64,000 nt of DNA, taken from the NCBI GenBank assembly GCA_036383895.1, contig DASVNK010000022.1, positions 33,738 to 97,737 on the forward strand. The letters run 5' to 3'. Each line of letters begins with the position of its first letter. The first letter of the stretch is position 1. Made by a program: the position numbers and the translations under genes. The stretch comes from Verrucomicrobiia bacterium (GTDB taxonomy: Bacteria; Verrucomicrobiota; Verrucomicrobiia; Limisphaerales; SXQI01). This document shows positions 1-64,000 of this stretch, piece by piece. Under the pieces are notes generated by a model. The model searched no databases and was not told where the DNA came from. It saw nothing but the letters and a program-made list of their open reading frames with translations.

Positions 1-542
1 ACACCGGCGCTTACGGCATCGTCGTTCCCATGGTGAACACACGCGCCGAAGCTGAAGCCGTCGTCGCCGCGGCCCGTTACGCGCCGGTCGGGCAACGCTC
101 CATCGGTGGCCAGCAACACGCCGCAAATTTCGACACTGATTCCGCCACTTACTACTCGCGCGCCAACGATGAAATCCTCGTTATCGTGATGCTCGAAACC
201 AAACAAGCCATCGGAAACGCTGATGAAATTCTGCGCGTTCCTGGCATTGACGCCTTTTTCATCGGCCCGAACGACCTCCACAATTCCTATGGCAAACCGC
301 CCGCGTTCGAGAGCGACGCCCCCGAATTCATCAATGCGCTAGAACACCTCCTTGCTATGGGCAAAAAACACAAGGTGCCCGCCGGCATCCACGTCGCCGA
401 TTCCGCGGCCGCCCAACGCCGCACCCAGCAAGGCTTCCAATTTATCGCCGTGACCAGCGAAGCCGGCATGATGCTCTCCAAAGCTGCCGAAATCACCAAA
501 GCGCTCGGCCTTAGCTACAGCGCGGCAGCGGTGAAATATTGA
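1..542 (+). CDS. HpcH/HpaI-family (class II) aldolase, C-terminal part; 5' end cut by window edge
   Basis: Reading frame is open from the window edge (..TGAYGIVVP-MVNTRAEAEAVV..). ..VIVMLETKQAI.. and ..FFIGPNDL.. resemble HpcH/HpaI aldolase. Ends with TGA at 540..542. Confidence 0.75.
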   Translation, partial: TGAYGIVVPMVNTRAEAEAVVAAARYAPVGQRSIGGQQHAANFDTDSATYYSRANDEILVIVMLETKQAIGNADEILRVPGIDAFFIGPNDLHNSYGKPPAFESDAPEFINALEHLLAMGKKHKVPAGIHVADSAAAQRRTQQGFQFIAVTSEAGMMLSKAAEITKALGLSYSAAAVKY

Positions 543-543
543 T

Positions 544-990
544 ATGTATCCGCCGCCCACGAATAACGACGAACAGCACCTGCACCTTCTGGCGATTTTT
601 CATTACGTCCTCGCTGGCTTAGCGGCGCTGGTCTCCTTATTCCCGGTCGTTCATCTGGTAATGGGTCTCTTCTTTATCTTCGGAGCGCCTAACCTCAATC
701 AACAAGGCGAGATGCCACCGCAAGCGTTCGGCTGGCTGTTCGTCGCGTTCGCCGGCATTATCATCCTGCTCGGGCTAACCGTGGCCGTGTTGATCTTTCT
801 CACCGGCCTTTATCTCTCCCGTCGCAAGAACTACACCTTCTGCTTCGTCATGGCCGCCATCGAATGTTTCTTCATCCCGGTCGGCACGGTCCTCGGCGTC
901 TTCACCATCGTTGTCTTGATGCGCGATTCCGTGAAACATCTCTTCGTCATTAGCCATGGCCAAATCGCCGAACGCCAGACTGGCGGCTGA
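544..990 (+). CDS. Hypothetical integral membrane protein (about 4 hydrophobic helices)
   Basis: 148-aa ORF starting 2 nt after the upstream stop. Long hydrophobic segments (LLAIFHYVLAGLAALVSLFPVVHLVMGLFFIF, FGWLFVAFAGIIILLGLTVAVLIFLTGLYL). No family recognised. Confidence 0.5.
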   Translation: MYPPPTNNDEQHLHLLAIFHYVLAGLAALVSLFPVVHLVMGLFFIFGAPNLNQQGEMPPQAFGWLFVAFAGIIILLGLTVAVLIFLTGLYLSRRKNYTFCFVMAAIECFFIPVGTVLGVFTIVVLMRDSVKHLFVISHGQIAERQTGG

Positions 991-1112
991 AAATCTGCGT
1001 CGTTAAACAGTCGTTGCAGGAGTGAATCTTTCTCTCCGCGTCGCTATGCACCTGCTGTCAAAACTGCCGGTTAACAGCACAAAGCGGCTTGTCATAGAAA
1101 TCATCAGAGCCA

Positions 1113-1553
1113 ATGCCACTGGAACTGCAAATTATCAGGCCGCCGGATTTTATACGGATGGGATCCTTGGGAGCGATGGACTTTGAATCGAGTAAGGAAG
1201 CTCTTCGAAAGCTCGCTTACGCGTGTCGAAAACGGGGAATCTTTCGTGCAGTGCTCGATTTGCGGGATCTGGCGATTCCGGCGACGCCGATGTTCACCAC
1301 CTCGGAACTAGCAGCGTTGGTCGACACGTTTCGCGAGGCGGGCTTTAGCAGCTACCAACGGCTGGCGGTGCTCTACCGAACGGATCCGCATCACGGCGCA
1401 CGGATGTTCGCATTCATCAGCACCTTGAAAGGATGGCAGGTGCGCTCCTTCGAGGATTTCGAGAGAGCGCTGATGTGGCTTCAACAGGCTGAAGATCAAC
1501 CATCGATCAATCCTGCTGATGCCGTTCAGATCCGTTTTGCCGGTGAGGATTGA
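1113..1553 (+). CDS. Hypothetical cytoplasmic protein
   Basis: 146-aa ORF with non-repetitive, protein-like composition. No motif recognised. Confidence 0.45.
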   Translation: MPLELQIIRPPDFIRMGSLGAMDFESSKEALRKLAYACRKRGIFRAVLDLRDLAIPATPMFTTSELAALVDTFREAGFSSYQRLAVLYRTDPHHGARMFAFISTLKGWQVRSFEDFERALMWLQQAEDQPSINPADAVQIRFAGED

Positions 1554-1592
1554 AGTTGGTGGGCTTCAAGTGTCGCGTGATGAGACGCGGCT

Positions 1593-1802
1593 TCAATCTT
1601 TTACGGGAAGGACGTTGATTGCTTTTACGATGAGTTGAACAGTGTCGCCAACCTTAAGATTCATTTCCTGAACGGACTCAGTGGTGAGAACGGAGGCCAT
1701 CTGGGCGGGAATGCTGATTTCGAATTTTACGAGGGACATGATCTTGTCGCTGGTGATGGAGGTGACTTTACCTGAGAGTTTGTTGCGAGCGCCGGCTTTC
1801 AT
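1593..1802 (-). CDS. mop: Molybdate/tungstate-binding TOBE-domain protein (Mop)
   Basis: 69 aa. MKAGARNKLSGKVTSI...VKFEI...LTTESVQEMNLKVGDTVQLIVKAINV is the canonical single-TOBE Mop pattern (SARNxLxGKV ... IKAS-V). Confidence 0.8.
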   Translation of the reverse strand: MKAGARNKLSGKVTSITSDKIMSLVKFEISIPAQMASVLTTESVQEMNLKVGDTVQLIVKAINVLPVKD

Positions 1803-1916
1803 GCGATTTGATTAGGGTGTCTTGAAACAAAAGTCGAGCAGCCGAGCGAACGATTCGCGGGCTGCCCGACTTGGAGGAACACTAAGGAACACGTCGTCCT
1901 GTTTTAGCGATTCGAC

Positions 1917-2948
1917 TTATTTGAGCGCGATCGTTTGTGGCGCGGGTTCGGAGGTGAAGTGGAGGACTCGCGTGAAGTCAGGATATGGGGTGCCGTTCAC
2001 TTCGACCCAGCCGCGAATGACGAGGTCGGGACGTTCGGCGGATTTTGGAGTGAGATCGAAGTCGCGGCCTTCGGCCCATTCGAGGCGGTTCTCGTCGAGG
2101 CCACCGAACCACTCCCCTGCTTTGCCCGCGACGGCGGTATCGGCGGATGAGATATCCAGCGGAACCCAGCCGATGCCGGGGGCGAAGAAGCTCGGCCAGC
2201 AGCGGTAACCGGGGTCATGTTCTTTGCCGACGTTCTCGGGCTTGAGGCGGCTGCCATAGAAAAGTCGGCACGGGATGTTGCGGGCGCGGCAGAGCGCGAT
2301 GAAGAGAGCGTGCTGATCGGTGCAGCAATCGCCGCTGCCGGCGAGACATTCGTCCGCACTGCCGAGGCAGAGGCCTTTTGGTTTGGGGCCGCTCTTGGAG
2401 TAGTGCTCGCTTTTTTCGATAACGAAGTGAAAGAACTTCTCGGCCTGCAGCACGGGATTTCTTTCAGAGCCGGCGAGTTCATCGGCGATCTTCTGGATCT
2501 TCGGCGTGACTTCCATGTGTTTTTCGTCGCGGCGCAATTCGGCCGGGAAGGCGCGAATATGTTCGGGCGTAATGACTCCAGCTTTCCGGGCATCGGCCAT
2601 TCCGCTTATCTTTTGACGAACAACTTTGAATTCAGTGACAATTTTTAGCGGCTTCGATTCATTCGCTTTGCTTTCGCCGTAAAGCCAGGATCGGCCATAT
2701 TTTTGGTCGCGAGTGATTTGAAGATTTTCCGGAGCTTCGATGATTTTGAACTCGAGCACTTTTTGGCCGGGCCGATCTTCAGGCATCCAGAACCAGCCGC
2801 GAACGGTCCCTTTCTCGGAATTGGGCACGCTGAAGGTTTGGCGGACGGTGAAGATGGTGTCGGCGGAGAGCGACGGTTTCGCGGCGATGCATGTAATCGC
2901 CGCAATAGATGCGGAAAGAAAGGTCCGCAGGTTTTTGGAATGGGTCAT
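1917..2948 (-). CDS. Secreted transglutaminase-like protein, variant triad (Cys-Arg-Asp)
   Basis: N-terminal signal peptide (LSASIAAITCIAAKPSLSA). Transglutaminase core GDCCTDQHALFIALCRARNIPCR ... GYRCWPSFF ... GWVPLDISSAD. The position normally His (HxW) is Arg. Confidence 0.8.
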   Translation of the reverse strand: MTHSKNLRTFLSASIAAITCIAAKPSLSADTIFTVRQTFSVPNSEKGTVRGWFWMPEDRPGQKVLEFKIIEAPENLQITRDQKYGRSWLYGESKANESKPLKIVTEFKVVRQKISGMADARKAGVITPEHIRAFPAELRRDEKHMEVTPKIQKIADELAGSERNPVLQAEKFFHFVIEKSEHYSKSGPKPKGLCLGSADECLAGSGDCCTDQHALFIALCRARNIPCRLFYGSRLKPENVGKEHDPGYRCWPSFFAPGIGWVPLDISSADTAVAGKAGEWFGGLDENRLEWAEGRDFDLTPKSAERPDLVIRGWVEVNGTPYPDFTRVLHFTSEPAPQTIALK

Positions 2949-3036
2949 AGGTATTGTTGGAGTTTGAACGTTTATTGTCAGGTGCCACGCAAATTGGGGT
3001 GAATGGCCGTCTTTGCGTGGCTAAGTGGTGTTGTGG

Positions 3037-4176
3037 TTAGAACCGCCAGTTGAGGTCGAGACGAAAGCGATTGCCGTCCTGCCCGGTCGTGATTGCTTCG
3101 ACGAGGAAGAGGCGACCCATGAGGTTGATGTTTTTCGAGATGGCGTAGGCGACGCGGAATTCGTGGCCTTCGAAGTCGCTGGAACTGGTTTGCGGACCGC
3201 TGCCCCAACGATGCCAGTCGTCCTGCGCGTAGGAGGCGTTCACGGCGAAGGTTTCGATGTGCGCGTAGTAATACGCGACGAGCCAGTCGTTCTTTTCTTT
3301 GAGCTGCCCGTATTGGACTGAGAAGACGTAACCGAGATCTTCGTCTTCGTCCTGCGGCGGGAAGGGCGCGACATCGGCCGCGTCGTAGCTCGCGAAGTTG
3401 TGGAAGATATCCGCGCCGAGGGCGAGCGGACGCTCCGCGATGGGAATGCTCCATTGCACGTTGCCCACGCCGATCAGGTAATCGCGTTCGCCGTTGCGCG
3501 TGAGAAGATTGTTCGCGCCTTCTTCGCCGTGCATGTAGTGGATCGCGCCGGCGACGGTGAGTTGGGACGGATCGATGGGAAGTGTGTATTTGAGTTGCGC
3601 GCCGAGGAGTTGGCCATTGAGGTCGTAACCGCCATCGGGCAGATAGAAGCCGCCCACGGTAGCAGTGAGGGCACCTTTATTAAGCGCGTGATCGTAAATT
3701 GCGGCGACGCCGGTGGGGGTTACATCTTCATCCCAGAACAGTTCGTTCTGCTGCCAGAATGGAAAAACATTCCGGCCAGCCCAGATGGTGAACGGCTTTT
3801 CCTGATATTGGACGAAATACCGGTCGACGACGAAATCGAGATCGTCGCGGGGACCATCGTCGGCCCAGAAGGTGAGGTGGGGCGATGTTTGGCTGCGGCT
3901 GTTGCCGGTGCGGACGCGCGCGCCGACGGTCCAGTCTTCGGCGGGTTTGTAATTGAAACCGAAGCGTCCGCGGAACCGGCCCCGATGACGATCGTCGCGC
4001 ATCACGCCAGCGGCGGTTTGGGAATCCCAGTCGACTTCGTAGCGCAGGCGGACGTCGCCGTAGAAGGTGAGGTTGGTGTTTGAATCGATCCAGTCAATGC
4101 CGGTGTTAATGGCCTGAGTGGAGGCGAGGCTGGTGAAGGCGAACATGCCAGCAAGGATTTTATGTTTGGTTTTCAT
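3037..4176 (-). CDS. Outer-membrane porin (putative-porin / Porin_5-like)
   Basis: Signal peptide MKTKHKILAGMFAFTSLASTQA. Also GDVRLRYE motif, alternating amphipathic strands and C-terminal ...LDLNWRF aromatic terminus. Confidence 0.75.
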   Translation of the reverse strand: MKTKHKILAGMFAFTSLASTQAINTGIDWIDSNTNLTFYGDVRLRYEVDWDSQTAAGVMRDDRHRGRFRGRFGFNYKPAEDWTVGARVRTGNSRSQTSPHLTFWADDGPRDDLDFVVDRYFVQYQEKPFTIWAGRNVFPFWQQNELFWDEDVTPTGVAAIYDHALNKGALTATVGGFYLPDGGYDLNGQLLGAQLKYTLPIDPSQLTVAGAIHYMHGEEGANNLLTRNGERDYLIGVGNVQWSIPIAERPLALGADIFHNFASYDAADVAPFPPQDEDEDLGYVFSVQYGQLKEKNDWLVAYYYAHIETFAVNASYAQDDWHRWGSGPQTSSSDFEGHEFRVAYAISKNINLMGRLFLVEAITTGQDGNRFRLDLNWRF

Positions 4177-4218
4177 GGTAGGTTTTTTGTTTTGGTGGGT
4201 TAGTTGGTTGGTTGACTT

Positions 4219-5223
4219 TTATAAGTCTCGGAAGGTCCACGTTTTTTCTGTCTTCACCGATTTCCCATCGGCTTCGGCGTAGGGATTAAGGAAGTAGTTC
4301 AGAGGTGCACCGGATTGCTCAGGTGCGAGGGTGATGTCGCGACCGGTGGTGAGCGTGACGCGATTGGGAGTGTGGGAGCCGAAGAAATATTCCGCGCGTT
4401 GGGGAAAACGATCGGCTTCCGAGCAATCGACCGGCACCCAGGATTTGCCGCGCACGAGGAAAAACGCCCAGCAGTGATAGCCGCCGAGCGGCTCGTCCTT
4501 GCCCTTTTCGTATGGCAGGTAGAGGCCAATCTCGAAACCGCTCGGAATGCCCGAGGCGCGGCAGAGTGAATTGAAGAGGGCGTGAAAATCAGTGCAGTTT
4601 CCTTTACCGACATCGCACGCGTGGCGGGTGCTGCCGAGGCCCCAACCTTGATGATTTTTGTCGTAGGTCATGCGACCGAGAACGTGGTCGTAGATCGCGC
4701 GGGCTTTTTCGAGGGTCGTGGTTTTGCCTTTGGTAACTTCGGCGGCCAGCTTGCGCATCTCGTCATCGACCAAAACCAATTTGTCCGCCGCCAGGAATTC
4801 AGCCTGCCGTTTCGTAAGAGCGGCGCTTCCATCGGTGCTGAGTTTCGCGAGATCCGCGACGATTTCTTTGCGCTCGCACGTAAAGCGCATCGTGAATTCG
4901 TGACTGGATTGCGGCGAATCGATTTCCCAGTAGCCGATTAAATTCCCGTACTTGGTTTCTGTGTGGTACGAAGGCGACTTCGAGAAGGACAAGTCGGTGA
5001 TGGTCTGCGCGGTGCTGTTCTGCGGCACCGGAAACCAGACTCTCAGTTTTTTCGTGCCCTCGGGTACTTCGGAGATCTTGCCGTTGTATTCGATCGAGAA
5101 TTTCCGCGAGCCAGCCGGCTTCATATATTCCGGCGCGACGTTTTGTTGGTTCGGCGGTTCCTGTCCGCAGATAATTTGCGCGAAGAGTAAAGCGGTAACG
5201 ATGCTGATGTTTGTTAGTTTCAT
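4219..5223 (-). CDS. Secreted transglutaminase-like protein (intact Cys-His-Asp)
   Basis: Signal peptide MKLTNISIVTALLFAQIICG. Core GKGNCTDFHALFNSLCRASGIPSG ... GGYHCWAFF ... SWVPVDCSEAD. Paralogous in layout to 1917..2948. Confidence 0.8.
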   Translation of the reverse strand: MKLTNISIVTALLFAQIICGQEPPNQQNVAPEYMKPAGSRKFSIEYNGKISEVPEGTKKLRVWFPVPQNSTAQTITDLSFSKSPSYHTETKYGNLIGYWEIDSPQSSHEFTMRFTCERKEIVADLAKLSTDGSAALTKRQAEFLAADKLVLVDDEMRKLAAEVTKGKTTTLEKARAIYDHVLGRMTYDKNHQGWGLGSTRHACDVGKGNCTDFHALFNSLCRASGIPSGFEIGLYLPYEKGKDEPLGGYHCWAFFLVRGKSWVPVDCSEADRFPQRAEYFFGSHTPNRVTLTTGRDITLAPEQSGAPLNYFLNPYAEADGKSVKTEKTWTFRDL

Positions 5224-5250
5224 TGTTTAATTGGGATTCTTTCCCCTGAA

Positions 5251-5388
5251 GCTGTGTCGAATGGCGTGCCCTTCCCCCAAGGCGGTGAGCTGTTCTGCGC
5301 TGCAACGGAGGCGCGGGGGATCAAACTCACACGCCGGTCAATCGCTCGCTAGAGGCTGTGGGGAAATGGACACGCCATTTCACACAGC
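5251..5388 (-). promoter_or_regulatory. Structured 5' leader (nested inverted repeats) upstream of the transglutaminase/porin operon; candidate cis-regulatory RNA
   Basis: Three nested inverted repeats. 5251..5268 pairs with 5371..5388 (16 of 18 complementary). 5272..5277 (TTCCCC) pairs with 5360..5365 (GGGGAA). 5281..5289 (GGCGGTGAG) pairs with 5326..5335 (CTCACACGCC, one bulge). All lie between the start codon at 5223 and the next gene. Confidence 0.4.
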
Positions 5389-5613
5389 GGGTAGTCACGT
5401 GAAGGGTCTATTGAAGTGAAAAACTAAAGATGCGCGCGCTGCGACTTCCGGCCGGAACTCAGTTGTGGCGAACGATTGCATCTTAGGATCGGCGCCGACC
5501 TTATCGTTTTTTGCGCTGTTGCTCACCAATTTGGGGTGAGTTGCACCAGCGCGGGGGCGAACCTCTTGCAGAACGGGGCGAAGGTGCGAATCGTGAGATA
5601 AGGAGATTGAGTT

Positions 5614-6255
5614 ATGAAAAGCATGTTCGACCTGGCTGGAGTCTTTGCGGCTGCGATATTTTTGAGTGGCTGCGCGACGCAACATTCTGGAACGGCCGGG
5701 GGAAAAGCAGCTGGGACTGAGCAAGGCTCTGCGAGCAGTGCGGACGTAGAAGATGCAAGCTTTGCGCGGCAAGCTTGCCAAGCCGCTGCCGGGCAGGTGG
5801 AGATCGCGCGGCTGGCCGCGTATAACACGAAAACGCGGGAAGTACGGCGGTTTGCACGCGAACTACAAAAGGATCTTACGAAAGCCGACAAGGAACTCGC
5901 GAAGATTTTCAGCAATCGAGGCCTAGCGCCTGAATCGGATTACGAAGATTACATGAAGAATTCTTTTGACCGGTTGGTCGATCTAAAAGGTGGCGAGTTC
6001 GACGAGGCGTTCAAAGAAGAAGTGATTCACAGCCACGAGCGCGCGATCAAACTTTTCGAAGAACAGAGCAATAGCGGCAGCGACGCCGGGTTGAAGACCT
6101 TTGCGGAGACGCAATTGCCGCAGCTTCGCGCGAACCTGGATGCAGCGCGCAATCTGCCGGTAAGCACGGATACGACCGGGCCTGAACCAATCAACGAAGC
6201 AACGAAAGTCATCAATCATCCCGTCACGCGCAGCGTCCAAATCGGCGCGAGGTGA
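5614..6255 (+). CDS. DUF4142-family lipoprotein
   Basis: Lipobox-like FLSGC after a short signal peptide. The ..GGEFDEAFKEEVIHSHERAIKLFEEQ.. pattern is typical of DUF4142. Confidence 0.7.
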   Translation: MKSMFDLAGVFAAAIFLSGCATQHSGTAGGKAAGTEQGSASSADVEDASFARQACQAAAGQVEIARLAAYNTKTREVRRFARELQKDLTKADKELAKIFSNRGLAPESDYEDYMKNSFDRLVDLKGGEFDEAFKEEVIHSHERAIKLFEEQSNSGSDAGLKTFAETQLPQLRANLDAARNLPVSTDTTGPEPINEATKVINHPVTRSVQIGAR

Positions 6256-6323
6256 TTTGTATTTGAGGGAGCTTTCTGGATGATTGCCGTGCGAGGTTTG
6301 TTTGTTTAGCTTCCGAACCTCGC

Positions 6324-7430
6324 ATGAACGCTTCGAAACTTCTTTGGTGCAGTCTCGGTTTCCTACTTCTCGGCGGTCCGCTGGCGGCGCTCGCGCAGGA
6401 TTCGAAGGCCCCGTTCCGAGAGTTCGTGCTTGTCGATGTCTCGGTCGTTTCATCCAGCGCCATCGCCAAGTGGAAGGAGGAGAAGTTCTCAGGAGTGGCC
6501 ATCGTTTTGAACGAGGGTGCCTCGAAAGCCGAGCAGCGCGCTGCGGGGAAATCGGTTTCCGAGGCGCAGCTTGATTTGTTCTGGTGGATTGAAGTCGCGC
6601 GGAATCCGAAAATGGCTAGTGCGAATCCGCGTTGGATGGCCGGCCTGGGATCGCACGCGGACTGGCAAAAACGTTTTTCAAACGCTCCGGAACCAGGCTT
6701 TAACGAGGTGGCGAAAGCGTATCCGTGGGTTCCGATTGTTTATGCGGAAGCTTACGATGCGCACCTTAACCGCATCGAGCAGTTGCTGAAAGATTTGCCG
6801 CAAGCAAAGGGTGTGTTCGTGAACGACCTGCAGGCCGGACCAGGTTCGTGTGGATGCGGCAATTTGCAATGCCGCTGGGCGGTGGATTATCACGTTCGCT
6901 CGACCGCAAAAAAAGTCCAAGGTGGGAATGTCGCGGGCAGGTTTGTGATCGAGCTGCAAAAGCGCACCCAGCAAACGTTGATCCCTGTTTGGACAACTGA
7001 GTGCGAACACGCGGATATGCCGACGGAAAAGAACGGTGGAAAAGCGAGCACCGGATTCTGTGGGAGCGTTGGATGCGCGACAGGGGCGTGCCCCACGGAG
7101 TTCTCGGCGCAGCTTAGTGAATTACTTTCGACACACAATGGGGCACTAGGCGTGCTTGCCACGCATGAATCTTTCCAGCGTTCCAAAGAGGAAATCGGCG
7201 GTGGACCGGAATGGGTGATCGATGCGATTGATTACATTCACAAAACGTTGGCCGCCGAGCGCGGACGGGTGATCGCGAACGACCGTATCTGGGCGGTAGT
7301 AAACGGTGGGAATGCTGAGAGCGAACAGCGCGTACGTGAAGCGGCGAAACGTTCGGGAGCGGCGGTGGCCATTGTTGCGCGCGTGTCGCTGGACCAAACT
7401 TATGAACCGCGCATCATCCGCGCTGAATAA
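6324..7430 (+). CDS. Secreted Cys-rich hypothetical protein
   Basis: Signal peptide MNASKLLWCSLGFLLLGGPLAALA. Two cysteine clusters (GPGSCGCGNLQCRW; GFCGSVGCATGACP). No family recognised. Confidence 0.55.
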   Translation: MNASKLLWCSLGFLLLGGPLAALAQDSKAPFREFVLVDVSVVSSSAIAKWKEEKFSGVAIVLNEGASKAEQRAAGKSVSEAQLDLFWWIEVARNPKMASANPRWMAGLGSHADWQKRFSNAPEPGFNEVAKAYPWVPIVYAEAYDAHLNRIEQLLKDLPQAKGVFVNDLQAGPGSCGCGNLQCRWAVDYHVRSTAKKVQGGNVAGRFVIELQKRTQQTLIPVWTTECEHADMPTEKNGGKASTGFCGSVGCATGACPTEFSAQLSELLSTHNGALGVLATHESFQRSKEEIGGGPEWVIDAIDYIHKTLAAERGRVIANDRIWAVVNGGNAESEQRVREAAKRSGAAVAIVARVSLDQTYEPRIIRAE

Positions 7431-7462
7431 AAAATCCCCGCGTCCGAAAACGCGGGGATTTG
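7431..7462. terminator. Bidirectional rho-independent terminator between convergent genes
   Basis: A-run, then 9-bp stem ATCCCCGCG / CGCGGGGAT (7434..7442 and 7451..7459), then T-rich tail. Confidence 0.6.
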
Positions 7463-7484
7463 CACTCTTACGTAAGCGAGGAAC

Positions 7485-8618
7485 TTAGAAACTACGTCCT
7501 GCCGAGAAGATGGTCATGAAGTCTGCGAACGCCGCATCTCCTTCGGCGCCGGCGAAGTTCGCCTGGCGTTTGCGATAGAGCGCGACGGGTGCGCTGAACG
7601 ATGCGAACCAACCATCCTTTGCGTAGAGCAATCCGGGCTCAATCGAGATCGCATAACCGGGACGACGTCGACCCTCATCCGATCCGAACACGTCGGTTGG
7701 TGGACTTCCCTCAAGCCGTCCGGCAAGAGTGAAACTCAAGCCATACTTCGGAAGGAATTCGTAGCCCAATCCGATCCGCGCCAAATACGAATCACCGGTG
7801 GACCAGACCTGACCGGTATCGTTCGGGCCGTCGTATACGTCAGCGTCCTCTTCAGGAACGAAGATGTAAGTTGCGGCCGCGTAGATGGTGAAGTTGGTAA
7901 ACAATTCCCGATATCCGTAGACATCGGCAATGATTCCCCAGGCACCCGAGCCAGGTTGAATGGAATTATCCACGTTTCGGATTTCAGCGCGTGGCGTGTA
8001 TTGACCAGCACTGTTTGTCGCAAATACCGTGAACGTATCTTTATGATCCTTCTGACCCGTCGGGATGACGACACCCGCGCCGAACGAGAAGTTCATTTTC
8101 GGATTCTCATCTGGATCAAGGATCCAGCTCGTTGCGAGTAACTTAATGTCACTCAAGCCCGATGCGGAGGTTTGGTAGCGGTCGATAACTGCTCCGCTGA
8201 CCACCCCTTCAGGAGACGCGTAGTCACTCGGATTCATCAACGAGCCGTCCGGGTTCCGCCGGGTATCGCGCACCGCTTGTGAGCGGGTGGCGAACTGAAA
8301 CGGAATGGAGAGCGTGGCTGAGAGCCGTTTAGTGAAAGTGTAACTCGCCGAAAGATCGATCAGGTGGACGTCATTGATAACCTGACTGCCTTCTTGTTCG
8401 CGATGAACTTGTTCCTCGCTACCAACGAAATGGCGATCGGAATATTGCCAGCGATGGCTCAACGCGACCGTCCATGTACCTTGGTCCTGCACTGTTGCTG
8501 CACCCAAACTGGGCGAGCTAATGCGTGCAGTTACTCACCCTTGCGCCAGGGCCTTTGGGCCACTGGCCAGCATGCCGACAAACGCCAGCACGCCGATAAT
8601 TGGTTTTAAGTATCTCAT
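7485..8618 (-). CDS. Outer-membrane beta-barrel protein with one in-frame TGA between signal peptide and barrel (candidate selenoprotein, or pseudogene)
   Basis: ATG at 8618 encodes MRYLKPIIGVLAFVGMLASGPKALAQG, then TGA (plus-strand tca 8535..8537). It continues in the same frame (8618-8507=111 nt) into the 340-aa ORF. That ORF begins only at a TTG, has no signal peptide of its own and ends ...SAGRSF. Confidence 0.5.
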
Positions 8619-8730
8619 AATTTGTTCGATGGGACGGGCGGAACACTAGGGCGACATAGGTGCATTGTGAGGAGCTTAGGGGTGAACTGCTGGTTTTAGG
8701 GGGTGAGCCGCCAGGCTTTCATTGCGAAAC

Positions 8731-10653
8731 TCAGCGCAAAATTCGTTTATCGCCGTCGCGGTGGGTTAATCCGGCGCGGTCGAGGTGCTCGAGGAGCGGG
8801 ATGATCACGCGGCGACTGGTACCGAGAGCCTGACGAAGTTCGCTGGCGGTTGCGGCTCTTTTTGCGTGGAGAAAGCGCTTTACTTCGTCACTCGCTTTTT
8901 GCAGTGCGGTGGAGAGGAGGACGACGTCTTCATTGAGCAGTGTTGCTTCGCCTGTTTCGAGTAAATAGCGCAGTGCCTGCTGAGTGGGGGCGTCTGGAGC
9001 GATCTCCTTTCGCGACGGTGGGTCGAACGGTTTCGTCGAAAGGGCGGAGCGGACGTTCGCGCCGGCGCTTTGCAGGGCTGGTGGAAGAGTAAGCTGATGG
9101 GATGATTGTTTGATCGAGCTCCCAACGAGAACGAAGCCTTCGCTCAGGAGTTCAGCGAGCAGGTCGTCGAAGAGATTTGCGGTCCGGATTTGTTCGGGAA
9201 GCTCGGTTTTGAGCTCGGCGACAGTGAGGCCGACGCGATTGGGATGAGCTTTGTGTTCGGCGCGGATGCGTTGTGTGGCGCGCTTCTTCGCGTCATCCCA
9301 GAACGCTGGGAACACGAGCGATGAGCCGCGTAAGAGAAGCTTTCGTTCGTCGATTAGCTTATTGAGAGCGGCGGTAATCTCTGTATCGCTGAAGCGCGAT
9401 AACGTAAAAAGCCTCTCCTTGGGCGCGATCCATCGGCGTTGCAGTTCCGTGTGGAGGAGCGTTTCCAGATCATCCGGTGCGGCGGCACGAGCGCGTAGGA
9501 ATCCAAGCTGCGCTTCAGATTTCACCTTGTCGTCCAATGGTTCAACATCGAGAACGGTCCCGCCGGCGAGCGTTGTCTGCTCCGACCAATCGCGAACAAT
9601 GAACCGATCTCCTACGAAGGCGTGGAGTTTTTCTTCGAGTCGAAGTCGCGCAATCGCGGACTCGCCTGGATTCAAATCGGATTGGTCGAGGAAAATAATG
9701 TGGCCGGCAACGTTCGTGCTTCCCAGATGGATGCGCACGCGCGCTCGGTTTTTGATCGGTCGAGAAATGCGCGTTTGGCTCCCGGGAGTGCGTCCGCTTT
9801 TTTTGAGGAGAACGCCCAGATCGCTCGTCTCGTGTTTCAAGTGCGGGAGAGTGATGACGTCGCCACGTTGAAGGGCGGGGCCTTGCACGTCGGGAATATT
9901 TAGAGCCGTGCGGGTTCCGGGCGAGCTGGCTTCGACATCGCGATTGTGGTTCTGCACGCTGCGGACTCGTCCCGTGGCGCCCGATGGTTGCACCACGATC
10001 TCGGCGCCGCGCACGAACCTACCGCCGGTCGTCGTGCCCGTCACAACACTTCCAATGCCGCGCAAGATGAATACGCGATCCACGGAGAGGCGAGGTTTGC
10101 CGAAATCGCGCGGCAAGGGCGTGGATTGTAAAGTTTGAGTCAGCGCTTGCTTTAATTCCGCGAGCCCTCGTCCGCTCACGATGGAAGTGGGCACGATCGG
10201 CGCATCCGCAAGCGATGAGTTCGCCAGTTGGTTTCGCACTTCGCGGATCGCCTGCTGTTCGTCGGTCGCGAGATCAATCTTGCTCAACGCGACCACACCT
10301 CGTGCAACGCCGAGATAATCCAGGATCTGCAGATGCTCGTCCGTTTGTGGCATCCACCCGTCATCCGCCGCTACGACCAGCAGCGCGAGATCGATCGAAC
10401 CAACCCCCGCCACCATGTTCTTCACGAAATCTTCATGGCCGGGCACATCGACGATTCCGACATGATAAGTCAGTTTTTCTCCACCCGCTTCTGCTTGCAG
10501 GTCGAGATGTGCGAATCCGAGATCAATCGTAATTCCGCGCGCTTTCTCTTCAGGCAAACGGTCTGGGTCAATGCCGGTCAGAGCTTTCACGAGAGAACTC
10601 TTGCCGTGATCGACATGCCCTGCAGTAGCCATGATGTAATTGCGCAGGTTCAT
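8731..10653 (-). CDS. selB: Selenocysteine-specific translation elongation factor SelB
   Basis: GTPase motifs [23 protein letters not shown]. Long C-terminal extension as in bacterial SelB. The track start at 10671 is a TTG overlapping selA. ATG candidates are 10653 (4 nt after the selA stop) and 10632 ([12 protein letters not shown]). Confidence 0.9.
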
Positions 10654-10657
10654 CGCG

Positions 10658-12034
10658 TTATCGGCCGGCAAGCACCTCGCGAACCGCGGAAATCAACATT
10701 GCATCCTGCCGCGGGAAAATCGTTCGGAGATCAAGCCGATACCGATTCTCCGCGATGTAACCAATGACCGGTGTGGACGCCTCTCGCATCCGATCTGAAA
10801 ATTTCGCCAGGGCAATTCCTTTCGGGTGCAGCGTGAGAACGACCGATTCAATTGTCGACTGCGGGAGTGTTCCACCACCGACCTGTGCTTGCCCGCGCGC
10901 GACCTCGGCTTTCACAGGCAATTCAGTTAACGCCTCAACAATTTTTCTCGCGCGATCCTCCAATGCGCCTAAATCCATCGCCAACATCGTCACCGTTGGC
11001 ACTTGCTCCGCCGCGCGACCACTCAAATACAGATCCACTGTCGTTTGCAGCGCGGAAAGGATCAGCTTGTCACAACGCAACGCCCGAAAGAACGGCTCCT
11101 TCTTGAGTGCGGCGACATGCTTCGCATTCCCCGCGATGATTCCCGCCTGCGGTCCGCCGAGTAATTTGTCGCCGCTGAAACAAACCAAATCAACGCCCCG
11201 CACCAACACCTCTGCCGCTGTCGGTTCATGTTCGATCTTCGCCAATTTCTCCGTATCGAGCACCGCGCCACTTCCCAAATCTTCCACGAAAACAATTCCA
11301 TGCTCGCGAGCAAGGTTGCCCAATTCCTCCGTGCTCGCAGACTCGACAAACCCACCCATGAAGAAATTACTGCGATGCACCTTGAGAATCATTCCGGTTT
11401 TCTCGGTGAACGCGCGGCGATAATCCTCCACTCCGGTTTTGTTCGTGGCGCCCACCTCACGCAATCGCGCGCCACTTGCCTCCAAAACTTCCGGAATCCG
11501 AAACCCGCCACCGATCTGCACCAATTCGCCGCGCGAAATAATGACTTCCTTCCGCTTGCCCGAACAAAAATGGCGCAGCATCAACACCAGCGCCGCCGCA
11601 CAATTGTTCGTCACGGTCGCCGCTTCCGCACCGCAGAGCAGCGCCAAATTATTCTCGAGATACGCCGCGCGACCGCCGCGACTGCCGCTGCCTAAATCAA
11701 ATTCCAGGTTGTTGTAATTGGCTCCAATGCTCGCGAGCGTCTCTATCACCGAATCAGCCAGCGGCGATCGACCAAGGTTCGTATGAACGACAATCCCGGT
11801 TCCATTAATCACCGGCTGAATACGCGCGCGTCGAAGATTTTCAATAGCTGCGCGAATCGCACCGACCACATTGTCGAAGCTGGGAATTTCCTGCGCGGAT
11901 CGAAGCGCCACCAATTCACGTCGAATAATGGCGAGAACCGCTGGTCGCGGTAAATCCATCGCACCGAGTGCCTGCAAAACTTTTTCGACACTCGGAATTC
12001 CGCGCAACCTGGCTTGTTCTAGCTTTTCACCCAT
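10658..12034 (-). CDS. selA: L-seryl-tRNA(Sec) selenium transferase SelA
   Basis: ..LRGIPSVEKVL.., ..INGTGIVVHTNLGRSPL.., ..FSGDKLLGGPQAGIIAG.. (PLP lysine). Likely start is MGEKLEQ at 12034, overlapping the selD end by 16 nt. The 36-aa extension of the track ORF (to 12142) looks spurious. Confidence 0.9.
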   Translation of the reverse strand: MGEKLEQARLRGIPSVEKVLQALGAMDLPRPAVLAIIRRELVALRSAQEIPSFDNVVGAIRAAIENLRRARIQPVINGTGIVVHTNLGRSPLADSVIETLASIGANYNNLEFDLGSGSRGGRAAYLENNLALLCGAEAATVTNNCAAALVLMLRHFCSGKRKEVIISRGELVQIGGGFRIPEVLEASGARLREVGATNKTGVEDYRRAFTEKTGMILKVHRSNFFMGGFVESASTEELGNLAREHGIVFVEDLGSGAVLDTEKLAKIEHEPTAAEVLVRGVDLVCFSGDKLLGGPQAGIIAGNAKHVAALKKEPFFRALRCDKLILSALQTTVDLYLSGRAAEQVPTVTMLAMDLGALEDRARKIVEALTELPVKAEVARGQAQVGGGTLPQSTIESVVLTLHPKGIALAKFSDRMREASTPVIGYIAENRYRLDLRTIFPRQDAMLISAVREVLAGR

Positions 12035-13071
12035 ATCTTCACGGCCTTCGCACGAACAATTCGTCCAATAACTTCTGCGCAGGGCGTGCGTAATTTCTTC
12101 AAAATCTTCAGCACCGCACTCAAATTTCCTTCTGGAACGCACAGCAACATTCCGCCGCTCGTTTGCGCATCCGCAGCGATGAAGCGAATTGACTCATCCG
12201 CGCCAGCGAACTCTGTAAACTCTTCCGCGGCTTTCAAATTCTCCCGCGTTCCACCAGGGATGCACTCCTCCTCGATCAACCGTTTCACCTGGGGATCAAT
12301 AAACGGCAGTTTGGTTCCGGCGATCTCCGCTCCCACCTCACTGGCGCGGCACATCGAGCCGAGATGACCGAGCAATCCAAAGCCAGTCACATCCGTGCCC
12401 GCGCGCACCAGGCCCGCTTCCGCAACTTCCGCGCCCGCGATATTCAATGCGCGCATCACATCCACTGCGTTCTGGATCAACCGCCGCGACCCGATTCTGC
12501 GCTTCAACGCCGTCGTGACGATGCCTGTCCCCAGCGGCTTCGTTAACACGAGCAAGTCGCCAGCACGCGCGTTCGCGTTTGTAATCATACGCTTCGGATT
12601 CACCATTCCCGTGACCGATAGACCGTAAAACGGTTCTGGATTCTTAATGGTGTGCCCACCGGCCAAAACGCATTTTGCTTCAGCAATTTTTTCCGCGCCG
12701 CCGCGCAAAATTGTATTCACCACGGCGAGTGGGACGAGATCCGTCGGCACGCCCATCACGTTCATGGCGGTCAATGGTCGACCACCCATTGCATAAACAT
12801 CCGAAAGCGAATTCGCCGCCGCGATCTGTCCGTATAAATACGGATTATCAACGATCGGTGTGAAGAAATCGACCGTTTGCACGAGGGCGCGATCTGGACT
12901 GAGGCGATAAATCGCGGCGTCATCCGCAGTCGCAGCACCCACCAGCAAATTCGCGTCTTTAAATTGTGGGAGCTGATGCAAGACCTGCACCAGCGCCGTT
13001 TGGCTGAGCTTGGAGGCTCAACCGGCGCAGGATGAGAGGGACGTCAGCGCAATTCTCTTTGCTCGTGCCAT
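12019..13071 (-). CDS. selD: Selenide, water dikinase SelD, Sec-containing form (UGA at codon 18)
   Basis: The track ORF starts at a GTG (12990). The same frame continues upstream to ATG 13071: MARAKRIALTSLSSCAG-TGA-ASKLSQTALVQVL... TGA (plus tca 13018..13020) aligns with the catalytic Cys/Sec of the SelD GxG(C/U)xxK loop. The rest is typical SelD (..NLLVGAATADDAAIYRL.., ..GGHTIKNPEPFYGLSVTG..). Confidence 0.9.
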
Positions 13072-13104
13072 AACCTTCACACCTCCTTTCGGTAAAAATG
13101 AGTT

Positions 13105-13201
13105 TGGCGGAGAGGGAGCGAATCGAACACTCCTCGATTTGCAAAACAAACCGACAACGGTTTTGAAGACCGCGAGGGCCACCAGGCACCCATCACTCTC
13201 C
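13105..13201 (-). tRNA. selC: tRNA-Sec (anticodon UCA)
   Basis: 97 nt: GGAGAGTGATGGGTGCCTGGTGGCCCTCGCGGTCTTCAAAACCGTTGTCGGTTTGTTTTGCAAATCGAGGAGTGTTCGATTCGCTCCCTCTCCGCCA. Anticodon loop CUUCAAA. Long variable arm (CGGUUUG-UUUU-CAAAUCG). T-loop UUCGAUU. Extended acceptor stem and encoded CCA. Lies 33 nt upstream of selD. Confidence 0.9.
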
Positions 13202-13236
13202 GGAAAGAAAGAAAACGAAAATATGAAGACCGAACC

Positions 13237-13473
13237 TCATCGAAGATCGCGCACTTGGCGGACGAGCGCGTCGGGATCGGGAAACTCTCCCGTGGCGATC
13301 TTCGAGTAAATCTTTTGTCCATTAACGATGACTTCAAACACCCCGCCGCTCGAAGGAATCAACTTCAGCGCAGCGACGCGATGCTTCAGTTTGAGCAACT
13401 TATCCGCCAGACCGACGGCATGCGGCTCATAGTTTCAAGCCGCGCAATACTCAATTGAAATTTCTAAAGCCAT
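13237..13473 (-). CDS. SelW/Rdx-family selenoprotein (CxxU redox motif), 78 aa
   Basis: Hand translation gives MALEISIEYCAA-TGA-NYEPHAVGLADKLLKLKHRVAALKLIPSSGGVFEVIVNGQKIYSKIATGEFPDPDALVRQVRDLR*. TGA is at plus 13435..13437. IEYCxxU plus ..LIPSSGGVFEV.VNG..IYSK..TG.FPD.. is the bacterial SelW-like/Rdx signature. Absent from the ORF track. Confidence 0.85.
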
Positions 13474-13682
13474 GCTAAAACCATGTTGTGGGACCCGCTC
13501 ATCCCCGTCAAGCGGTGCGAAATCCGGCCGGTGCAATCAATAAGCGGAGTATCACCGAACCCCTTTTCAAGTCTGTGCATTGAGAAAAAGATTAACCACT
13601 GGGTTTTACATCACGAGCCCCACGGCGGCCGTTAAATTAAAGAAGATGCGAAGCACGATGTTTTCGGGATCGCGGCCGACCG

Positions 13683-14780
13683 CTAAGGAAAGCGGCAATT
13701 GAGGACGAGATCGCTGCCGTTCACGGAGAGGTTGGTGATTTCCATTGGTGCGGTGGCGCGGATGCGGAAGAATCGATGTTGGTGCGGGTTTGGGGTGCGG
13801 AAGAGATTGTTCACCGAATCAAAGGTGGCGGAGGTGTCGGTGGTGAAGGTGCCGTTAACCGCGGTGGAGTATTCGAGAATGGGAGCGGGTGAAGGGACGC
13901 CGGGGTCGCCGATGATGCTGCGGATCCATTCGGCGCGGACGGAGATGCGCGACAGGTAGAATCCGCCGGCCTGGGCGGTGGGGAGGTCGGGGGTGTAGGT
14001 CCAGCGGTTCTCGCCGCCTTTGTAGAGGCCGCCCTGGTCGAAGATAGCCGCTTGAAATCCGGGACCGGTGGGCGCGGTGTTATAAGGACCATCGACCGCG
14101 TAGTTGATCCCGGCGAGTTTCCAATGGTCGCCGTCTTTAATGAAAGCAGCGCCGCTGCTATCGCCGTACACGAGGGCACATTCGTTTGCGCCGCCATTGG
14201 CATCGAAGGTGGCGCGCAGGACGGTACCTCCAGCGAGTGTGGCGGCCACGATGTTGCCGTTTGCATCGAGGACTTCTTCGAATTTGTTTTCGCCCCAGCG
14301 GAGAATGCCATCGTGAGTCCCCCACCCCCAGCCTTTGGTGACCGGGTTGAGGGTGCCGACCTGGATGGGAGCGCCGCGTTGAACGCCGCGGCCGATGACA
14401 ACGAAGTTTTGACCGACTTCGGTGGTGTTGGTGTAGAGCTGGGCCCAATCGGTGAAGGGCGGAGTGACTTCCCAGATGGTGAGGTCGGTGCCGGTGTCGG
14501 AAAATTTGGCAACGGTGGTGTGAGTGCGGCCGTTGAGCAGAAATGGATGGCCGACGTCGCCACCGACGTGGGTTGCGGCGATGAAATGGCGCGAGCTGAT
14601 GGCGGTGCCGAGGAAACCGCCCCAGTGGCCTTGCCATTGCCAACCGCTGCCGGCGAGTTGACCGGCGGGTGCGTTGGTGTTGTGGGCGGGATCGCCGGTG
14701 GAATAGAAAATGACGGCGCGCGACGGTGCGACGTACGCGAGCAGCAGACAAAGAAAGATGAGTCTTTGACTTAGGCGCAT
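13683..14780 (-). CDS. Secreted trypsin-like (chymotrypsin-fold) serine peptidase domain protein
   Basis: Signal peptide MRLSQRLIFLCLLLAYVAPSRA. Candidate triad His (FIAATHVGG), Asp (GTDLTIWEV), Ser (VYGDSSGAAF) in the expected order. Confidence 0.65.
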   Translation of the reverse strand: MRLSQRLIFLCLLLAYVAPSRAVIFYSTGDPAHNTNAPAGQLAGSGWQWQGHWGGFLGTAISSRHFIAATHVGGDVGHPFLLNGRTHTTVAKFSDTGTDLTIWEVTPPFTDWAQLYTNTTEVGQNFVVIGRGVQRGAPIQVGTLNPVTKGWGWGTHDGILRWGENKFEEVLDANGNIVAATLAGGTVLRATFDANGGANECALVYGDSSGAAFIKDGDHWKLAGINYAVDGPYNTAPTGPGFQAAIFDQGGLYKGGENRWTYTPDLPTAQAGGFYLSRISVRAEWIRSIIGDPGVPSPAPILEYSTAVNGTFTTDTSATFDSVNNLFRTPNPHQHRFFRIRATAPMEITNLSVNGSDLVLNCRFP

Positions 14781-15037
14781 ATCCTTTGAGAGCGATCAGC
14801 GAAAAATGCGAACCACTCTAACTTAAAAATCGGAAGTTTCTACTGATGAATTGAGCCAAGGCGGGGAGATTGGCGCGGGAAAATAAACGAAGAGGGAGAG
14901 TAGCACAGAGAATACCGAGGAAGATGCACAGAGGACACAGAGTAACCTTTCTTTAGTTTAGAGCACTGGAGCCGGACTTTGGCGCGATTGGCACATAGAC
15001 TTGAAGTTAGGGCGCGGGGATTTTAGTTTAGGGGCCG

Positions 15038-18000
15038 ATGTTATCCGTGAGAGTGGCCCTTGTGCGGGGCTTTTTGTTTTTGTTGGCGGGTGGATTTTGC
15101 ACGTTCGCTGGTGAATTGCTGACGCCGAGTTCGTTTTCGCCGCCGAAAGTGGCGGAAGCTTCGAACGAGGGCGAGCTGACGATGAAGCGCTTCGAGCTGC
15201 CGGCAGGTTTCAAGGTGGAATTGATCGCGGCGGAACCGCACCTGGCGAATCCGGTGGCGTTCGATATTGATCACCAGGGGCGATTCTGGGTGTCGGAGAC
15301 GTTTCGGTTGCATGCCGGGGTGACCGATATTCGCGGGAAAAATTCGTGGCTGGATGAGGATTTGGCGTCGCGCACTGTCGAAGATCGCATCTCGATGATG
15401 AAGCGGCACGAGGGAGAGAATTTCGCGAAGTATGAACTGAATTCGGATCGGCTGAAACTTCTGCTGGATACGAATGGCGATGGGAAGGTGGATAAGAGCA
15501 CGGTGTTTGCGGATGGGTTTAACACGGCGGCTGATGGGATTGCGTCCGGAGTGCTGGCGCGTGATGGGAAGGTGTGGTTCGCGAATATTCCGAATTTGTG
15601 GTCGTTCACGGACAGCAATGGCGACGGCGTGGCGGAAGAGCGGAAGTCGTTACACTATGGGTTTGGGGTGCGCGTTGGATTTTTGGGGCACGACTTGCAT
15701 GGGTTGATCATGGGGCCGGATGGGAAGTTGTATTTCACGATTGGGGATCGCGGTTCGAACATCAAGGTGGACGGCAAGACGGTGGGGAATCCGGATACGG
15801 GATGTGTGTTTCGGTGTAATCCGGACGGGAGCGAGCTGGAAGTGTTTGCGTATGGGTTGCGGAATCCGCAGGAACTGGCGTTTGATCAGTATGGGAATTT
15901 GTTTACCGGCGATAACAATTCGGACGGCGGCGATCGCGCGCGGATTGTGCATTTGGTGGAGGGCGCGGACAGCGGTTGGAGGATTGGCTGGCAGTTTTTG
16001 GAGCGGCCGAATGCGCGCGGGGCGTGGAATTCGGAGAAGATGTGGCATCCGCAAAACGACGAGCAGCCGGCTTACATCATTCCGCCGATCACCAATTTGA
16101 CGGATGGGCCCTCGGGTTTTGCGTTCAATCCGGGAACGGGGTTGCCGGAGAAGTATCGAAACAATTTCTTCCTGGTGGATTTTCACGGCGGAAAAGGGAG
16201 CGGTGTTTATGCGTTCACGCTGAAGCCGAAGGGCGCGGGTTTCACGATGGCCGCGGCGGAGAAGTTTGTGTGGGAAACGTTGCCGACGGATGTGGCGTTT
16301 GGATTGGATGGCGGGCTTTATGTGCTGGATTGGGTGCAGGGTTGGGGGATGACGGGCAAGGGACGGATTTATCGCGTGTTCCACAGCGAGACGGATCAGC
16401 AGAAAATTGTCGCGGAGACGAAGAAGTTGCTGAGCGAAGGAGTGAAGGAACGGTCGAATCGCGAATTGGAACGATTGCTTGCGCATGTGGATATGCGGGT
16501 GCGGCAGGAGGCGCAGTTCGAATTGGTGAAACGCGGCGCGAAAGGCGCGAACGTTTTGGCGGCTGCGGCGCGGAAGAGTGATTCGCAGTTGGCGCGGATT
16601 CACGCGATTTGGGGGCTGACGCAATTGGCGCGCGGCGCGGTGGGCGAGGAACGAGATGAATTGGTGAAGCAGATTATCGGGCTAGCCAAGGACAAGGATG
16701 CGGAAGTTCGCGCGCAGGTGGCGAAGGCGATTGGCGATGCGAAGATCAGCGGAGCGGTGGCGCAAGTGAAGGCGTTGTTGGTGGATGACTCGGCGCGAGT
16801 GCGCATGTTCGCCGCGATTTCGGCGGGCAAGTTAGGGAACAAGGCATTTGCTCCGGAAGTGTTCAAACTGCTCGCGGAGAATGCGGATCGCGATCCGCAG
16901 TTGCGTCATGCAGGTGCGTTCGCGCTGGCGGGCATTAACGAGATGGAGGTGATCCGCGCGGCGGCGGAGAACACTTCGGATGCGGTGCGGATGGGCGCGT
17001 TGCTGGCGTTGCGCCGCATGGAACGCACGGATGTGGCATTTTTCCTGAAGGATAAGAATTCGAAGATCGCGCTGGAGGCGGCGCGGGCGATAAATGATTT
17101 GCCAATTAGCGGTGCGATGCGGGAGTTGGCGGCGGTGGCGGAGAGTTCGAATTTAGGGAGCTTGAGTGTGCCGATGCAGCGGCGGGTGTTGAACGCGAAT
17201 TACCGTTACGGCACGAAAGAGACTGCGAAGGTGTTGGCGGCAATTGCGACGAACGAACAGTTTTCGGAGGAAATTCGGGCTGATGCGTTGCGCGATTTAG
17301 GGGAGTGGGAACGTCCTTCGGGACGCGATCGCATTACCGGGATGTGGCGGCCAGTGGTAGGACCGAGAAGCGCCGAGCACGCGATCGAGGCGATCGAACC
17401 ACAGATCGTGAAGCTGATTTCGAGTGAATCGCAAAACGTGCGAATTGCTGCTGCGAATGCGGCCGGAGCACTGAAGATTGGAGCCGCCGGAGACGCATTG
17501 CTGGCCGCGGTGAAGAGTGATGCGCCGTCGCGCGCGCGGGTTGAGGCACTACGCGCATTGGGCGCGATGAACGACGAGCGTTTGGCCGATGCGGTGCAGG
17601 CCGCGAGCAATGACCAGAGTGAACAAATGCGGCGCGAGGCGTTGAAGTTTCAGTCATTGCTGAAACCGGCGGGTGCGCTGGAGCAAATCGACCGCGCATT
17701 GCAGGGCGGGAGTTTGGGAGAGAAGCAATCGGCACTGAGCACGCTCGGGAGCATGAAAGATCCGCAAGCGGAGAAGGTGCTGGCCGCGTGGATGGATCGG
17801 CTGAACAAGGGCGAGGTGCCGGCGGAACTTCACGTGGATGTGCTGGAGGCGGCGTCGAAGAAAGAAACGTTGGACGGCCAAGTGCAGGAATACAACGCCA
17901 GGCTCTCAAAAGACATTGAGCTGGGGCGTTTCCGATCGGCGCTGACAGGCGGGAGTCTTGAAGAAGGAAAACGCGTCTTTTTCGAACGCGCCGAGGCCGG

Positions 18001-18376
18001 TTGCGTCCGTTGTCACAAGATCCAGGGTCAGGGAAGCGAAGGCGGCCTGGTCGGGCCTGAGTTGACGAAGATCGGCGCGCAGAAAGACCGGAAGTATCTA
18101 TTGGAATCGTTGGTTTATCCAAATCGACACATCGCGGAGGGGTTCCAGAGCGAACTTGTCGTCATGAAGGATGGGAGTTCGGTGGCGGGAGTAGTGCGGG
18201 GCGAAACGGACACTGAATTGCAGGTTGAATCGGCGGAAGATGGCTCGGTGAAGGTGAAAAAGAGTGAGATCGCGCGGCGCGAAAAGACAGTTTCGGCCAT
18301 GCCGGAGGGGTTAGGAGGATTGCTGGGCATGCGTGATTTGCGCGACTTGGTGGAATATCTTTCATCGTTGAAGTGA
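15038..18376 (+). CDS. PVC-type membrane-bound dehydrogenase-like / HEAT-repeat / c-type heme-binding protein
   Basis: 1112 aa. N-terminal propeller-like region (..GPDGKLYFTIGDRG.., ..GLRNPQELAFD..). Central repeated HEAT-like units (..D..VR..AA.ALG..). C-terminal CxxCH (GCVRCHKIQG). Confidence 0.8.
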   Translation: MLSVRVALVRGFLFLLAGGFCTFAGELLTPSSFSPPKVAEASNEGELTMKRFELPAGFKVELIAAEPHLANPVAFDIDHQGRFWVSETFRLHAGVTDIRGKNSWLDEDLASRTVEDRISMMKRHEGENFAKYELNSDRLKLLLDTNGDGKVDKSTVFADGFNTAADGIASGVLARDGKVWFANIPNLWSFTDSNGDGVAEERKSLHYGFGVRVGFLGHDLHGLIMGPDGKLYFTIGDRGSNIKVDGKTVGNPDTGCVFRCNPDGSELEVFAYGLRNPQELAFDQYGNLFTGDNNSDGGDRARIVHLVEGADSGWRIGWQFLERPNARGAWNSEKMWHPQNDEQPAYIIPPITNLTDGPSGFAFNPGTGLPEKYRNNFFLVDFHGGKGSGVYAFTLKPKGAGFTMAAAEKFVWETLPTDVAFGLDGGLYVLDWVQGWGMTGKGRIYRVFHSETDQQKIVAETKKLLSEGVKERSNRELERLLAHVDMRVRQEAQFELVKRGAKGANVLAAAARKSDSQLARIHAIWGLTQLARGAVGEERDELVKQIIGLAKDKDAEVRAQVAKAIGDAKISGAVAQVKALLVDDSARVRMFAAISAGKLGNKAFAPEVFKLLAENADRDPQLRHAGAFALAGINEMEVIRAAAENTSDAVRMGALLALRRMERTDVAFFLKDKNSKIALEAARAINDLPISGAMRELAAVAESSNLGSLSVPMQRRVLNANYRYGTKETAKVLAAIATNEQFSEEIRADALRDLGEWERPSGRDRITGMWRPVVGPRSAEHAIEAIEPQIVKLISSESQNVRIAAANAAGALKIGAAGDALLAAVKSDAPSRARVEALRALGAMNDERLADAVQAASNDQSEQMRREALKFQSLLKPAGALEQIDRALQGGSLGEKQSALSTLGSMKDPQAEKVLAAWMDRLNKGEVPAELHVDVLEAASKKETLDGQVQEYNARLSKDIELGRFRSALTGGSLEEGKRVFFERAEAGCVRCHKIQGQGSEGGLVGPELTKIGAQKDRKYLLESLVYPNRHIAEGFQSELVVMKDGSSVAGVVRGETDTELQVESAEDGSVKVKKSEIARREKTVSAMPEGLGGLLGMRDLRDLVEYLSSLK

Positions 18377-18426
18377 GCTTGTGTCTCGCGGGCGCGGCCG
18401 CTAGAATGCGGGGAATTGATCGCTAA

Positions 18427-19296
18427 ATGAAGAAGCGAGCGACTAGCGCGCCAGAAAAAACCGATTTGCCACGAAAATCGACGTTGGCAGCGCGTGGGGT
18501 CGCAGCCGGGGTGATCACAACAGGCATAAAGAAGGCTGGCTTGGAAGCAGGATTGAACGAACAGATCATCGCGCTTGAGGCGGAACTGGCGCTTTATCGC
18601 GAGGCATTACGCAATAGCCGCGAGGACATGCAGGCGTTCGCATATTCGGTTTCGCACGATTTGAAAGCGCCGCTGCGGGCGATCGAAGGATTCTCCAGGA
18701 TCCTGATGGAGGATTTTTCGGGAGAATTGAGCGAAGAAGCGCGACGATTTCTTAAGCATATCGTTTCGAACGCAGAAACTCTCAGCGGACAAATTGAAGA
18801 TTTGCTGAAGTATTATCGCGCGGGGAAGAATCCGCCGGCGCGCATACCAGTCGATTTGGATTCGGTCTGCCGCGAAATTGTTTCCACCTTGCCACCAGAC
18901 GAAGCGACGCGGGTGGAAATTATTGGAACATTGCCTACGGTGAACGGAGACCCGGTTCAATTGCGCGAGGTTCTTGCGCAATTAATTTCCAACGGGCTAA
19001 AGTTTTCGAGCAAGGCCGAGAACAAAAAAGTCGAAATTTCGGGTGCGGTGGAAAAATCAGCGACGCGTGTTTCGGTGCGCGATCATGGGATCGGCTTCGA
19101 TCCAAAACACGGCACGAAACTCTTCCAGGTTTTCCAGAAATTGCATACCGACTTTCCGGGAAATGGGATCGGATTGGCCATTGTGAAGCGGCTGGTGCAG
19201 GCGCACGGGGGATGTGTGCAGGCGGACGCGGCGCCCGATAAAGGAGCGACCTTCGCGGTAATTCTGCCGAATCAACAGCTTGCGGCAGCGCAGTAA
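18427..19296 (+). CDS. Soluble sensor histidine kinase (HisKA + HATPase_c)
   Basis: H-box FAYSVSHDLKAPLRAIEGF, N-box QLISNGLKFS, G-boxes RDHGIGF and GNGIGLAIVKRL. Coiled-coil N-terminus, no TM segment. Confidence 0.8.
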   Translation: MKKRATSAPEKTDLPRKSTLAARGVAAGVITTGIKKAGLEAGLNEQIIALEAELALYREALRNSREDMQAFAYSVSHDLKAPLRAIEGFSRILMEDFSGELSEEARRFLKHIVSNAETLSGQIEDLLKYYRAGKNPPARIPVDLDSVCREIVSTLPPDEATRVEIIGTLPTVNGDPVQLREVLAQLISNGLKFSSKAENKKVEISGAVEKSATRVSVRDHGIGFDPKHGTKLFQVFQKLHTDFPGNGIGLAIVKRLVQAHGGCVQADAAPDKGATFAVILPNQQLAAAQ

Positions 19297-19385
19297 TCGA
19301 CGCGCCGCCCGTTTGAGGAGCTTATATTTAGCAAGATTTCACGTGACTTGAAGAAAGCCGTACGTATATTTGCGCGTCTTTCGAC

Positions 19386-19460
19386 GACCCTATGGTCTAG
19401 CGGTTAGGACACCACCCTTTCACGGTGGGAGCCCGGGTTCGATTCCCGGTAGGGTCGCCA
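19386..19460 (+). tRNA. tRNA-Glu (anticodon UUC)
   Basis: 75 nt. Acceptor GACCCTA/TAGGGTC, anticodon stem CCACC/GGTGG with loop CTTTCAC, T-arm CCGGG-TTCGATT-CCCGG, encoded CCA. Confidence 0.9.
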
Positions 19461-20046
19461 AACTTCAGATTCTTCTGTTTGCGTTCGTTTCGAGGCGGAA
19501 AGTTGCAGCTGATGGGTATGTGTATCCAAAGCGGAGGCTGCGGTCTCCCCCTCCCTTGCTCCAAGCAGATATTTTCTGTTAACGGCAGGCTGGTTCGCAA
19601 TCGGAATCAGCTCGACGATAAGAGCATCGCGCCCCGAGTCGCGAGCTTAGGCTAATCGGGGCGCCGCCCGATGTTAGGCGGCAAACTGTTTGTCTACGTT
19701 GGTCGCCTTACCATGAAAGAACCAGGCTGTTGCCCGAGATGCCGAAACAAGCTGAACGCCCAGCCCAATTGTAACGGATGCAATTTCCGCGAACGCAAAC
19801 CAGCCGCAGCGGCCCTGCGCGGGAGCCCACCCTTGAAGTAAAAGCCGTGCCTTCCAAGGTAACTATCCAAGTGAAGCTCGCGCGCGATGCGCAGGCAAAC
19901 ATCGTTGACGAGCGATTGCGGCGGAGAATCAAAGCCGTCGCGCGGCGAGCGGCGAAAGATCTGCCTAGCCGATTGGCGGCGTCGTTGAACGCGGCCCTTC
20001 AGAAGTGAAACCGGCTAAATCGGAAACTTTCTTGAGGAGTTTTCAT

Positions 20047-20120
20047 TGGAGCGGGTGATGGGAATCGAACCCACGTGGCCAGCTTGGAAGGCTGGAACTT
20101 TACCATTAAGCTACACCCGC
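20047..20120 (-). tRNA. tRNA-Gly (anticodon UCC)
   Basis: 74 nt on minus strand: GCGGGTGTAGCTTAATGGTAAAGTTCCAGCCTTCCAAGCTGGCCACGTGGGTTCGATTCCCATCACCCGCTCCA. Anticodon loop CTTCCAA. Confidence 0.9.
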
Positions 20121-20199
20121 CCAAGGGTGAAGTGCCCGAACTATACGGGGCCAAGAACTGCTGTCAATGCAGCAGCATAGCGCGAAGATAGCGCGAAAC

Positions 20200-21348
20200 T
20201 CAGAGCGCGAGAATGGCGCGCGCGGCGCGGTGGGAGGCGCCGGGTTCGCCGAGGGTGGTGATGACGCGTTGGAGGTGGGATTTAACGGTGGCGCGGCGGT
20301 CGGCGTTGTTGAGGAGGTCTTTGGCGGATTGATAGATATTTTCGGGGTTGGCTTCGGATTGAATGTATTCGGGATAGATTTGCTGGTCGGCAAGGAGGTT
20401 GGGCATGGCGAGGTATTTGACGCGGATGAAGCGTCGGCCCAGGAAGTAGGTGCTCCAGGAGGTGCGATAGATCACGACGGTGGGCACATTGAAATAGGCG
20501 CACTCCATGGTGACGGTGCCGGACGCGGCGATGGCTGCGGTGGCGGACGCTAGTGCGCTGGCGAGATCGCCCGTTTGAACAGCGACGCCCCATAGATCGG
20601 CAACGGAACGGGCGAGGTTCTGCATGGCCGGCGAGGGTAGGACCAGGCGGAGGCGAATTTTTTGCTCGGCGGCGATACGGCGAGCGGCTTCGAGCATGAC
20701 GGGTAGATGCTTTCGAATTTCGCGCACGCGGCTGCCAGGAAGGAGAACGAGCGTTGGTTCGCGCTGGAGATTGGCGAGGCGTTCTTTATCGGCAGCGTAA
20801 CGATCGATGAGCGGGTGGCCGACGAATTCAATTTTGAAATTCGGTTTGCGTTGCTGATACCAGCCTTTTTCAAAGGGAAAAATGGCTAGCATGAGGTCGA
20901 TGTCGCGGGCGATCTGGTGGATGCGCGATTCGTGCCAGGCCCAGATTTGGGGCGAGACGTAGAAGATGATTTTCGGCGACCAATTCCCGCCTTTCGAAGA
21001 GAGGGAGCGGACTTTTTGCTTGAGTGCTTTCGCGAAGCGGAGATTGAAACCCGGATAATCGATGAGGATGACATAGTCCGGCTTTTTTTCGAACGCGAGC
21101 GCGAGGAGTTGGTTGAAGAAGCTTTTGAATTTGCCGTAGTTCTTAAGGACTTCGACGATGCCAACCACCGCATGAGCGGTGAGATCGAAGGCGAGCTTCG
21201 CGCCAGCAGCGGCGAGTTTGGGTCCGCCAGCGCCGAAGAACTGGAATTTTTCACAACCCGGTTCTGCGCGCACCGCTTTAACTAATTCAGCGGCGAGCGT
21301 GTCCCCGCTCGCTTCGCCAGCGATGAGCATGAAAGATTTCGGCGGCAT
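20200..21348 (-). CDS. lpxB: Lipid-A-disaccharide synthase
   Basis: N-terminal ..FMLIAGEASGDTLAAELV.. and overall LpxB (GT19) layout. The start overlaps the upstream stop by 1 nt (TGATG). Confidence 0.85.
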   Translation of the reverse strand: MPPKSFMLIAGEASGDTLAAELVKAVRAEPGCEKFQFFGAGGPKLAAAGAKLAFDLTAHAVVGIVEVLKNYGKFKSFFNQLLALAFEKKPDYVILIDYPGFNLRFAKALKQKVRSLSSKGGNWSPKIIFYVSPQIWAWHESRIHQIARDIDLMLAIFPFEKGWYQQRKPNFKIEFVGHPLIDRYAADKERLANLQREPTLVLLPGSRVREIRKHLPVMLEAARRIAAEQKIRLRLVLPSPAMQNLARSVADLWGVAVQTGDLASALASATAAIAASGTVTMECAYFNVPTVVIYRTSWSTYFLGRRFIRVKYLAMPNLLADQQIYPEYIQSEANPENIYQSAKDLLNNADRRATVKSHLQRVITTLGEPGASHRAARAILAL

Positions 21349-22388
21349 CAGAGCGGAGGCAAGTTGGACGAAGCTGTTTGAATCTGCCGCGTGATTTCTA
21401 CGGCGAGGTCGAGGGCGCGTTTGGCGCTTTCGCCGCTGACGATGGGCGTGGATTGTTCGCGGGCGCAGCGGATGAAGGATTGGAGTTCGAGCTTGAGCGG
21501 TTCGTCTTTTTCGATGGGGACGGGTTCGCGCACGATTTTTTTACCGCCGAATTCGCTGACGATCGCGGAATTGCTGGCGGCGAGAAGTTTTTTGAGGAGG
21601 GAGGATTCCTCTTCGCCTTCCCGGGCGATGCGATAAATGAAACCTTCCTGCGCGCGGTAATCGAGGGAGACGTAGCTGGTGTTCGCCCCGCCGCTGAACA
21701 CGCGGATTTTACGCATGCGCTCGGCGCTAACGCGGCTGGCGGTGAGATTCGCGACGCAGCCGTTGGCGAAACGAAGGCGGGCGTTGGCGATGTCTTCGCT
21801 GGCGCTAAGGACGGGAATGCCAACGGCATCAACGCTGACAACCGGGGACTTAACGAAAGCGAGGACGACGTCGAGATCGTGGATCATGAGATCCAAGACG
21901 ACGCCGATGTCGGTGCTGCGCGCCGGATACGGCGAAAGACGGTGGGCTTCGATGAAGCGGGGTTCGGTGGCGACGCTTTCCATGTAACGGAAGGTGGGAT
22001 TGAAACGTTCGACGTGGCCGACCTGGAGGATGAGACGATGGCGCTGCGCGAGATCGACGAGTTCGGCGGCCTGTGCCGAGGTTTCGGTCATGGGCTTCTC
22101 GATGAGAAGATGTTTCCCGGCGGAGAGAAGTTGGCGGGCGATCTCGAAATGGGTGTTCGTGGGTGTGACGATGCTGAGGGCATCGGCGTTTTGAGCGAGG
22201 GCATCGATGCTCGGCGCGACTTGCGCGCGGCACTTGGCGGCGACTTTCTCGGCGGCGGCGGTGTTGGCGTCGTAGACGCCAGTGAGTTGAAGCAATTCGG
22301 AACGGGCGGCGAGCTCCGCGTAGATGCGGGCGTGCTCTTTGCCGAGGGATCCGGTCCCGACGACCGCTACTCTGAGAGGTTTCGACAC
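21348..22388 (-). CDS. Gfo/Idh/MocA-family NAD(P)-dependent oxidoreductase
   Basis: Rossmann start LRVAVVGTGSLGKEHARIY, ..LLIEKPM.. motif. Co-oriented and coupled with lpxB. Confidence 0.8.
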   Translation of the reverse strand: MSKPLRVAVVGTGSLGKEHARIYAELAARSELLQLTGVYDANTAAAEKVAAKCRAQVAPSIDALAQNADALSIVTPTNTHFEIARQLLSAGKHLLIEKPMTETSAQAAELVDLAQRHRLILQVGHVERFNPTFRYMESVATEPRFIEAHRLSPYPARSTDIGVVLDLMIHDLDVVLAFVKSPVVSVDAVGIPVLSASEDIANARLRFANGCVANLTASRVSAERMRKIRVFSGGANTSYVSLDYRAQEGFIYRIAREGEEESSLLKKLLAASNSAIVSEFGGKKIVREPVPIEKDEPLKLELQSFIRCAREQSTPIVSGESAKRALDLAVEITRQIQTASSNLPPL

Positions 22389-22410
22389 TTGGCGAGCTTA
22401 ACGGCTAAGC

Positions 22411-23571
22411 CTAGCGTTTCAAAATCTGTTTAAGGGCGGTCAGGCAGCGCTGGACGTTTTCGGCGGAGCTGGTTTCGCCCATGAGGCCGATGCGCCAGAT
22501 CTTGCCTTTCATGGGGCCGAGGCCAGCGCCGACTTCGATGCCGTGATCATTGAGGAGGGATTTGCGGACACCGGCTTCATCCACGCCTTCGGGGACGGTG
22601 ACTGCGTTCAGTTGCCAGAGTTGATGGCCGGGTTGAGAACCGATGGAGAGGCCGAGGTCTCTTAAACCTTTCACGAGCAGTTCGTGATTTTCTTTGTGGC
22701 GGCGCCAGCGATTTTCGAGACCTTCGACGAGGACGAGGCGGAGTGCTTCGTGAATTGCGTAGTTCATCGTGATGGGCGCGGTGTGGTGATAGACGCGTTC
22801 CTGCCCCCAGTAGCTCGCAAGAAGATTCACGTCGAGATACCAGCTCTGGACTTTCTTGCTGCGCTTGGTAGCGATTTCCAGCGCGCGGGGGCTTAGCGAG
22901 ACGGGCGCAAGGCCGGGAGGCGCGCTCAGGCATTTTTGCGTGCCGCTGTAAACTGCGTCGACTTCCCAATCGTCGATGCGGACGGGACATCCGCCGAGAG
23001 ACGTGACGGTGTCGAGCAGGAAGAGCGCGCCGGCGGCGTGAGCGAGTTTGGAAATCTCTTCCACCGGAGTTAACGCGCCCGTTGAAGTCTCGGCATGGAC
23101 GATGGCGACGAGTTTTGGGCGCTTGCCTTTCAAAGCGGCGGCGATTTGTTGGGCTTCAATGATGCGGCCCCAAGGCGCATCCACCTTTGTGACTTTTGCG
23201 CCGCAACGTTCGGCGACATCAACCATGCGCGTGCCGAAGACGCCGTTGACGCCGATTACCACTTCGTCGCCGGGTTCGATGAGGTTCACGAAGCAGAATT
23301 CCATTCCGGCGCTGCCGGTGCCGCTGACGGGGAACGTCATTTCGTTCTTAGTGAGGAAAACGGCGCGGAGCATCGCCTTAATTTCGTCCATCATCTTGAC
23401 GAAGACGGGATCGAGATGACCGAGCAACGGCATGGACATGGCCTGAAGGACGGACGGGGCGACGTTACTGGGTCCCGGTCCCATCAGGAGCCGGGCGGGC
23501 GGACGAAATTGCGCGGGCGCTTGCATCGGGGTGAACGATAAGAACGAGGAGCGGTGGGTGGCAATGCTCAA
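22411..23571 (-). CDS. Class V aminotransferase (serine-pyruvate / alanine-glyoxylate type)
   Basis: ..[11 protein letters not shown].., ..HAETSTG.., ..[15 protein letters not shown].. (PLP lysine). Alternative start is MQAPAQF at 23526. Confidence 0.85.
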
Positions 23572-23651
23572 AAACAGCTGCCTACGCCGTTCTGGGGCAA
23601 AGGTTTCATTAAACTCAGCACTCCTCTATGGCGATGATGAATTGAGGATTC

Positions 23652-24629
23652 TTGATCGCGCAGATGACAGTTGAGGCCCCGCGGACCGCGGGTGAGCCAA
23701 GGGATCGATCGCGTTTACGCATCGGTTTGCGCGGATACGTGCTCGCCGCAGGCGCGATGGGGATGGCGTTGTTGCTTCGGCTTGCTTTCGACCCGCTTTG
23801 GGACGATCGCCTGGCGTATGCATGGTTTTTCCTCGGAGTCGTCGCGGTGGCGCGCTTCGCGGGAACTGGACCACAGCTTGCCGCGATCGCCGGCGGCTTT
23901 TTGCTGGCGAACTGGTTCTTCGTTCAGCCCCGCGGAACACTGCTGATTGGCTCGCGGCTCGATCAGGTCAATACACTGATTTATTTCGCGGTTTGCGGTC
24001 TGATCGTATTCTCATCGTCGCGGGCGCGCTGGCACGTGAAGCGGGAGTTGGCCGCGCGGGACCGAATTGCCGGCCTTTTGGAATGTACCACCGACGCGGT
24101 CTGCACGGTGGACGCGAATTGGGAGGTAACTTTTTTCAATGGCCGAGCTACTGAGGTGACGGGGTTGACGCGCGAGCGGGTGCTCGGGCGCGAGTTGTGG
24201 AACATCTGGCCGGAAGCCAAAGGAACAGAAATCGAGGCGGAGTATCGGCGAGCCTTGCGTGTGAATACCACCGTTCATCTCGAGAATTATTTTCCTCAGA
24301 ACGATAGATGGATTGAAATACACGCGTGCCCTTATGGAGATGGCCTGGCGGTCTTCTTCCGCGACGTCAGCGAGAAAAAACGAGCCGATTTATTGCGCGC
24401 CCAGCAGGAACTGGAGAAGGAAAAGCTCATCGCGGAGTTGAAGGCCGCCCTCGCAGAAGTGAAGACTTTGAGCGGGCTGCTGCCGATTTGCGCGCAGTGC
24501 AAAAAGGTGCGCGACGACAAAGGTTATTGGAACCAAATCGAGATTTTCATATCCGCACGTTCGCACGCAAAATTCAGCCACGGGGTCTGCCCGGATTGCA
24601 TGGTGCGGCTGTATCCGGATCTGCAATAG
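23652..24629 (+). CDS. Membrane sensor: DUF4118-like TM domain + PAS + C-terminal CxxC...CxxC module
   Basis: Hydrophobic N-terminal region as in the KdpD DUF4118. PAS (..LLECTTDAVCTVDANWEVTFFNGRATEVTGL..). Coiled coil. Then LLPICAQCKKVRDDKGYWNQIEIFISARSHAKFSHGVCPDCMVRLYP. The first ATG is at 23664. Confidence 0.7.
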   Translation: MIAQMTVEAPRTAGEPRDRSRLRIGLRGYVLAAGAMGMALLLRLAFDPLWDDRLAYAWFFLGVVAVARFAGTGPQLAAIAGGFLLANWFFVQPRGTLLIGSRLDQVNTLIYFAVCGLIVFSSSRARWHVKRELAARDRIAGLLECTTDAVCTVDANWEVTFFNGRATEVTGLTRERVLGRELWNIWPEAKGTEIEAEYRRALRVNTTVHLENYFPQNDRWIEIHACPYGDGLAVFFRDVSEKKRADLLRAQQELEKEKLIAELKAALAEVKTLSGLLPICAQCKKVRDDKGYWNQIEIFISARSHAKFSHGVCPDCMVRLYPDLQ

Positions 24630-24771
24630 AAGGGCCTCCTCTTCTTTTCTTCTTTGCGCGAAAACGTCGTTCCGTCTTGCCTTGGATTCCATCCGAGGCC
24701 AACCTGTTGCCTCAGCCACGGAGACCGCATACAACAAACTGAAGTGGCTCAGCTTTGCAAAGGAGAGACAG

Positions 24772-26124
24772 ATGAATCGACGAACATTCCTGAAGACCAG
24801 CATCACCAGCAGCGCAGCGATTGTGGCGGCGCGGCCTCAATTGTTTGCGGCGGATGAAAACAAGCCATTGCGCGTGGCGTTGATCGGTTCGGGTTGGTAC
24901 GGAAAGACCGATCTATTCCATTTAATCCAGGTGGCACCCGTTGAAGTGGTGGGTTTGTGCGACGTGGACAAGAAGATGGTCGAAGCCGCTGCGGAGTTGG
25001 TCTCCCAGCGGCAAGCGTCGAAGAAAAAGCCACCGGTGTTCGGCGACTACAGGAAATTACTTTCAGAAGTTAAGCCAGAGGTGGTGCTGGTTGGCACGCC
25101 GGATCACTGGCATTGCCTGCCGACGATCGACGCGGTCAAAGCTGGAGCGGACGTTTATGTGCAAAAGCCGATCAGCTACGATGTGGTGGAAGGTGAAGCG
25201 ATGGTCGCCGCTGCACGCAAATACAAACGCACGGTGCAGGTTGGCCTCGAACGTCGAAACACACCGCACATTCTCGAAGCGCGTGATAAATACATCAAGA
25301 GCGGCGCACTGGGGAAAATCGCTTATGTCGATATTCACAGCTATTACGGCGGCGGGCGTGGTTTTGGCGCGAAGAGTTCGCCACCGCCGCACCTCGATTG
25401 GGAAATGTATGTCGGGCCGGCCAAGTGGCGCGACTACGCCGAAGGGATTCACCCGCGACGTTGGCGCGACTGCCGCGAGTTCAGCAACGGCCAGACCGGG
25501 GATCTTTGCGTGCACTTGCTTGATGTGACGCGCATGGTCATGGACTTAAAGTGGCCGAAGAGCATCGCTTCGAGCGGCGGGATTCTAATGCGCAAGCCGG
25601 ATATCGGCGTGAATGTCCACGACACACAGACCGCGATCTTTGATTACGGAGATGTCCAACTCGTCTGGAACCAACGCAATTGGGGCGAAAATCCCGAACC
25701 GGATTTTCCATGGGCGGTTACCTATTACGGTGACAAAGGCACTCTTAAGTTGAGCGTCTGGCAATACGAATACATTCCGAAAGGTGGCGGAGCGCCAGTG
25801 CGCGTGAAAGCGCTCGAGGAACGCGAAAAATATCCTGAAGATCTTCAGCACAAGGAGACCGAAATCTTTGCCGCACCGGCAAACCGCCGTATGATGCTCG
25901 ATTTCGTCGAAGCACGCCGGACCGGAAAACGTCCGGTCGCGGACATTGAGGAAGGTCATATTTCCACCGCGTGCTGCATTATGGCGAATCTCTCGATGGA
26001 GATGGGCCGCAGCTTCAAGCTTGATCCTGCGACTGGCAGAGTTGTGGGAGATGAGGAAGCGAACCGACGTATGTTGGTTCCTTATCGCAGCCCGTGGCAA
26101 CACCCCACCGCGGAGAACGTTTAG
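24772..26124 (+). CDS. Tat-exported Gfo/Idh/MocA-family oxidoreductase
   Basis: Twin-arginine signal MNRRTFLKTSITSSAAIVAA, Rossmann LRVALIGSGWYGK, ..VYVQKPI.. motif. The track ORF start (24682) is a 30-codon upstream extension. Confidence 0.8.
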   Translation: MNRRTFLKTSITSSAAIVAARPQLFAADENKPLRVALIGSGWYGKTDLFHLIQVAPVEVVGLCDVDKKMVEAAAELVSQRQASKKKPPVFGDYRKLLSEVKPEVVLVGTPDHWHCLPTIDAVKAGADVYVQKPISYDVVEGEAMVAAARKYKRTVQVGLERRNTPHILEARDKYIKSGALGKIAYVDIHSYYGGGRGFGAKSSPPPHLDWEMYVGPAKWRDYAEGIHPRRWRDCREFSNGQTGDLCVHLLDVTRMVMDLKWPKSIASSGGILMRKPDIGVNVHDTQTAIFDYGDVQLVWNQRNWGENPEPDFPWAVTYYGDKGTLKLSVWQYEYIPKGGGAPVRVKALEEREKYPEDLQHKETEIFAAPANRRMMLDFVEARRTGKRPVADIEEGHISTACCIMANLSMEMGRSFKLDPATGRVVGDEEANRRMLVPYRSPWQHPTAENV

Positions 26125-26151
26125 GAGCCGCGGTGGCCTGCCCGCAAGAGA

Positions 26152-27420
26152 TCACGCTAAATAAGGAATCGTGAGCGGTCCCTGCGGGAGCACCGCGACG
26201 CGGGCGGTCGGACCGTAGTGGGCGAGTTTCTCGCGCACGGCGGCGGCGATGTCTTCGCAGGGTTTGAGGTGAGCTGCACGAAGGGTCTCTTCCGGGAGGC
26301 TGCTGTAGACGAGCACTTCGGCGCGGCGCTGGATGAGAGCCTGGATTTGCGCCTGCCATTGTTCCGGTCGGACGAAATCGGCCGTGGTGAGCATGGTGAG
26401 AACTTCGGCGGAACTGGAAGCTTCGCGGAGTAGTTTATCGAGCGGGCTGCCGGCAGGAACGCCCTCGCGACATTCGCAGGCGAGGATGATCGTGCCGCGT
26501 TCAGTAACGATGCGAGCGGCCGCGCTCATTCCTTTCACCCCTTGGTAAAGATTCATGTCGAGCGGGTAGCCGCTGTTCGTCGTCACGACGATTTCGAACG
26601 GAGACTTCACTTTCTGCATCGCGGATTTGCGGACGAATTCGTAGCCGGTGCGATGCGCTTCGATCAGGTCGCCGGCGAAAACACCGGTGATTGCGCGTGC
26701 TTCGTTGAGCGTGACATTCAGGAGGAAGCTGGGGCCGAGACGCAGAGCCACTTCGCGAATTTCTTCCCAGATCGGATTTCCAGTGGTGATGCCAAACGTA
26801 CTACGCGGGTCGCCAATGTTGCGGGCGTCATGGCTGGACATCACTGTCTCAAGCGCAGCGCAGCCGGGCATGATCCCTTTCGGGCCACCGCTGAAACCGG
26901 CGAAAAAATGTGGTTCAATGAAGCCGGTGATAATGCGCACGTCGGCCTCGGCGAGATGCTTATTAATGAGCGCGGGCGTGCCGTCATGCATCACGCCGAA
27001 CTGCTTCATGACAGCATGATTTTCGGGTTCATGATTCAGCACGCGATAATTGCGCACGACCTCCGGCGTGAGCATTTTTTCGAGTTCTGCTTCGGTATTC
27101 GGGCGGTGGGTGCCGAGCTGGTTTAGGAGAGTAATTTGATCGCGTCGAACGCCATTGGATTCGAGATATTCGAGCACCCAGGGAATGATGCGATCGTTGG
27201 GCGTGGCGCGCGTGATGTCGGTGAAGGCGATGCAGATTTTGGAAGCGGGCTGGATCCAATCGCGGAGCGGCTTGGCGGAGAGAGGGTTGGCGAGGGCGTT
27301 GAGGACGGCGCCTTTTTCATCCGGCACACCGAGCGCGTGGATCGGTTCAATGACGGTCGTGATGTCGTCCGGCAGGTCGACCTTGAGGTGACCTTGACCG
27401 TAAGCGAGCTTAACTTCCAT
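26152..27420 (-). CDS. LarA-like (nickel-pincer-dependent lactate racemase family, DUF2088) protein
   Basis: N-terminus MEVKLAYGQGHLKVDLPDD.., ..IAFTDITRATP.., ..QLGTHRPNT.. and size (422 aa) fit the LarA family. Confidence 0.7.
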   Translation of the reverse strand: MEVKLAYGQGHLKVDLPDDITTVIEPIHALGVPDEKGAVLNALANPLSAKPLRDWIQPASKICIAFTDITRATPNDRIIPWVLEYLESNGVRRDQITLLNQLGTHRPNTEAELEKMLTPEVVRNYRVLNHEPENHAVMKQFGVMHDGTPALINKHLAEADVRIITGFIEPHFFAGFSGGPKGIMPGCAALETVMSSHDARNIGDPRSTFGITTGNPIWEEIREVALRLGPSFLLNVTLNEARAITGVFAGDLIEAHRTGYEFVRKSAMQKVKSPFEIVVTTNSGYPLDMNLYQGVKGMSAAARIVTERGTIILACECREGVPAGSPLDKLLREASSSAEVLTMLTTADFVRPEQWQAQIQALIQRRAEVLVYSSLPEETLRAAHLKPCEDIAAAVREKLAHYGPTARVAVLPQGPLTIPYLA

Positions 27421-27476
27421 AAAGCGACCTTAAGGCAGTCGCGAATTGATTTGAAGGAGCAAGATTAAGGCCGCTC

Positions 27477-28292
27477 TTAGGGTTGGGCGATCTGCGCCGT
27501 GTTCGGGACGCGGATGGCGCGGTAGGTGCGGCCGCGGAAGAGAGGATCGGTATCGATGAAAAGGGTCGGATTGTTGGAGACGATGAGGTTCGTGAGGGTG
27601 GTCCAGACAGGCGCGGCGAGGTTGGTGGTCGCCTGAATTTCGTATCGACCGCCGATAACGCCTTCGAAGGTGATGACAGGCATGAGGCGCGCGCTGAGCA
27701 AGGTGGCCGCGACGGGGCGGAGGCTAACATCGTCGATGTAGTATTGCTTGATGGCGCCGGTGGAGGAGGGATTAAAAATCTCCAGCGTGTTGACGAAACT
27801 ATTGAGATGAAACTGAATGCGATAGTACGCACGGCCGGATACAGGAACGATGGAAACGGTTTGGCCACCGAGCCTGATGCGCAGTGGCGCGGGAACGACA
27901 CAGGCCGCGCAATCGTCAGCCTCAACCCAAAGGCCGAGTTCGTAGAAAGTGTTGGGTTGGGTGCGAACGGTGGTGCGAATGCCGCTTTGTTGGTCAAGAA
28001 CGACTGCGTAAGAACCATGCGCGCTGCCCACCTTCGTATAAAACGGACTGAATTCACCGTTGTCGTCGATGACAGTCCAGGCCTGAATGAAATTATCACC
28101 ACTGGAGAGGACGCGGGTGCTTTGCCCAGCAGGGAGGCCGGGAGACTCAAAGCTGCCGTTGATGACGGCGTTGGGCGGGAGGGTCTGAGCGCGGGGCGCG
28201 AGGGGCGCTGCGGCAGTTGCGATGGCTATGAGTAAAAGGAGCTCGGTTTTCAGCACGAGAACAGGGTGAAGCATCGAACGGCGGTTCTTCAA
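27477..28292 (-). CDS. Secreted hypothetical protein (DUF642-like N-terminal beta-sandwich)
   Basis: Signal peptide, then ..INGSFESPGLPAGQS...FIQAWTV.. as in DUF642-type domains. Confidence 0.45.
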   Translation of the reverse strand: MKNRRSMLHPVLVLKTELLLLIAIATAAAPLAPRAQTLPPNAVINGSFESPGLPAGQSTRVLSSGDNFIQAWTVIDDNGEFSPFYTKVGSAHGSYAVVLDQQSGIRTTVRTQPNTFYELGLWVEADDCAACVVPAPLRIRLGGQTVSIVPVSGRAYYRIQFHLNSFVNTLEIFNPSSTGAIKQYYIDDVSLRPVAATLLSARLMPVITFEGVIGGRYEIQATTNLAAPVWTTLTNLIVSNNPTLFIDTDPLFRGRTYRAIRVPNTAQIAQP

Positions 28293-28446
28293 TCGGGAGA
28301 GTCCCTGAGCGGGAGGAATGTAGACTCCTGATGTTCGCTCGATCCGTGCAAAAAATAAACTTCGAGTGCGCGGGCAGCGCGCCTATTCATTCACCGATGG
28401 CTCCGTTCACACCATTGTAAAGACGGCTGCTGCAGCGATCTCGTCC

Positions 28447-29787
28447 TCAATTGCCGCTTTCCCTAACCGCTGGCCGCGATACCGAAAACATTGTGCTGCG
28501 CTTGTTGTCCAATTCAACCGCTGCGCCGGGACTCGAGATCTGATACCCGGTCCCTGTCTCAAAATAAACCAGCGACTCGCCCTTCACTGGATCACGCAAA
28601 ATTTCAGCGAGAAATGTCGGCACCAGCGCGTTTAAATCATCGGGCAAGCTTCCTTCATGTGCGACGCGATATCTTTCCACCGTGATCGCCGCCCGCGCAC
28701 ATCGAATCTGCGTCAGCAACGCCGCCTCTTTTCTAACCGCTTTGGCAAACGCCGGAAAAACCCCGCGTGTGTGCGCGCAAAGCCGGCGCAACCCACTCGA
28801 GTAGCGGCGATCCAGCTCTTTCTCGAGCGCCTCAGTCTGCTGGTAAGCGGAGGGAAAGCCGTTCGTCATCGCCGCGATCAGTCCTTCCATCATCGCCAGA
28901 TATTCGCGTTCGTCCCGGTCAATGATCCCGAGCATCTTGTATAACCCAGCGGATGCTCTCTCCTTCGTAGTTCCCGGCGCAGGCTGGGTGAGCTGGCCCG
29001 AACGGATGAGATCAAAACCCCGGATACCCAACGTCCTCTCGCCGGCGAGTGCCCGAAAACGGCTCCGTGAACAATCCACCTCCGAGCCCTGAAGCGCTTG
29101 ATCCAGCTCCTTCAATTGCTCCTCAGTGAAACTCACGTGATGCAGCGCAAACTCCAGGCTGTGCAGCGCGATCGCCGCACACGCAATCCGCACCAACTCC
29201 GAAATCATCAGCGGCTCATTGCGCAACGTCCCCGCCAGGAGAAAACCATTCCGCAGCGCTTCAAATGTCCTCTCAGCCTCACCGTTCGTCGCTGCATTCG
29301 CTGCCGCGTAGCGCAGCAAATTCGCCAGCTTCTTCAGTTCCGCCAAATGCGGCGGAATCGTTTGGATGTTCCCTTGGAATGTCAGCGGGTACCGCGCGCC
29401 GTTCAGCTTCAATGCTTCAGCAAGGATTTCGAGCGTCTCCTGATTGTTCTCGATATGGTCCGCAATCGCATTCGCGAACTCTGGCGAAAGACTCTGCGCG
29501 CCCTGCGGCAGGCTCATGCCCAACTCTTCTGATCGCTTAAACTTCTCAATCGCCCGCAGCACCCCCACCGCCGCATTACTAGAATCCGGAACGCGTTCAT
29601 ACCACTCGTTCAATTCTTCGAACTCCGCCGGCAAACCCGCCGCACGAATCCGCTCCAACTCCTTGGAAATCTCTGTGCCCGTCTTTCTGGTCGCCACCCA
29701 AACACCCACCCCCATCACCACCGCCAGCAGCGCAAGGCAGGCAACTACCCTCCGCACCCAGCCCCATCGCTTCTGACTCGCTCTCAT
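28447..29787 (-). CDS. Membrane-anchored hypothetical protein (helical repeat ectodomain)
   Basis: Single N-terminal TM helix (VVACLALLAVVMGVGVWVA), followed by alpha-helical, Leu/Ala/Glu-rich sequence. No motif recognised. Confidence 0.5.
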   Translation of the reverse strand: MRASQKRWGWVRRVVACLALLAVVMGVGVWVATRKTGTEISKELERIRAAGLPAEFEELNEWYERVPDSSNAAVGVLRAIEKFKRSEELGMSLPQGAQSLSPEFANAIADHIENNQETLEILAEALKLNGARYPLTFQGNIQTIPPHLAELKKLANLLRYAAANAATNGEAERTFEALRNGFLLAGTLRNEPLMISELVRIACAAIALHSLEFALHHVSFTEEQLKELDQALQGSEVDCSRSRFRALAGERTLGIRGFDLIRSGQLTQPAPGTTKERASAGLYKMLGIIDRDEREYLAMMEGLIAAMTNGFPSAYQQTEALEKELDRRYSSGLRRLCAHTRGVFPAFAKAVRKEAALLTQIRCARAAITVERYRVAHEGSLPDDLNALVPTFLAEILRDPVKGESLVYFETGTGYQISSPGAAVELDNKRSTMFSVSRPAVRESGN

Positions 29788-30428
29788 TCAATTCCCACTA
29801 ACCTCCGAACCAACGCATCTAGAACCGAGGCGCACCCCGCCATCAACCCGATAAGCATCAACACCCAAACCTCAAACGCAGCGGATTCCATTTCATCCCA
29901 AACCCTTTGGACAACTCAATAGCTCATTCGTCACCTCTCGCCCTCCTCTGCGGCCGCTGCGTCAGTCTTTTGTTCTCACCAGGATGTATTCGCGCCAGAT
30001 TAACGCTTGCATCGGAATTTAACATTATCCACATTCGCTTTGGCAGTGCAGGAGCACGTGGTTGAATAGGACTCCGTTCGAGTGACCGGATTTCCATTCA
30101 TCCCCGCGACCAGAAGGACTCGGTTCTTTCCGCTTCCTGTTCAGGCCAGAATTTGAGCCATGAAGCCAATGATGTTTTCTCGTCGCCACTGCGGGATGAA
30201 TTCTCGCCACTGGTGTTTAACCTTCGACATGAGCCGCATATCGCAACAACTAACGCGTACTTACGTGCTGGATGGGCGTCCGGAAGCCCCTGTAATTCCG
30301 AAGCTTACAAATTTTTCATTCGCCGTAACTTCCGTTTTAACATCCGCCAGCCGCACCCCAGAATCTCGCAATTGTCCCTTTCTCCCGATTGACCTAGCTG
30401 CTACCCTCACCCGCTCGTCGCCGGACCT

Positions 30429-31655
30429 ATGAAACCGCGAATCACCTTTGCCGTCCTGCTCGTCGCGTTTAACTGCGCGATGTGGTTCGCCTTTGTCCGT
30501 AAACAACCGGCGGCCAAGGTTCAGACGCCCCCGCCGGCAACCAACCTCGTCACCGCGTCTGCGGAACCAGCGCCCGCCCCCGTCATCGTAGTCCGCACGA
30601 ACGCCTTCAACTGGGAACAACTCGAAGCGGAAGATTATCGCTCGTACATCCAGCGGCTCCGCGGTATTGGTTGTCCCGAGCAAACCATCCGCGACATCGT
30701 CATCGCCGATCTCGAGAAGCTGATGGCCCCTCGCGTTCAGGAAATCGAAGGCCACAAGGAGCCGCCGAAGTATTGGAAGCCCGATCGCAAGGAACTCATC
30801 CGCACGGTCGATGTGCTGGAAAAATCTTCGAAAAAACAGGAAGTCGATTTTGAGAAGCGCGAAATCATCCGCGAACTCCTCGGTGTCGACCTGGCCGCCG
30901 AACGCACCAAAGCAACCGGCGAAACCGATTTCTACGAGGAGCGCCTCACTTTCCTAGATGCGGACAAACGCACTCGCGTCCGCATGATCATGGAGAAAGC
31001 CAACCGTGAAGAAATCGCGCTGCGCGAAAAATCCTGGCTCGAAAATGACGAACTCACTCCCGAGGAACGCCAGAAGCTGCGCGAAATCGCCGCCGCGAAG
31101 GAACGCGAAGTCGCCGGCCTGCTCAGCCCGGAAGAACTCGACCAGTACCATCTCTGGTTCTCAGACAGCGCTTACAAAGTGCGCGATTCCTTCTTCGCCA
31201 TGGAACCCAGCGAGCAGGATTTTCTCGCGATCTACCAATTGCAACGTGAGTTCGATTCCGAGTGGACCAGCAAGGATACAAACTCACTTACTCCCAATGA
31301 ACGTGCCCTCTACGAAAAAGCGCAGAGCGATTACGAAGCAAAAATCCGCGAGCAACTCGGCGAAGATCGCTACGACGAATACCGCCGCTCCCGCGACGAC
31401 GATTACCAGCAACTCCAGGCCGCCGCCGCCCAATTCGGTTTAAACACCGGCATCGCCTCCGAGGTTTACGGTTTCAAAAAAGTTCTCGAAGAAGAACGCG
31501 CGCGCGTCCGTGAAATGGGCCTCACTCCCGATCAACAATACCGCGTCTTCAAAGCCCTGGCCGACGAAGCCGAACGCGCCGTCATTGAAGTCATGGGCCC
31601 CAAACCGTTCCGCTACTACGTCCGCAGTGGCGCAGGTAAATGGATTTCCGAATGA
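30429..31655 (+). CDS. Membrane-anchored hypothetical protein, Glu/Arg-rich helical
   Basis: N-terminal TM helix. Then ..FNWEQLEAEDYRSYIQRLRGIGCPEQTIRDIVIADL.. followed by charged helical repeats. First gene of a tightly packed 4-gene plus-strand operon. Confidence 0.55.
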   Translation: MKPRITFAVLLVAFNCAMWFAFVRKQPAAKVQTPPPATNLVTASAEPAPAPVIVVRTNAFNWEQLEAEDYRSYIQRLRGIGCPEQTIRDIVIADLEKLMAPRVQEIEGHKEPPKYWKPDRKELIRTVDVLEKSSKKQEVDFEKREIIRELLGVDLAAERTKATGETDFYEERLTFLDADKRTRVRMIMEKANREEIALREKSWLENDELTPEERQKLREIAAAKEREVAGLLSPEELDQYHLWFSDSAYKVRDSFFAMEPSEQDFLAIYQLQREFDSEWTSKDTNSLTPNERALYEKAQSDYEAKIREQLGEDRYDEYRRSRDDDYQQLQAAAAQFGLNTGIASEVYGFKKVLEEERARVREMGLTPDQQYRVFKALADEAERAVIEVMGPKPFRYYVRSGAGKWISE

Positions 31656-32272
31656 AAATAACCAACTTCACCCGAATCCTAGCAGCACTCGCTTCAGTGC
31701 TATCTGCGGTTCTCCTTTGCGCCTGCAACGGCAACAGCTCCACCGCTACACAATCTGCCCCGGCAGGGCAGGGGACCACTCCCTCCACGCCGTCTCAGGC
31801 CACTCTCCCGGAAGTAACCCAACCCGTCGCTCTCGCTCAGCCCGGTTACTCTAATCAACCCAGAGGCAACCCGCAGCCAAAACTCCCCGTCCTCAAACTC
31901 TGGGTCGGCACTAACGAAGTCGCCGCTGAAATCGCCTCCACTCTCGACCAGATCCGCACCGGCATGATGTTCCGCACCAACATGGCCGAGATGGAAGGAA
32001 TGCTCTTCGTTTTTCCTCAACCGCAGCAGGTCGCCTTCTACATGAAGAACACCCTCGTTCCGCTCACCTGCGCTTACATCGATCCTGACGGCAACATCCT
32101 CGAGATCTACGACATGAAGCCGCTGGACGAAACATCCCTCCCATCTAAATCACAAGAGATCCAGTACGTCCTCGAAATGAAACAAGGCTGGTTCGAACGT
32201 CACGGCATCAAACCGGGTGTCGCTATCTCCACCGAGCGAGGCACCTTCCCGCAAACTTTTCGCCGACGTTAA
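31652..32272 (+). CDS. DUF192-family lipoprotein
   Basis: ATGA start/stop overlap with the upstream gene. Lipobox LLCAC. ..GMMFRTNMAEMEGMLFVF...AFYMKNTLVPL..AYID.. is the DUF192 pattern. Confidence 0.7.
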   Translation: MKITNFTRILAALASVLSAVLLCACNGNSSTATQSAPAGQGTTPSTPSQATLPEVTQPVALAQPGYSNQPRGNPQPKLPVLKLWVGTNEVAAEIASTLDQIRTGMMFRTNMAEMEGMLFVFPQPQQVAFYMKNTLVPLTCAYIDPDGNILEIYDMKPLDETSLPSKSQEIQYVLEMKQGWFERHGIKPGVAISTERGTFPQTFRRR

Positions 32273-33325
32273 ATGTCCCGCTTCAAAGCTGTCCTCGTCG
32301 AGCACGGCTACAGCTCGGTCCAATACGAGCGCGACATCATCGAAGCCGCCAACGGCGAGTTCGTCGATTGCGACAAACTCCCGTTAGCCGAGGCCTGGCC
32401 CAGGTGCCGGGATGCGGATGCCGTCATGGTCCGCCGGGTCCAGGTCACACCGGAGCTGATCAGCCAGCTAACGAACTGCCGTATCCTCCTCCGCTACGGT
32501 GTCGGCGTGGACAACATCGACCTCGCCGCGGCGACTCGCGCGGGCATCATCGTGGGCCACGTTCCCATCTACTGTCAGGACGAAGTCTCCACCCACGCCA
32601 TTTGCCTTATGCTCGCCTGCGTTCGCCGCCTCGTCCCAACTCTCGATAAAATGCGCGTTGGCGGTTGGGACGTTCATCGCGTCGATCCCATCTACCGCCT
32701 CGCCGGCAAAACTATCGGCCTCATCGGTCTCGGCACACTCGGTCAAGCGACCGCCCGCAAACTCCAAACCTGGAACGTCCGCCTCCTGGCCGCCGATCCC
32801 TACCTCGACGAATCAATTGCCGGGTCGCTCAACGTCTCCCTCGTCCCGATGAACACCCTCCTTGCCGAATCCGACATCATCTCCCTCCACGTCCCGCTCC
32901 TCCCCGAAACGACCCACCTAATCAACGACCGCACCCTCACTCAAATGAAACGCGGCTCCGTTCTCGTGAACACCGCCCGTGGTCCCGTTGTCGACGGTGC
33001 CTCCGTCCTCTGGGCGCTCGACTCCGGCCAACTCAGTTGCGCCGCCCTCGACGTCTTCGAAGAAGAACCCCTCCCGCCAAACACTCCTCTCCGGTCGCAC
33101 CCCCGCCTCCTCGTCACCGACCACACCGCCTGGTATTCCGAAGAATCCCAAATCGAACTCCAGCAACGCGCAGCACGCGAAGTGGTCCGCGCCTGCACCG
33201 GCTCGCTTCCGGAAGCCATCGCGAACCCAGAAGTCCTCTCTCAGCTCGGCCGCGCCGCCGAATGGACGCCGAACCATCTCGCGACGTGGCAACATCGCCG
33301 CTCGCAGGAACTCAAATCGCCTTAA
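32273..33325 (+). CDS. D-isomer-specific 2-hydroxyacid dehydrogenase family protein
   Basis: NAD fold GLIGLGTLGQATARKL. ..VNTARGPVVD.. and ..TDHTAWYS.. (catalytic His region). Starts immediately after the upstream stop. Confidence 0.85.
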   Translation: MSRFKAVLVEHGYSSVQYERDIIEAANGEFVDCDKLPLAEAWPRCRDADAVMVRRVQVTPELISQLTNCRILLRYGVGVDNIDLAAATRAGIIVGHVPIYCQDEVSTHAICLMLACVRRLVPTLDKMRVGGWDVHRVDPIYRLAGKTIGLIGLGTLGQATARKLQTWNVRLLAADPYLDESIAGSLNVSLVPMNTLLAESDIISLHVPLLPETTHLINDRTLTQMKRGSVLVNTARGPVVDGASVLWALDSGQLSCAALDVFEEEPLPPNTPLRSHPRLLVTDHTAWYSEESQIELQQRAAREVVRACTGSLPEAIANPEVLSQLGRAAEWTPNHLATWQHRRSQELKSP

Positions 33326-33455
33326 CCTTAATCCGTCTTCTAAATACCCCTGATACTTTTAACGGGGAACCTGAGCCTACCGCTTTCGTTTTGCGCACTT
33401 ACCTTGTAAAGGGTTGTGCGGCCCTCGCTGCGCGCCCATGAACAATAAAGTGGAT

Positions 33456-34133
33456 ATGAAAAAACAATTCTTTGCTCTGGGAACCGCGGCCCTCATGACC
33501 GCTGCTCTCCCCTCAATCGCGGCTGATGCCGAAGTCGAAGTTAAGACGGATGTCGATAAACCAAAAACCGAAGCCCGCACTGAAATCAAACGCAAGGGCG
33601 ACGTCGATACAGACGTCCGCGTTGATCGCCAATCCGTCAAACGCACGGACAAAGCAAGCGGCTTGATTGGAATGGAAGTTCGCAACCGTCAAAACGAAAA
33701 GCTCGGCGAAATCAAAGACCTCGTTATGGACATGAATTCCGGAAAAGTTTCCTACGTCGTTCTGTCGGTAGGAGGATTTCTTGGAATCGGCGAGAAGCTG
33801 ATCGCCTTGCCCCCGAACGTAGCGAAAGTCGGCGACAATCCCGAATACATCGTCCTCGATGCGGACAAAGCCAAGATTCAGGCTGCTCCTGGTTTTGCCG
33901 CGACCGCCTGGCCAGCTCCGAACGATCCCGAAGTGAATCGTTACTGGACTGATCTGAAGGCCACGGGTTCCGCCGCCTCGAGCGAAAAAGGCCGGGACAT
34001 CGATGTTGATGCCGATGTGGACGTCGATAAGAAGAAAGCATCCGGCAAAGTCGATGTCGATACCGACAAAAAGAAGATCTACACCGACGCCGATAAAGAC
34101 CGCAACGTGAAGGTCGAAGTGGAAAAAGATTAA
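33456..34133 (+). CDS. Secreted PRC-barrel domain protein with Asp/Lys-rich tails
   Basis: Signal peptide MKKQFFALGTAALMTAALPSIAA. PRC-barrel core LIGMEVRNRQNEKLGEIKDLVMDMNSGKVSYVVLSVGGFLGIGEKLIALP. The track ORF start (33414) is probably too far upstream. Confidence 0.7.
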   Translation: MKKQFFALGTAALMTAALPSIAADAEVEVKTDVDKPKTEARTEIKRKGDVDTDVRVDRQSVKRTDKASGLIGMEVRNRQNEKLGEIKDLVMDMNSGKVSYVVLSVGGFLGIGEKLIALPPNVAKVGDNPEYIVLDADKAKIQAAPGFAATAWPAPNDPEVNRYWTDLKATGSAASSEKGRDIDVDADVDVDKKKASGKVDVDTDKKKIYTDADKDRNVKVEVEKD

Positions 34134-34156
34134 GCTCTTGAATTGTGAATTGCTGC

Positions 34157-34184
34157 AGGGGCTGATTTCGTCAGCCCCTTTTGC
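34157..34184 (+). terminator. Rho-independent terminator
   Basis: 9-bp stem AGGGGCTGA / TCAGCCCCT with 5-nt loop, followed by TTTT, 24 nt after the stop at 34133. Confidence 0.6.
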
Positions 34185-34232
34185 TTGGGCGCGGTCGCTT
34201 GACGCAGCGCAGCGCACCGCAAAGGATACCGC

Positions 34233-35759
34233 ATGGGACAGCCGTTGAGGGTGCTCTTGATCGAGGATTCGGATTTCGACGCGACCTTGCTCGTCCGGAT
34301 GCTCGGCAAGGGCGGCTACGACCTCAAATACGAGCGCGTGGAGACCGCTCAACAACTTGAGACCGCTCTCCAAGGCGAATGGGACCTGGTCATCGCCGAC
34401 TACAATCTTCCGCAGTTTAGCGCTCCCGAAGCGCTCGAAATGGTGAAAAAGACCGGTCGCGATATCCCCTTCGTCATCGTTTCCGGCGCGATCGGTGAAA
34501 CCACCGCCGTCGCCGCCATGAAAGCCGGCGCGCACGATTACCTTATGAAGGGCAATCTCGCCCGCCTGCTCCCAGTCATCGATCGCGAATTGCGCGAAGC
34601 CCAAAACCGCGAAGGCAAACGCCAGACGAAAGAAGCGTTGCTGGAAAGCGAATCCCGCTATCGCTTGCTTTGGGAAACCGCCACCGACGCCGTAATTCTT
34701 TTTGACCGCGAAGGTCGCATCACCTTTGCAAATCCCGCGGTGGAAGAACTGTTCGACTACAAACCATCAGAACTCATCGGCAAAGAAGTCTTCCTGCTTC
34801 AACCCGCCACCCAGCATTGGGCCCAGCAAGGTGGCCTGAAACGTTACCTGAAATCTTCCGCTCCTGGCCGCAGTTGGCGCGCTCGCGAAACCCTGGGCTT
34901 GAAAAAAGACGGAACGGAATTCCCCGTCGAAGCAGCGTTCAGCAACATCCAAATCGACCAAACAGTTTCCTTCGTCGTTTTCTTCCGCGACATCACCGAA
35001 CGCAAACGCGCCGAAAAAGAGTTGCAACAAAATCAGGAGCAATTTCGCGTCGCCCGCGAAATTCAGCAGCATCTCTTCCCAAAATCCGCGCCGATCTTTG
35101 CCGGCCTGGATATCGCCGGCAGAACCTTTCCAGCGGACGCAACCGGCGGCGATTATTTCGACTTCCTGCCAATGGCGGAGAATTGCGTTGGCCTCGTCGT
35201 CGGAGACGTGACCGGCCACGGTGTGGGGCCCGCGCTGCTGATGGCCGAAACACGCGCTTATCTCCGCGTCCTTGCCCGAACGAAATCCGACGCCGGCATC
35301 ATCCTCTCTGAAGCCAATCGCGTCTTAGCCGAGGATCTCGGCTCCGAACGTTTCGTCACTTTGTTCCTCGCCCGCTTAAATGCTAAACTCCACAGGCTCG
35401 CGTACGTGAACGCCGGTCATATTCCTGCCTACGTGTTTGATCCTTCCGGGGAAGTCGCGCTCACACTCAAGCGCACCGGAATCCCGCTCGGCCTGCGCGA
35501 AGAAACCGCTTACCATGAGTCCGCCGAAATTGACCTCGCTCCCGGCCAAATCTTCCTCGCCCTGACGGACGGGTTCGAAGAAGCGGTCAATGCCGAGGAA
35601 GAAATGTTCGGCGTCGAACGCGTCCTCGAAGTGATTAAAGAAAACAGAACCCGGAGCGCCAACGAAATTATCCAGGCGCTCTACGATGCTGTCCAGCGGT
35701 TCAGTGGCAGCTCGCCACAACTCGACGATTTGACCGCCGTGATCATTAAAGTAGTTTAG
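34233..35759 (+). CDS. Response regulator with PAS and PP2C/SpoIIE phosphatase output
   Basis: REC (LLIEDSDFD..., DLVIADYNLPQFSA, ..SGAIGE..). PAS (ESESRYRLLWETATDAVILFDREGRITFAN). SpoIIE (GGDYFDF, VVGDVTGHGVGPALLMA, LTDGFEEA). Confidence 0.85.
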   Translation: MGQPLRVLLIEDSDFDATLLVRMLGKGGYDLKYERVETAQQLETALQGEWDLVIADYNLPQFSAPEALEMVKKTGRDIPFVIVSGAIGETTAVAAMKAGAHDYLMKGNLARLLPVIDRELREAQNREGKRQTKEALLESESRYRLLWETATDAVILFDREGRITFANPAVEELFDYKPSELIGKEVFLLQPATQHWAQQGGLKRYLKSSAPGRSWRARETLGLKKDGTEFPVEAAFSNIQIDQTVSFVVFFRDITERKRAEKELQQNQEQFRVAREIQQHLFPKSAPIFAGLDIAGRTFPADATGGDYFDFLPMAENCVGLVVGDVTGHGVGPALLMAETRAYLRVLARTKSDAGIILSEANRVLAEDLGSERFVTLFLARLNAKLHRLAYVNAGHIPAYVFDPSGEVALTLKRTGIPLGLREETAYHESAEIDLAPGQIFLALTDGFEEAVNAEEEMFGVERVLEVIKENRTRSANEIIQALYDAVQRFSGSSPQLDDLTAVIIKVV

Positions 35760-35825
35760 ATGAAGCCGCGCGGGAAAGTGGTTGCTGTTTCGAGCTTCTG
35801 CATTAACATTTCCGCCTCTTTCGGT

Positions 35826-35902
35826 CGGGACGTAGCGTAGCTTGGTAGCGCGTCTGAATGGGGTTCAGAAGGTCGTGAGTTCAAATCTCACCGTCCCGAC
35901 CA
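35826..35902 (+). tRNA. tRNA-Pro (anticodon GGG)
   Basis: 77 nt. Acceptor CGGGACG/CGTCCCG, anticodon stem TCTGA/TCAGA with loop ATGGGGT, T-arm GTGAG-TTCAAAT-CTCAC, encoded CCA. Confidence 0.9.
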
Positions 35903-35947
35903 CTTTCCGGAAGGCCGCTAATCGCACTCTCACCCCTTCCCAGGGAA

Positions 35948-36343
35948 CTATTTCTTAAAGAACGAGAACATACTCTTCTTCTCTGTCTGGCGCTGCTGCA
36001 CTTTGAGTTGACCGAGCAGCGATTGGAAGGAGATGTAGATCTTGTGCCACTGGTTCTCCAGATTTCTGGCGGCACCCTCATTCAGGTCGCTGACGTATCG
36101 GATCGACGGAGTTCCCGAGATCAACGAAAGAATATCGTCTTTGCTCGGATTCTGCGTCTCCACCGAAGCGAGAATCAGCTCGAGTTCCTGAGTCAAAACG
36201 CTTTTCACTTCCAGGAATTGCGCTTCGTCTTCAGGCTCGAACCGTTTCTCACGGCCCAGGACCAAGTACTGGTTAAATTGTTTCCAGCACTCCAGATAGT
36301 TTTCCATCTGGTGAATCAGTTCATCTAGTTTTACTGCAGACAT
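35948..36343 (-). CDS. Hypothetical helical protein, last gene of the REC-DUF4388 operon
   Basis: 131-aa ORF, 11 nt downstream of the 99-aa gene on the same strand. Protein-like composition. No motif recognised. Confidence 0.45.
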   Translation of the reverse strand: MSAVKLDELIHQMENYLECWKQFNQYLVLGREKRFEPEDEAQFLEVKSVLTQELELILASVETQNPSKDDILSLISGTPSIRYVSDLNEGAARNLENQWHKIYISFQSLLGQLKVQQRQTEKKSMFSFFKK

Positions 36344-36354
36344 AACTTCCTTTT

Positions 36355-36654
36355 CTATTTTCGTGCGATTCCACGAGGGGTTAAAAAAATCATCGCGCCA
36401 CCGCGCAACTCGCGCGCTTTGATGTTCAGGGCGCCCATGTTGATCGAAAATTCATTAATATTCAGGTTGGCCTGTTTTGCTTCGCGGAACGTTTGCAACA
36501 CCTGCGCGGCAATCATTTCAAGGGAATTCATCGCAATGGAACTCGGGATCGTGCGAGTGACAACTTTTCCGTCCCGATCCACTGTATAGCTGCCGGAGGG
36601 CAGGGGTGGCGGGCTCTGCGCTTTGCTCTTACTAAAGATGTTCAGGAGGCCCAT
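36355..36654 (-). CDS. Hypothetical small protein (99 aa), middle gene of the REC-DUF4388 operon
   Basis: The start overlaps the end of the upstream regulator gene by 13 nt. The C-terminal ..GALNIKARELRGGAMIFLTP.. is vaguely roadblock-like, which is not established. Confidence 0.45.
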   Translation of the reverse strand: MGLLNIFSKSKAQSPPPLPSGSYTVDRDGKVVTRTIPSSIAMNSLEMIAAQVLQTFREAKQANLNINEFSINMGALNIKARELRGGAMIFLTPRGIARK

Positions 36655-37730
36655 CGTTCGCGCACCTTCTGAGAGCTTTCTTCAATTTGTTCTTTGGTCG
36701 ACGTCGGCAGCATCGCCACCACGAAAGTATCTGAACCATCCACGCTCACATGGAGGATCCTTTGCAGGCTGCGCGCCTCCAAAGTGTCAAAGACACCCAT
36801 CTCAAACCCGGGATTCAGCGAGTGAAACCGGTTCGTCACACCGCGCACCCACGCCACCACTGGCGCCGGATCTTCCGCGCCCCACTTCTGAACGGTGCCC
36901 GTGAGATCCTGCGGAATCTTCAACGCGTATTCGACTCCTTGAATCCGCCCCAGGCTGGTGTTCTTAAAGAATTGCGTATCGGTGAGATGGATCTCTTCCT
37001 TTTCCGGATTTTTATCCGCGGCTTCGTCGAGCGCCTGTGCGGTGTCGAGCAACAATCCTTGGTAGGAGGTCAGGATTCTTCGCGGCCGCTCTGAATCGAC
37101 CGCCACCGTTTCGAAATTTCCGCTCTTCCACGAAAGAATCTTTTTGAACGCATCTTCCCCTGTGAGTTGATCCGTTTCCGCATCGATCACATCGCCGTTC
37201 TGGATCCAAATACGACCTTCCAGTCTTCCATTCGTAATTTTCAGAATTGCGGAACTGCCGGAAAGACATTCGAGCTGGATCAAATCGACCAGGCTTTTGC
37301 TCTGCACTCCACGGAAGCCGCCGCTATTCTCGCTATCAATGAGCGATTCAAGACAATCCGTGAAAAACTTCATCTCCTTCTCGCTTTTTGGCTTTTCGAG
37401 ATAGAGATCTATGCCCATCGCATAGGCGCGCCCGCGCATTTGATCATCAGCCACTCCGGTCAAAACCACCGTCCGAAGTTGTGGGAATTTCCTTCGCACA
37501 ATTGCGAGCACCTGCAGCCCGTCCATGCGCGGCATGCTGAGGTCCGATACCAGCAGGTTAAATGATTCAGCATCAAGCATGGCCAGCGCGCTCGCCCCGG
37601 AAGTAGCGATGTGAACCTCGGGTTCGGAGGGAAGTTGGAGCAGCACCTGCTGATACAAATTCAGCACATCTGGATCATCATCCAGCAGCAGAATTTTATG
37701 TTTAACAGCAGTCGCGGCCGTCGCGCTCAT
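36642..37730 (-). CDS. Response regulator: REC + DUF4388 (PATAN) + roadblock-like C-terminal domain
   Basis: REC (KILLLDDDPDV..., LLVSDLSMPRMDG, ..VLTG..). DUF4388 (FRGVQSKSLVDLIQLECLSGSSAILKITNGRLEGRIWIQNGDVIDAE...GEDAFKKILSWKSGNFE). First ATG is at 37730 (the track start at 37739 is TTG). Confidence 0.8.
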   Translation of the reverse strand: MSATAATAVKHKILLLDDDPDVLNLYQQVLLQLPSEPEVHIATSGASALAMLDAESFNLLVSDLSMPRMDGLQVLAIVRRKFPQLRTVVLTGVADDQMRGRAYAMGIDLYLEKPKSEKEMKFFTDCLESLIDSENSGGFRGVQSKSLVDLIQLECLSGSSAILKITNGRLEGRIWIQNGDVIDAETDQLTGEDAFKKILSWKSGNFETVAVDSERPRRILTSYQGLLLDTAQALDEAADKNPEKEEIHLTDTQFFKNTSLGRIQGVEYALKIPQDLTGTVQKWGAEDPAPVVAWVRGVTNRFHSLNPGFEMGVFDTLEARSLQRILHVSVDGSDTFVVAMLPTSTKEQIEESSQKVRERWAS

Positions 37731-37739
37731 CAGTATCAA

Positions 37740-37762
37740 GTATCGGCAGCTTGTGCCGATAC
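37740..37762. promoter_or_regulatory. Perfect 9-bp inverted repeat in the divergent promoter region
   Basis: GTATCGGCA-gcttg-TGCCGATAC. It lies inside the 77-bp gap between the divergently transcribed REC-DUF4388 gene (37730) and the roadblock/mglA/mglB operon (37808). Confidence 0.4.
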
Positions 37763-37807
37763 GTTATCTACGAAGTGAAAAATTCTGCGGTTTAAGAACC
37801 TGCCATC

Positions 37808-39820
37808 ATGTTTGGCTTCCTAAAAAAATTCGGAAAGAAGAGCGACGCTGTAGCGCCTCTCATCCCGGTGCCGATCGCACCTGAACCCGCAATGGCATCC
37901 GTCGCCGAATCTGCTTACGCAGCCCCGGCCGCTCCCCAACAGAGAACGGGCTTCGCCCGGGCGCCACTTGCCACTCGCTCTACCGCCATGCCTTCAACGC
38001 GAGTTTCTCCCGCTGTTACACCGCGCCCCGTTCGCACTGCGGTTCCTGGAGCTGCTACACCACCTGCCGCGCCCGCACCGGTTCGCCAACCTGTTCCCGC
38101 CGCGCCTCCCGCTGCCGCGCGTCCATATATAGCTCCGGCTCCCGTTGCGCCTCCGGTCACGAATGATGTTTTAGTCGAACTGCCGCTCAAGAAACTTTGG
38201 CACAAGCTCAACCCCGCGGTCATTCAGGGCGCGGCGTTCCATCCAAATGGCGACTCCTTCCTGTGCATGCCACTTTCCCTCCTCCAGGCGCAACTTGCCC
38301 GGGGACAGGTCCGAATATCGTTTCCTGAATTTCAGAGTTTCGCGCCCGAAGGTCTATTTCTGGACGCAGCAGGTCGAGAGGAGATGCAAGTTGATCTTCC
38401 GATCGCTGACATCCTGCCGTTGCTCGGGCCGGAACACCTTTCGCGTCGTCCGCAACGCCGCGCAGAAATTCCCGATGATATCGGTCCCATCTTCGGACCG
38501 AGCGGCGGTCCTGCGCACGGCCTGCGCATAGCAGAAACTCGTCCGCGCGCCGGAGCCCCAACCGCGCAAGCCCCCGCACCGGCTCCAGAACCGCCCAAGC
38601 CGTCCTACATCCAACCCGCGCAGCAAAACACTATCCCCGCACCGTTTCCCATTCCTGCACCTAAAATCTCGGCGCCCATCGCCCCACCGGTCGCGTCTGC
38701 CGCGCCGATCAGTCCAATCGCTCCCGCTGCAGAACAAACCGCGCCTTCGGTTCCGGTCTACGATTTACCTCCCGCTCAAACTGCCAATGAGCCGATTCGT
38801 GCGCCGAAGCTCGACCCAAGCCTGGCAACCTTGAAGCCAAAAGCCGCCGCGCCAATCCAGCCGGTTGCTCCCGCTCCTGCGTCGATCCCCGCACCAATTC
38901 CAGCGCGCGTCGCTCCGGCTCCTGCTTCCAACGGTTCCGACTCATCCCATGGTGAAACGTTCAACCTCGCGCTGATGGATATCGCGGCGTTTTGGTCCGA
39001 GAAGGGTCGCAACGATCTCTCCAATTTATATAAACACTCGTTGGAGATTCCCATGAGCACGCTGGAGAGCTCGCTCAAGTCCGGCAAGCTTGCCTTCCAA
39101 TGGCGCGAAGTGCGTCCATGGCTGCGCCTCGCGGCGGGCAATACCGCACCCACTCTTCAAGACGATCTCATCATCGAATTCCCTCTCGCCATCATCGCAC
39201 CTCGCTTCGTTGAGCAACGTTTCAACGGCAAGTCGCGCCGAAAATTCGAACTGGGTGACGACATCGGAGATGTTTTCGAGCAGAAGACCCCCGCGCCCGG
39301 CGCTCCCCCAGCTCCATCCGCCCCGGTCCTTGGCGCCACAGCCGTCGCGATGGACATGTCCGCCGCGATTACAGCTTCGACCAAAACTGGCGATACTGCA
39401 TTTGTCGCACGGGCGGCGGGCAAGACCCTGCTTGAGTTCGGCGAAATTTTCGGTCAGCCAGACAAGAAAGATTGGACGATGGCGGAAGTCGCACAAAAGA
39501 CCATGACGTTACGCGGTGTCACTGGCGCTGTGATCAGCAATGCTGACGGTATGCTGGTCGCCGGCTCCTGGCCGAACGTGAAGGGCGACGCGGTCGCGGC
39601 TTTCCTCCCGCAGATGTATAACCGCACGATTCAATACACCAAGGAGTTGAAACTCGGCGAGCCGGGCAATCTGACCCTGATGATCGACAACATCCCACTC
39701 CAAATTTTTAAAGCAGGATCAAGCTATTTTACCGTTCTTGGCCGCGCGGGAGAAAACCTGCCCAAGGCGCAGTTGAACGCGATTGCCACACGGTTAAGCA
39801 CCCAATTCAGCGGAAAATAA
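37808..39820 (+). CDS. Pro/Ala-rich protein with two repeated globular modules and a C-terminal Roadblock/LC7 domain
   Basis: 670 aa. Low-complexity P/A tracts. Two homologous ~108-aa modules (aa 121-230 and 383-490), both ending ..DDIGxxF. C-terminal roadblock pattern (TLRGVTGAVISNADGMLVAGSW...LMIDNIPLQIFKAGSSYFTVLG). Confidence 0.7.
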   Translation: MFGFLKKFGKKSDAVAPLIPVPIAPEPAMASVAESAYAAPAAPQQRTGFARAPLATRSTAMPSTRVSPAVTPRPVRTAVPGAATPPAAPAPVRQPVPAAPPAAARPYIAPAPVAPPVTNDVLVELPLKKLWHKLNPAVIQGAAFHPNGDSFLCMPLSLLQAQLARGQVRISFPEFQSFAPEGLFLDAAGREEMQVDLPIADILPLLGPEHLSRRPQRRAEIPDDIGPIFGPSGGPAHGLRIAETRPRAGAPTAQAPAPAPEPPKPSYIQPAQQNTIPAPFPIPAPKISAPIAPPVASAAPISPIAPAAEQTAPSVPVYDLPPAQTANEPIRAPKLDPSLATLKPKAAAPIQPVAPAPASIPAPIPARVAPAPASNGSDSSHGETFNLALMDIAAFWSEKGRNDLSNLYKHSLEIPMSTLESSLKSGKLAFQWREVRPWLRLAAGNTAPTLQDDLIIEFPLAIIAPRFVEQRFNGKSRRKFELGDDIGDVFEQKTPAPGAPPAPSAPVLGATAVAMDMSAAITASTKTGDTAFVARAAGKTLLEFGEIFGQPDKKDWTMAEVAQKTMTLRGVTGAVISNADGMLVAGSWPNVKGDAVAAFLPQMYNRTIQYTKELKLGEPGNLTLMIDNIPLQIFKAGSSYFTVLGRAGENLPKAQLNAIATRLSTQFSGK

Positions 39821-39821
39821 T

Positions 39822-40454
39822 ATGGCGCTCATTAATCAAGCCTCCAAAGAAATCCAGGTTAAGGTCGTTTACTACGGTCCAGCACTTTGCGGCAAAACCA
39901 CCAACCTCGTAAAAGTTCACGAGAACGTTCAGGTCGCCGGCGACAAAGGTAAGCTCGTCTCCCTCGCGAACCAGACTTCCGACCGCACGTTATTCTTCGA
40001 CTTCCTGCCGATCGAGGCAATGTCGATTAAAGGATACAAAACGAAGTTCCAGCTCTACACCGTGCCGGGCCAGGTGATCTACAACACCACTCGCCAGCTC
40101 GTCCTTCGCGGCGTCGATGGCATTGTCTTCGTCGCTGATTCGCAGTACGATAAAATGTCGGAAAACGTCGAAAGCTTCGCGAACCTTGAAGAAAATTTAC
40201 GCGCGCTGAAGCTCAATATTGCCGATATACCTTACGTGCTTCAGTACAACAAACGCGACCTCCCGAACGTCGCGCCCGTTGATTACATGGAATTTTTGTT
40301 GAACAACCGGGAAGTGCAGGTGCCGTCCTTCGAAGCGGCTGCGCCGAAGTGCGAAGGGGTATTCGAAACTCTGAACATGATCACGCGGATGTTGCTGCAC
40401 AAATTATTGTCGCAGACCAGTTCGCCGAAACCGGCTGCTGCTGTGGCGGCCTGA
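39822..40454 (+). CDS. mglA: MglA-family Ras-like small GTPase
   Basis: Near-diagnostic MglA sequence. KVVYYGPALCGKTTNL (P-loop), DRTLFFDFLP, LYTVPGQV, VDGIVFVADSQ, LQYNKRDLP. Starts 2 nt after the upstream stop. Confidence 0.9.
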   Translation: MALINQASKEIQVKVVYYGPALCGKTTNLVKVHENVQVAGDKGKLVSLANQTSDRTLFFDFLPIEAMSIKGYKTKFQLYTVPGQVIYNTTRQLVLRGVDGIVFVADSQYDKMSENVESFANLEENLRALKLNIADIPYVLQYNKRDLPNVAPVDYMEFLLNNREVQVPSFEAAAPKCEGVFETLNMITRMLLHKLLSQTSSPKPAAAVAA

Positions 40455-40462
40455 TTGCCAAC

Positions 40463-40942
40463 ATGACGGGTACACTCCCACAATTAATCGAAGAGGATGT
40501 CGAGGAGATCGAAGCGATCTTCGCCGACTTCCTGAACAAAGCTGAGGCCGATTCTGTCCTGCTCACGGCCGAAGGCGGGTTCCTGGTATCCGAACACGGG
40601 AATACCAAGAAGCTCGACACCATGTCGCTCGGCGCGCTCGCCTCGAATTCGTTCGAAGCGAACAAAGCGATCGCCGGCCTCATTGGAGAACCAAGCTTCA
40701 GTAGCATTTACCAGGCGGGTGAAACCTTCAGCATGTATGTGCAGAGCATCGATGGTTACAACCTCATGGTCGTGATTTTCCCAGTCACCACCGCGGTCGG
40801 TGCGATCAAATATTACGCCCAGGCCGCCCGCGACGAAGTTGCCAAGGTCTTCAATCGCGCCAAGAAACGCGATCCAGATGCCGGCCTCGACCTCGCCATG
40901 ATGAACATGGCCGACAGCAGCCAGATCTTCCGCCGAAAGTAA
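40463..40942 (+). CDS. mglB: MglB-like Roadblock/LC7 GTPase-activating protein
   Basis: Starts 9 nt after the mglA stop. ..ADSVLLTAEGGFLVSEHGNTKKLDTMSLGALASNSFEANKAIAGLIGE...SMYVQSIDGYNLMVVIF.. matches the MglB/roadblock pattern. The track ORF (40349) is an out-of-context upstream extension. Confidence 0.8.
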   Translation: MTGTLPQLIEEDVEEIEAIFADFLNKAEADSVLLTAEGGFLVSEHGNTKKLDTMSLGALASNSFEANKAIAGLIGEPSFSSIYQAGETFSMYVQSIDGYNLMVVIFPVTTAVGAIKYYAQAARDEVAKVFNRAKKRDPDAGLDLAMMNMADSSQIFRRK

Positions 40943-40953
40943 GGCGAACCCCT

Positions 40954-41571
40954 CTACAGGTTCGCTGCTTCCTTCGCGAAGATCTTCGCGGGATTTCCCG
41001 CGGCGATTTGACCGGCGGGAACATCACGGGTGACCACCGCACCTGCGCCCACCACAGCTCGGTCGCCGATCGTCACCCCTTTTAGGACGATCGCCCTCGC
41101 TCCGATAAAAACAAATTCCCCAATTGTTATCGCGCGCGCGTTCTCCGCGTATTCATTTCGCCAGCCCGATTCCGAATCCAGCGCGTGGAAGTCGTTATCC
41201 AAAATCATCGCGCCGGATCCGACAATCGTTCCTCGGCCAATCTGAACACTCTTCCCGGCGCATACCACTGCGCCGCTCAACCCAACATTTTCTTCGAAAA
41301 TTAACTCCGCTCCAGGCGCGAGTGTTCTGAACACGCACGGCTGAAAGCAGGCGAGGGGATTGGAACGAAGCGAACTGTTCGCGACGAAGTTTTCTCCAAA
41401 CACCATTCGTGAATCTCCCGCCACCGAAACGATCGGTCGCCCCTGAAATGTTGCCGTTCCCAAAAACTTTGCGCCTTTCAGCTTCGCTTCTAATCGCCAG
41501 AGCGCTCCGAGCATCACCCTGAAATAACTGATTCCCAGGCCGGCAATTTGAGCAGGTGATCCCTTCGGCAT
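40954..41571 (-). CDS. Hexapeptide-repeat (left-handed beta-helix) acetyltransferase
   Basis: ..IGRGTIVGSGAMIL.., ..ITIGEFVFIGARAIVLKGVTIGDRAVVGAGAVVTRDVPAGQIAAGNPAKI... Start taken at MPKGSPAQ (41571). The longer track ORF to 41664 is unsupported. Confidence 0.7.
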   Translation of the reverse strand: MPKGSPAQIAGLGISYFRVMLGALWRLEAKLKGAKFLGTATFQGRPIVSVAGDSRMVFGENFVANSSLRSNPLACFQPCVFRTLAPGAELIFEENVGLSGAVVCAGKSVQIGRGTIVGSGAMILDNDFHALDSESGWRNEYAENARAITIGEFVFIGARAIVLKGVTIGDRAVVGAGAVVTRDVPAGQIAAGNPAKIFAKEAANL

Positions 41572-41663
41572 CGGCGCTGTTCTAAGAGAAGCGGGTGCGC
41601 AAGCCAAGCGCCATTCGCTCCGCAACGCTGTTAACGCTTGCCATTGCCCAGTAGCTTTCGGCA

Positions 41664-42926
41664 TTGAAATGCCGGTTGCTGAATCCTGGAAATGATCCGA
41701 TTTTGCCGAAGCGCCCGCTCCGCGTCGCTTGGTTCACCTATTTTCCAATCGAATGGCTCCCCGAACTTCCGCCTGAACTTCAGAAGTTGCCCAGGCTCCA
41801 TCCCGCCACCTGGCAGCGCGTCCTCTGGGAAGAATTTAGGCACGACGAATCCTTGGAGTTGCACATCATCATCCTCCGAAGTCATTTTCCCGCGACCATT
41901 CGCTTTCGCCGCAACAACACCACCTTCCACTGCATCAAAACTCCCGGTGGCACTCGCGCTACAACTCTGTTTTGGACCGACACCTTCTACGTCTCGCGTG
42001 AGTTAAAGCAAATCCAACCCGACCTGGTGCACGCCTGGGGCAGTGAATTCGGCGGCGCAGCCATTGCGAGTAGATTGAACTGGCCGGCGCTCGTCACCAT
42101 GCAGGGAATCCTCACTTGGTACGGCAGCGTCTTCCCGCTGAACCTCCACACGAAGCTCGCCCGCCTCGCGGAACCGCCCAGCCTTCGCAAAGCGCACGTT
42201 GTCACCTGCGAATCCAGCTTCGGCATGAACTATCTCGCCGAACGTTATCCGCATCTGAAGCTGTTGCAGGTCGAGCACGCTCCCCATCCCTCTTTCTCGC
42301 AAGTTGTTCGCCGGCCACAGAACGATCCCCTTCGCATTGTTTGCGTGGGAACATTCCTCTTTTGGAAAGGCGCGGATGTGGTCATTCAAGCTCTCGCCAG
42401 GCTGGAAACTAACAAGCCATTTGAACTTTTCTGGATCGGTGCGAAAGACGCAGCGCTGGAGGCCGACCTTCGTTCAAAAACACCCGAAGCGTTGTGGAAA
42501 CGAATCACCTTTAAGCACAATCTTTCTCCGGCCGAGATCGCCGCCGAACTATCACAGGCCACCCTGTTCCTGCACGCAGCGCGTGCAGACAATAGTCCAA
42601 ACTCAGTGAAGGAAGCCGTTGTCGCCGGCGTCCCCGTCATCGCCACCAACACCGGTGGCATTCCCGACTACGTCATTCCAGGTAAGAACGGTTTTCTTTT
42701 CGCGAGCGGAAACGTGGATGACTGCGCCAGTAAGCTTCAGGACGCCATCGCTCACCCGACCTTCAACAAGGGCTTGGTTGATCCAGCTACGCTCTCGGAA
42801 ATGCGCGCCTATTTATCCGCCAGCACCATGGCCACAAAGTTCAAAGAAGCGTATTCCGCAGTGCTGAAAGACGATCCCCGATCAACTCACTCCTTGCGGG
42901 CGAGCAACGCGAACTCGACTACCTGA
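41664..42926 (+). CDS. Family-4-type (GT-B) glycosyltransferase
   Basis: ..VCVGTFLFWKGADVVIQAL.., ..ARADNSPNSVKEAVVAGVPVIATNTGGIPDYVIPGKNGFL.. (EX7E-like region). Confidence 0.8.
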   Translation: MKCRLLNPGNDPILPKRPLRVAWFTYFPIEWLPELPPELQKLPRLHPATWQRVLWEEFRHDESLELHIIILRSHFPATIRFRRNNTTFHCIKTPGGTRATTLFWTDTFYVSRELKQIQPDLVHAWGSEFGGAAIASRLNWPALVTMQGILTWYGSVFPLNLHTKLARLAEPPSLRKAHVVTCESSFGMNYLAERYPHLKLLQVEHAPHPSFSQVVRRPQNDPLRIVCVGTFLFWKGADVVIQALARLETNKPFELFWIGAKDAALEADLRSKTPEALWKRITFKHNLSPAEIAAELSQATLFLHAARADNSPNSVKEAVVAGVPVIATNTGGIPDYVIPGKNGFLFASGNVDDCASKLQDAIAHPTFNKGLVDPATLSEMRAYLSASTMATKFKEAYSAVLKDDPRSTHSLRASNANSTT

Positions 42927-43753
42927 ACATCTTCAAACGGCCGTTTCCTCGCCGCGGAACGTAAGTTTGGCCAAAGACCGCGCAGGTAATTCTCATCCGC
43001 TTTGCGCGTCGGCGTGACCTTGGTGACCTTGAACCCTGCGCGTTTCACCGCCTCGACATGCTCATCCACGAAACGCCGCGTGGCCCGGTGATACTTGGGA
43101 TACATCAGCCGAAACAACCAATCCGGGTACGTCTGGAAATCCAGCGGCGGCATCGGGTCTTCGAACAACGCATGCCCGCCCAGGTCAATCTGGTGCAGCA
43201 TCCATCCGCCGGGTGCAAGAACTCGGTGGCAATTCGTATAAAACGCGTGCAGGTCTTCGACGTGCTCCATCACGGAGAATGAAAAAAGAAATTCGTGTTC
43301 TTCCCGTGGCTCGAACTTTTCCATGAAACAGGTGTAGTACGCCACGCGAGAACTATCCAGGTGCCAATCCCCGTTCCTTTGAACAATGCTCGGATCCACC
43401 GGCAACCCTTGCTTCTTTAGGGCGTTGAGTACCTCTACCTGCCTCTCATTCACCACCGGCGGCTCCACCTCCACAATGTTCACGTGCCTTGCGCCCTTGG
43501 AGAGCAGGCAACTCGCCCCCGCCAGGCAATCGCCAGCTCCCACCTCGCAAGCTGCTTTGCCCCGCAGATCCAACTCCTTCGGGCCATGTTCAACGATAGT
43601 TCGGACAATCCATCCGTGTCGCGCGATTACCTCCTCAAACGCGCACCCCAGCACAGGCGCCGCGGTGTGGCGCGGACGAAAGCCCAATGTTCTCCGAACC
43701 CTCCGCTTAAGAGCGTAGTAGACCGTTTGTGCGACGCGCTTTTTATGAAGCAT
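42887..43753 (-). CDS. Class I SAM-dependent methyltransferase
   Basis: Motif I ..ACEVGAGDCLAG.., post-I ..IVEVEP.., ..VLAPGGWMLHQIDL... Convergent with the glycosyltransferase, overlapping it by 40 nt. Confidence 0.75.
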   Translation of the reverse strand: MLHKKRVAQTVYYALKRRVRRTLGFRPRHTAAPVLGCAFEEVIARHGWIVRTIVEHGPKELDLRGKAACEVGAGDCLAGASCLLSKGARHVNIVEVEPPVVNERQVEVLNALKKQGLPVDPSIVQRNGDWHLDSSRVAYYTCFMEKFEPREEHEFLFSFSVMEHVEDLHAFYTNCHRVLAPGGWMLHQIDLGGHALFEDPMPPLDFQTYPDWLFRLMYPKYHRATRRFVDEHVEAVKRAGFKVTKVTPTRKADENYLRGLWPNLRSAARKRPFEDVQVVEFALLARKE

Positions 43754-43925
43754 TGGTCGGCATCTCTTAATTGATGGCTACCTTCGGAGACAAGGGAATT
43801 CCCCATCAGCTTCAGTAGCAAATTCACTCGCCACGCTCCCTTCTTCGACCGCCTGAGAACATTCGATATTTGAAACCACCTCAGGCGTTTGCGCGTCTGC
43901 TGATGGAGATGGAGAAGGTTATCTC

Positions 43926-44903
43926 GTGAGTTTGCGAAGAATTGTTCTATTGGTTTGCTGCCTAACCAGCACTGGATTTGCCGCCGTCCAGGTTTCTGAA
44001 GAAGCAGTTTTTCACCGGATGTGTGATGCCTCCGCTGGGATTGCGCTGAGCACAAACATTTTCGTCGCCGCTGACGATGAGAGCAACCAGTTGCGCACTT
44101 ATTCCCGTGCTCATCCCGGTGTTCCGGTGAATCAACTCGAACTCGGCGCCTTCCTGCAGATCGGCAAAGGCAAACCGGAAATCGACGCAGAAGGCGCGGC
44201 ACAAGTTGGCGACATCGTTTACTGGATCACTTCCCACGGTCGCAATCGCCAGGGTGAGCTTCGCCCCAGCCGCCAGCGCTTCTTTGCCACGCGCATCAGC
44301 AACAAAGGTGAGCCACGCCTCGAAATCTCTGGTCGCCCTTACGCGAACCTCCTCCGCGATCTTGTCGCTGACCCGCAATTCGAACAGTTTGATCTCGCCG
44401 ACGCTGCCAGCAAAGCGCCCAAGAAAAAAGGCGCGCTCAACATCGAAGGTCTGGCCGCGCGCCCGGATGGCACTTTGTTGATCGCCTTCCGCAATCCAGT
44501 TCCGGACAAAAAGGCGCTGCTCATTCCGCTCTTAAATCCCGCCGAACTGGTGAAACCGGGCGGCGCCCGCGCGAAGTTTGGTCCCGCCATTCAGCTCGAC
44601 CTCGACGGCAACGGCATTCGCGACATGGTCCAGCGCGATGGAAAGTTTTATATGATCGCTGGCGCACGCGACGGCGGCCACGACTTTCAGCTTTACCGCT
44701 GGAATGGCAACGCCGCGCCCGAGTTGCTCCACGAATGGAAAGCCCGTTCCTTCAATCCCGAAGCGATCCTCAGCGTCCCTGGACGGCCGAATGAATTCAT
44801 CATCCTCAGCGACGATGGAAGCCTCAAACAAGGCGGCACGGAATGTAAAGACCTGCCCGAAGCTGCGCGCCGATTCAGAAGCGTCTTACTGAGAATCGAG
44901 TGA
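43926..44903 (+). CDS. Secreted hypothetical protein (possibly DUF3616-like)
   Basis: GTG start. Signal peptide LRRIVLLVCCLTSTGFAA. ..DASAGIAL...FVAADDESN.. and ..LNIEGLAARPDGTLLIAFRNP.. are reminiscent of DUF3616. The assignment is tentative. Confidence 0.45.
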   Translation: MSLRRIVLLVCCLTSTGFAAVQVSEEAVFHRMCDASAGIALSTNIFVAADDESNQLRTYSRAHPGVPVNQLELGAFLQIGKGKPEIDAEGAAQVGDIVYWITSHGRNRQGELRPSRQRFFATRISNKGEPRLEISGRPYANLLRDLVADPQFEQFDLADAASKAPKKKGALNIEGLAARPDGTLLIAFRNPVPDKKALLIPLLNPAELVKPGGARAKFGPAIQLDLDGNGIRDMVQRDGKFYMIAGARDGGHDFQLYRWNGNAAPELLHEWKARSFNPEAILSVPGRPNEFIILSDDGSLKQGGTECKDLPEAARRFRSVLLRIE

Positions 44904-44927
44904 AGTCGGCGCGAACACCACGCGAGC

Positions 44928-45671
44928 TCACAACTCCCCATTCGTCGCAAAAATGTTGAACTTGTTGCTCCGCAAATCGAGATACTTCCATGCCTCAGCA
45001 TGCCCGTCCGCAAACACAATCGTCGCCTTCACATTGTGCCGGCAGGCCGGTTGCTTCGCGTAACTATATATGTTCCATCCTTGGGCTTTGTCCGGCGGAA
45101 ACGTCACGATCTCGGTATTGTATGCCGCTGGTGGGCGATTCGGGTTTGGATTTGAAACTTTTGGTATTCCGGTGTCGCCCATCAACCAGATCTGGGTTGG
45201 CCGTTGAATATCCGTGGTCTTTCGGCTTCCCAAACGCCGGACCCCTCCAGGCTGTTCAAATCCGTAGCGGATAATCGTGCTTTCAACCGGACCGTACCCT
45301 TCCCATCTCGCGCCGAATACAGTCAGGATGTCTTTCTCCTTTACCGCGGGGCATCGCCAAACGTTGTTCGAAACCGTGTTCGCCGTCAGATACTTCCCCT
45401 GTGAAAGCAATTGCCACCACCACAAACCGCCCGGCTCCACGTTACTGCCCGCCCAGGCTTTCGTATAAAGGTCCGGGTAATGCTGGTTAAAATCATCCGC
45501 GTAGGTGTGGAATGCCAGCCCCAGTTGCCTGCAATTATTCAGGCACTTCATCGTGAGTGCCTTCGTTTTGGCTCGTGAAAGCGCCGGTAGAAGCAGGCTC
45601 GCCAAAATCGCGATGATCGCAATGACCACAAGCAGTTCGATCAACGTAAAACCGCGCTGTCTGGAGGTCAT
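44928..45671 (-). CDS. Prepilin-type N-terminal cleavage/methylation protein, DUF1559 / H-X9-DG family
   Basis: [27 protein letters not shown]-terminal H-X9-DG ([13 protein letters not shown]). Confidence 0.85.
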
Positions 45672-45806
45672 GCCGCTATAAAAATGTATTTGCGATGGCT
45701 AGTCAATGCAGCGCAGGCGCTCCCACTTTCCGTTTAATGGCGTTACGCCGCTTGCTTGCGAGGCCTGTTGAACACTAAGGTAGCCGAGAAACCGATCACT
45801 AAACTC

Positions 45807-47534
45807 ATGTTCCGCCGCACCATTATAGCCGCCTTTTTCGCCCCCGTTTTGATATTGCACGCGCTCGCAGCGGACGCTCCCAAAGAAGTACCCGACTTCG
45901 CGCTGCTCGACACACGTGGCCGCTACTACCAACTCAAGCGAAACGACGCTCAGGTTGTCGTCCTCTTCTTCACCGCAAACGGCTGTCCAGTCGCCCGCCA
46001 AAGCATCTCCCGCCTCAAGCAGATTCAGGAGGATTTTGCCGAACGCGGCGCTCGCGTTTGGATGATCAATTCAAACACCGCTGATGACCGCGCCAGCATC
46101 CGCAAGGAAGCGGAAGAGTTTAACCTCGGTTTCTTACCGGTCCTGATCGATGAAACTCAGGGCGTAGCCGCGATGCTCGGCGTCCAACGCACCGGAACCG
46201 CCATCTGCATCGAAACCAAAAACTTCAGCGTCATCTATCAAGGCGCGATCGACGATCAGATGGTTGAAGGCACACAAAAGCCCGCACCCACCCAGCAGTA
46301 TCTCCGCGATGCTCTTTCCCAACACTTCGCCGGCCAGCCCGTAGCGAACGCTCGCACCACCGCGCGCGGTTGCCTCATCACCTTTAGCAAAGACCAAATC
46401 TCCTACTCAAAGCAAGTGGCGCCGATTCTCGCCCAGAAGTGTTTCAATTGCCACAGCTCCGGCAACATCGGCCCGATAAAATTCGAGAACTACAAAAAAG
46501 TTCACGGCGTCGCCGACATGATCCAGGAAGTGGTTCTCTCCCGGCGTATGCCGCCATGGCATGCCGATCGCCATTACGGCGCCTTCGTGAACGACTCCTC
46601 GCTCACCCTCGACGAATCGCGCACTCTTCTCCGCTGGATCGAGCAAGGCGCAAAAAAAGATGATGGCGAAGACACGCTCAGCACCGCCACGCCGCCTTCC
46701 ACCGATTGGGCCCTCGGCAAGCCGGATGCAATCATCAGCCTGCCCGCCGTCGAAAAAGTGCCCGCCACCGGCGTCCTCGATTACCGTCACATCAAAGTCA
46801 AAGCGCCCTTCGAGGAAGATGTGTGGATCAAAGGCGTTGTCGCCAAGCCAGGCAACACGCGCGTCGTTCACCACATCATCGTCCGCGTTCGTGCACCCGG
46901 CCAGAAGGGCGACAATCCAGACGACGCTTTCTTGATTGGTTGGGCGCCCGGCTCACCGGAAATCTTTTTCCCTGAAGGCACCGGCAAGTTCATTAAGAAA
47001 GGTTCAATCCTCGATTTCGAGATGCACTACACCACCTCCGGCCGCGATGAGGAGGACCAATCCAGCATTGGCGTTTACCTCCACAAGGAAAAACCAGCGA
47101 TGCAGTTCAAGACCCATGCCGCCTATAACACCGATTTCGAAATCCCACCAAACGTCAGCTCTCACGCAGCCATGGGCAAATACGTGTTCGAGAAAGACAG
47201 CTACCTCTTCGAAATGTCGCCGCACATGCACCTGCGGGGTGCGTCTTTCAAATTTGAAGCGCTTTATCCGAATGGAAAGCGCGAGACACTCCTCTCCGTT
47301 CCCAATTACGATTTCAAATGGCAGCACACCTATTCCCTAAAACAACCCAAGCGCATGCCCAAAGGCACTTGGATCATTTGCACCGGCACTTTCGATAATT
47401 CGTCACGCAACCCAGCCAACCCGAACCCGAATATTCCGGTTTACTGGGGCGACCAATCCTTCAACGAAATGTTCATCGGCTTTATGGGCGTCGCCGCCAT
47501 TCCGAAGGACGACAAATCCGTCGCCGCACGTTAA
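45807..47534 (+). CDS. Secreted fusion: redoxin/AhpC-TSA-like + CxxCH heme site + PHM/DBH-like copper monooxygenase domain
   Basis: Signal peptide MFRRTIIAAFFAPVLILHALAA. Thioredoxin-fold region (VVVLFFTANGCPVARQS). CFNCHS. Copper-ligand-like pattern VVHHIIV ... EMHYTTSG ... SPHMHLRG ... NEMFIGFMG (HH..H..HxH..M). Confidence 0.65.
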   Translation: MFRRTIIAAFFAPVLILHALAADAPKEVPDFALLDTRGRYYQLKRNDAQVVVLFFTANGCPVARQSISRLKQIQEDFAERGARVWMINSNTADDRASIRKEAEEFNLGFLPVLIDETQGVAAMLGVQRTGTAICIETKNFSVIYQGAIDDQMVEGTQKPAPTQQYLRDALSQHFAGQPVANARTTARGCLITFSKDQISYSKQVAPILAQKCFNCHSSGNIGPIKFENYKKVHGVADMIQEVVLSRRMPPWHADRHYGAFVNDSSLTLDESRTLLRWIEQGAKKDDGEDTLSTATPPSTDWALGKPDAIISLPAVEKVPATGVLDYRHIKVKAPFEEDVWIKGVVAKPGNTRVVHHIIVRVRAPGQKGDNPDDAFLIGWAPGSPEIFFPEGTGKFIKKGSILDFEMHYTTSGRDEEDQSSIGVYLHKEKPAMQFKTHAAYNTDFEIPPNVSSHAAMGKYVFEKDSYLFEMSPHMHLRGASFKFEALYPNGKRETLLSVPNYDFKWQHTYSLKQPKRMPKGTWIICTGTFDNSSRNPANPNPNIPVYWGDQSFNEMFIGFMGVAAIPKDDKSVAAR

Positions 47535-47535
47535 C

Positions 47536-48285
47536 ATGCAACTCACCGGAAAAGTCGCCTTAGTCACGGGCGGCACACGCGGCATCGGCGCCGCCACCGC
47601 GCTCGCGTTCGCCAAAGCCGGTGCGGATGTGGCGATTACTGGCCGCCGTATCGACGAAGAAGCGCAGCGAATTCACGCAGCCATTCAGGCGCTCGGCCGT
47701 CGTTGCGAACTCATTCGAGCTGATCACGCCATCCCCGCCGATAACACCCGTACCGTCACTGAAACCGAATCAAAGCTCGGCGCGATCGACGTGCTCGTGC
47801 ATTCGGCGGGAGGACCCATTAACGGCGGCTTACTCGATCTCTCCCCGGAAGATTGGCAACGCGCCTTCGATGTCCACATTCACGCGATTTTCCACCTCAG
47901 CCGCGCCGTCATCCCGAAAATGCGCGAGAAGCGCGAAGGAGCAATCGTCCTGGTCGGCTCAACCGCTGGCATTCGCGGCATCATTACGAACGTCGCCTAT
48001 CAAGTTGTCAAAGGCGCAATCCCGCAATTCACCCGCGCGCTCGCCCGCGAATTCGCCAACGACAATATCCGCGTCAACTGTGTTGCTCCCGGCGTGATCC
48101 GCACCGACTTCCACGCGACCATGAGCGCAGAGCAAAAACGCCTCAATCTCGAGCAACGCATTCCTCTCCATAGAGAAGGCACTCCAGAGCAAGTTGCCGA
48201 AGTCATCCTGATGCTCGCCTCGAACGATTACATCACCGGCGAAACAATGGTGATCGACGGTGGCCTCACGATGCGCATCGCTTAA
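47536..48285 (+). CDS. Short-chain dehydrogenase/reductase (FabG-like)
   Basis: TGGTRGIGAA, NSAG-equivalent (VHSAGG), catalytic YQVVKGA. Confidence 0.85.
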   Translation: MQLTGKVALVTGGTRGIGAATALAFAKAGADVAITGRRIDEEAQRIHAAIQALGRRCELIRADHAIPADNTRTVTETESKLGAIDVLVHSAGGPINGGLLDLSPEDWQRAFDVHIHAIFHLSRAVIPKMREKREGAIVLVGSTAGIRGIITNVAYQVVKGAIPQFTRALAREFANDNIRVNCVAPGVIRTDFHATMSAEQKRLNLEQRIPLHREGTPEQVAEVILMLASNDYITGETMVIDGGLTMRIA

Positions 48286-48295
48286 CGGTACAAAG

Positions 48296-48330
48296 AAAAA
48301 CGCCGGAGTTCCTCCGGCGTCTGCAAAAAC
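48296..48330. terminator. Bidirectional terminator between convergent genes
   Basis: AAAAA, then 9-bp stem ACGCCGGAG / CTCCGGCGT (48300..48308 and 48312..48320), loop TTC, flanked downstream by CTGCAAAAA. Confidence 0.6.
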
Positions 48331-48350
48331 TAAGTTGATCGTAATAGATT

Positions 48351-49529
48351 TTACCGCGTTCCCATCCCCACGCTCTGCACTGTCTGGAACAACTTCCCTT
48401 CCGTCTTAATGCTCGGCGCGATGATAATCTCGGTCTCCTGAAACTCGCGGATGTTCTTCGCGCCCACGTTGCCCATGCAAGTCGTGATCGCACCGACCAA
48501 ATTCTGCGAACCATCATCCACTGTGGCAGGACCGAACAAAATCTGCTTCAACGAACCACTCAGTCCCACCCGAATGCGCGTGCCGCGCGGCAGATTCGCG
48601 TGTGGCGTCGCCATACCCCAATGGAATCCCTGTCCAGGCGATTCCTCAGAGCGCGCAAATGCACTTCCAACCATCACCGCATCCGAACCGCAAGCTAGCG
48701 CTTTGCAAACGTCGCCGCCCTTGCTCATCCCACCGTCGGTGATGATCGGCACGTAACGGCCACTCTGCTTGAAATAGTAATCGCGTGCCGCGGCGCAATC
48801 CGCCGTCGCCGTCACCTGCGGAACACCGAGCCCCAATACCCCTCGGCTCGTGCAAGCCGCACCCGGCCCCACTCCGATCAACACACCCGCCACCCCGCAC
48901 TGCATCAGTTCCAGCGTCACGTTGTAAGTCACCGCGTTCCCGATGATCACCGGGATCTTCATCTTCTTGCAGAAATCCGCCAGTTCCAGCGTTTTGTATT
49001 GCGATGAAATATGGCGAACAGTCGATACCGTCGATTGCACGATGAACAAATCCGCGCCCGCTTCCTGCGCAATCGCCGCGAACTGCTCCGCTTTCTGCGG
49101 AATCGAACTCACCGCCGCCAGCACCCCGGACTGCTTAATTTCCTTGATCCGCCGCGCGATCAACTCTTCCTTGATCGGCTCGGTGTAAATCTGCTGCAGG
49201 ATTCCGGTGACCTCTTCCTTGCTCGCGGTCAGGATCTTCTTCAGCGCTTCGCCAGGATTGTGATAGCGCGTCTGGATGCCCTCCAAATTAATCACCCCCA
49301 GGCCGCCCAGCTTTCCCATCTCCACGCAGAACGGCACATCCGTCACGCCGTCCATCGCGCTCGCCATGATCGGAATCTTCAGGGTGATCGCGCTGCCGTC
49401 AGGGCGGGGGATCGAGAAGCTCGTATCCACTTCCAACGGGTTGATCGTCACCTCGCCCGGCACGAGCGCGATCTCATCGAACCCATAGGTGACACGTGCT
49501 TTTCGATTGCGGCCAATCCACATTCCCAT
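48351..49529 (-). CDS. GuaB3-type IMP-dehydrogenase-related protein (no CBS pair evident)
   Basis: ..FDEIALVPG.., ..IPIMASAMDGV.., ..IGVGPGAACTSR.. (catalytic Cys loop), ..ITDGGM... Start taken at MGMWIGRN (49529), 25 nt below the upstream gene end. The track ORF extends 69 codons further. Confidence 0.8.
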   Translation of the reverse strand: MGMWIGRNRKARVTYGFDEIALVPGEVTINPLEVDTSFSIPRPDGSAITLKIPIMASAMDGVTDVPFCVEMGKLGGLGVINLEGIQTRYHNPGEALKKILTASKEEVTGILQQIYTEPIKEELIARRIKEIKQSGVLAAVSSIPQKAEQFAAIAQEAGADLFIVQSTVSTVRHISSQYKTLELADFCKKMKIPVIIGNAVTYNVTLELMQCGVAGVLIGVGPGAACTSRGVLGLGVPQVTATADCAAARDYYFKQSGRYVPIITDGGMSKGGDVCKALACGSDAVMVGSAFARSEESPGQGFHWGMATPHANLPRGTRIRVGLSGSLKQILFGPATVDDGSQNLVGAITTCMGNVGAKNIREFQETEIIIAPSIKTEGKLFQTVQSVGMGTR

Positions 49530-49554
49530 AGTTACAGTCTCTTCTTTAGCAGGG

Positions 49555-49830
49555 TTAAAAATTAAATACCTCGTTCGTCTTTCCGCATTGGGGACAGCGC
49601 GAGCGATCCACGTCGGCGTCATCCGTATAAACGAAGGAACAATCTTCGCAACGGAAAATGTGGTCTTCGCTCGGCACCGGCTCGAATCGTTTACGACGAA
49701 GCTCGTAATATACGACCACGCATGAAAGCGCCGCAAGCAAAGTTGCCACGTAGAGGAAAATGACCTGGTCCGGTGACACGATCTTCAGCGCTTCACGTTG
49801 TTCGTGTCGCTCAAGTGTAGCGTATGCCAC
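49555..49830 (-). CDS. Small membrane-anchored zinc-ribbon protein
   Basis: One TM helix (VIFLYVATLLAALSCVVVYY). C-terminal CxxC...CxxC (FRCEDCSF...SRCPQCGK). The GTG start at 49830 overlaps the upstream gene. An alternative GTG lies at 49779. Confidence 0.5.
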   Translation of the reverse strand: MAYATLERHEQREALKIVSPDQVIFLYVATLLAALSCVVVYYELRRKRFEPVPSEDHIFRCEDCSFVYTDDADVDRSRCPQCGKTNEVFNF

Positions 49831-50540
49831 CGAAAGATCAATTTTCCCACTTCAGGAACGTTTTCCCTCGATTTAGCAGGCAAAAACCGCGCTCGTTTCG
49901 CCAACGCCAGACCCTCCTGGTCCACCCGCGCCGAACCACAATTCTCCAAAATTCGCGCTGAAATCACCAGCCCGTCCCGTCCAACGATCGCCTCAACGAT
50001 CGTCTCGTTCAAAATATCCGAATGAAATTGCACCGGCAAGGGCAGGGGAGTGGCTAATCCGCGACCGGAAAATCCCGACAACTCCAGTTCCGATTGACGC
50101 TTCGTTTCTTCTCGCGGAGATACTTCCTGCGGCAACACCGCCGTGGCCCGCCGTTGCCGCGCAAACGCAAACTCCGGCAACCGCTCTTCTGCCCCCTTTA
50201 TCTTTCTCGCCTCCGCCAGCTGTAAAAATGCCGGCGCGATTCGGCTCTTCGGCTCCGGCACCTCCCATTCCGGCTTCCGCAACCAGGCCTCGCCCGAAAA
50301 ACCGTTACCGCTCGCCGCCGCAAACAAAAAAGGATTCTCCAATTCCAGCCACTCGCGATTCACCTTTCCCGCTGCCGGCGCAAACGCCACCTTCGGTTCA
50401 GCCGGATACACCACCCGCTCCGCCAGTCGTTTCTGCGAACCCCAAATCATCAACCCCACTTGCAGCACGAACACAAATGCGATCACTGCAATCCACTTGC
50501 CGCGCTTCCACCGGACTAAATCTTTTTCAATCTCCAGCAC
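49785..50540 (-). CDS. TonB-like energy-transducer protein (divergent)
   Basis: N-terminal TM anchor (WIAVIAFVFVLQVGLMIW). C-terminal ..VEAIVGRDGLVISARILENCGSARVDQEGLALAKRARFLPA.. resembles the TonB C-terminal domain. Follows exbB/exbD. Confidence 0.6.
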   Translation of the reverse strand: MLEIEKDLVRWKRGKWIAVIAFVFVLQVGLMIWGSQKRLAERVVYPAEPKVAFAPAAGKVNREWLELENPFLFAAASGNGFSGEAWLRKPEWEVPEPKSRIAPAFLQLAEARKIKGAEERLPEFAFARQRRATAVLPQEVSPREETKRQSELELSGFSGRGLATPLPLPVQFHSDILNETIVEAIVGRDGLVISARILENCGSARVDQEGLALAKRARFLPAKSRENVPEVGKLIFRWHTLHLSDTNNVKR

Positions 50541-50552
50541 TGCTCAACGTCG

Positions 50553-51224
50553 TTACATTGCCGGCGGCCGCGTCCCAATCATCACCTGCGCAATTCCGGC
50601 TTTCCGCGCAATCTTGCTCAACTCTGTCACCTTCTCCACCGGCAAATTCCGATCCGCCTGCAGCAACAACGTCAACGGCCCACCCGCGCGCTCCACCGCC
50701 TCCGCCAGCTTCAACTGCAACGCCGCTTCCTGGATCTTCTGGTGCTGATAAAAAATCTGCCCATTCAAATTCACTCCCACCACCACCACCGGATTCGCCA
50801 CCCCCGCAAATCCCGCATCCTCCGGCAACTCCAGCCTCGAACCCGGCACCTTGATCTGCACTCCCGCGCCCTTCAGCAAATTCTCAACTCTCTCCGCGAT
50901 CTTCTCGGAAGAACCGGGCGCCCGGTCAAAAACCACCCGCGCGGGAAGCTCGCCTCGCCGTTCTAATTGAGCGAGTTCCTTCTCAAATCCCGCCAGGTCC
51001 ATCGGCTGACCTAAAAATTCAATCGCTCCGTCCTGCCCCACACTCACCATTCGCTCCGCCATCACTACCGGCTCGTCATCCTCCGCCAGAGCAATCGGCA
51101 CTCCCGGAAAAAACACGTGCGAATAAAACAGCACCATGAACAGCACCGTCGCGAAAAACAGCCCCGCAAACGGCGCCGCATCCACACCCCCCCGAAAAAT
51201 CTTCACATTCCGCGGATACCTCAT
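50553..51224 (-). CDS. exbD: ExbD/TolR-family protein with tandem periplasmic domains
   Basis: N-terminal TM (PFAGLFFATVLFMVLF). Two successive ExbD-like periplasmic units (..VSVGQDGAIEFLGQPMDL...VVFDRAPGSSEKIAERVENLLKGAGVQI.. and ..VGVNLNGQIFYQHQKI...LLLQADRNLPVEKVTELSKIARKAGIAQV..). 223 aa, compared with about 135-140 aa for typical ExbD. Confidence 0.75.
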   Translation of the reverse strand: MRYPRNVKIFRGGVDAAPFAGLFFATVLFMVLFYSHVFFPGVPIALAEDDEPVVMAERMVSVGQDGAIEFLGQPMDLAGFEKELAQLERRGELPARVVFDRAPGSSEKIAERVENLLKGAGVQIKVPGSRLELPEDAGFAGVANPVVVVGVNLNGQIFYQHQKIQEAALQLKLAEAVERAGGPLTLLLQADRNLPVEKVTELSKIARKAGIAQVMIGTRPPAM

Positions 51225-51262
51225 TCTATCGATAAAACTCCGTACGCATCATCCAAGACCTT

Positions 51263-51344
51263 TTTCCGTGCATTCCGTGTATTCTGCGTATTCCGTGGTT
51301 ACCCTCCGCCCCCCCATTCGTGTTCATTCGTGTCCATTCGTGGT
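51263..51344. repeat. Two blocks of short tandem repeats in the exbB-exbD intergenic region
   Basis: Block A is 9-nt units TTTCCGTGC/ATTCCGTGT/ATTCTGCGT/ATTCCGTGG (51263..51298). Block B is 10-nt units CATTCGTGTT/CATTCGTGTC/CATTCGTGGT (51315..51344). Both blocks end in CGTGGTT. Confidence 0.6.
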
Positions 51345-51355
51345 TGCCCTTTTCT

Positions 51356-51970
51356 TCACCGCCGCAACTCACTCACCATATTCAAGATCTCCGTCGACAC
51401 CTTCTCCATATCCAGCACGATCGCATTCACCCGGCTCACCAAATAGTTATATCCAGCGTACCCCGGAATCGCGATCGCCAACCCCACCGCCGTGCAGATC
51501 AATCCCTGCCAAACCCCCTCCGAAACCTGCGCCATGTGCGAATACCGCCCCGCCTCCTGCAATCGCATAAACACCTGGATAAATCCCAGCACCGTTCCCA
51601 AAAAACCCATCAACGGCGCAATCTGCGCAATCGTCGCCAGCACATTCAACTTTTCCTCCAACCGCGGCACCTCCACCAAACCCGCTTCCTCCAGCGCCTC
51701 CCGCACCCCCTCACGCCCGCGTTCCCGATTCAAAATCGCCGTCTTCACCAACCGCGGCACCGGCCCTGGCGTTGCATCACAAATCGAAAGCGCCTCCACC
51801 ACATTCTCCCGCTTCAACACATTCCGCACCCCGTTAATGAACTCGCTCGAATTGATCTGCGCCCGATGATAATGCAGCAGTCGCTCGATAAAAACGGCAA
51901 TCCCGACCGCGCTGACCAGCAGCAGCAGCCACATCATTAACCCGCCCTTGACGAGCAGCGTCGGCAACAT
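51356..51970 (-). CDS. exbB: MotA/TolQ/ExbB proton-channel protein
   Basis: Start taken at MLPTLLVKGGLMMWLLLLVSAVGIAVFIERLL. Also ..IAPLMGFLGTVLGFI.., ..GLICTAVGLAIAIPGY... The 60-codon upstream extension in the track runs through non-coding repeats. Confidence 0.85.
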   Translation of the reverse strand: MLPTLLVKGGLMMWLLLLVSAVGIAVFIERLLHYHRAQINSSEFINGVRNVLKRENVVEALSICDATPGPVPRLVKTAILNRERGREGVREALEEAGLVEVPRLEEKLNVLATIAQIAPLMGFLGTVLGFIQVFMRLQEAGRYSHMAQVSEGVWQGLICTAVGLAIAIPGYAGYNYLVSRVNAIVLDMEKVSTEILNMVSELRR

Positions 51971-52229
51971 GCCGCATATATAAAGGCCCCCTCCCCGAAC
52001 TTCAAAGTGGAAACTCAACCACGGGTGCGATCCAAGCCGAGGGGCGTGATTTAAAGGCGGGTGAGGTGACCACGATCCATTCGCGATTTCGAAAGCATTT
52101 TGTGCCCACGGTAGGGCGCGTTGTCCCAACGCGCCCCGGGCGCAAGGCAACCATCCCCCAACCCAGATCGCCGGAGCGTAATTTCACCCAAAATAACTCC
52201 CCAACCAGGGTCGTCTTTATCAACCCAAA

Positions 52230-52457
52230 CACGCCGGAGGGCTGTTCGGAAAGTAGTCCTCTGAGCATTCCCGTCCATTTTTTCTTGGTCCGTTTCCCTT
52301 CCCTTTTGAACGCGCGTTTAAGCTTCTGCGTCTCACGTTTCCACCCCGGAGGGGTGTCTGGAAAGTAGCCGGTCGCAAGCGAGTCTTCGAGCGCAGCCAC
52401 CGGTTCCGGCATTATATTATACACGTTGCACCCCGGCGGGGTGCCGGAAGGATTCAT
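52230..52457. repeat. Three dispersed copies of a ~30-nt hairpin-bearing repeat in a ~640-nt non-coding gap
   Basis: CACGCCGGAGGGCTGTTCGGAAAGTAGTCC (52230..52259). CACCCCGGAGGGGTGTCTGGAAAGTAGCCG (52342..52371). CACCCCGGCGGGGTGCCGGAAGGATTCA (52429..52457). Copies 2 and 3 begin with a 6-bp hairpin CACCCC-GGN-GGGGTG; copy 1 has a degenerate version. Confidence 0.5.
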
Positions 52458-52606
52458 CGTGACCCGCATTCGTAATCGCAGCCCTCAGCACAGAATGTCG
52501 GATCAACCAGTGGTCGCCGGTCGCAGGCACCAATCCCCGGGATACTCAACATCAGCGAATGCCTCGCGGATCTGAGCCTTCAATTCTTCAAGGTTCGATT
52601 CGCCTT

Positions 52607-52936
52607 TCATCTTGGGTCCGGTCGTTCGATATGAAACACCTCCCGCAACTCCACCGCCACCGGGCTACCATCCGCATTCGCCGGCATCAACTCCCTCATA
52701 TACTTCCACCACCTCTGGCAAACCCCTGTCCCGCTAATCGCCTCCCACTGCCCCTCGCTTTCAAACTCCACATAAGCAAAAAGCTGCCGCGTCTCCGCAT
52801 GCAGAAAAATGGAGTAATTCCGAACCCCATGCTCCAGCAACGTCTTTTCCAGTTCCGGCCAGATCGGCCGATGTCGCCGCTCATACTCCTCCTCTGCCCC
52901 CGCATTCACCGTCATCACAAATGCTTTCCGCATCAT
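52607..52936 (-). CDS. rhaM: L-rhamnose mutarotase
   Basis: [55 protein letters not shown]... is the RhaM pattern. About 109 aa from the MM start. Confidence 0.8.
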
Positions 52937-53104
52937 ACTTAAACTCCTCTTCAAGCTGTCTGCGCTCGCGCTGCGAGTGCACTTCACCATCCCGTCGGAA
53001 ACATTTTCATTGTTTAAACTCCTTTCGCTGCAAAAAAACTCATTTTTTTAAAATGGGTCGGTCAATAAATGGCATACCCCTCCCTCTATCTTGAGTTCAA
53101 AAAT

Positions 53105-53689
53105 ATGAGCACAAACATCGAAAAGACCCGTCCGGACGACATCCTCGGCAACCTTCCGGAAGACCAACAACACCTCATCCTGGACTGGTGCGAAGAACTC
53201 TCCTACCGCGACGCCCTCAAGAGAATCGCCGCTCCCGCGCCGGAAGGCCTCGGCCTCACCGTCCACTACACTTCGCTCCGCCGCTTTTTCATGAAGCGTT
53301 TCCCAGAGCGTTACCTCCAGGAGCGCACCACCGCGCTGGCCGAATTCTCCGGTGCCGCCAGCGACATCGCCGCAGCGGATTTCGGAACCTATTGGTCTCT
53401 CGCCAAGGAATCTTTGGAAAAGCACCTCTTCGTGCGCCTGCAGAAGGACAACTTCGACTCCCGCGATCTTTCCACTTTAATGCGCCTGGCCCTCCGCATG
53501 GAAGACCAACGCCTCCGATGGGCCCGGCAATTCAATGATGCAGAACGGACCAACAATGAAACTCAGCGCCTTCAACTCGAAAGGAAAGCCGCTGAGCGCG
53601 AAGCCGTCTATGCCCGGGAGCGCGCCGCCAGTTTCGACGAGATCATGCGCCGGAGTTGCGCACAAGAATCAAAAACTGAGCACGTTTGA
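53105..53689 (+). CDS. Hypothetical protein (helical, Arg/Glu-rich C-terminus)
   Basis: ORF from MSTNIEKTRPDD. Protein-like composition. No motif recognised. Confidence 0.4.
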   Translation: MSTNIEKTRPDDILGNLPEDQQHLILDWCEELSYRDALKRIAAPAPEGLGLTVHYTSLRRFFMKRFPERYLQERTTALAEFSGAASDIAAADFGTYWSLAKESLEKHLFVRLQKDNFDSRDLSTLMRLALRMEDQRLRWARQFNDAERTNNETQRLQLERKAAEREAVYARERAASFDEIMRRSCAQESKTEHV

Positions 53690-53716
53690 GCACGTTTGAT
53701 CACCATTGATCACGCT
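53677..53716. repeat. Four phased 10-bp direct repeats
   Basis: TGAGCACGTT TGAGCACGTT TGATCACCAT TGATCACGCT. They span the stop codon at 53687..53689 and sit about 75 bp upstream of the next gene. Confidence 0.6.
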
Positions 53717-53788
53717 TTTCTCGCGAAGAAAATTGATCCGCTAAACACGCATCTTTTCACGGTTCCTCCCGTGCGATAATGTCGCTCA

Positions 53789-55006
53789 ATGAATCGTCGT
53801 CATTTCCTTGGCGCGCTGGCCAGCAGCGCCGCGGTAACTTCCGTTGCGCAGGTTGCGAATTCTGCGCCGACACCATCGCGCTCGGAGAAGATATCGCTGA
53901 CGCGCACGCCGCTGGTTCTGATGGCGCCGCGGGAGGACGGTTGCGAGGCGATTTGGGGAGTGAACCAGCTTTCGAAAGGGCGGATTGAGTGGGAAGGCGA
54001 AGATGGAACGAAGGGAGTAATTGGAAGGGATCATTTTGGTTTTGTGCCGCAATCGGACGATGTCTTAAGGATCCGGCTTGAGGGATTCAAGGCGGGTAAG
54101 AACTACAGGGTAAGATCAGTGACTTCGGAGACGAATGCAATCGCGCCTGGGACCGCCACCGTCCGCGAACAAGTAAGCGAATGGAAAACGTTTCAGACGC
54201 TGAATTCGAGCGCTGCTTCCACGAAGTTCGTGGTTTGGAATGACACGCACGTTAACAACGAGACGATTCAAAAGCTCGATGAGACCACGCCGGCGGCGGA
54301 TTTTTTGTTTTGGAATGGAGACACCTGCAATGATTGGAAGACGCCGGAGATTTTGGTGCCGACATTGTTGAATCCGGGCCAGCGCGACATTACGCAGGGA
54401 CGTCCGCTGTTTATCTCGTGGGGCAATCACGATTCGCGGGGGCAACATGCGTTCGAAATGCCACGGGTGGTTGCGACGCCGAACAACCGGCCGTTCTACG
54501 GTTTCCGATCTGGGCTGGTGGCGGCCATCTGTTTGCATACCGGTGAAGACAAACCGGACGATCATTTTAGTTTCGGTGGGCGGGTGGCCTTTGATGCACT
54601 CCGTCGGGAACAGTCCGACTGGCTTGCGGATGTGATTCGCGAACCTGCATTTCGCGATGCGCCGTATCGCATTGTGTTTTGTCATATTCCGCTGCGGTGG
54701 ACTAAGGAGGAAGTGCCGGATCATGCCAAGGGCGGGTTCGACCATGTGAGTTTGCGGAGCCGCGAGGCGTGGCACAAATCTCTCGTCGATTGGAAAACGC
54801 AGCTCATTATTTCAGGGCACACGCATCGGAACGCTTTAATCGAGGCGAACGATCAATTTCCTTACGCCCAAGTGACCGGCGGTGGGCCTGCGCCGAAAGC
54901 GGCGACCTGGATGCAGGCGGAGGCGGACGGCAAAGAATTCAATTTGGCGGTGCACGGATTGGACGGCGCGACGCGGCACGAGTTCAAGGTGCGGCCGCTG
55001 GTTTAG
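53789..55006 (+). CDS. Tat-exported calcineurin-like metallophosphoesterase
   Basis: MNRRHFLGALASSAAV signal. Metallophosphoesterase motifs VVWNDTH, NGDTCND, WGNHD, CHIPL, SGHTHRN. Confidence 0.8.
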   Translation: MNRRHFLGALASSAAVTSVAQVANSAPTPSRSEKISLTRTPLVLMAPREDGCEAIWGVNQLSKGRIEWEGEDGTKGVIGRDHFGFVPQSDDVLRIRLEGFKAGKNYRVRSVTSETNAIAPGTATVREQVSEWKTFQTLNSSAASTKFVVWNDTHVNNETIQKLDETTPAADFLFWNGDTCNDWKTPEILVPTLLNPGQRDITQGRPLFISWGNHDSRGQHAFEMPRVVATPNNRPFYGFRSGLVAAICLHTGEDKPDDHFSFGGRVAFDALRREQSDWLADVIREPAFRDAPYRIVFCHIPLRWTKEEVPDHAKGGFDHVSLRSREAWHKSLVDWKTQLIISGHTHRNALIEANDQFPYAQVTGGGPAPKAATWMQAEADGKEFNLAVHGLDGATRHEFKVRPLV

Positions 55007-55082
55007 CCTCCTCGTGAAAGCAGTTAAAGAACCGCGGCTTCCGGTCGCCCCGCGCTCGATTCAGAAGGGTAGCTCGTTGGCG

Positions 55083-55865
55083 ATGCTTCTGGATCGAGCA
55101 GCGATCGAGTGTCTCGCGGAAAACATTCTGCTCGTGCATCCAAAGTTCGACGCGTCCGCCTTTAAGCGCGCCGCAGGAGCCGGCTTGGGTGACTTGGCCA
55201 TTTTGCAGCGAGGACATCATCTGGCGTCCGCGCTTTTCGAGTATTTGCCGAAGCCGTACGTACGAGGGGTTGAGGTGTTAATTAACTCACTTACGCCGGC
55301 AATGACTGCGACAGACGATCTCGGTCTAGGCGGGTTCTTTTATTTGCCGCACGTTTTCTTTGTGGCTCGGTATGGACTTGATTCTGAACACAATGGCGGA
55401 CGAGATCCGTTCGACATATCAATGCGTGCGCAATACGAACTAACGAAGCGCTTCAGCGCCGAATTTTCGATTCGACACTTTCTGATTCGCTGGCCCGAGC
55501 GAACGATAACGCAATTGATGCAGTGGACGCGCGATCCTGATCCACATGTGCGGCGGCTTTGTTCGGAAGGTTCGCGACCGCGATTACCATGGGCGGTGCG
55601 GATACCTGCGTTCGTGAAAGATCCTCGGCCAGTGCTGCCGATTCTGGATGTGTTGAAGGATGATGCTGATCTTTACGTTCGGCGCAGTGTGGCAAACCAT
55701 GTCGGGGACATCGCGAAGGATCATCCGCAATTAGCTTTTGATATTTGTGAGCGCTGGCTGGAAGGGGCGTCGGCGGAACGGAAGTGGATGATTCGTCACG
55801 CAGTACGGCATCCTGCGAAGAAGGGCGTGAAGGCGGCATGGCGGTTGCGCAAGCTGGCAAAATAG
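55083..55865 (+). CDS. DNA alkylation repair (AlkC/AlkD-like HEAT) protein
   Basis: ..DPDPHVRRLCSEGSRPRLPWA.., ..DADLYVRRSVANHVGDIAKDHP... Alternative GTG start at 55014. The track ORF start (54882) overlaps the upstream gene. Confidence 0.7.
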   Translation: MLLDRAAIECLAENILLVHPKFDASAFKRAAGAGLGDLAILQRGHHLASALFEYLPKPYVRGVEVLINSLTPAMTATDDLGLGGFFYLPHVFFVARYGLDSEHNGGRDPFDISMRAQYELTKRFSAEFSIRHFLIRWPERTITQLMQWTRDPDPHVRRLCSEGSRPRLPWAVRIPAFVKDPRPVLPILDVLKDDADLYVRRSVANHVGDIAKDHPQLAFDICERWLEGASAERKWMIRHAVRHPAKKGVKAAWRLRKLAK

Positions 55866-55889
55866 GACGGTCGTTGCTGGACTTACGAA

Positions 55890-56258
55890 TTGAGTTCGCT
55901 AAGTTTCGCGGGCCCGCAAATTAGAAGGGGAATGAGAAGCGTTGTGAAGAATCCAGTGGCTTTGTTGCGCAACCTGGCGCTCATCGAAGGTATTTCGTGG
56001 CTGGTGCTGCTGTTCGTCGCAATGCCTTTGAAATACATCTGGGACAGGCCAGAAGCCGTGCGGGTGGTGGGAATGGCACACGGAATTCTCTTTTGTCTCC
56101 TGTGCGCCTGGCTTCTTTACACATCCGTCGCGGCGAAGTGGCCGCTCAGTCGCGCGGGATTGATTTTTCTCGCCGCGCTGATTCCTTTCGGGCCGTGGTT
56201 GGTGGATCGGCGAATGAAGAGTTACGAAGCTGAGTATTCCGCTGAAAAATCCGCTTAG
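55890..56258 (+). CDS. DUF3817-family membrane protein
   Basis: ..LRNLALIEGISWLVLLFVAMPLKYIWDRPEAVRVVGMAHGILFCLL.. is the DUF3817 pattern. A possible later start is MRSVVKN (55929). Confidence 0.65.
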   Translation: MSSLSFAGPQIRRGMRSVVKNPVALLRNLALIEGISWLVLLFVAMPLKYIWDRPEAVRVVGMAHGILFCLLCAWLLYTSVAAKWPLSRAGLIFLAALIPFGPWLVDRRMKSYEAEYSAEKSA

Positions 56259-56629
56259 CCCAGGCCGCGTTCTTCCAAATCATCTTCATCCATGCCGAGG
56301 AAGTGGCCGAGTTCGTGCAGGTAAGTGGTGCGGACTTCGTCTTCGAAATCGATATGCTCTTCGAGGCAAAGTTCGTAGATCGGTCCGATGAAAATGAAGA
56401 GCGGTCCGAGAGTTTCTGAGAGATGATTTTCCTCGAAGCCATGGAATTGGCCGAGCATGTCGTCGTCGTCCGGCGGCCATTTTTCGAGGAGTGTGGCGAC
56501 TTTTTCGGCGTGTTCGAGGATGGGCGCGGGAAGTGAGACAATGGTTTTGTTGATGACCTTCGCCGCTCGATCGAGGAGGTCGTCCCAAGGGATATCGTCT
56601 GCCGAAGGTTCCAATTTCCCGGGCGACAT
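56255..56629 (-). CDS. Small zinc metallopeptidase-like protein (HExxH)
   Basis: C-terminal ..TYLHELGHFLGMDEDDLEERG... Start taken at MSPGKLE (56629), which overlaps the upstream stop by 1 nt (TAATG). Confidence 0.7.
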   Translation of the reverse strand: MSPGKLEPSADDIPWDDLLDRAAKVINKTIVSLPAPILEHAEKVATLLEKWPPDDDDMLGQFHGFEENHLSETLGPLFIFIGPIYELCLEEHIDFEDEVRTTYLHELGHFLGMDEDDLEERGLG

Positions 56630-57423
56630 TATTTCAAAACGCTGCTGTGGTCGCGCAGCCATTCAAAGTCGGTGCGCGGGTTCGCGTCGAAGCTGCCACC
56701 GACCGCGCCGCGGAGAGGCGGGCGCGTAGTTCCGGCGGGGCCGCGGACCTGCCAGCGGTGCGGTTCGACATGGCCATCCGTGAACGACATGCTCGCGGCG
56801 CCGTAATGGAATGAACCAGGCAAGTTGCCCCACTTGAATTCGTGGAACCGGTTCATGAAGAAACCGTCGTTCAACGTGTCCGGATGTTCATCGATGAAAA
56901 GAAAGGTGTCGCTCGGTGTGACGAGGTCGCTGCTCGCGAAGTTTTGCCGCCAGGTGGGATTGAATTGATTCGTGAGTTCGCCAGGGTCTCCGACCAGGTG
57001 GTTCATGGCCATGCTGCGGAGCCGAGCGCCGTTATCGGCGAGTGATTGGTCGCTGGGGCATTTGTAAACGCCGACGTTGCCGCCGGTGTATTTTCCCAAA
57101 AGCGCTTCGGTGATGAGCGCCTTGTTGGTGTTGTCTGGCATGGAACCCCAGGACTGAACTGAATTCACCCAGTTGTTGTGCTCCGCTGCGGTTTGGCCGA
57201 TCCCGTGATTGTTCACGAAGCGATCGTCTGAATCCGCCGCATAGAGCTGCCAGCCCAGAGTGAGTTGTTTGACGTTGTTGCTGCAGGTGACCGCCTTGGC
57301 TCTTTCTTTGGCTTTGCTGAGCGCTGGAAGGAGCATGCCGGCGAGAATCGCGATAATCGCGATCACGACGAGGAGTTCGATGAGCGTGAAAGCCGAAGAA
57401 CGGTTGCGGGGTGCTGAATGCAT
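56629..57423 (-). CDS. Prepilin-type N-terminal cleavage/methylation protein, DUF1559 / H-X9-DG family
   Basis: [27 protein letters not shown]-terminal H-X9-DG ([13 protein letters not shown]). Start taken at MHSAPRN (57423). Confidence 0.85.
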
Positions 57424-57535
57424 CAAGTTATTTGCCAATATTGCGGCGTTGAATGAGCAAATGCCAAATACCAAATTTGAAGGAATGACCGAAGCACCAA
57501 TCCACCCGGGACTCCTCACGTCGTTCTCTACAAGC

Positions 57536-57563
57536 AAAAAGCAGGCTTTGCAGCCTGCTTTTG
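57536..57563 (-). terminator. Rho-independent terminator (symmetric)
   Basis: AAAAGCAGGC-TTTGCA-GCCTGCTTTT, 27 nt downstream of the PUR-like gene end (57590) on the minus strand. Confidence 0.6.
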
Positions 57564-57589
57564 AAAGAGGAGTTCGACTGTGAAGTCGT

Positions 57590-57934
57590 TTAGTCCTGCG
57601 GCATCTTGGGCGGAGTATCGCCGGAGGATTTCACCATCTCGTCGACGATGCGGCGAAAATCCTCCAACCCGGTCGCCGGGATGATGATGGTATCGCGTCG
57701 ACCGTTCACGTCTTCGGTGATGCGAAGGAATCGGCCGCGGGGATTCTCCTTCAAGGTGAAAAGAAAAGTCTTCCGTTCGATCTGCACTTTGTCGCTGCGT
57801 AAAGTATCCTCGACCACCGCGGGCTTTTGAGAGTGTCCCCCTGAGTACCCAGAGTGTCCCGAGTGGCTATGGCCGCCGCCGTGGCCGCCGTAGCCTTTGT
57901 TGCCATAAGGCGATGGACGTTCGTTTGATATCAT
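57590..57934 (-). CDS. PUR-alpha-like (DUF3276) nucleic-acid-binding protein with Gly/His/Ser-rich N-terminus
   Basis: ..[53 protein letters not shown].. is a single PUR repeat pattern. The N-terminus is [22 protein letters not shown]. Confidence 0.7.
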
Positions 57935-58068
57935 ATGCCGTGTAATCCGTGGCGCGATGTCACGCCTATGGTAAAGACATGTATCGAGGCGTGTTTGTCA
58001 ACCTGAAGCTGTTGTAAACCCGCGTCTTCCCGCATGTTTCCCTTTGTGGCGCTATCCCGCAAACCGTT

Positions 58069-58593
58069 CTAAACCGTGAAGCGTTGCACGCTCGTAAAAC
58101 GAGCAGTGTTAACTGGCTTCGTTACCTGCCAAAGATACACCAGAACCGCGGGGATTACGAGCAAATTAAATATGCTGGAGGTCGCGTGCAAAATGCGGAA
58201 GGAGCGAGTGGCGGATTCTTTAACCTCTACGGTGGTTTGCGGGGAGTAGCGTTTGATGTGCAATTCCTTCATCCGCGGATGCATCACGTAAGCGCCGAGG
58301 ATATTCACGAGGAAGAGGCCGACCAGAACGAGCAGCGTAATCCGACCGAAAGGACGTCCGCTATAGAGCCATTCAGCGATCAGGTGTGCGACCGCAATTC
58401 CAGCGCACCAAAGTTGAACCAGGAAGTAACGGTAAACGAGAATTTGCGCTGCCGCTCCGGCGTGAGGTCGGCCGAGCAGGCGCAGCATCTCATCGGAAAA
58501 GAAGGCGGTCGCCCCGGCGAAAGTGAAAAAGATGACTGTTCCCACCCACACTGCGGCGTTCAGGATTCCGATTAGGCGAAGAAACCCGAGCAC
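58069..58593 (-). CDS. Integral membrane protein (DUF4149-like)
   Basis: Four hydrophobic helices (NAAVWVGTVIFFTFAGATAFF; YRYFLVQLWCAGIAVAHLIAEW; LLVLVGLFLVNILGAYV; IFNLLVIPAVLVYLW). Confidence 0.5.
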   Translation of the reverse strand: MLGFLRLIGILNAAVWVGTVIFFTFAGATAFFSDEMLRLLGRPHAGAAAQILVYRYFLVQLWCAGIAVAHLIAEWLYSGRPFGRITLLVLVGLFLVNILGAYVMHPRMKELHIKRYSPQTTVEVKESATRSFRILHATSSIFNLLVIPAVLVYLWQVTKPVNTARFTSVQRFTV

Positions 58594-58711
58594 CGGGCGA
58601 GTTTAGGGAAAACTCCTCCAGTGCCAAGCCGTTCTTCCGGTGGAGGATCAAAGATTCGAAATGAACGCGGTCAGTGCGCTCGGAAATTGATGGATCGGCC
58701 GGCCCCATTTT

Positions 58712-59182
58712 CTACTTCTTTTGCGAGTTTTTCATCGCCGCGCCGATCGTCTCGACGAGACGATTCATATCAAACGGCTTGAACAAAGTGAGCGCGCGAA
58801 CCTTCTTAATGAACTCGGCGACCTTGGGATTGTTTTGGTGCCCGGTGATGAAAATGAACCGGCGGGCGAGATGCGGCTTCACGCGTTCAACACCAATGTA
58901 AAACATGTCCCCGGGAAGGTTCGGCATGAGTAGATCGCAGATAATGACGTCGAAGTCCTTCTCCATGACCCGCTTCATCCCTTGAACGCCGTCGCTCGCA
59001 ATACTGACGTCATAATCGAACGATTCGAGGTACTCCTTCACGATCTGGGCGAACTGCGCATCATCTTCCACCAGAAGGATATGTCGACCTTGCGCGGCGA
59101 GTTCGGCCTCGACGTCGTAAACTTGAGGGCTGACGTTTCTAAATCGGTCCATACAACCAAGGAATGCTATCGGCAGAATCAC
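58712..59182 (-). CDS. Stand-alone response-regulator receiver protein
   Basis: HILLVEDDAQF..., DVIICDLLMPNLPG, ..FIFITGH.., ..LFKPFD... A possible later start is MDRFRN (59152). Confidence 0.75.
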   Translation of the reverse strand: MILPIAFLGCMDRFRNVSPQVYDVEAELAAQGRHILLVEDDAQFAQIVKEYLESFDYDVSIASDGVQGMKRVMEKDFDVIICDLLMPNLPGDMFYIGVERVKPHLARRFIFITGHQNNPKVAEFIKKVRALTLFKPFDMNRLVETIGAAMKNSQKK

Positions 59183-59236
59183 GGCAATTTTGAGTAAATT
59201 CTTGAGCTTCAGGGCTGATCGCGCTTTGCTGAAGCC

Positions 59237-60256
59237 GTGACTCCAAGCCGGTTAGACCAGATTACAGCTGCCTATTCCAAGCTGCGGATAGGGCTGATTG
59301 GCGACATTTGCCTGGATCGCTACTTCGAGATTGATCCAAGGCTTCAGGAAGTTTCCATCGAGACGAACCTACCCGTCCACAACGTCGTGCGGGTGCGCTG
59401 CCAACCGGGTGCCGGCGGGACGATTTTGAACAATCTCGTTGCGTTGGGGGTAGGTGCAATTTATCCCGCTGCGATCATCGGAACGGATGGGGAGGGGTAT
59501 GAATTAAAACGCGCTTTGGAGCGGCTAAAAGGCGTGCGGTTGGACCACCTCGTGGAATCACCAGAGCGGCATACCTTCACCTATTCTAAGCCGCTCCTGA
59601 TGCACAAGAACTGTGCGCCCGAGGAACTTAGTCGGCTCGACACGAAGAATTGGTCGCCGACACCGGATGACCTTCAGCAGAGGATCGCGGAATCTGTGTA
59701 TGTATTGGCGAAAGACGTCGATGCACTCATTTTGCTGGATCAAGTGGATATTGCCGAAACAGGCGTGGTAACGCGCAAGGTGCTGGAGGCGGTCAGAGCC
59801 GTTGCGAACGCGAATCCCGATTTGCTGATTCTGGCCGACAGTCGGAGAAGTTTGCGCGGTTATCCACCGGTCGCGTTAAAGATGAACGCGGTGGAACTAG
59901 GGTTGTTCTTTGATACGAATCGCGCGCTGTCCGTTGAAGAAGTCCAGGGGAAGGCGCTCACGCTCGCAGCGGAATATAAGAGGCACGTGTTTGTCACCAT
60001 GTCAGAGCGCGGCATCGTTGGGGCGCATCAAGGACGAGCGGAAATTGTCCCCTCTTTGCCATTGCGCGGCGATATTGATATTGTGGGGGCTGGAGATTCT
60101 GTGACTGCAAACCTCACCACCGCTTTAAGTGCCGGAGCAGATTTAAAAGAAGCGCTGGAGGTTGCTCAACTCGCCGCTTCTATCGTTATCCATCAGTTGG
60201 GTACGACCGGCACCGCTAGCCCTAATCAATTTAAACAGCTCCTGGAGAATAATTAA
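59237..60256 (+). CDS. PfkB-family carbohydrate kinase (RfaE/HldE domain-I-like)
   Basis: ..IGLIGDICLDRY.., C-terminal ..DIVGAGDSVTANL.. (GAGD anion hole). Confidence 0.75.
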   Translation: MTPSRLDQITAAYSKLRIGLIGDICLDRYFEIDPRLQEVSIETNLPVHNVVRVRCQPGAGGTILNNLVALGVGAIYPAAIIGTDGEGYELKRALERLKGVRLDHLVESPERHTFTYSKPLLMHKNCAPEELSRLDTKNWSPTPDDLQQRIAESVYVLAKDVDALILLDQVDIAETGVVTRKVLEAVRAVANANPDLLILADSRRSLRGYPPVALKMNAVELGLFFDTNRALSVEEVQGKALTLAAEYKRHVFVTMSERGIVGAHQGRAEIVPSLPLRGDIDIVGAGDSVTANLTTALSAGADLKEALEVAQLAASIVIHQLGTTGTASPNQFKQLLENN

Positions 60257-61651
60257 ATGCGAAGTTCCAAAAACCACGTCGGCAGTCTTACTCGAAACCT
60301 CGTTCTCATATTGTTCCTTTCGCTCGCTGCAACGAATTCGCTGGCGCAGGACACCAATTGGAAAGCGCTTTTCAATGGGAAGGACTTGGAAGGCTGGGTA
60401 ACGAATGATTTCGCGGGCACGGGTGAGGTGCGGGTCGAAGAAGGGAAAATAGTAATTGGGACGGGCGTTGCGCTCACGGGGATTAAACGGAAGGAAGCGC
60501 CGTTCAAATCAAATTACGAGGTCGAGGTCGAAGCGATGCGCCAGGATGGCGGGGATTTCTTCTGTGGGCTGACTTTCCCGGCGAAAGGTTCGCACGCCAC
60601 GTTGATCGTTGGCGGTTGGGGCGGTTCGCTGGTCGGAATCTCCAGTCTGGATGGAATGGATGCTTCGGAGAACGAGCACACCCAGTACATGCGGTTTGAA
60701 GATAAAAAGTGGTACACCATCCGTGTGCGTGTAACCGATAGTCGTATCCAGGTCTGGGTCGACAAGGACCGCATGATCGATGCCGATATTCGCGAGCGAC
60801 AAGTCAGCATGAGGGCAGGGGAGATCGAGGATTCGGCTCCGTTCGGGCTGGCGACATATCAAACCACCGCCGCCATCCGCGCGGTGAAAGTTCGCCAGAT
60901 TCCCAACTACATCCCACGCATCGCACTGATCGCGGGCAAAAAAAGTCACGGCCCGGGCGAACACGAATACAAGAAGGCTGTTAATCTCCTGGCGAAGAAG
61001 TTGGAGCAGCAACACGAATTCATCGACGTGCGCGTCTTCTACGACGGCTGGCCCACCGACGATGAAAACCTGCGCGATGCCAATACCATCGTTATCTACA
61101 GCGACGGCGCGGATAAAAAAGAGACGGATCATCCGGTCCTTATTGGTGGCCGAGCGAAGTATCTCGATTCGCTGATCGATAAAGGCGCGGGGATGGTAGC
61201 GCTTCATTACTCAACGATCGCTCCGCGGGAGAAACCCAACGCATCTTTCCTGAAATGGATTGGCGGTCACTTTGATTACGAAAGCGGCGACACCCCGAAC
61301 AAGTGGTTTTCAAAAATTGAGACGCGCGATTTTCAGGTTCATCTCGCCACGCCTGCCCACCCGATCGTTGCCGGGGTGAAACCGTTCAGTGTGAACGAAG
61401 AATTCTATTTCAAGCTCCGGTTCCCTGAGAACAAAGAGAAGCTCACACCGATTCTCACACTCGATCCGGAAAAGAAGGATTGGGAACGCGTCGTCGGTTG
61501 GGTGATCGAACGCCCGAACGGCAGCCGCGGCTTTGGTTACACTGGCGGGCACTTCTTAAAAAACTTCGAAGACGCGAACATTCAGCGAATGTTGCTCAAC
61601 GCGATTCTTTGGACGGCCAAAGCTGATTCCTATATCCCGAAACCTGAGTGA
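60257..61651 (+). CDS. Secreted DUF1080 (3-keto-disaccharide hydrolase-like) + ThuA-like domain protein
   Basis: Signal peptide. WKALFNGKDLEGWVTN...GEVRVEEGKIVIG (DUF1080). C-terminal ..IALIAGKKSHGPGEHEY...VVIYSDG..HY.. (ThuA-like). Starts immediately after the upstream stop. Confidence 0.7.
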   Translation: MRSSKNHVGSLTRNLVLILFLSLAATNSLAQDTNWKALFNGKDLEGWVTNDFAGTGEVRVEEGKIVIGTGVALTGIKRKEAPFKSNYEVEVEAMRQDGGDFFCGLTFPAKGSHATLIVGGWGGSLVGISSLDGMDASENEHTQYMRFEDKKWYTIRVRVTDSRIQVWVDKDRMIDADIRERQVSMRAGEIEDSAPFGLATYQTTAAIRAVKVRQIPNYIPRIALIAGKKSHGPGEHEYKKAVNLLAKKLEQQHEFIDVRVFYDGWPTDDENLRDANTIVIYSDGADKKETDHPVLIGGRAKYLDSLIDKGAGMVALHYSTIAPREKPNASFLKWIGGHFDYESGDTPNKWFSKIETRDFQVHLATPAHPIVAGVKPFSVNEEFYFKLRFPENKEKLTPILTLDPEKKDWERVVGWVIERPNGSRGFGYTGGHFLKNFEDANIQRMLLNAILWTAKADSYIPKPE

Positions 61652-61670
61652 GCAGCACGCGCTGTGCGCC

Positions 61671-62516
61671 CTATCGGCGTTCGTTGAAGGGGGTTCTCTC
61701 GCGTAGAAATACCTGCACCACCTTCGGATGTAATTCCTCAAGTTCCTGAGGCGACAGGCTGAGCAACTGCAGCGCGCGCGGATTTATGGATTCCAGTGGT
61801 GCCAGCCGGTCGTAAGGAAAACCGACCGCGCCGGCGAGATGATCCGCCAGATTGATCAACGCCGCGAAATTCAGATTGGGCGTCGAACCCATCACGCTGT
61901 GATGCAGCAGCAGAGCGTCCCGCATGTTGTCCGGGAATAGCCACTTCTTCAAGAGCTGTCCGCCAATGACTGCGTGATCGATTCGCCACTTCTGCGCCTC
62001 CAAAATGTAGAGGGGTTGTCCCTGGCGCGACTGCCTAATCATCTCCGCGTACTCCGGCCCTACTGTCTGGACCAGCCGCACCTTGCCCACATCGTGCAGC
62101 AGTCCAACGGTGAATGCGACTTCCGGATCGAAACCCTTCGCGTGCGCGAGCACCAACGCCGCCGCTGCGGTCGCCAGCGAATGATTCCATAGATCGACCC
62201 CTTCGAGCAGGTTGTCATGGCTCCCGGAATGTAAGATTGGCGCTGCGACCACTTTCGACGTGATCGTATAAACCTCACGCAAACCGAGCCGCTGGATTGC
62301 TTCCTGCACCGTCTGCGCCCGCACTCGAAACCCAAACGCCGCGCTGTTGCAGACCCGCAGAATGTCCGCCGTTAGCCCGCTATCAACCCGCACCACCTCC
62401 GCCAACTCATCCGTCGGATACTGGTTATCGCCGAGCAGCGGAAGCAGTTTCGGAAAAACCTGCACCCCTGGTGGGAAAAACGGTATCTGTTCAAGTTGTT
62501 CGGCCAGGTTGCTCAT
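61671..62516 (-). CDS. HDOD-domain signalling protein
   Basis: ..FPKLLPLLGDNQYPTDELAEVVRVDSGLTADILRVCNSAAFG.., ..GLLHDVGKV.. (HD-related). Confidence 0.85.
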   Translation of the reverse strand: MSNLAEQLEQIPFFPPGVQVFPKLLPLLGDNQYPTDELAEVVRVDSGLTADILRVCNSAAFGFRVRAQTVQEAIQRLGLREVYTITSKVVAAPILHSGSHDNLLEGVDLWNHSLATAAAALVLAHAKGFDPEVAFTVGLLHDVGKVRLVQTVGPEYAEMIRQSRQGQPLYILEAQKWRIDHAVIGGQLLKKWLFPDNMRDALLLHHSVMGSTPNLNFAALINLADHLAGAVGFPYDRLAPLESINPRALQLLSLSPQELEELHPKVVQVFLRERTPFNERR

Positions 62517-62654
62517 TACGGTCCTCAGCGGTCATCGGCGGACACGGCTACATCTGAAGCCCGTGTCCTTTCAAAGCGCACGTATTGTGGATGCAACCTC
62601 TGACAATTCAAGAGGCTAATCTGCCCGAGGCGTTGCGAGCATCGCCTAAAACGC

Positions 62655-62683
62655 AAAAACGGCCGGACCAAAGTCCGACCGCT
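62655..62683 (-). terminator. Rho-independent terminator
   Basis: Minus strand: CGGTCGGAC-TTTG-GTCCGGCCG followed by TTTTT, 27 nt downstream of the PEP-CTERM gene. Confidence 0.55.
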
Positions 62684-62709
62684 CGCAAATCATTGATGAG
62701 TTGAGCCTT

Positions 62710-63255
62710 CTATGCGGAACGCCGCCCAAATACTGCAAGGCTTCCCAATCCGAGGAGCATTAACAGTGCGCTCGCGCCGACATCCGGCACTCCGACAGCA
62801 CCGCCATAAATCGAAATGTGAGAAATTGCACCTTTTCCCGGCCAGAAACCGGTAAGATCCAGAGTTTCCTTTCCGTTCCATGTACTTAAGGAGAAAAGAT
62901 ACCAGGAAGGATCTTCATTCCCGCCTTTGACCAATAAGTAAGCTAAAGGCAAAACTGTGGGTCCGCTGATGTATTTTACCGTTGCAGCGGACGGGTCATT
63001 TGGCTTGTCCGTGAACGTCGTCTGATAGCTAGCCGCGAGGGAACCTTCCTCCAAAGCAACTAATCCTGTCTTCGGCACTTCCGCCTTATAGACCAAAGTG
63101 GAAGGGGCTACGAAGGGATTTACAATCGCGTATATTTCGCTTGCGCTGTTTTCCGGTCCGCTCCTGATCGCATCTCCCGGTTTAATTGAAATTGCCTGCG
63201 TCTGCAGGCAAATCAATGCTGCACCCAATAATTTTCCAACCGCACCCAACTTCAT
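62710..63255 (-). CDS. PEP-CTERM-anchored secreted protein
   Basis: Signal peptide MKLGAVGKLLGAALICLQTQA. C-terminal sorting signal VPDVGASALLMLLGLGSLAVFGRRSA. Confidence 0.75.
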   Translation of the reverse strand: MKLGAVGKLLGAALICLQTQAISIKPGDAIRSGPENSASEIYAIVNPFVAPSTLVYKAEVPKTGLVALEEGSLAASYQTTFTDKPNDPSAATVKYISGPTVLPLAYLLVKGGNEDPSWYLFSLSTWNGKETLDLTGFWPGKGAISHISIYGGAVGVPDVGASALLMLLGLGSLAVFGRRSA

Positions 63256-63346
63256 GTTTCTTTCCGATCAGCTTCAAAATCGAAACTAATCGCGAATCTA
63301 TAAGCAACCGCGATGCCAATGTTTAAACGACTCTCATTACGGCGCT

Positions 63347-63847
63347 GTGGGATACGAAAGTGGGTGTTGTGTAAAGCGGGTTTACAGTTGTGCGCCGGAA
63401 ATGGTTGCGAGCGTGTTGGAGATGCGCCACTTTTTGCGTATGAGCACGGAGGTGCCGGGGCAGGCGCAGTTGAAGCAGCAATTAAATGCGTTGAGGAGCA
63501 AATTGATCGTGCTGCATAAGGCGCTGATTGATTCGGAACGCGTTGAGTATGAGAAGTCGTTTGGGCCGCTGGAGACGCCGCAGCAGTTTTTGAAGGTGCT
63601 GATAAATGATCCGTGGTTTGCGTGGCTGCAACCGTTTTCCAGGATGGTGGTGACGATTGATGAAATGCTGGAGAGCGAGGAGCCCATCCCCGCGGACGAA
63701 GTGAAAGGTTTGATCGGGCGGGCGAGGACCTTGCTCGAGGTGAGGGAAGAGACGGACGATTCGCGGCGGAGTTATTTTGAAGCATTGCAGCGCGAGCCGG
63801 ATGTGATCCTGGCGCACGCCGAGGTGATGAAGGTTGTAAACGCATAG
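63347..63847 (+). CDS. Hypothetical helical protein
   Basis: ORF with protein-like composition (..LIVLHKALIDSERVEYEKSFGPLETPQQFLKVLINDPWFAWLQPF..). The true start is uncertain; several in-frame Met codons are present. Confidence 0.4.
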   Translation: MGYESGCCVKRVYSCAPEMVASVLEMRHFLRMSTEVPGQAQLKQQLNALRSKLIVLHKALIDSERVEYEKSFGPLETPQQFLKVLINDPWFAWLQPFSRMVVTIDEMLESEEPIPADEVKGLIGRARTLLEVREETDDSRRSYFEALQREPDVILAHAEVMKVVNA

Positions 63848-63848
63848 C

Positions 63849-64000
63849 TCAAAGGGGGATCGCCTCGTCGATGAGGAGGACGGGGATGCTGTTGCGGATG
63901 GGGTATGCGAATTTCCGGTCCTGTCGGATGAAGGCAGAATCGATGGGATCGGTGATGGGTTTGCCCGCGCGGTTTTTTAATTCGCTATTTTTGATCTTGG
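63849..64000 (-). CDS. Trm112/UPF0434-family small protein, C-terminal part (5' end beyond window)
   Basis: Minus-strand translation ..KIKNSELKNRAGKPITDPIDSAFIRQDRKFAYPIRNSIPVLLIDEAIPL* matches the Trm112-like C-terminal signature (..AYPIRDGIPVML.DEA..). Confidence 0.6.
   Translation of the reverse strand, partial: KIKNSELKNRAGKPITDPIDSAFIRQDRKFAYPIRNSIPVLLIDEAIPL

Follow-up and report, generated by a model that had tools for sequence, protein, structure and literature searches.

A candidate porin and transglutaminase-like gene pair in an apparently composite locus of a Verrucomicrobiia bacterium

Four neighbouring genes on the minus strand of the window (the whole stretch of 64,000 nucleotides that was analysed) are best explained as separate units, each distributed differently in evolution, that lie side by side here; together with the roles proposed below, this reading is given a probability of about 0.55. 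A porin gene and a gene for a transglutaminase-like protein displaying Cys-Arg-Asp (TG2) make up, as judged from sequences and gene neighbourhoods, a cassette of two genes that is conserved in soil Verrucomicrobiota. The paralogue with an intact Cys-His-Asp triad (TG1) follows another distribution in the genomes compared, and the small Mop-like gene probably lies outside the envelope unit. According to the best reading, an anion-selective porin probably works with periplasmic, Cys-bearing partners of the transglutaminase fold, and the leading guess for its solute is a sulfur or selenium anion.

The list of open reading frames places TG1 (4219-5223, 334 aa), the porin (3037-4176, 379 aa), TG2 (1917-2948, 343 aa) and Mop (1593-1802, 69 aa) in this order on the minus strand, with intergenic gaps of 42, 88 and 114 nt. 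Coordinates, common direction and domains agreed with the original prediction. The envelope location proposed there was likewise borne out by signal peptides on TG1, the porin and TG2, as judged by inspection, and the paralogy of TG1 and TG2 was confirmed with 28 % identity across 291 residues (BLASTP, E 2e-26).

TG1 was composed of an N-terminal beta-sandwich and a PF01841 (Transglut_core) domain matched over its full extent (1-108 of 108; E 5e-23, 81.9 bits against a 23-bit cut-off), with C210, H250 and D266 as triad. C210 and D266 were invariant and H250 nearly invariant in MAFFT alignment A1, which included three TG2 rows; in a separate alignment with TG2 orthologues, all 69 complete non-TG2 (His-type) sequences displayed Cys-His-Asp. 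Sequence searches gave no PDB match for TG1. A Foldseek search with its AlphaFold model (pLDDT 92.5) retrieved 3ISR as closest solved structure (TM 0.60/0.69, E 1.8e-17), with TgpA (6G49, E 1.3e-7), TglA, the isopeptidase PeiP and human transglutaminases also among the matches, so that the modelled fold is that of a papain-like or transglutaminase core. The two-domain build, a beta-sandwich ahead of a transglutaminase-like Cys-His-Asp core, was shared both with 3ISR, a structural-genomics entry for a putative cysteine protease of Cytophaga hutchinsonii whose title assigns it no function, and with the periplasmic domain of TgpA, a membrane-anchored protein of Pseudomonas aeruginosa, but sequence identity to these was only 13-18 %. 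Neither protein is, to our knowledge, known to pair with a porin.

TG2 also matched PF01841 (E 2.3e-12, 47.6 bits against 23) and was also exported, but unlike 3ISR and TgpA it carries an arginine instead of the histidine. Its residues Cys209, Arg249 and Asp265 lie in GDCCTDQH ... GYRCW ... VPLD, and GYRCW was aligned on GYHCW of TG1 by both BLASTP and MAFFT; the predicted replacement of His by Arg therefore falls exactly on the catalytic column and not outside it. Cys (GNC/GDCC) and Asp (VPVD/VPLD) were retained in both paralogues, and the nucleophile Cys of TG2 is usually preceded directly by a second one. By sequence, TG2 has the transglutaminase fold without being a canonical catalytic member, its triad no longer being Cys-His-Asp. 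The subfamily comprised 120 or more clusters of sequences, the majority of them from Verrucomicrobiota of soil. All 120 homologues listed, at 64-100 % identity, kept GYRCW, Cys and Asp, as did the five orthologues from related genomes for GYRCW, which argues for Cys-Arg-Asp as a selected family trait rather than a product of decay. Since Arg always replaces the general-base His, TG2 probably does not act as an ordinary hydrolase or transglutaminase. Its earlier description as probably inactive was too simple for a protein with such invariant Cys, Arg and Asp residues. We know of no biochemical precedent for a transglutaminase fold with Cys-Arg-Asp.

The porin is predicted to be an outer-membrane barrel of about 16 strands (17 by DSSP in a model of moderate confidence, pLDDT 75.8). 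It matched Porin_5 (PF16930; E 2.1e-22, 79.8 bits against 22) only at profile positions 156-278 of 535 and is thus a distant or partial member. The model matched 337 PDB entries at E <= 0.001, almost all of those listed being outer-membrane barrels and mainly porins; the best was the OmpM1 barrel (TM 0.64/0.74), and the nearest folds were general or sugar porins. Eight arginines (R43, R45, R63, R65, R67, R69, R71 and R87) were invariant over 19 porin sequences, an alignment that takes in two paralogues of only 20-22 % identity. They alternate and, in the model, fall on the first three, adjacent strands (E36-50, E63-76 and E82-90), for which reason the porin probably admits an anionic solute and would be anion-selective. 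OprP and OprO of P. aeruginosa (2O4V, 4RJX), porins selective for phosphate and diphosphate, of trimeric-porin type and with a run of arginines in the lumen, were both matched by the model at TMq 0.54-0.57, OprP ranking 33rd; the arginine ladder described here comes from sequence and model. No Porin_O_P match was obtained at E <= 0.01 in Pfam (PF07396, which we take to be the accession of the OprO/OprP anion-specific porins) and no pst or phosphate genes adjoin the porin in the window.

Porin orthologues were detected in four of 41 related genomes, each time directly beside TG2, and TG2 orthologues in five of the 41; in the remaining holder, G028, TG2 had no porin alongside. The metagenome set comprised 54 TG2 loci at >= 55 % identity, 16 of which were not judgeable for porin adjacency. 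Among the 38 others, the porin was directly upstream in 19 and downstream in one (20/38), while 18 loci displayed no porin despite at least 400 nt of visible upstream sequence. These 18 loci and G028 imply that TG2 can do without this porin, or can use one whose gene lies in another place. The porin cluster was nevertheless the only recurrent neighbour of TG2, being present at 21 of 58 metagenome loci against four for the next cluster.

Most TG1-type genes stand alone, the best neighbour cluster occurring at eight of 63 loci. For close orthologues of TG1, an outer-membrane barrel gene was found directly downstream at eight of 17 loci: the present porin in the window and in L127, and a DcaP-like porin in L024, L027, L030, L032, L034 and L035. 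L127, a metagenome contig from a close relative, was the only recurrence of TG1-porin-TG2 (78/78/68 % identity). The DcaP-like barrel matched Acinetobacter baumannii DcaP (6EUS) by profile (E 7.7e-11) and occupies the same position as the porin of the window, with which its family displayed no detectable homology (hhalign probability 0.7 %). A third transglutaminase-like paralogue lies behind the DcaP-like porin in L027, L030 and L035; the next gene after this cassette encodes a TusA domain in L030 and L035, whereas in L027 a partial TusA match lies some 1.4 kb further on. The predicted coupling of a transglutaminase-like protein to a dedicated porin was thus encountered at other loci too and, since both the porin-TG2 and the TG1-porin adjacencies recur elsewhere, the clustering of these two pairs goes beyond chance.

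TG1 lies 3.5 kb from a selenocysteine block (8731-13201, minus strand) composed of tRNA-Sec (13105-13201), selD (12019-12990; its open frame contains an in-frame TGA on the upstream side), selA (10658-12142) and selB (8731-10671), the last being nearest to TG1. TG1-type genes were found within or directly beside sel operons (selC-selD-selA-selB) in five lineages (G018, G038, G198, L041 and L075); in L075 the gene is inserted between tRNA-Sec and selD. Sel genes were present within 10 kb at only three of the 63 TG1-type loci. In counts that ignore kinship, SelA was detected in six of six TG1-type holders among the relatives versus 12 of 41 relatives overall, in four of 13 holders versus 23 of 401 genomes in a phylum sample, and in 48 of 50 genomes behind TG1-type loci versus 221 of 301 genomes sampled from the same phylum, the background in Planctomycetota being already 73 %. 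Nine of the 13 holders of the phylum sample had no SelA and no SelD above the SelD cut-off, and neither protein was found in the four other porin-TG2 holders. A literature search retrieved no description of a transglutaminase-like neighbour of selenocysteine operons; in the portion available of Lin et al. 2015 (PMC5322559), a transglutaminase-like enzyme figures only as a low-ranked table entry.

Mop was composed of one TOBE domain (PF03459, E 3.4e-8, 34 bits against a cut-off of 22.3). Molbindins, known from Clostridium pasteurianum among others, bind molybdate with a single TOBE domain, and Mop resembles them in its 69-aa length and single domain, with a score (47 bits) under the curated cut-off of 55 bits for TIGR00638 in NCBIfam. 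Between TG2 and mop lies a terminator-like hairpin of 13 + 5 bp followed by UUUUGUUU; the element covers 1822-1872 on the minus strand, with the hairpin at 1831-1872 and UUUUGUUUC at 1822-1830. A 131-nt stretch containing the element folded at -39.1 kcal/mol (z -3.12), a value equalled by none of 200 shuffles; a simple hairpin scan missed the element, its loop limit being taken as the reason. Hairpin and U-tract argue for separate transcription or attenuation of mop, although mop may depend on read-through, the U-tract lying about 20 nt from the start codon, and would then be co-regulated after all. Mop adjoined neither TG2 nor the porin at any of 58 metagenome loci or in any of four relatives, and it was beside TG1 at one of 63 loci. 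Its orthologues among the relatives were restricted to G018 and G031, one preceding tRNA-Sec/selD and the other between helicase and PIN genes.

That all four genes form one operon for oxyanion uptake or processing, with Mop as its connection to molybdate or tungstate, as originally predicted, now appears very improbable. The common direction and short gaps, the TOBE domain with its 47 bits, an arginine ladder suited to an anion and two molybdopterin-oxidoreductase matches in the genome speak for it. The four genes were, however, found together at none of the 58 TG2 loci, none of the 63 TG1 loci and in none of 40 relatives, and only porin and TG2 emerged as a conserved pair. Separate transcription of mop is probable given the intervening hairpin; furthermore, Mop lacks a signal peptide while the other three proteins are exported, it remained under the family cut-off, and its orthologues occur in other contexts. 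As for the metals, no connection of these genes with Mo or W emerged: a search for modA (TIGR01256) drew a blank in the genome (94.8 % complete) as well as in the first 14 kb of the window, and no modABC or modE lay near mop. At the other extreme, unrelated exported proteins might be chance neighbours, with TG2 as a dead duplicate. A four-gene order unique to this lineage, the porin-free state of nearly half of the judgeable TG2 loci and the mostly solitary TG1-type genes would suit such an absence of any functional unit, which is nonetheless hardly credible considering that the porin was by far the commonest TG2 neighbour (21 loci against four), that its orthologue never occurred without TG2 among the 41 related genomes, and that 64-85 % identity of TG2 with an invariant motif over 120 listed clusters is unlike decay.

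Two further explanations concern the chemistry. TG1 might be a periplasmic cysteine amidase or isopeptidase that hydrolyses an acidic amide or peptide taken up through the porin, or that remodels the envelope itself by acting on peptidoglycan or on tethers of the porin, with TG2 as non-catalytic binder. Its canonical triad, the cysteine hydrolases among its fold matches (3ISR, TgpA, PeiP) and the DcaP-like alternative barrel, whose family reportedly lets acidic organic solutes through, are in line with this. LapG, a cysteine protease of the periplasm with a transglutaminase-like fold, whose target is an adhesin retained in a pore of the outer membrane, offers a likeness of concept only, namely a periplasmic protein of this fold acting on something tied to an outer-membrane channel; it belongs to DUF920/BTLCP, a Pfam family distinct from PF01841, and genes for LapD, LapA and LapE are absent here. 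Such a role is rather doubtful, as it gives no account of the repeated occurrence within sel operons, of the neighbouring TusA gene or of the invariant Arg, Cys and Asp of TG2, and no recurrent peptidase or peptide-transport genes lie alongside. Alternatively, the porin might admit a sulfur or selenium oxyanion or a thiol conjugate, to be captured or converted by the Cys proteins and handed to carriers in the cytoplasm, TusA-like or perhaps Mop, and to SelD in users of selenocysteine. The sel-operon placements in five lineages, the 3.5 kb between TG1 and selB, the enrichment of SelA, the TusA-domain gene after the parallel cassette and the Cys-Cys doublet plus Arg of TG2 point in this direction; the four other porin-TG2 holders and nine of 13 TG1-type holders without SelA and SelD, the scarcity of nearby sel genes (3/63), the Planctomycetota background and the non-independence of related genomes point away from it, and this full scheme is unlikely. 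Its broader form is more speculative still: transglutaminase-fold Cys proteins and anion porins would constitute an unrecognised envelope system capturing sulfur or selenium anions, whose Cys-His-Asp form feeds the selenocysteine pathway while the Cys-Arg-Asp form serves as a thiol/oxyanion-binding variant, for a related anion, in organisms without selenium use. A selenium supply by TG1-type proteins, if true, would explain their repeated insertion among tRNA-Sec, selD, selA and selB.

In the preferred reading of juxtaposed units, an anionic solute would enter the periplasm through the arginine-ladder porin, and there exported TG2 would most likely bind it or react with it by means of a Cys thiolate that Arg stabilises. 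TG1, the canonical paralogue, would probably carry out the catalysis on this kind of solute, and Mop would be a cytoplasmic oxyanion-binding protein encoded past the terminator-like hairpin, in an adjacency specific to this genome.

Bacterial genomes abound in transglutaminase-like (PF01841) proteins, of which only a few have been assigned a role. TG2 represents a large subfamily in which His is always Arg, Cys and Asp are kept, and the preferred genomic partner is a porin with an arginine ladder; the two provide a concrete, testable pair for non-canonical periplasmic chemistry of this fold. The link to sel operons, if true, would extend the use of selenium by bacteria, a poorly understood process, by a step in the envelope, and a tempting but unsupported molybdate annotation is removed.

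The gap between porin and TG2 also contains a predicted 10-bp hairpin (2984-3021, minus strand) devoid of a U-tract. The corresponding 106 nt folded at -20.6 kcal/mol (z -3.16), with two of 200 shuffles folding as well, and this element may act as intercistronic stabiliser or attenuator.

Four minus-strand open reading frames were recovered from the ORF listing of the window, exactly where the original prediction had placed them, with intergenic gaps of 42, 88 and 114 nt. The transglutaminase-like protein TG1 (4219-5223, 334 aa; Pfam PF01841, E 5e-23), the porin (3037-4176, 379 aa; Porin_5, E 2.1e-22, matching only profile positions 156-278 of 535) and the second transglutaminase-like protein, TG2 (1917-2948, 343 aa; PF01841, E 2.3e-12), all displayed a signal-peptide-like start on inspection. 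Mop (1593-1802, 69 aa; Pfam TOBE, E 3.4e-8) was without a signal peptide and scored 47 bits on the NCBIfam Mop model, below the 55-bit cut-off. These domain assignments were thus confirmed, together with the paralogy of TG1 and TG2 (BLASTP, 28% identity over 291 residues, E 2e-26). BLASTP and three MAFFT alignments agreed in placing GYRCW of TG2 onto GYHCW of TG1, so that an arginine does occupy the position of the catalytic histidine, with the cysteine and aspartate retained.

The substitution had been read as probable loss of activity. TG2 retrieved 395 proteins (E 0.001 or better) from a large protein collection, and GYRCW was present in all of the best 120 of these 395 (64-100% identity), whose cysteine motif was GDCCTDQH in 105, GDTCTDQH in eight and GDCCSDQH in seven. 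In an alignment of TG2 orthologues and His-type sequences (77 rows, three partial), all five genomic TG2 orthologues displayed Cys-Arg-Asp, against Cys-His-Asp in all 69 complete non-TG2 sequences. Because of this consistency TG2 is judged, from sequence, to define a subfamily in which Cys-Arg-Asp is conserved by purifying selection, and a decayed site was rejected given the motif's presence in all 120 best homologues and all five orthologues. Those parts of the literature that were searched described neither a porin-TG2 pair nor a transglutaminase-like family with Cys-Arg-Asp, and a protein atlas look-up returned generic transglutaminase clusters only.

TG2 orthologues were found in five out of 41 related genomes (G000, G001, G009, G028 and G036). 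Four of these also held a porin orthologue, every time directly upstream of TG2, while G028 had TG2 and no porin. A metagenome scan with TG2 yielded 58 loci, 54 of which carried TG2 at 55% identity or more. Among these 54, the porin lay directly upstream on the same strand in 19 and downstream in one; 18 displayed no porin although 400 nt or more of upstream sequence was visible, and another 16 cannot be judged. Neighbour clustering placed the porin family in 21 of the 58 loci; no other family exceeded four. The order TG1-porin-TG2 recurred once, on a contig of a close relative (L127; 78, 78 and 68% identity) that terminates within TG2. The conserved unit is the porin with TG2, an uncharacterised cassette. 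A complex prediction for the mature porin and mature TG2 gave a score of 0.00 (mark 0.32), a result neutral as regards binding. A 33-residue C-terminal porin fragment was located downstream of TG2 in locus L090 (3010-3108), and loci L139-L141 contained 111-aa ORFs matching TG2 residues 49-125 only, with a distant porin paralogue nearby; these forms look like cassette remnants or domain-only versions.

The TG1 model was confident (pLDDT 92.5), its nearest fold being 3ISR (TM 0.60/0.69), a putative cysteine protease of two domains that is uncharacterised, followed by the periplasmic domain of TgpA. That of the porin was of moderate quality (pLDDT 75.8), comprised 17 strands and matched trimeric porins: the OmpM1 barrel came first (TM 0.64/0.74), ahead of OprB, MOMP and chitoporins, and OprP ranked 33rd. 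At the sequence level, the PDB gave no match to TG1, to the porin or to the porin profile. The first three porin strands displayed invariant alternating arginines (R43, R45; R63, R65, R67, R69, R71; R87), retained in the porin alignment even in paralogues of 20-22% identity. Since they are alternating, invariant and charged on barrel strands, these arginines were taken to face the lumen, which, by analogy with the arginine ladder of OprP, suggests an anion-selective channel. The porin did not match the Pfam OprO/P family model.

Neighbourhoods of TG1-type genes, scanned with one genome per species (63 loci), displayed no dominant neighbour family, the best being present in eight. Recurrent neighbours (sulfatases, kinases, ABC/MacB parts) were judged to be chance associations typical of planctomycete genomes, and a thioredoxin-like neighbour (L036) was not recurrent (one of the 63 loci, with a further weak match in L015). 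Close TG1 orthologues (60% identity or more) comprised 17 loci (L023-L037, the window and L127), eight of which had a porin gene directly downstream of TG1. This porin was of the window type in the window and L127, and DcaP-like in L024, L027, L030, L032, L034 and L035. Pfam DcaP matches of the latter were weak, the family profile matching PDB 6EUS with E 7.7e-11, and no homology between the two porin types was detectable (hhalign probability 0.7%). TG3, a third Cys-His-Asp paralogue, followed the DcaP-like porin in L027, L030 and L035. Next after TG3 came a TusA-domain gene in L030 and L035, L027 displaying only a partial match ~1.4 kb further on. The TusA-domain protein (L030, 8593-9147; L035, 8429-8989) is 184 aa long with a Cys-rich N-terminus. 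Upstream of the TG1 orthologue of genome G031 (L013), two adjacent ORFs (2-3432) with C2c1/Cas12b RuvC-like and helical-domain matches, and also a phage-type integrase gene, were observed; the ORFs may represent a Cas12b that has been split or has degraded, carried by a mobile element.

TG1-type genes were located within or beside selenocysteine (sel) operons in five lineages, and this constitutes a new lead for the canonical paralogues. The gene orders were TG1 divergent from Mop-tRNA-Sec-selD-selA-selB (G018), selD-HEAT-selA-TG-selB (G038), TG-tRNA-Sec-selA-selB with selD further on (G198), TG-selD-selA-selB (L041) and tRNA-Sec-TG-selD-selA-selB (L075). The sel block of the window (tRNA-Sec, selD, selA, selB; 13201-8731) lies 3.5 kb from TG1. 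SelA was present in all six relatives with a TG1-type match (E 1e-50 or better), versus 12 of 41 overall. A phylum sample of 401 genomes held 13 with a TG1-type match (E 1e-45 or better), 23 with SelA and four with both (~0.75 expected by chance); the remaining nine TG1-type holders had neither SelA nor SelD over the cut-off. SelA was also found in 48 of the 50 genomes behind TG1-type loci versus 221 of 301 when the same phylum was sampled evenly around G460, a genome whose locus carries a Pirellulaceae label. The association is real as an enrichment, in counts that ignore kinship, and is not obligatory in view of the nine out of 13 holders without SelA and the 221/301 background. The four other porin-TG2 holders (completeness 75-96%) had neither SelA nor SelD. 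TG1 is thus a separately distributed paralogue that often precedes an anion-type porin and another paralogue, and tends to adjoin selenocysteine genes. The idea that TG1-type genes lie there because some encode selenoproteins was dropped, no in-frame TGA being reported within any TG1-type match. In the part of Lin et al. 2015 (PMC5322559) consulted, a transglutaminase-like enzyme is a low-ranked table entry among predicted YedE partners.

The window selD match (12019-13201 region, minus strand), directly downstream of tRNA-Sec (13105-13201), contained one in-frame TGA inside a 405-aa open frame, and SelD itself is therefore probably a selenoprotein. G198 carried two selD copies (C3:32867-33790 and C88:19925-20824), one with an in-frame TGA and the other lying within an open frame of 752 aa that may be a fusion. 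An outer-membrane barrel gene (7485-8507, minus strand; Phenol_MetA_deg, E 1.3e-7) was directly downstream of selB in the window, and adjoined selB in G018 too (64% identity).

The reading of all four genes as one operon perhaps linked to molybdate or tungstate was only partly supported; TG1, the porin and TG2 displayed no tie to either metal. The TG1-porin gap was unstructured and the porin-TG2 gap contained a 10-bp hairpin without U-tract (2984-3021, z -3.16). In the TG2-mop gap, a 13+5-bp hairpin (1831-1872) precedes UUUUGUUUC; folding of the 131-nt stretch gave -39.1 kcal/mol (z -3.12; 0 of 200 shuffles folded as well), and this hairpin resembles an intrinsic terminator or attenuator. As only ~20 nt separate the U-tract from the mop start codon, expression of mop may depend either on read-through or on a promoter that overlaps the hairpin. 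A simple promoter/terminator scan found sites no commoner than in shuffles and missed this hairpin. Only tRNA-Sec exceeded threshold in an Rfam scan of window 1-14000; the gaps contained no riboswitch (e.g. Moco), and modA (TIGR01256) did not turn up in the 94.8%-complete genome. The genome gave two molybdopterin-oxidoreductase matches. Mop was near TG2 in none of the 58 metagenome loci and beside none of the four other genomic TG2 genes. Its orthologues were restricted to the three genomes whose TG1 is closest (G000, G018 and G031); in G031 its neighbours were a helicase gene on one side and a PIN gene on the other, with TG1 and the sel genes far away. Mop is thus a lineage-specific neighbour, probably uncoupled from the cassette.

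The cluster is a mosaic of the porin-TG2 unit, a separately distributed TG1 and a Mop neighbour. The porin would admit an anionic solute, on which the periplasmic transglutaminase-fold proteins would act through their conserved cysteine, TG1 as a canonical Cys-His-Asp catalyst and TG2 as a retooled binder or reactant, whose arginine could stabilise a thiolate or oxyanion. Arginine has this role in peroxiredoxins, arsenate reductases and phosphatases. With sel, TusA and Mop genes as neighbours, the leading guess for the solute is an anion of sulfur or selenium, an acidic amide or peptide being the main alternative.

Divergent from TG1, a DUF4142 protein (5614-6255, plus strand; E 6.7e-31) was encoded, an adjacency not kept elsewhere. 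Between TG1 and the sel block, a 368-aa exported protein (6324-7430, plus strand), without Pfam match or relatives among the examined loci, displayed two Cys-rich motifs, GSCGCGNLQC and FCGSVGCATGAC.
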